DNA of 59,382 bases from Macrostomum lignano (lineage: Eukaryota): assembly GCA_002269645.1 (NCBI GenBank), contig NIVC01000295.1:1-59382 (forward strand), given 5' to 3'. Within the stretch, counting starts at the first letter, position 1; every line of letters begins with the position of its first letter. Below are positions 1 through 59,382 of this stretch, in pieces. The position numbers and the translations under genes are program-made. The notes below the pieces were generated by a model. It was not told the DNA's origin, searched no databases, and saw only the letters and a list, made by a program, of their open reading frames with translations.

Positions 1-34371: not shown

Positions 34372-35626
34372 TGAAGCTCGTGGATCTCATTGCTGGTAGA
34401 TTGCAGTTTTTTAGGTCTTACAGCTGGGAACCATCTTCTACTGAACTTTCTGACTAAGATTTTTTCAAGTTGAGAGCAGCTCTTTTTAGTCATTTTTCTT
34501 TTGAAGTAGCTAGCTAAACGTACGAGCGCTCGTAAGTAGTGTATATTTACGAGTACGTGAACTGTCTTACTTTCTCAGCTACAAATACAAGTGTAGACCA
34601 TTAGAACTGTACGGTTTTTCATTAAATTGTGAATGGTAAAGAAAACCACACACATCATTTTGGCTGTCATATAAAGTTGCAGCAAGAGTGTAAGAACTTT
34701 TTCAGTGCATTGTTTTGTTATAAATACTTTTCTACAATAAAGAGTGTTTATTTTTTATGTACACAGAGGGTTGCTACATATAAATATTCTAATTTGTCTT
34801 CACCATTGATATAAAATCTTCGATTTCAACAAGTCTATTTGTGTCGTGCTGAAATTGAAAGGCATTATGAAAATATTAGAATTATAATTTTATGATTCTG
34901 GCGAATAAAGAATTAAATTTTATTCAATACCGGTTAATTTTGCTAATAAAAGTAACGTTAGCTAAGAATCAGTACAGGGAATTCATTAGAAATATTGGAC
35001 AAACGACTGGATAAATATTGAAATATTGGTTACAATATTGGTAAATGTTGAATACTTGAATATACATTCAGTGATCAGATGTAGATATAATGGCCGGTTC
35101 ACAAAAACTACAAACAATTGAACGTCTAGGTGAAAATGTAGGATTACATTGATTGCTGCACTCAAGGAATATATGGACTTTTGCACTCGACGAATACTTC
35201 GACGTCGACAGATTAAATTGTCAGGCTCTCATATTCGGCTATTTTTTAAGAATTCAAAAAGACTACTCCGGAGGAAGAAGAATTGAAGAAACGAGCTCGG
35301 AGAACCTTGCCCGACAAAAGCAGCTTTTCAACTCCAGCAACCAGCATTCGATCACGTTTTTTTTCAAGTTACGATTCGACAATAATCAAGGAGTTCTATA
35401 ATTATCCTGCTAATTATAAAACTCCTTGACTATAATAAGGGTTTATTTTTATTATCCCTGCTCACTCTTGGCCATAGAACCAAACTCTAGGAGTTAAATA
35501 TGCAATAACGTCAATTGAGTTCGTCTAATTTGACTTCAAACAGTTAGCGTACGCTCGTAGCAGAGTGGGACAAAGAATCAGTTTAGAATTAACTTCTGTT
35601 CATTTTAGCATTAAATTTCAACAAAC

Positions 35627-38221
<2,595 letters not shown>

Positions 38222-39137
38222 TGAAGCTTAATGTTTTAGGTTGTACAGCTGCACCAACTTCAAATGCACTTTCTGACTAAGATTCTTTTATTTTGAGTTT
38301 TTGAGCTCTTTTGAGTTCTTTTTTATCAATTACGCTCGCAGCTACCCGTAAAAAGTATGTGTTTACTTGAAATGACCTACTTTCTGAACTGCAAATACGA
38401 GCGTCGATTATTTGAACTGTTTGGTTTTTATAAAGTTAGTATGGTAAATAAAACTACACATTTCAACCATCCTATAAAAATTTGCAGTAGGAGCTAGCGT
38501 AAGAAACTTGTCAGCCCATTGTTGCTTTATAAATATACAATAGAGAGTGTTCATATTTAATGAAAACAGCGGTGTGTTATTGATATAATTTTTTTAAAAT
38601 ATTTTTCTTCTCCTGCACAAATTTTCTAACAGTTTGCTTGTATGAAAGTATCAGGAACATAACTTTATTCTCAAATAATAACTTTTATTTAGTACCTGTT
38701 TGTTTTTCAAATAATTGTAACTTTTGTCAAGAATTAGTACAGGAAATTAATATTTATGTGCTAGCCCTTATGGTTCCTACTGAAATTATCTCACCAAGTT
38801 GCTGCAGTTCTTTAGTTCTAATTTCTCTATCCTATAAATTGTCACTAATATATCTACTTTGAGTAGCGTTGGCAGCCCTAATCTATGACTCTTTCCTAGA
38901 GATTTCTAATTTCACACGATTTCCTAGAAACATTGCGATAGCGTATAGTGCCTGAGCGGTAAGACACTGTCTAATTCCCTAGTTCTGTCCGAAAGTCTAG
39001 CATTTTCCGGGGATCAAGGGTGTCCAGCGGTAACTAATCTACTTCCCTAATACCTAATCTCTTAATGCCTATTATTGGCCTGTACGGCTTTCTTAGGATC
39101 TGTACGATCTCGATCTCCCTACTCAGGTTCTATTCTT

Positions 39138-39300
39138 GGGTCTCCACGACCTCTGGTTTCCTAATCAGATCCTTAGTTCTGGGTCTCCACGACCTTTGGT
39201 TTTCCCTATCTAGAGTCCTGGTTTTGGGTCTCCACGACCTCTGGTTTCCCTATCTAGAGTCCTGGTTTTGGGTCTCCACGACCTCTGGTTTCCCTATCTT
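39138..39300. repeat. 44-bp tandem repeat (~4 copies) inside a ~0.9-kb insertion
   Basis: GGGTCTCCACGACCTCTGGTTTCCCTATCTAGAGTCCTGGTTTT at 39138, 39181, 39226 and 39270. Confidence 0.9.
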
Positions 39301-39915
39301 ATGAAAGAAATAACGAGATAAGTCTTAGCCAAATTTAGATTTGTTTCGCTAAAAGATTCTCGCAAGAATAGTTAAAGGCAAATATTGAGAACGATCGCTG
39401 AGGTTATATTTTTCTAGCGTCAACCTGATTCCTTAAATACAGAAAATTTGGGGAAGGTGGGACGCATTTTAACAATTACTAAAATTATAACAAAAGGATT
39501 TGATTTGTTTGGGGAAATTAAACAAATGTGGAAGAAAATTTCTGATTGGCTGTGTATAAAACTCGGGTTTAACTACTGTTATAAGTAATATACAAAGTTT
39601 ATAAGGATTCTGCCTCATTTAGCTATAATCAGTGCTACTAAAGAATTAGAATCACTGAGCATAAGACTGGATAATTATTGAAACCTTGCTTACATTGGTA
39701 AGTGTTGAATACTTGAATGCATATGCAGATCTAAATAAAATTGCCGGTTTACAAGAACAATAATTAAACGATCGAACTTCTCAGTTAAAATGTAAAATTT
39801 ATATTGAATTGCTTCTTGTAAGCTACAGCTAGATTAAGTACGTTTGTAAACTTCTAACATTTGTTAGTGCACAGCGGTATTTTCTGGAATGTCATATAAT
39901 ATCAATTACATGACA

Positions 39916-42900
39916 TTACGTTACATACATGTCCTGGCTAGAACAAGGCGGCCTGTCTTCTTCTGTTGAGTAATAAACTACAGGATCCTCAATCGCAGCT
40001 GCTGGTCTCGACTCCATTTTGAGTGCTTCAGCTGCCGCGTTGCTGCTTGCAGCTTTGCTTTGTCTGTTATGACGACATTTTTTGCAGTTACTCGCGGCTA
40101 CACTGAGCAATGTTAAGATCAGAGCCAGACTGACAATCGCGATCACAACCCATTGGACCAGAAACACCGGCATTCTCCACCAAGGAACGAGTCTGGCGCC
40201 TGCATTCAGATTTAATTAACATGCGATGTAATATTGTGGTAAGGCTCTCCTATTACTAATAAGCAAATAATAATTAATAGCTTCTTTAATCACTGCAAAC
40301 CTATGCGCAAATGCGCATTATTAATCTGCGATTAGAACCAATCTTTGTACATTGAGTTTTTTTAATGCACTGGAAATTATAATATTTAAAATACCGCGTA
40401 AATACAAGTATATATAACAAAGCTTCAATTTTCCTTTGAAGTGCATTAAAGCGAGCTAAAATGTCAATCGTATGAAGCTTCCAGTTTTAATTGCATGCAT
40501 ACAGCCCCATCCAAAAGATGAGATATTGACATTTGCATATGCTAAAAATGAGTTGTCTGTATGTATGTATCCAGGAGTATGCGATCGATTTTAGAAAAAA
40601 CTTGCACCATTTGATCAGAAGTTTAGTGCTAAAAGTAAAAAAGAAGTCTAACACCAATTATTTTTAAACGAAATTGGGCCTTCAAATAAATTTTGGTAAG
40701 TTCAAATAAAAGAGGTTGCATCCTCAGGCAACTGAACTCAAAGACTCACCGAACTTCGATTTTTGCGGCAGGTTCAGCTGTACAGTCAAGCTTCCATTTA
40801 GCTTTCGGCACTCGATAACTGATCCTGCTATGTCCGTTACGGGATGAACCACAACGGAGAAGTGTGACGTCACAGAACTGAGACACTGAGGGCCCACTGG
40901 ATCGGAAACTACCTGAAATTTAAAGAGTTGCTATTGCAGCTGGTGATATTTTTGACAAGGAGAACTTTCCAAGTTATCACAATTTGCGTACCAATTGTAT
41001 TAGCTGAGCAGCAATATTTGTGCTGTTGGTTGTCCTCAGCTTGCACCGGTGTCTCACTCTGGCACAAGCGGACGTGGACACAACACGGAACTGAGCTAAC
41101 CCGGTACGAAGCCACAACTCAGGCTTTAGCAGGTCGATGCTCAAAGACTCCGGATCCACTGCAAGTACAATATGAGTTTTAAATAAATGGGAAAACTACT
41201 GACCCGTATAGTCAATGAGGAGGTTCAGTTGAACTTTACACTGAAAACTATCAAGATTCTGAACACTATCAGATTCATTGCGTGCATATTGCGACTAGGG
41301 GTTTCAACCTCTTGGGCGTGAATTATACAAGCTCTTGGTCTAACTTCATTCAAGCATGCATTCATTATCGCTCCGCTACGATTCTAAGACTCATCAGAGA
41401 CGGACGTCTATAATACTCGTAGATAGTAAATCTTTTAATCATTTGAACGCTTACTTTGAGGCAAGTAAAGCGACTTTTTTAACTTGCTCAGACCGCCCGC
41501 TGAAAACTCGCAGGTGATACTACGAACGCACTGGTGGTCGAGTCTGCTGTAACGAAACTCAAAGGTAACCATGGTGCCGTTCCGTTGCCAATTTTCCTGG
41601 AATGATCAATCGTAACTTGCTTTTCAGACTTTATATTCTCATACAGTATTCTCCTCTTAAAAATATCTGGTCCCACGCAAGTACGAGTATTAGAAGATAA
41701 TTACCGATTGGAGATAAACTTGGATGAAACGGTTTCTACATTCCTTGTACAATCGGCAAGTTGCTGATGTGTCTTTTGCAGCAGTTTGCAAAGCAACTTT
41801 AAACACTGAAGCGGACTTCTTGGACCATTGGTCTGCATCCCATATCACTTCGCTTGTCCCTGTGGGACAAACAGATAAAGACAACTGTAAAAAATGTAAC
41901 TTCAAAACTATTTTTGAAAAGCGTATATGCTTACAGTTCATCAAAGGCAAGTTACGTGACACAATGTTTCCATTCAATAGGTGGCACTCGATAACTGAAC
42001 CATTGATGTCTGAGGGCTTAACGTTCACTGAGAATAGCGAACTTACTGGACTAGTGCAGGCATGTGCACCTTTTGTTTGTTGTTCTACCTAAAGTTTCAT
42101 CGTCATAATTAAATGCATAAAAATTGAACAACGGCCAAAAACTTATAAATCAGCGAAGCATACCGAAGCTGCTAATAGAGCCGCGACAATCGAGCTATTA
42201 CGACTAGATATTGACAGTTCGCATTTTCTCGGAACGGAGCAGCGACTTTCCGCTAATGTTCGAAATTGGACCGAGCCCTTCAATGGCCACTGGTCAGGCT
42301 GTAGTAGCTCAATCTGCAGTGAATCTGAATATGCACTTTTTAATAACTCAAATTAGAGTATGGTTCAGTGGAACTTCGTGTAAATATGAAAGTTGTTAAC
42401 TCGATCGGTATGAATAATCGAGATTACAAAAATCTTTTTGTATTTTATTTTCACTATCGTTTGTTACAAAGAAAAAGCTCGTTACGTTGCTAACACAGTG
42501 AAATGACTGTGACGATACCTTCCAGGCTGTGTTGTTTCTCCTGATGAGTTTTTTCCCAAACGACAGCCGCCAGCGCAATCATAGAGATTCGTAACATATT
42601 TGGATGCGGCTGGGAGCACTACTGTTGAATTTTTGATCGGATTCAACACCACCACAAGCTAAATGTGTTGAAAGCCCTGTACATCAAACAGTTAAAGCCT
42701 ACCCGAAATGTACAACTGACAGAAAAGGGGCTAGTACTATTCTTAGAATTTTTAGACCATTCTACGGCTACTTAAACCTGTTTTAAAACTCTTGGCCCGT
42801 ACTTTCATTTTATTACCGTCCCATTACAGAATGCTGTCACATGACGATGCTGCAAGTTACAGCGAAACATGTTGGGAATACAAATAAAATATTTTCGTCA

Positions 42901-44991
42901 TAATATCAATTTTATAGGATGCAAATCTTTGCAATAATCTTCTTGTTTTTAGCATTTCTTAAGCAAAGTAGCATTCCTAAAATTTAAAGTGAATTGAAGT
43001 ATCAATTTGCCCCATTAAATTTGGCACTCGTTCATTCGTAAAATTCTGCGCACTAACCAAAACCATTCTGCTTAACCTACAGCGCTGGCGGTTAGCAGCC
43101 CCCATTTTTGCAAACCAAGCTTTTGCTGATGGAAAAAAACGTTACAAAATGGTAGAAAACTTACCAATAGAAGAACTGTCTTCAACGCAGAATTGAAACT
43201 GAAACCCGGGCCTCACGACATATTCATCTGTTTTCAACGCAAGTGTCACGTTATTTGATGTTGGCCGTGACCCTTAAAAGGGCCGTTTTAGTCCCAAAAT
43301 AAGTTGAAGTCAATTCTTGTAAAGCGGATTTTGTAGCGGAGCACTTGGCGATAAAGGCAGGAACTGCCGTAGTTGTCTTTATTGTTAATATCAGTATTAA
43401 GTTTGGTTGTTACTGGCAATAAACAGGCTATAGCTTTCTGGGCACTGGCGGCTGCAACAATGGGTTGAATATAATTTGGATATGAAGTCAAGTGGCAGGC
43501 GAATGACACAATGGCGACGTGACGTGAGCAGTGGCTATGAGCACAGTGAAGGCAGTGAAACGTAGTGGCGAGTTTGGCGTCGGTCGTGGCGTGAAACAGT
43601 CAAGTAAGTGTGTGAGCAGGCTGGCCCAGACAGAAGGGCCGTGGTGAGAAATAAGGAGGCTCGAGGCAGCCAGACAAACAGATAAGACAGCTAAGAGGCA
43701 GCAGGGAAGGAAACAAGGAACAAGCGGAGAGCCGCCGCTAGGCGGGGGGGGGGGTTTAATAAAAGAGCGCAGAGGGGGGTAGCGCGAGCACGAGTGATTT
43801 CATTGGCTGGCGAGAGAACTTAAAATTATCGATCGTGCCAATTTTATACGGTCGCGAGAGAGGATAGCAAAATATACAGTGAATTAGAAATTGCCACAAA
43901 ATCGTTGGGCACTACTACAAGTAAACGTCGCAATAAACGAATGGAAAAGTTTAGTTGAAACGGTGAAACTGAAGGGTTGAATGACTATGGAAAACAGCAG
44001 TCCAACGGCCCTTTTCGGGACCACCTTAAACTGACAACTGAAATTCAGCACATTGTTGGCGACCTTGTCATGTTTTCCGGTTAAATTCAATAGTGAAGCG
44101 GAACCAATATCAGACACCAAACCTTTGTATATCTGCAATATGTCGTTGCCGGCCTCTAAATGAAACGAATTAAAATAAATTCGAACAATTTGAAACTCCT
44201 CGGCATGAATACTCCAAGCCTTGATCAGCTGATTGGTGTAGTTTCTTGAACCGAATTCCGGATGACTCGTTCGTATTCCCCAGATTTCTCTGATAATTTC
44301 TACGGGTATATCTGTCCAATTGTTTGGTAGGAAAAATATTTGGGTTGTATAATTGTCATGAAAAAAATAAAAATTTTTTTTATTTACTTCTTTCTGTTAT
44401 CAATCCCTGCAAACGAACATTGAACGGAGCGGAAGATTCATAATGAAACCGGAAACCCGATTTCCACTTGTCACCTTTGATAGAACATCTCAGCAGAGCT
44501 GGTGCGGACACCCAGTATTCCGACAGTGAATAAGCATTTCTTAAAATTTGAAAATTTTCTACCGGACTAAATAATTTTTTTATATTTCCATACACGTGAA
44601 CAGTGCGACAGACGATGTCAACCGTAGAAAATGAGATTTTTATCGATAAGCCGGCACCTGGATTTAAAAGCCAGCAGTGATCGAAGCTGTTTGCTAGCTT
44701 TGCATTGTAGTCGATTGCAGCAGGACTAAGTGTGACGCTTCCGTGCATTTCAGTTAAATTAGACGGTGCTCTGCAGTTTCCTGGGGTTTTAGCTGAAAGT
44801 TTGAAAGCATTTTTGGATGTTTAAAAATCGACGAAATGGCGGAGTGCGCGCCTCTCATTGCCGATAGGTTAACGTCGGCAACAGCGCTTCGTTTGGATCA
44901 CTGTAATAAAAAACTCACCCGCTAGTAACTTGATTCCATGGTTTATAACAAAAAGAAGGCAGACAGCCTTCAGGTTCGCTGTTAGCAACAT
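39916..44991 (-). CDS. Type I membrane protein A: signal-like exon, CUBx2, repeated Cys module x2, TM, short Tyr-containing tail (contains lesions; possibly a pseudogene)
   Basis: Exons: 44991-44919, 44792-44388, 44311-~44045, 43272-43165, 42658-42402, 42324-42164, 42088-41935, 41859-41705, 41655-41494, 41258-41204, 41158-40992, 40912-40750, 40199-39916. CUB text: SHPEFGSRNYTNQLIKAWSI..FNSFHLEAGNDILQIYKG..VTLALKTD..PGFQF. TM: VFLVQWVVIAIVSLALILTLLSVAA. Lesions: in-frame TGA in the 42.6-kb exon and an interrupted CUB2. Confidence 0.65.
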
Positions 44992-45571
44992 TTTGGTTAA
45001 GAGCTAATAATTGCCTTTGTGGTGCGCGAACGGTTTCTGAGATAGCTTTGAATTTTAAGATAGATTGAACTCTTTTATTCACTTGATATAAACAAACGCT
45101 TAATACAGTTCCACAATCATCTGCGATCTCTTTTCCACTGAAAAGTTATCTTTGGATTAAGTCGATGTTAAAATTGACTGTCAGAGTTAACAGCGTGTGA
45201 AGCAGTATAGTCGATAACATGGCTCACTTATTGTAAACAGGTCTCTTTCTGGGTCACATCTGGAATTTTTAGTGCCCAATCGTGTTTAATTTTATACTGA
45301 AGGCAAGTTGGTTTATTGGTTGTCTTGAGTACTTTTCAAAACAATATTTGCGGACAGTATTTAAAATACGCTATGAGGTATTTTTATACTCGTAGCACAT
45401 TATTATGATGAGTAAATTTATATCTCAGCATCCAACTGTGGAAAAGCATGTCTAAATTTAGTGATTTTTGTAAAAAAAATGGCATAGTTTCCATCAGTAA
45501 TAGTATACGCCTATTCTTGATAAGCATGGTTATTCAATATTAGAGGCAGGAGCTTTAGGAACTTTAGCCGC

Positions 45572-45830
45572 ATTGTCACACAAACGGCGACAGGCATTAT
45601 TGTCCATTCCGCCGACTCCCCTGAGCAGACACACAAGCGCGCGGATACGTACGCAGTCATACGCACAGGCACACACTCACACAAGGTGTACAGTGGCGCT
45701 AATTTTATTTATCGTTAGGCATGTACACTTCACTGTGCCTTGGGGGTTGGCCCTCAAGAGCATTAATTGCACGAGCAGAGCTAAGCCGAGATGATCCAAA
45801 GTAATGTGACTGCATTTGGAATCGAGCCTA
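45572..45830 (+). mobile_element. Dispersed repeat, copy 2 (inverted relative to 20195-20460)
   Basis: Direct alignment; GCCGC occurs on both flanks (possible 5-bp TSD). Confidence 0.72.
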
Positions 45831-47599
45831 GGCCGCTAACAAAAAAGAGCGCTGCACCGCCCTGTATGCTCAGGATATCTACTAGATCTAGGTTTAAATC
45901 AGAATGAATATGCTTTTTTCATCTTAAATGAAGGCTGACTAAAAGGTTTGAGTCTCCGTCGGTGTTAGAGTATTATCAACATGTTAACCCTGTCATCATT
46001 TTGGCCTGAAAGCTTGTAGCCTAAAAAATCACTTATAAATTTATTGTAACTTTGATCGAAACAATAGTTTTTTTTTAAAATCTAAGTCTGTTTCAAGATG
46101 TTGTGGGTGTGATAGGCCTCTTGGCTCTCTGTTAATAATTATACTGCTGTTACCAAATTGTTGTAGGGGTCGGGGTTTATTAACTTTATTCTGTTGCTGA
46201 TACTAGATTATTACAGGGGATTTCGGGGGGTTCTTTAGAATTTAGGGAGAAAATATGCAAATATCACTACTAGAAGGAGTATGCTTTAAAGTTACTCCTG
46301 GCAGCGTGAGTGTCCGAGCGGCAAGACACTGTCTATATAAACTAATCCGAATAGGGCTACGCAATGGATTAGAGTTTCCTGGGAAACGCACTAATGGGGA
46401 ATTTCAATATTTAATAGGGAATGCTGACATTAGGTAAGGGATGGGCCTAATGGGGAAGGAGTATAGGGGAAGAGGATTTGTCTAAATTTTAAAAACTTGG
46501 GATAAGTCGCTAGGAGCGCGCAGGGACTGGGCGGCCTTTGCGTTAGGGGAAGGGGAAGGGGAGGCTTGAATGCACACACAACTGGGGGAGAGGGGTCGAG
46601 GGGAGCACAGTTCTTTCAACTAGGGGGGAGGGGAAGTGTTCGCTGGGAGGGGAGAAGCGGTCGGCGCTTCAAGGGAATAGAGGGGTTATTTATTGGGGAA
46701 AGAAAGGAAGACTGAAAGCTGAATCACTTCTATTTTTAGAACAAACTGTTCATACTCCAGACTCAGCTAGGAGCAATCGCCAGAAGAGCATGCAAGAAGA
46801 AGAAGTTTATTTGCGCGTATATATACTAATTTTACTAAATATGGCGGACAATTTTAAACAAAAATACGTAAAAGAATTTATTAGCAGAAAAGTTACAGTA
46901 TAAAATCAGTTATTTATTTACGTATACTTACTTCTGATAATGCTAAAATTAATAATGACAGGAAAAATGAATTTACGTAAAAAACGAGAAAAGCTAATGT
47001 ATTAAGTCAACTTGGTTACTAGTAAAGCAAAAATGAACGACAAAATATCAAGGCTTAAAAAACAGAGTTTATAAAAATAGCGCTGGCACATGAGCATGCG
47101 AGTTAATTCGATAATTTTATTTTGAGTTAGTATTTATTTTTAGGTAAAATTATTGCGCGTGAAAAGCGGAATAGAAACAAAAGCCAATAACAACATCATC
47201 AAAGGAATATCAAAGGAATAATAACAAAAAAATTAAACCTTTACCGCATATCTATATTTACGTAAAGTATACTTTTGACGGTCCAACTAGCTGTCTAAAT
47301 ATTGTATTTTATAATAAAAACGTAGCTTACCACTTAATGTTATTTGTGACGAAATAATCGTTGCGCGTAAAATTTCTTCTCAGTAGTGCAATCTACCTGA
47401 TTTGGGACCTTATTGAAATAATCAGTGCGTATTGATCACTTTAATTTCCAATCATGCAGTAATTGATGTCACCCGGAATATAATTATGCAATTACTCTAC
47501 ACACTCTACACAAAATCTGAATTTCACAGGAGAACTTTAATTCTCTTTAAATGGCAGTCTCACATGGCCTCACGAAAACGTACACTTCATTTTGCGATA

Positions 47600-47910
47600 G
47601 CAGTTACGACGGATAAATGAAACCATGGACAATTCTAAATAACTTTTGCAAGCCGAGTTTGCCCCACAGGGATTTTTGACAGTCTTTGAGTATATGGCCA
47701 GTTGCAGGTCCAAAGACTGCGTCGTAACTTTACCAGGCTTGTCATTTGTGTTGTTAATCGTGACAAGTTTTTTTCCCAAGCGACAGCCCAGACCAATTAT
47801 AGGGATTTGGAAGGCACTGGCAGTTTCCACACTCCTAATCCATATTTGAATGGCTGTTAGTGGCAAAAAGTTTTAATGGCATCTTTCTTATTATCGGTAG
47901 CTAAAATAGT
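47600..47910 (-). pseudogene. Orphan exon remnant homologous to the receptor A exon at 42658-42402
   Basis: Shared DNA block AATC.CTAT.ATTG..CTG..GGCTGTCG.TTGGGAAAAAA.CT..AACAACACA; the frame is broken. Confidence 0.55.
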
Positions 47911-48060
47911 TTTCCATAGTATTTTTACAAAACAACAAATACATTCTGTAATTGTAGGTGAAGGTTTTAATTAGGTTAGGATTTCGACCAGCCGTTTAAG
48001 CAACATAGATTTCCCTGTCCTCTATCTAGAATGATAATGATTGATTAGTTACTTTGTGAG

Positions 48061-51000
48061 CTATGTAAATCCTGTGTTTGAGAAAATAATTGTAAAAATT
48101 AATTGCACATAACTTACACAATCTTGTTCACCGTAATCTTGATTGCAAACAGCAACAGAGGCAGATGTAGCTAGCTGCTGCATCACGAGTTCAGTTGACG
48201 GATTTTGCTGACCTCTGCTCATTTTGACGAGTTTCGAGCAAAAAAAGAAAGCTGCAACCAGGACAGAAACGACAGTTGCTACTGCTAAACCAATCAGTGC
48301 CGGTCGCTCCCACACTGTAGCGAGCCTGCCATCTGCAGTTATATTAATTTTAGCTACAAGCATTTTGCCTGTGTTGCTGCAGACATTTCAGTAATTCATT
48401 CGGCTTTATTTACAATCATCATTAGTTGGTCGAAGGGTCGCTTTCACGAGGTCAAAATTTTTCATGGTAGATTTTTTCACGTTTTTACGTCTCAAGCTCG
48501 TAGAAGTGACTCGCAATACTTTTTACGATTTCAAAATTAGAGTTTATGAAGTTTTGACTTCATGAAAGTGATCGAACTTTCTGATTTCGACAACATAAAA
48601 TATCGAGCTTATGAAAGTCCACAAGTTCATGTGTTTAGATTCAGAACCGCACTGAAGCCATGATAATGAATCCAACCTGTTTGCGATAATTAAGTAATTA
48701 AAACTCACCTAAATTTAGCGGCGACAGCTTTAGCACAAAAGAATCGTTGACTAGCTTACAGATAATAACTGATCCTGCCAAAGCTGATGGCTGAGTGATC
48801 GCTACAAACTGTGACTTTATTGTACTGAAGCAACGAGGACCTTTTGGATTTGCTATAGTCTATAATAGAAGCACGTTTATGTAAACTAAAGTTTTAAAAG
48901 TAAAGCGAAATTTGAATATCTACATAATATGCCAGCACAAACCATTTTCGTTCGACGGGCAGTGATGATTGCGGCACCGACAGTCTTTACTCTGCACCGG
49001 TGTCGTACATTAGCACAGGTAGATTCAGAAACTACTTTGAATTGAAGCATTCCGGACAGAGGCCACAGATCAGGCTTTAGTAACTCAATTTTTACGGACT
49101 CTGGATCAACTTCAGTGATTTCAGTAGCGTTTATTAGTATAGTTTGATTTTGAGTGTGACAACAAGGATACATTCTGATCTTTAAAGCGGATCACCATAA
49201 TAGAAGCATCCTAGCTAAGATATATAAACCTCTGTCCTATTTTTTTGCCATTGGTCCTTGCGGCTAGCATTCTGTCATTGCTTTTTAATAGTACATGGAA
49301 TATTGTACCAAATATTATTCGTGTTGATGCATTTCATATGTTACACAGTTAATATAATAATATCGAAATTTCAATCCAACATGAATTAAATCAACAGAGT
49401 TCCTGCAATCCTAAAAGTTAAAATAAATTGGGAAACTAAAGAAGTTGATGAATATTCCTGAATATCTATGAATATTTATTTCGCTTGCCATCGGTTCCTT
49501 TTCTGAAAATATTTCTGGAAATTTTTTTCTTGAAAAATTATGCAAGATAACAACACATGATATACTATAAATACTAACTTAATTTTGCACTCAAATCTAT
49601 TATAGCTTGTTACAATGAAACTTGTGCAAAATTAAGAATTGTCGTTGGAATACAATGAAAGCAACTTACCAGCAGGAAGCGGATGGGAGATGATTAATTT
49701 CGACAGTCCAGAAGCAGAAAACTGGCAGGTGACATTTTTGAAGCAGGCGATCATTTTCGAACCAGTTTTGCGAAAATGGAAAGCAGTCTTGAATAAATTC
49801 GAAGTGTTCGAATTAATCACCTGAAAAGTCGAATTTTAGCATGAAAAAGTGCATGTTTATGAAAACTTTTTTTCGAAATATCAATTATCGGAGTGCTGGA
49901 GTGTTGCATCTTTCAATATATATCATAAATATATAAAGTTCTATCAATATTCAGGATTATAAATGCTTTACCTTTAGTACTATGTGAAAGAATTATCAAG
50001 GGAAATATTTATATTGCTAGCAATTCTTAAAAATTTGTAAGCAAGCTCGAAAACAACACTAATAAGTTTAACTAGACGTGATACAATAAAGTTGCTGTGT
50101 AGTAGTATTTTAGAAAACTATATTCCTAATTTATTTACAAGCTATTTATAAAAAATATGTCAGGGACTACTCGAACATGTTTCGAACTCAAAAACATGTT
50201 TGAGTAGTCCCTGAAATATGTATTTTCGTGATACGCTCGTAAATTCATGTTCGAACATCGGGATTGCTCAAATGGCTGTTGCTGCTGCCTTTACCTTGAT
50301 CGATCAAGGTAAAAAATTATATACGCTAATATACTACTGCAAAGCAGCTGCATAATCTTCTATCCGTTGGCTTGTTTAAGGTAACGCCTTCTGTAAATGT
50401 ACGCATGTAATTAAAACTCATTCGTTTTCATCTAGTTAAAAACTCTTAAGACTTCTGCTACACAACGCGGTTATCCCTGGTATAGTACATGTATGTGCTG
50501 CACACCTTTACTAAATAAGGTCCCAGTTCGAAGCTGGAACTGTTGCATTCGCTCCACAAATTACACCTTGCTTGTACGGAGAAGTTAATTGCTGGGTATA
50601 GCGAAACACTGAATTCTAGACCAAAGTGATTAGACTGGTCAGAAAAGTGCCATCCAACTTCGTAAGCCCCTATAAAAAATAAAGAGGAATTTTATGCAAC
50701 ATTAATCGTATTTAAACCCTGCTGAAGGTAAAGCTGTACGTACATTTCGTTGACCGAAGCGCTGTCGATTCGTAACCGCCGTTCCGCAATTGGCACATGA
50801 TTGTTGAGCCTGCCCAGACCGTGGGATGGGCAGCCACAGCAAATACCGACGTCACTGAGCTGAGGCACTGAGTACCAGCTGACTCTTTTGCAGACTAAAA
50901 CAATTAGAGAATCGAGGCTTTCATTAAAACCTGGCGTTATTAATAGCAAAAACGAGTTTCACTGACAAGGCTGAATTTCGTAGCAGTGTACTTCATTCCA

Positions 51001-53609
51001 CTGGAGGTCTTTAGACTGCACCGGTGCCTAATGCGCGAACAGGCCGGCTCAGACACAGCACGAAAATGAACGACTCCCGTTAGGGGCCACAGCTCTGGTT
51101 GCAGTGCTCAATATGTACTGATGTTGGGTCGGCTGAAAAATAGAATTGCACTTGTGTAATTGAAAGTTCCACTCAGTGGTGATTAGGGTATTCATATTTC
51201 TAACGGTGAAATTATTCATGGTAAACTAATTTATTTGAAATGTTATTTTTACCTATACATTACCACATATTGTGAAATAAAATGCTTAGTTGATAAGATA
51301 ACAAACTTCTTACGGACGGGCGGGGTGATTGTCGTATCGCCAGGTAGTCCAGAAAATTGGCAATTTATAGTAGCGATGCATAATACGGCCAAATTCTGAT
51401 GCATATCAATCAATGTGTGAATTAATTTAAAGTCATGAGAATGGTGCGCTTGCTGAAATAATCAAGAAAACACTCTACCAACTGAATAAGTATATTAGCA
51501 ATTTTTTAAAATGAACATAATTGTTTTATAACTAACGTGCGCGACGACCACACTTTGATTGCAAACTGGGTGCAAATGCACTTTCTAATGTGGCCCATGT
51601 CACTGTGCCAAATTGAAAAATATCGATGAGCCGTTTCGTCAGTATGGAGATAAAATAAAGTCGACACTTCGCTGTTTCTGCAAGCTGCAAAAACAAACTT
51701 TAATTGAACCAGCTTAAGCAGATTTTCGATTGTTTTTAGCAATAAATTTACTTTCCTTACAAGAACTGGAAGGTCAGAAACACAGAATTGAATTTGAATC
51801 CGGATTTGACCCTGAACCGTCCGTTCGGAACACAAGAGTCACACTGCCAGTGAATGTTGTCTGTACTCCATTGTGGTCACCACCCGTTAGGTTAAACAGA
51901 GACATATTACCAATGCTTGGTACGACGCCCTGAAATACTTGCAGCATGTCATATCCTTTTTCAGTACGGAATGAGGCGAAATTTATCCAGACCGATTGTA
52001 AGTTCTTGGCCTGAATGCTCCAAGCTACTCTCAAATTGTTCGAATACTTTTGCGCTCGAAAGTCGGGATGACTGTATCGTTCTCCACTAATAGCTTTTAT
52101 CATTTCTGTGGCAGGATCTGCATTTTATATGGACATACATGTATTAGAATAGTTGCAGTAAATGACGATTTTTAGCGATTTTTCAGTGTTACTTTTGTTT
52201 ACATCACATTAAATAATTGCTATAGGGCAGATAGCTAGTTAAATGTGATTTTACCCTAACTGTAGTAGTGCAGGCTTGGGATTTGTTAGGGGTTATGATA
52301 GACAAGGGAGTTTGGGAGTTTTTTTACCAGTATAGAGCAGTTGGGCTCTAGAAAAGGAAGTCATGTAGCTCATCTCGGGACTTAGAAAAACAGAAGCAAC
52401 TGGAGCTTAGGGTCAGCTAAGATTAAGCGAGTTAAGACCAGGGAATTAGGGATTGGGAATACATAAAACTACTATCAGTAGTTTTCGCTAGTAACAGCAC
52501 ACTATGGTAGTCATTATGTTGCACTCGGGAACTAATAATGCCTTGCAACTAATTGCATATCACTTTTCTAATTATAATCTTTCGAATTATAATAACAATT
52601 ATGGATTCCTGTCTTAATTATTTAGTCTTACATAATGAGAATTAAGAACAGCAGAGAACCTGGCTGGTGGCAGCAAATACCAATTCAAGCCAGTATCCAC
52701 TAAGAACCAAAACGAGTAAAATAACAAGTAGCCTAGACCGGGCAAGCCACGGCGAAGTTTTCTTTTGTGCCGATAAGTTTATACAAATGTAGTTGACTAG
52801 ACAGGGAGGGAATGATTATCCAAATTTCGGTGGCACTTGTCAATAAAATTATACACGGATTCGATGTGAAAGTGAAAACTTCAAGGACAGATGAGTATAA
52901 TCAAATTTGAACTTTCTGAAAATACAGCACTATGAAGAGCTATATTATGTCAATATAAATATTTCCATAGATTTTCCCACAAAACAAAAAACGAATGCAT
53001 TCAGCAACTAAGACTGCGTAAAAAACTTACTGACATAATAACTGTCTCCCATAAAACTTGCACCAAACGTGGCCCTGTGCTTGTATCGAAAACTGAAACC
53101 CACGTTCCATCCCACGCCGTTGCTTTTGCATCGTAGTAGAACAGGGCCAGCGAGCCAGAACTCTGAGAGAGACGATTTTCCAGACGACAAACGGAACCTC
53201 TCTGTAGCATTACTTGGCGATTCCGATCTTTCGTACAAGTGAACTGTGCGGCAAATGCTCAAATATATAAAAAGGGTGAACTGTATCTCAACTGCATTGT
53301 TAGTGCTGAGCAGCCAACAGTGATCAACATTGACACTAGGTCCTCGGTAGTTACATTCGAGGAATTAGCCTGGACAATACCTTCTGGTTCGCTTAGAATT
53401 GTATTTATTGAGCATGAAGCTGGTTTTTCGTGTGAAAAGTAGATTAAGTAAAATAGGTAGAATATTAAATTTACGTAGAAAATTTTAAATGGTTGCACAC
53501 CTGTTTATTTCTTGTTTTATAGAGCTTGTGAGAAGAACTTACCTCCAAAACTATCAGTGCTTAGTAGTAAAACCAAAAAAATTTTCCAATCCAGTTGTAA
53601 CCGTACCAT
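48061..53609 (-). CDS. Type I membrane protein B, paralog of A (CUBx2, Cys module x2, TM); several frameshifts as assembled
   Basis: Exons: 53609-53543 (MVRLQLDWKIFLVLLLSTDSFG), 53419-53031, 52117-~51748, ~51685-?, ~51153-50970, ~50888-50720, ~50667-50505, 49820-49670, 49109-48943, ~48869-48709, 48332-~48061. CUB2: SHPDFRAQKYSNNLRVAWSI..FRTEKGYDMLQVFQG..VTLVFRTDGSG. TM: LIGLAVATVVSVLVAAFFFC. Confidence 0.68.
50160..50214. repeat. Hairpin: 23-bp stem (one G-T pair), 9-nt loop, intronic
   Basis: TCAGGGACTACTCGAACATGTTT-CGAACTCAA-AAACATGTTTGAGTAGTCCCTGA. Confidence 0.88.
50290..50313. repeat. Perfect 24-bp palindrome
   Basis: TTTACCTTGATC|GATCAAGGTAAA. Confidence 0.9.
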
Positions 53610-54596
53610 TCTTTTATGCGTGTTTGAAGAATCTATAGCGAAAAGTTCCTATGTTCTGAATAAATTTTGTTGTCTTGAAGAACCTTAAAACAAGATGCTT
53701 TAACTTAAGGCTGTGTAAATGGGTTCTATAATATATTTAGTCTCTCTATCCGTGGCCGCAAGAACAAGTCTACTTGCTGAATTTCACATGAAATTAAATA
53801 TATCAAAGCAGGAGAACAACAGGGACATGGAGTGTAGAATCGTAGAGTTAAATCTCAGAATAGATCGATTTTCTTTAACTGTAATATAGCGACGAATTTG
53901 GTTCAGGCTTGGTTATATACTGTATACCGATAGGATCGAGGCTTCATAACACTCTAGTGGTGTATCGATAGTTTCGTGGCGCAGAACCAGTTGTTGAAGA
54001 AAATGCTTTGTTGTGCGCATTTGTATCAGTGCGCGCTGATAAACTTGCACGCCTTTCGTCGCTTGATTTAAAAAAAAATTGTGACCAATTTCGAATCACA
54101 CAAGAAGTATACGAATGTGATACGCTTGTATTCGTGGACTTGCAAGGGGTGGCAACAGAGGCGTCCAAGCAGCTCAGATTGGACTAAAAGTCTAAATTTG
54201 ACCACCAAATGCAAATGGAAAAAGCCAAGATCAATTCTTGCAACGTTTTCTATCAAAAAGTCAATTTAATATTAGACTAGCTGTCTTCATTCATTCTGTC
54301 TTTCATATTTATACTAAAGGACTACATATCATTGCTAATTAAAAAGACAATAAACTAAGACGCATTTTATAGCCCGTGTTTTTGTACGCGCGACGCATGA
54401 TTAAAAAAAAAGCAAATTAACGAAAGAAGACAATTTTAATTCAATTTTTTCAATTTTTTACGCATCAAATGGCCTAAACAGAGTAAAATTGTTGAGAGCG
54501 TGAGAAAAAATACGTGACAAACCAATTGGAGAGTTTTTTCTGGCTGACATACATGTACAGTAATTATACCTAAGGACCATCCGGTACAGCAATCTG

Positions 54597-54782
54597 CCCC
54601 GGCAACGTCGACCGACGTTTCTGACATGTATCGACGTTGCTGGCGCTGGTCACTTTTATATCACACGACGTTCCTCCGACGCATAACGTCGTTTGCCGTC
54701 GATTTAATGTAAAAATACACATTTGCTAGCGACGTCCATCGACATCGACGATGCGTCGGCGAGCGTCGGAATGCTTTGCGGG
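54597..54782. mobile_element. CpG-rich MITE-like element; related segment at 16823-16886
   Basis: Termini CCCGGCAA...TTGCGGG and internal CGACGTCG motifs. 54676-54739 aligns with 16823-16886. Confidence 0.5.
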
Positions 54783-55482
54783 TGTAAGATCTCAATTTTC
54801 AGCAAAATTTTGAATTTTCAAATAAAAATCATTCACAGAGACAGAAAGTAGCGAGAAAATTTTACAAAAAATTGAAGACGCAATGAAAAAAGATAAATCT
54901 ATAGGCTCAACAAAATATTACACGCATAAAATTTGTGAGAAAAGCTTATCTGTTTGTGGACTTAACACAGCAACTTTGCTATAGTTGAGATTTACTTGCC
55001 ACGTACTAATCATTGGCAGCTTGCTTGGGCAATGCGAGTTTTTTTATTTTTATTCATACAAAATAATCAAATGGCATACACTAAATTAGATAGCGCATCC
55101 AGCGATTCCAAAAATGATTTGCAAAAAAAACTATTTAACACTCGAATGTAATTCAAGCATGCAGTTTCATAACTTTTTATGCACCAGCAATATTTTTTTG
55201 CAAATAGTGTCAAAGCTGAACTATTTGTCGTCGGAACTATAGAAGTCTTTATCAACTATCTTTGCATTTGAATTCAACATTATTTGCACCTTTATTGGCT
55301 TAAAAATGTGTAATTCATTAATTAATTCACATGTAGTACACCTACCTATAAAATATCATGAGATTTCACAGCATTGTGTCGTCATCCCTTTTAGCAGTTT
55401 TACTAAATTAATTAGTTCCGATTCTTGGACAAGTGGCAAGTTGAGTGCTTAATAATGTGCAAAACGTTAACCTTAGATTTAG

Positions 55483-58400
55483 TCAGCATGCACTCTTCCA
55501 AATCGTTGTAGCTGAAGTAGACGCTCCGCCTTCGGTTGAGTGCCTCGACGGCTGTTGTGTCAGTGGTACAGATACAGATGCTGAGGCTAAGCCAACACCG
55601 CTGCTATTCTTCTGTCGTCGACTTCCAAGAAGTCTGCGACCAGCCGCCGCGGAGACCGTTTCTGCATCTTCCTCTTCAGAACTGTCGTCCAAAGCTCTAT
55701 TAGTGAAGCTGAGTCGATGCTGCAATGGAGGTGCCTGAGCTGGGGAAATATCACGTCGGAGATGCACTCCTCGACGAGGGTGCTGCGGCTGTTGCTGCAT
55801 AGTCGAGGGAGGTGGCGGAGGCGGAGGCGGCGGTAGTGCCCTGGCGGGCTGGAAGAATATTGAATCGTCATCTTCCTCCTCAACGCAGACGTCGTATCGA
55901 CCACCATGCGAGCCAGATGCCCAATCATCTTCATCTTCTTCGGCTTCGAAATCGTCTTCCTCTTCGTCGTCCAGATCGATTAGCCGTCGGGCAGGGGGCG
56001 GAGGCGGACTAGGCACCGATGCTATTCGGCACTCCATCGGTTCGCCACCATATTTACTCGCAACCCCTCCTTGCATTCTTAAAATAGTTCTCCTCGTTGC
56101 ACTCGCCGCACTCGTTTTCGTGGATCTGGGCGTGGGTGACGCGACGGACACCTGAGCTAATAAAAGAACTAGGCGGCGATCGTTGACGACTTTGCTGATT
56201 GCGTCGTCGGTTGTGTCGTGGGCGACCAAGGCTCGGATCTGCAGAGGACTCAGGGCGGACCGGCGAGGTTGGCGACTCGGCATGCGATTGTGTGCGGACG
56301 AGCTCGATGTCCGGTGCCGATTGCGGACCATGTTGCGGGCCGATGCTCTGAGTCAGGTAGCGATATGTGACTCGCTTGGGCACGCGTGGACCCAGGTCGC
56401 TGTAGTTTCGAGTTAACGACTTCTTCTGCTGCTTGGACTGACAGTCCTGGAGGATGGAGCGAAGGCCAGCAAGGCCGGAAGATTTTTGGGTCTGTTGCGG
56501 GGTTTGAGACGGCTGCGTATCACTATCGACACTGCCACCGCCCGAGGAGCTGAGAAGAGGGCGCGCACTACTGCTGCTAATATTTCCGCGCCACCACCTC
56601 CATGGTCACCGCCTCCGTTGTCGTCGTCGCCACCTCCACCGCCGCCTTCACTTCCAGCTGCACCACCACCTTCACCGTCATCTTCTCCTTCGTCAGCGTC
56701 ATTCAGGGCGGCAACAGGGACACCTTCGATGCCGCAGAACATAGCTCGCCTGTCCTCCTTGTACATGTCAATGAGAAGCTCGAGCTTTCGTTCAATGTCT
56801 TCCACCTGGTTATCAGAAGATCAAATGTGTTAAACTATTATTTTTCAATTAACTTTGAGTGCTAATCAATCCCAAAAAGTATATTTTCAATCTACTTACG
56901 GATCTCTCTACTTTAACGATTCGTGAAGCTAGGCTGACTTTACTCTCGTAAACATCTTTGTCTTTGCTTCCCTGACGGCCCAGAATTTGGTCGAGCCTGC
57001 GCAGTAGGTCAGTGGTATCTATGTGAAATTTTATTCATTCTTACACTTACATGTACTTAGACCTGCACATTTGAAGTACGCCATGACAATATACAAGCGT
57101 ATAGAACGTGCTAACTTTTGCTACTGCTTTAAAATTAACCTAATTAAATATACGAAAAAAGTGAATACCTGAGTTGGAGCACCTTGATTCTTGCCAGCAT
57201 GTCAACATGCCCCGCCGAGTATTGTTCAATTACATCTTTAACGTCGTAAGGGCGAAGGGCTTCACGAAATTTTCGCCTAGCAACAAAGTATTTTACTTTT
57301 CGAATTACTCGAATGGCATTTTTGTGCATCTCCGTTAGTTTCATCGGCGTTTCTTCGTCTAAAAAGTGAAAGCAAAATGTTTTTAAGGCTTGATTTAAAG
57401 CACGCGCTTTGATTAATGCCAGGAATAAGGGAATTCTTTCTGCTTTGAGAATATTTGTAAATAATTTATTTACCAAAAGCAAAAGCAAGTTTAGTCTCAA
57501 AAAAGCGGAGCTAGCCTATCGGAAATTTGACTTCGTATTTAGCCATTCAATCGTTAAATTAAAAGCCGGTAAATACTGATCGCTTACCATCTTCTTTCTG
57601 AGAAATGGAGGTCAGTGATGGCTGCGGCTCTAGACCACCTCCAGGAGTGTCGGATATTGCCAAAGAGACGTGGCTTCTGCAAAAGACAAAAATGTACACT
57701 TTACTTTACGTTTTTATGTAAAATATGTTTACTTGTGTTTTGCGGAAGACACTTATGTTTTCATGAATACAATCTTTAAATAGCAAATAAAATTGACGTA
57801 TTTAAAATATGAAATTGCGTCCCATACTCGTAGTAAAGAATTGGCCAAAGCGTTAAAATAGGCCCCCATTTGTCAATTCAAAAAGGCTCTTGCTGCAGTC
57901 CAATAAGCGAAGCATAATAATTGCCTAATAGATATTTTGTTAAATATTATCGTTTTGGCATGCTGCTCTCAATTAAAAATTAATACGCTCAAAACACTAG
58001 AAATTTTGTAGCCAAGTTGCACTGCTAGTGATATATCAATTATTAATAATGCTTACGTATAATGATACTGTTAATAAACATATAAGTATTTCAAGTTGAT
58101 AGTTTTATTACTAAGGCGGATATAAAAAATCAGTGGCAGTAGTGAGTGAACACAAGTATTATATGCGTCATTAATAATTGCTGTCGCGCAAAGAGAAATA
58201 ATAAAAACAAACTATAATCTAAGCAAGGAAAAGTTTCCTGTCCCAATTTTTCTGTGATATTTTGCTTTTAGTATGGCTGTAAATATTCTTTTCGTTTTGT
58301 TTCTATCAAAGGGAGTGTTTGTTACTTATATATTTTTGAAAATCTTTGCTCGAGAATTCACCGCCATCGATCACCTAAATGAAGTTGCCAGATCGGCAAA

Positions 58401-58620
58401 CTTGCGAATCACGGATCGTTTCCGGGTTTTTTGCCAAACCGCGCCTTCGCTGCTGCTCCGCGTCTTCGTCAGTCAGCTGCATGGACTCGTCTATTGACGA
58501 AGCATCGCTGGCTGGAGCGAGGACTGCAGCTGTGGCTGCGGTGGCTTCGGCTTCGGAAGTCACTGCATCACCGACGACAAATGACGACTGACTGTCAGCG
58601 TGCGAGAAGGGAATCACGTT
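55483..58620 (-). CDS. KCNQ: KCNQ (Kv7) voltage-gated K+ channel, 3' exons only
   Basis: Exons: ~58594-58376, 57676-57588, 57358-57169, 56996-56900, 56805-55483. Helix B/C/D text: [86 protein letters not shown]. The motif [16 protein letters not shown] follows a 1-nt frameshift near 56588. Confidence 0.93.
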
Positions 58621-59382
58621 GGGTGGTTGATTTGATCTAGTAAATAATTGCAAACTAGCAAATTTGGTCTAGCTGATCTGTCTGACTCTAGCAAATAATT
58701 TTCCATATTATTTGTTACAAAAGCGTTGTTTTCGACATAATCATCGTTATATAGATAAAAATTTCTTTTTATGTGACTTTTAACACTTAGGCTCGTCGCT
58801 CAATGGTATTTTATAGTATGGAGAGTTTTAGGTATACATGTACATGTAAAACCAGGTAAGATAGATAGATAAAATTTTAATAGTATATGCTGCAACTCAA
58901 AGTTCCATTCTAACACTTTACAGAAAGCTAATAAAAAGTAAATTCTAATTTTGCTTGCGCTAAAACATTTAGAAATTTAAGTTATAAAGGATGCACAACA
59001 CTGGTGTGATATTTTTATTAATTGGCGTTGGCGCAATAAGGGGAAGCGTTAGTAGCGAGAACCATGTCATCTTTAAAATTTTGTTTCATCAAAACCAAAA
59101 AAAGATAAATAAATCATCACAGTAATAAGAATCTTTTTTAAATAGTTTCATAGTTCTACCAGCTGTTCAGTTTTGGTAATGAGAAACTGGATAATATTAT
59201 AAAATTGCACCGAACAAAAAATTGTTAGTAAAGATCAACAAACAGAAGCTAAAAGATGAGGACAGTGTACTGTATTACTAATTGTGGTAACTCACTCTAT
59301 ACCAATGGAACTCTACGGAAAAATGTTATTTAGCATAGCTAACATTTTTAAAAGCTTAAGCTTTACGCAAAATTTTTGGTAT

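What the first reader, a model, noticed from the sequence alone, without database searches (positions are those of the whole stretch)
39916..53609. Tandem pair of unannotated CUB-CUB-(novel Cys module)x2 single-pass receptors next to the lectin cluster
Seen: two paralogous genes with the same exon plan. Each has two copies of a two-exon, ~110-aa module: D(P)xS(L/V)xI(E/D)LL(K/Q)P(E/D)xWxxxGxxxFxxxxxxxCxxxxxxCxL... followed by GxxCxSxVxSxFxVxxxPxxxxGSxIxC. Four copies align (e.g. DPESLSIDLLKPELW, DSLQIELLQPDQW, DPESVKIELLKPDLW, DPTSVHIE.LQPELW). I cannot assign this module to a known family. The tails are short with Tyr motifs (VVYYST, DMYV; DYGE). Inference: a lineage-specific receptor family, possibly a recognition locus together with the secreted lectins.
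Basis: partly seen in the sequence, partly recalled or inferred. Interest (0 to 1): 0.72.

Follow-up and report, generated by a model that had tools for sequence, protein, structure and literature searches.

The report
Flatworm CUB plus Ig-like receptor gene pair
The region holds two neighbouring copies, one intact and one broken by frameshifts, of an uncharacterised cell-surface protein family found so far only in the flatworm Macrostomum; its "novel" cysteine module is predicted to be a very divergent immunoglobulin-like beta-sandwich, so this is a lineage-specific but fairly ordinary receptor family.

Summary
Two same-strand (minus) paralogous genes lie at 39916-44991 (gene 1) and 48061-53609 (gene 2). 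The four copies of the two-exon, four-cysteine module align at about 45% identity.

- Each gene has two further, more divergent two-exon modules. The ectodomain is therefore CUB-CUB plus four modules of about 100 aa, not two.
- Gene 2 has at least three frameshifts (CUB1, CUB2, first 'a' exon) and is probably a pseudogene. Gene 1 gives an intact 782-aa ORF over 13 GT-AG exons.
- The family is already in databases. A profile of the 'a' exon found only Macrostomum lignano hypothetical "CUB domain-containing" proteins. Gene 1 aligns end to end with one of them (E 3e-76, 30% identity). In M. lignano these genes also form tandem arrays, with no lectin-like ORF within 10 kb.

The module matches no Pfam family and no PDB sequence. 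AlphaFold models (pLDDT 85 and 76) are Ig-like beta-sandwiches with weak Foldseek matches (TM 0.45-0.59, E > 1e-3).

Best reading: a type I membrane glycoprotein with a CUB head, an Ig-like stalk and a short tail carrying a conserved terminal tyrosine motif. The lectin "recognition locus" idea has no support. Interest is modest.

The parts
39916..44991 (-). Gene 1: intact 13-exon model, 782 aa. Signal peptide, CUB1, CUB2, four ~100-aa modules, TM, 58-aa tail ending DMYVT*.
   Evidence: All introns are GT-AG and the CDS is 2349 nt without a stop. It is colinear with M. lignano P0001: blastp E 3e-76 over 767 columns.
44919..44991 (-). Gene 1 exon 1: start codon and hydrophobic signal-peptide-like N-terminus.
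   Evidence: read from the sequence
44388..44792 (-). Gene 1 exon 2: CUB1. A divergent CUB that lacks the Glu/Asp/Asp Ca2+-site residues.
   Evidence: No Pfam hit. hhalign against the family CUB2 profile gives 97.3%. Alignment A12.
44036..44311 (-). Gene 1 exon 3: first part of CUB2.
   Evidence: Pfam PF00431, E 1.6e-5, 25.7 bits against a 21.4 cut-off.
43273..44035 (-). 763-nt insertion/intron that splits the CUB2 exon in gene 1 only. The model needs it spliced out, which leaves about 8 extra residues (SWSRPTSN).
   Evidence: Gene 2 and all M. lignano relatives lack it. GT/AG ends are present. Splicing is not verified.
43165..43272 (-). Gene 1 exon 4: end of CUB2.
42401..42770 (-). Gene 1 module M0: exons 42770-42650 and 42540-42401. 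W-type first exon plus a b-like second exon. This is the least certain part of the model.
   Evidence: Splice-chain enumeration. Weak W and b HMM hits.
41935..42324 (-). Gene 1 module M1 (a1 42324-42164, b1 42088-41935).
41455..41859 (-). Gene 1 module M2 (W 41859-41705, X 41596-41455).
40750..41158 (-). Gene 1 module M3 (a2 41158-40992, b2 40912-40750).
39916..40199 (-). Gene 1 last exon: juxtamembrane RLVPWWRMP, TM helix, and a tail with VVYYSTEE and C-terminal DMYVT*.
48061..53609 (-). Gene 2: paralogue with the same layout, but its reading frame is disrupted in the 5' two-thirds. Probable pseudogene.
53031..53419 (-). Gene 2 CUB1 exon. It has a 1-nt frameshift at about 53330-53350, and its length mod 3 differs from gene 1.
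51761..52117 (-). Gene 2 CUB2 exon (uninterrupted). It has a frameshift at about 51805-51820 and an in-frame TGA at 51776-51774.
   Evidence: Pfam CUB E 6.6e-6 on the conceptual translation.
51314..51684 (-). Gene 2 M0' region (W0' ~51684-51537, X0' 51452-51314). The conserved frames cannot be joined with consistent phases.
50744..51132 (-). Gene 2 module M1' (a1' 51132-50967, with a frameshift at about 51100-51110; b1' 50894-50744).
48061..50669 (-). Gene 2 intact 3' part with consistent phases: W2' 50669-50512, X2' 49820-49670, a2' 49109-48943, b2' 48859-48709, TM/tail 48332-48061. The tail runs 13 aa past the family's terminal Y-V-x motif.

Best explanation
The region holds two head-to-tail members of a Macrostomum-restricted family of type I membrane glycoproteins.

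Architecture, shown for gene 1 and for the M. lignano relatives:
- signal peptide
- CUB1 and CUB2
- four two-exon modules of about 100 aa, each with four Cys, in two alternating subtypes ('W+X' and 'a+b')
- a conserved juxtamembrane motif RLxxVWE(R/L)P
- one TM helix
- a short cytoplasmic tail with conserved Tyr motifs, including a terminal (V/M)-Y-(V/L)-(T/N)

The number of (WX+ab) double modules varies from 1 to 3 across the family. Both module types are predicted to be Ig-like beta-sandwiches.

Inferred mechanism (not shown):
- The CUB pair is the ligand-binding head.
- CUB2 keeps the Tyr/Glu/Asp/Asp set that forms the Ca2+ site of ligand-binding CUB domains such as those of C1s and cubilin.
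- The Ig-like modules form a glycosylated stalk; gene 1 carries 15 N-x-S/T sequons overall.
- The tail Tyr motifs couple to sorting or phosphotyrosine signalling.

Status of the two copies:
- Gene 1 is a potentially functional copy. This depends on an insertion in its CUB2 exon being spliced out.
- Gene 2 is a decaying copy.
For: Gene 1 model:
- 13 GT-AG exons and an open 2349-nt CDS.
- End-to-end blastp match to M. lignano P0001, E 3e-76.

Family membership and range:
- The exhaustive 'a'-exon profile search hit 11 proteins. The true relatives among them are all M. lignano.
- M. lignano genes have the same two-exon module plan and sit in same-strand tandem arrays.

Domains:
- CUB2 passes Pfam.
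- CUB1 is related to CUB2 by hhalign at 97.3%.
- The E/D/D and Y columns are conserved in CUB2 alignment A13.
- AF2 'ab' module: pLDDT 84.8, pTM 0.77. Best Foldseek matches are Ig constant-type domains, TMq 0.45-0.59.
- AF2 'WX' module: pLDDT 75.7. It matches generic Ig/arrestin-like sandwiches.
- The tail and juxtamembrane motifs are conserved.

Constraint and decay:
- dN/dS between M. lignano paralogues P0001 and P0012 is 0.37 overall and 0.2-0.3 in most domains, which indicates constraint.
- Gene 2 frame breaks.
Against: - No transcript, expression or functional data exist for any family member (literature searches empty).
- Splicing of gene 1, especially the 763-nt interruption of CUB2 and the M0 exons, is unverified.
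- CUB1 of both window genes has lost the Ca2+-site residues.
- The structure models rest on shallow alignments (9-11 rows). Foldseek E-values are all above 1e-3.
- Homology between the 'ab' and 'WX' modules is only weakly supported (hhalign 21%).
- Disulfide connectivity could not be read, because no coordinates were returned.
- The gene 2 frameshifts could in principle be assembly errors.
Confidence: 0.6

Rival explanations
1. One reading: the two receptors and the neighbouring secreted lectin-like genes form one functional recognition (immune or allorecognition) locus.
For: - Physical proximity: three F5_F8_type_C_2-like lectin genes at about 17-38 kb, with gene 1 ending about 2 kb from the last one.
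- The family is lineage-restricted, tandemly duplicated and divergent (about 30-45% between paralogues). This is typical of recognition genes.
Against: - In five M. lignano loci the family arrays have no lectin-like ORF within +-10 kb.
- The lectin genes are on the opposite strand.
- dN/dS of 0.2-0.4 between close M. lignano paralogues shows purifying rather than diversifying selection.
- There are no polymorphism or expression data.
Confidence: 0.07
2. Neither window copy is functional: the locus is a pair of decaying duplicates of a family whose working members lie elsewhere.
For: - Gene 2 has at least 3 frameshifts and a phase mismatch.
- Gene 1 has a unique 763-nt interruption of the CUB2 exon and an aberrant M0 module.
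- Both have a CUB1 without the Ca2+-site residues.
- Neither product is in a 15-billion-protein collection.
Against: - Gene 1 keeps an open frame through 13 exons with canonical splice sites.
- Gene 1 keeps the invariant Cys of the 'a+b' and W/X modules and the family's juxtamembrane and C-terminal motifs.
- This is unlikely for a long-dead gene.
Confidence: 0.2
3. The gene 2 frameshifts are assembly indel errors, and both genes are intact functional paralogues.
For: - The 3' half of gene 2 (six exons) is intact with consistent phases.
- Conserved coding signal persists on both sides of each shift, so the changes are recent or artefactual.
- The CUB2 shift lies next to short GGG/AAA runs.
Against: - Two of the three shifts are not in homopolymers.
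- Gene 1 shows no shift across 2.3 kb of CDS in the same assembly.
- Gene 2 also has a phase mismatch at W0'/X0' and a read-through of the family's terminal motif.
Confidence: 0.2
4. The four-Cys modules are ZP-N/ZP-C-like domains. On this reading the proteins are CUZD1-like CUB-ZP proteins, with an egg-coat, gamete-recognition or polymerising matrix role.
For: - The CUB-CUB...TM layout resembles CUZD1 (from general knowledge).
- Each (WX+ab) double module has 8 Cys.
- One betaglycan ZP-C hit appeared at rank 11 in Foldseek.
Against: - No Pfam Zona_pellucida hit, even at E<=10.
- That Foldseek hit has an rmsd of 12.5 A.
- The Cys spacing (7/27/24 residues; C-x5-6-C pairs in W and X) is unlike ZP-N.
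- There is no furin-type site or external hydrophobic patch between the last module and the TM.
Confidence: 0.04

Closest known systems
Macrostomum lignano hypothetical proteins annotated 'CUB domain-containing protein' (BOX15_Mlig014562g1 = P0001; BOX15_Mlig000815g2 = P0012; PAA86983.1/PAA86082.1; PAA48879.1/PAA75150.1)
   Same: - Same architecture from signal peptide to terminal YVT motif.
- Same two-exon module plan.
- Same tandem same-strand arrangement.
- Gene 1 aligns end to end (E 3e-76).
   Different: - Only about 24-30% identity over the full length (37-49% in the last module), so the window genes are a separate, unannotated subfamily or come from another species.
- The window CUB1 has lost the Ca2+-site residues.
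- The number of CUBs (2-4) and of double modules (1-3) varies in M. lignano.
Single-pass CUB-domain receptors (neuropilins, Neto, CDCP1, C. elegans SOL-1/LEV-10) - comparison from general knowledge
   Same: Type I membrane proteins with N-terminal CUB domains as the presumed ligand-binding or auxiliary-subunit head and a short tail.
   Different: - None combines CUB-CUB with a run of these four-Cys Ig-like modules.
- No sequence similarity was detected outside the CUB domains (Pfam and PDB sequence searches).
CUZD1 / DMBT1-type CUB + zona pellucida proteins - comparison from general knowledge
   Same: Two CUB domains followed by Cys-rich Ig-like domains and a C-terminal TM.
   Different: No ZP profile match, a different Cys pattern, and no cleavage site or hydrophobic patches.
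Immunoglobulin-like beta-sandwich domains (best structural matches: IgA/IgM Fc constant domains, light-chain CL, TCR C, Rst D1-D2; for the WX type: PD-1, CRIg, arrestin-N lobes)
   Same: Predicted 7-8-strand sandwich of about 100 aa. The 'ab' model also has short helices at the A-B and E-F positions, as constant-type domains do.
   Different: - TM only 0.45-0.59 and Foldseek E > 1e-3.
- No Pfam Ig/FN3 hit.
- hhalign against a C1-set alignment gives 0.1-0.25%.
- Four Cys instead of the canonical B-F pair.
- The invariant Trp is not in strand C.

Membership tests
Macrostomum CUB-CUB-(WX/ab)n-TM family (P0001-like) | Colinear full-length similarity to an annotated member | tested here: met
   blastp of the gene 1 model against P0001: residues 49-782 vs 41-759, E 3e-76. 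Gene 2 exons match P0001 by tblastn.
Macrostomum CUB-CUB-(WX/ab)n-TM family (P0001-like) | 'a' exon signature D-P-x-S-x-x-I-x-L-(L/I)-x-P-x-x-W...G...F...C......C-x-L | tested here: met
   The profile of the window 'a' exons retrieves the family at E 1.5e-31 to 1.7e-9. Reciprocal hits occur in loci L001-L005.
Macrostomum CUB-CUB-(WX/ab)n-TM family (P0001-like) | Juxtamembrane RLxxVWE(R/L)P and C-terminal (V/M)Y(V/L)(T/N) | tested here: met
   Gene 1 has RLVPWWRMP and DMYVT*. Gene 2 has RLATVWERP, but its SYVQ motif reads on for 13 aa.
Macrostomum CUB-CUB-(WX/ab)n-TM family (P0001-like) | Two exons per module; same-strand tandem arrays | tested here: met
   Exon HSPs of P0001 in L001. Arrays of 2-3 genes in L001, L002 and L005.
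CUB domain (PF00431) | Pfam HMM above the gathering score | tested here: met
   CUB2 scores 25.7 bits (gene 1) and 26.8 bits (gene 2) against a cut-off of 21.4. CUB1 gets no direct hit, but hhalign CUB1 vs CUB2 gives 97.3%, E 2.8e-11, and CUB1 of relatives P0018/P0001 hits Pfam.
CUB domain (PF00431) | Ca2+-site Tyr/Glu/Asp/Asp of ligand-binding CUBs (from knowledge of C1s/cubilin CUBs) | tested here: inconclusive
   Judged by alignment inspection only. The residues are present in CUB2 of both genes and most relatives (A13). They are absent from CUB1 of both window genes and present in CUB1 of the M. lignano relatives (A12).
Immunoglobulin superfamily domains (I-set, C2-set, C1-set, V-set) and FN3 | Match to a family sequence profile | tested here: not met
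   No Pfam hit at E<=10 for any module or at E<=1 in the whole proteins. No PDB sequence hit.
Immunoglobulin superfamily domains (I-set, C2-set, C1-set, V-set) and FN3 | Beta-sandwich fold of about 100 residues | tested here: met
   AF2 models with pLDDT 84.8 and 75.7. The top Foldseek hits are mostly Ig or Ig-like sandwich domains, TMq 0.45-0.59 (ab) and 0.34-0.57 (WX), with E 1.4e-3 at best. These are predictions, not solved structures.
Immunoglobulin superfamily domains (I-set, C2-set, C1-set, V-set) and FN3 | Canonical strand B-strand F disulfide with Trp in strand C | tested here: inconclusive
   There is a Cys in predicted strand F and one just after strand B. Two extra Cys are present, and the invariant Trp lies in the A-B region. 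No coordinates were available to measure the pairs.
Zona pellucida module / CUZD1-like | ZP profile match, the ZP-N Cys pattern, and a cleavage site plus hydrophobic patch before the TM | tested here: not met
   No PF00100 hit. The Cys spacing differs. No R-x-x-R lies between the last module and the TM. Only one poor ZP-C Foldseek hit was found.

The most novel reading that the evidence does not exclude
The 'a+b' module could be a genuine invertebrate relative of constant-type (C1-like) Ig domains, with A-B and E-F helices. In that case the tandem arrays would be a fast-evolving self/non-self or mate-recognition system of free-living flatworms, possibly working with the adjacent lectins.
Probability: 0.05. 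Interest if true: 0.7.

Novelty: new variant of a known kind. Interest (0 to 1): 0.3.

Why it matters
It defines a so-far undescribed domain family: a four-Cys, two-exon, Ig-like module in two subtypes. It also defines a receptor architecture, CUB-CUB-(Ig-like)2-6-TM, that appears confined to Macrostomum, a flatworm model for regeneration and for sexual selection.

The practical uses are limited:
- better annotation, since two unannotated loci (one a pseudogene) and a Pfam-less domain are identified;
- a candidate surface-receptor family that can be tested by in situ hybridisation and RNAi in M. lignano.

It does not bear on a long-standing open question, and lineage-specific expansions of CUB/Ig-type receptors are common in invertebrates.

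Tried and rejected
- The word-indexed homologue search failed twice: with the spliced gene 1 protein and with the module alignment. Relatives do exist, so the word prefilter missed 30%-identity relatives.
I therefore used an alignment of exact single-exon translations (A3), which worked.
- Exact look-up of ten window ORFs in the protein collection found nothing.
- Two of the 11 exhaustive hits (P0003, P0011) are internally repetitive proteins matched in many short stretches. I set them aside as spurious.
- Alignments of the (WX+ab) double module for AF2 failed. MAFFT kept placing the W/X exon fragments onto the a/b half, so I folded the two module types separately.
- The ZP-module, FN3 and C1-set membership ideas were tested and not supported.
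- A 63-nt match between 42528-42589 and 47747-47807 was considered as a relic exon. It lies mostly in an intron of gene 1, so it was left as an unexplained small repeat.
- Species identity could not be settled. Two window repeat families match M. lignano contigs at 70-85%, about the same as the two window copies match each other. This fits M. lignano itself or a close relative.

Full report
**What is there**

The window is eukaryotic DNA with short introns, microsatellites and transposon fragments. Stop-to-stop translation of the minus strand between 39.8 and 53.8 kb shows two sets of similar short coding blocks. I assembled them by hand from the sequence and by enumerating splice chains.

Gene 1 (39916-44991, minus strand):
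- The model has 13 exons, and every intron is GT-AG.
- The CDS is an open 2349 nt encoding 782 aa.
- The layout is a hydrophobic N-terminus, CUB1, CUB2 and four modules of about 100 aa, each encoded by two exons, followed by a TM helix and a 58-aa tail.
- Fifteen N-x-S/T sequons lie upstream of the TM helix.

Gene 2 (48061-53609, minus strand) has the same layout, but see below.

**Check of the observation**

Leave-one-out profiles score the left-out exon at 37-76 bits. That is E 1e-4 to 1e-16 even for a database of 1.84e9 proteins, so the repeat is far beyond chance. Six-frame HMM scans find no further copies in the window.

I call its exons W and X.
- In gene 1, W is 41859-41705 and X is 41596-41455.
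- In gene 2, W is 50669-50512 and X is 49820-49670.
- A further, degenerate copy (M0) follows CUB2 in each gene.
- The exon phases of b1, W, X, a2, b2 and the TM exon are mutually consistent in both genes.

The ectodomain is therefore CUB-CUB plus four modules, alternating WX and ab.
- MAFFT spontaneously aligns W with 'a' and X with 'b'.
- The second exon of gene 1's M0 is b-like.
- Profile-profile support for WX/ab homology is weak: hhalign 21%, E 1e-3.

**CUB domains**

CUB2 of both genes passes the Pfam CUB threshold. CUB1 does not hit Pfam. However, a family CUB1 profile matches the family CUB2 profile at 97.3% probability, E 2.8e-11, over 106 columns. CUB1 of the M. lignano relatives also hits Pfam CUB. 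'CUB-CUB' is therefore correct.

By alignment inspection:
- CUB2 keeps the Tyr/Glu/Asp/Asp positions that form the Ca2+ site of ligand-binding CUBs. The role of these positions is taken from knowledge of C1s/cubilin-type CUBs.
- CUB1 of both window genes has lost them, while CUB1 of the M. lignano relatives keeps them.

**Gene 2 is broken**

tblastn of gene 1 and of P0001 against gene 2, plus three-frame translation of each exon, shows the conserved sequence jumping frame at three places:
- in CUB1, at about 53330-53350;
- in CUB2, at about 51805-51820, with TGA at 51776-51774 in the incoming frame;

In addition:
- the W0'/X0' exons cannot be joined with consistent phases;
- exon lengths mod 3 differ from gene 1 exactly at these exons;
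- the tail reads 13 aa past the family's terminal motif.

The six 3' exons are intact. Two of the three shifts are not in homopolymer runs, and gene 1 has none in 2.3 kb of CDS. I therefore favour a real, fairly recent pseudogene over assembly error, but I cannot exclude error.

Gene 1 has its own oddity. A 763-nt interruption of the CUB2 exon (44035-43273) is absent from gene 2 and from all relatives. It has GT/AG ends and, if spliced, leaves about 8 extra residues.

**Relatives**

- The word-indexed search found nothing with the spliced protein or with the module profile.
- The exhaustive search accepts only exact window translations, so I used an alignment of the four 'a' exons (A3).
- It returned 11 proteins at E <= 1e-3, eight of them at E <= 1e-10.
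- Nine are true relatives. Two are repetitive proteins matched in many short stretches, which I discount.
- All nine relatives, and their cluster mates, are Macrostomum lignano hypothetical proteins, annotated mostly 'CUB domain-containing protein'.
- P0001 (759 aa) has exactly the gene 1 layout, and gene 1 aligns to it end to end: 29.6% identity, E 3e-76.
- P0012 has three (WX+ab) double modules. P0010/P0016 and P0004/P0018 have one, and P0016 carries additional CUB-like segments.
- The juxtamembrane motif RLxxVWE(R/L)P is conserved, as are tail motifs. These include a terminal (V/M)Y(V/L)(T/N): gene 1 DMYVT*, P0001 GVYVT*, P0010 EVYLN*.

In the M. lignano assembly GCA_002269645.1:
- the genes have the same two-exon-per-module plan;
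- they sit in same-strand arrays of two or three;
- no ORF resembling the window's lectin-like domains lies within +-10 kb.

Two interspersed repeats of the window match these contigs at 70-85% identity. This is similar to the 85.5% between the two window copies. The window therefore comes from M. lignano or a close relative. In either case the gene 1/2 subfamily is not in the protein collections. Literature searches found nothing on these genes.

**What the module is**

No module hits Pfam at E <= 10 or PDB sequences.

The 'ab' module:
- AlphaFold2 was run on P0001 residues 568-674, with an 11-row alignment of M. lignano modules and window exons (A5).
- It gave pLDDT 84.8 and pTM 0.77. The model is a sandwich of strands A, B, C, C'/D, E, F and G, with short helices after A and after E.
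- Foldseek against the PDB found no hit at E <= 1e-3.
- Of the 50 best hits listed, most are immunoglobulin constant-type domains (IgA and IgM Fc, CL, TCR C) and other Ig domains, at TMq 0.45-0.59. The top-ranked hit, poplar GalS1, is not one of them.

The WX module:
- AlphaFold2 on P0001 residues 466-569 (alignment A9) gave pLDDT 75.7 and a seven-strand sandwich.
- It matched PD-1, CRIg and arrestin-N-type sandwiches at TMq 0.34-0.57.

Conclusion: this is a new sequence family with a known (Ig-like) fold, and membership of any named Ig set or of FN3 is not shown. A ZP-module reading fails on profile, Cys spacing and the absence of a cleavage site.

**How it probably works**

Shown: the architecture of a type I membrane glycoprotein, and family-wide conservation of CUB2, the module cysteines, the juxtamembrane motif and the tail tyrosines. 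dN/dS of 0.37 overall, and 0.2-0.3 in most domains, between M. lignano paralogues P0001 and P0012 indicates constraint.

Inferred: the CUB pair binds a ligand, with CUB2 probably Ca2+-dependent. The four Ig-like modules act as a stalk or adhesion surface. The tail tyrosines mediate sorting or phosphotyrosine signalling. The ligand and the tissue are unknown.

**Verdict**

The family is a lineage-restricted receptor family with a Pfam-less module, but the module is Ig-like, relatives are already deposited as hypothetical proteins, and the link to the lectins has no support.

Novelty: a new variant of a known kind. Interest: modest (0.3).

Noticed in passing
window 41860-41934 (minus strand): The 75-nt intron between exons b1 and W of gene 1 is a multiple of three and has no stop in frame. 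The ORF 42088-41693 therefore reads straight through, and intron retention would insert 25 aa without breaking the protein.
   Followed up: partly
window 42528-42589 and 47747-47807: A 63-nt stretch is shared at 79% identity between an intron/exon edge of gene 1 (upstream of the M0 second exon) and the spacer downstream of gene 2. It occurs nowhere else in the window. Its nature is unknown (small repeat or relic).
   Followed up: partly
window 20194-20457, 45561-45855 (inverted copies) and 21860-22121: Interspersed repeats. The two ~260-300-bp copies of the first family are 85.5% identical to each other and match Macrostomum lignano contigs (L001-L003, L005) at 70-85%. A second repeat matches L004 at 73%. 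This is the main clue to the source organism.
   Followed up: partly
window ~17070-19000, ~26430-29100, ~36960-37880 (+ strand): Three tandem copies of a lectin-like gene. Each has two jelly-roll-type domain exons; the second hits PF22633 F5_F8_type_C_2 at E 3e-7 to 3e-5. The two exons are separated by a (GACA/TCTG)n-type microsatellite and are followed by a long low-complexity [17 protein letters not shown]-type repeat.
   Followed up: partly
window 33946-34371 (+): An ORF with a clear WSC (carbohydrate-binding) domain, Pfam PF01822, E 1.7e-16. It lies between the second and third lectin-like genes.
   Followed up: no
window ~29240-33100 (minus strand) and 24195-24857: Fragments of an LTR-retrotransposon-type element: several separate ORFs whose translations look, by eye, like protease, reverse-transcriptase/RNase H and integrase pieces, in a stretch of 51-55% G+C. 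There is a further reverse-transcriptase-like ORF at 24.2-24.9 kb. They were not analysed further or reassembled.
   Followed up: no
window ~7400-12800: Very long microsatellite/low-complexity arrays with extreme GC and AT skew. One mechanical ORF of 767 aa reads LSIYLSIY... throughout.
   Followed up: no
window 3719-4669 (+), 5330-5728 (+), 55483-57500 (-): Flanking conserved genes: a poly-Q-rich exon with an RPEL repeat (myocardin/MRTF-like, PF02755, E 3.8e-13), and C-terminal exons of a KCNQ-type potassium channel (PF03520, E 2.1e-25).
   Followed up: no
L001 20825-22600; L002 480-900, 9480-13864 and 23389-23859; L005 650-2610, 10001-15606 and 20250-24355: In M. lignano a P0001-type gene is followed by a P0010/P0016-type gene in at least three contigs. 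The order of subfamilies within the arrays therefore looks conserved between duplicated genome regions.
   Followed up: partly
P0001 vs P0012 (L001/L003): Module M1 (ab) is identical at synonymous sites between the two M. lignano paralogues, although flanking domains have dS of about 0.1-0.3. Module M0 (WX) has dN/dS of 0.82. This may reflect local gene conversion and uneven constraint; the counts are small.
   Followed up: no
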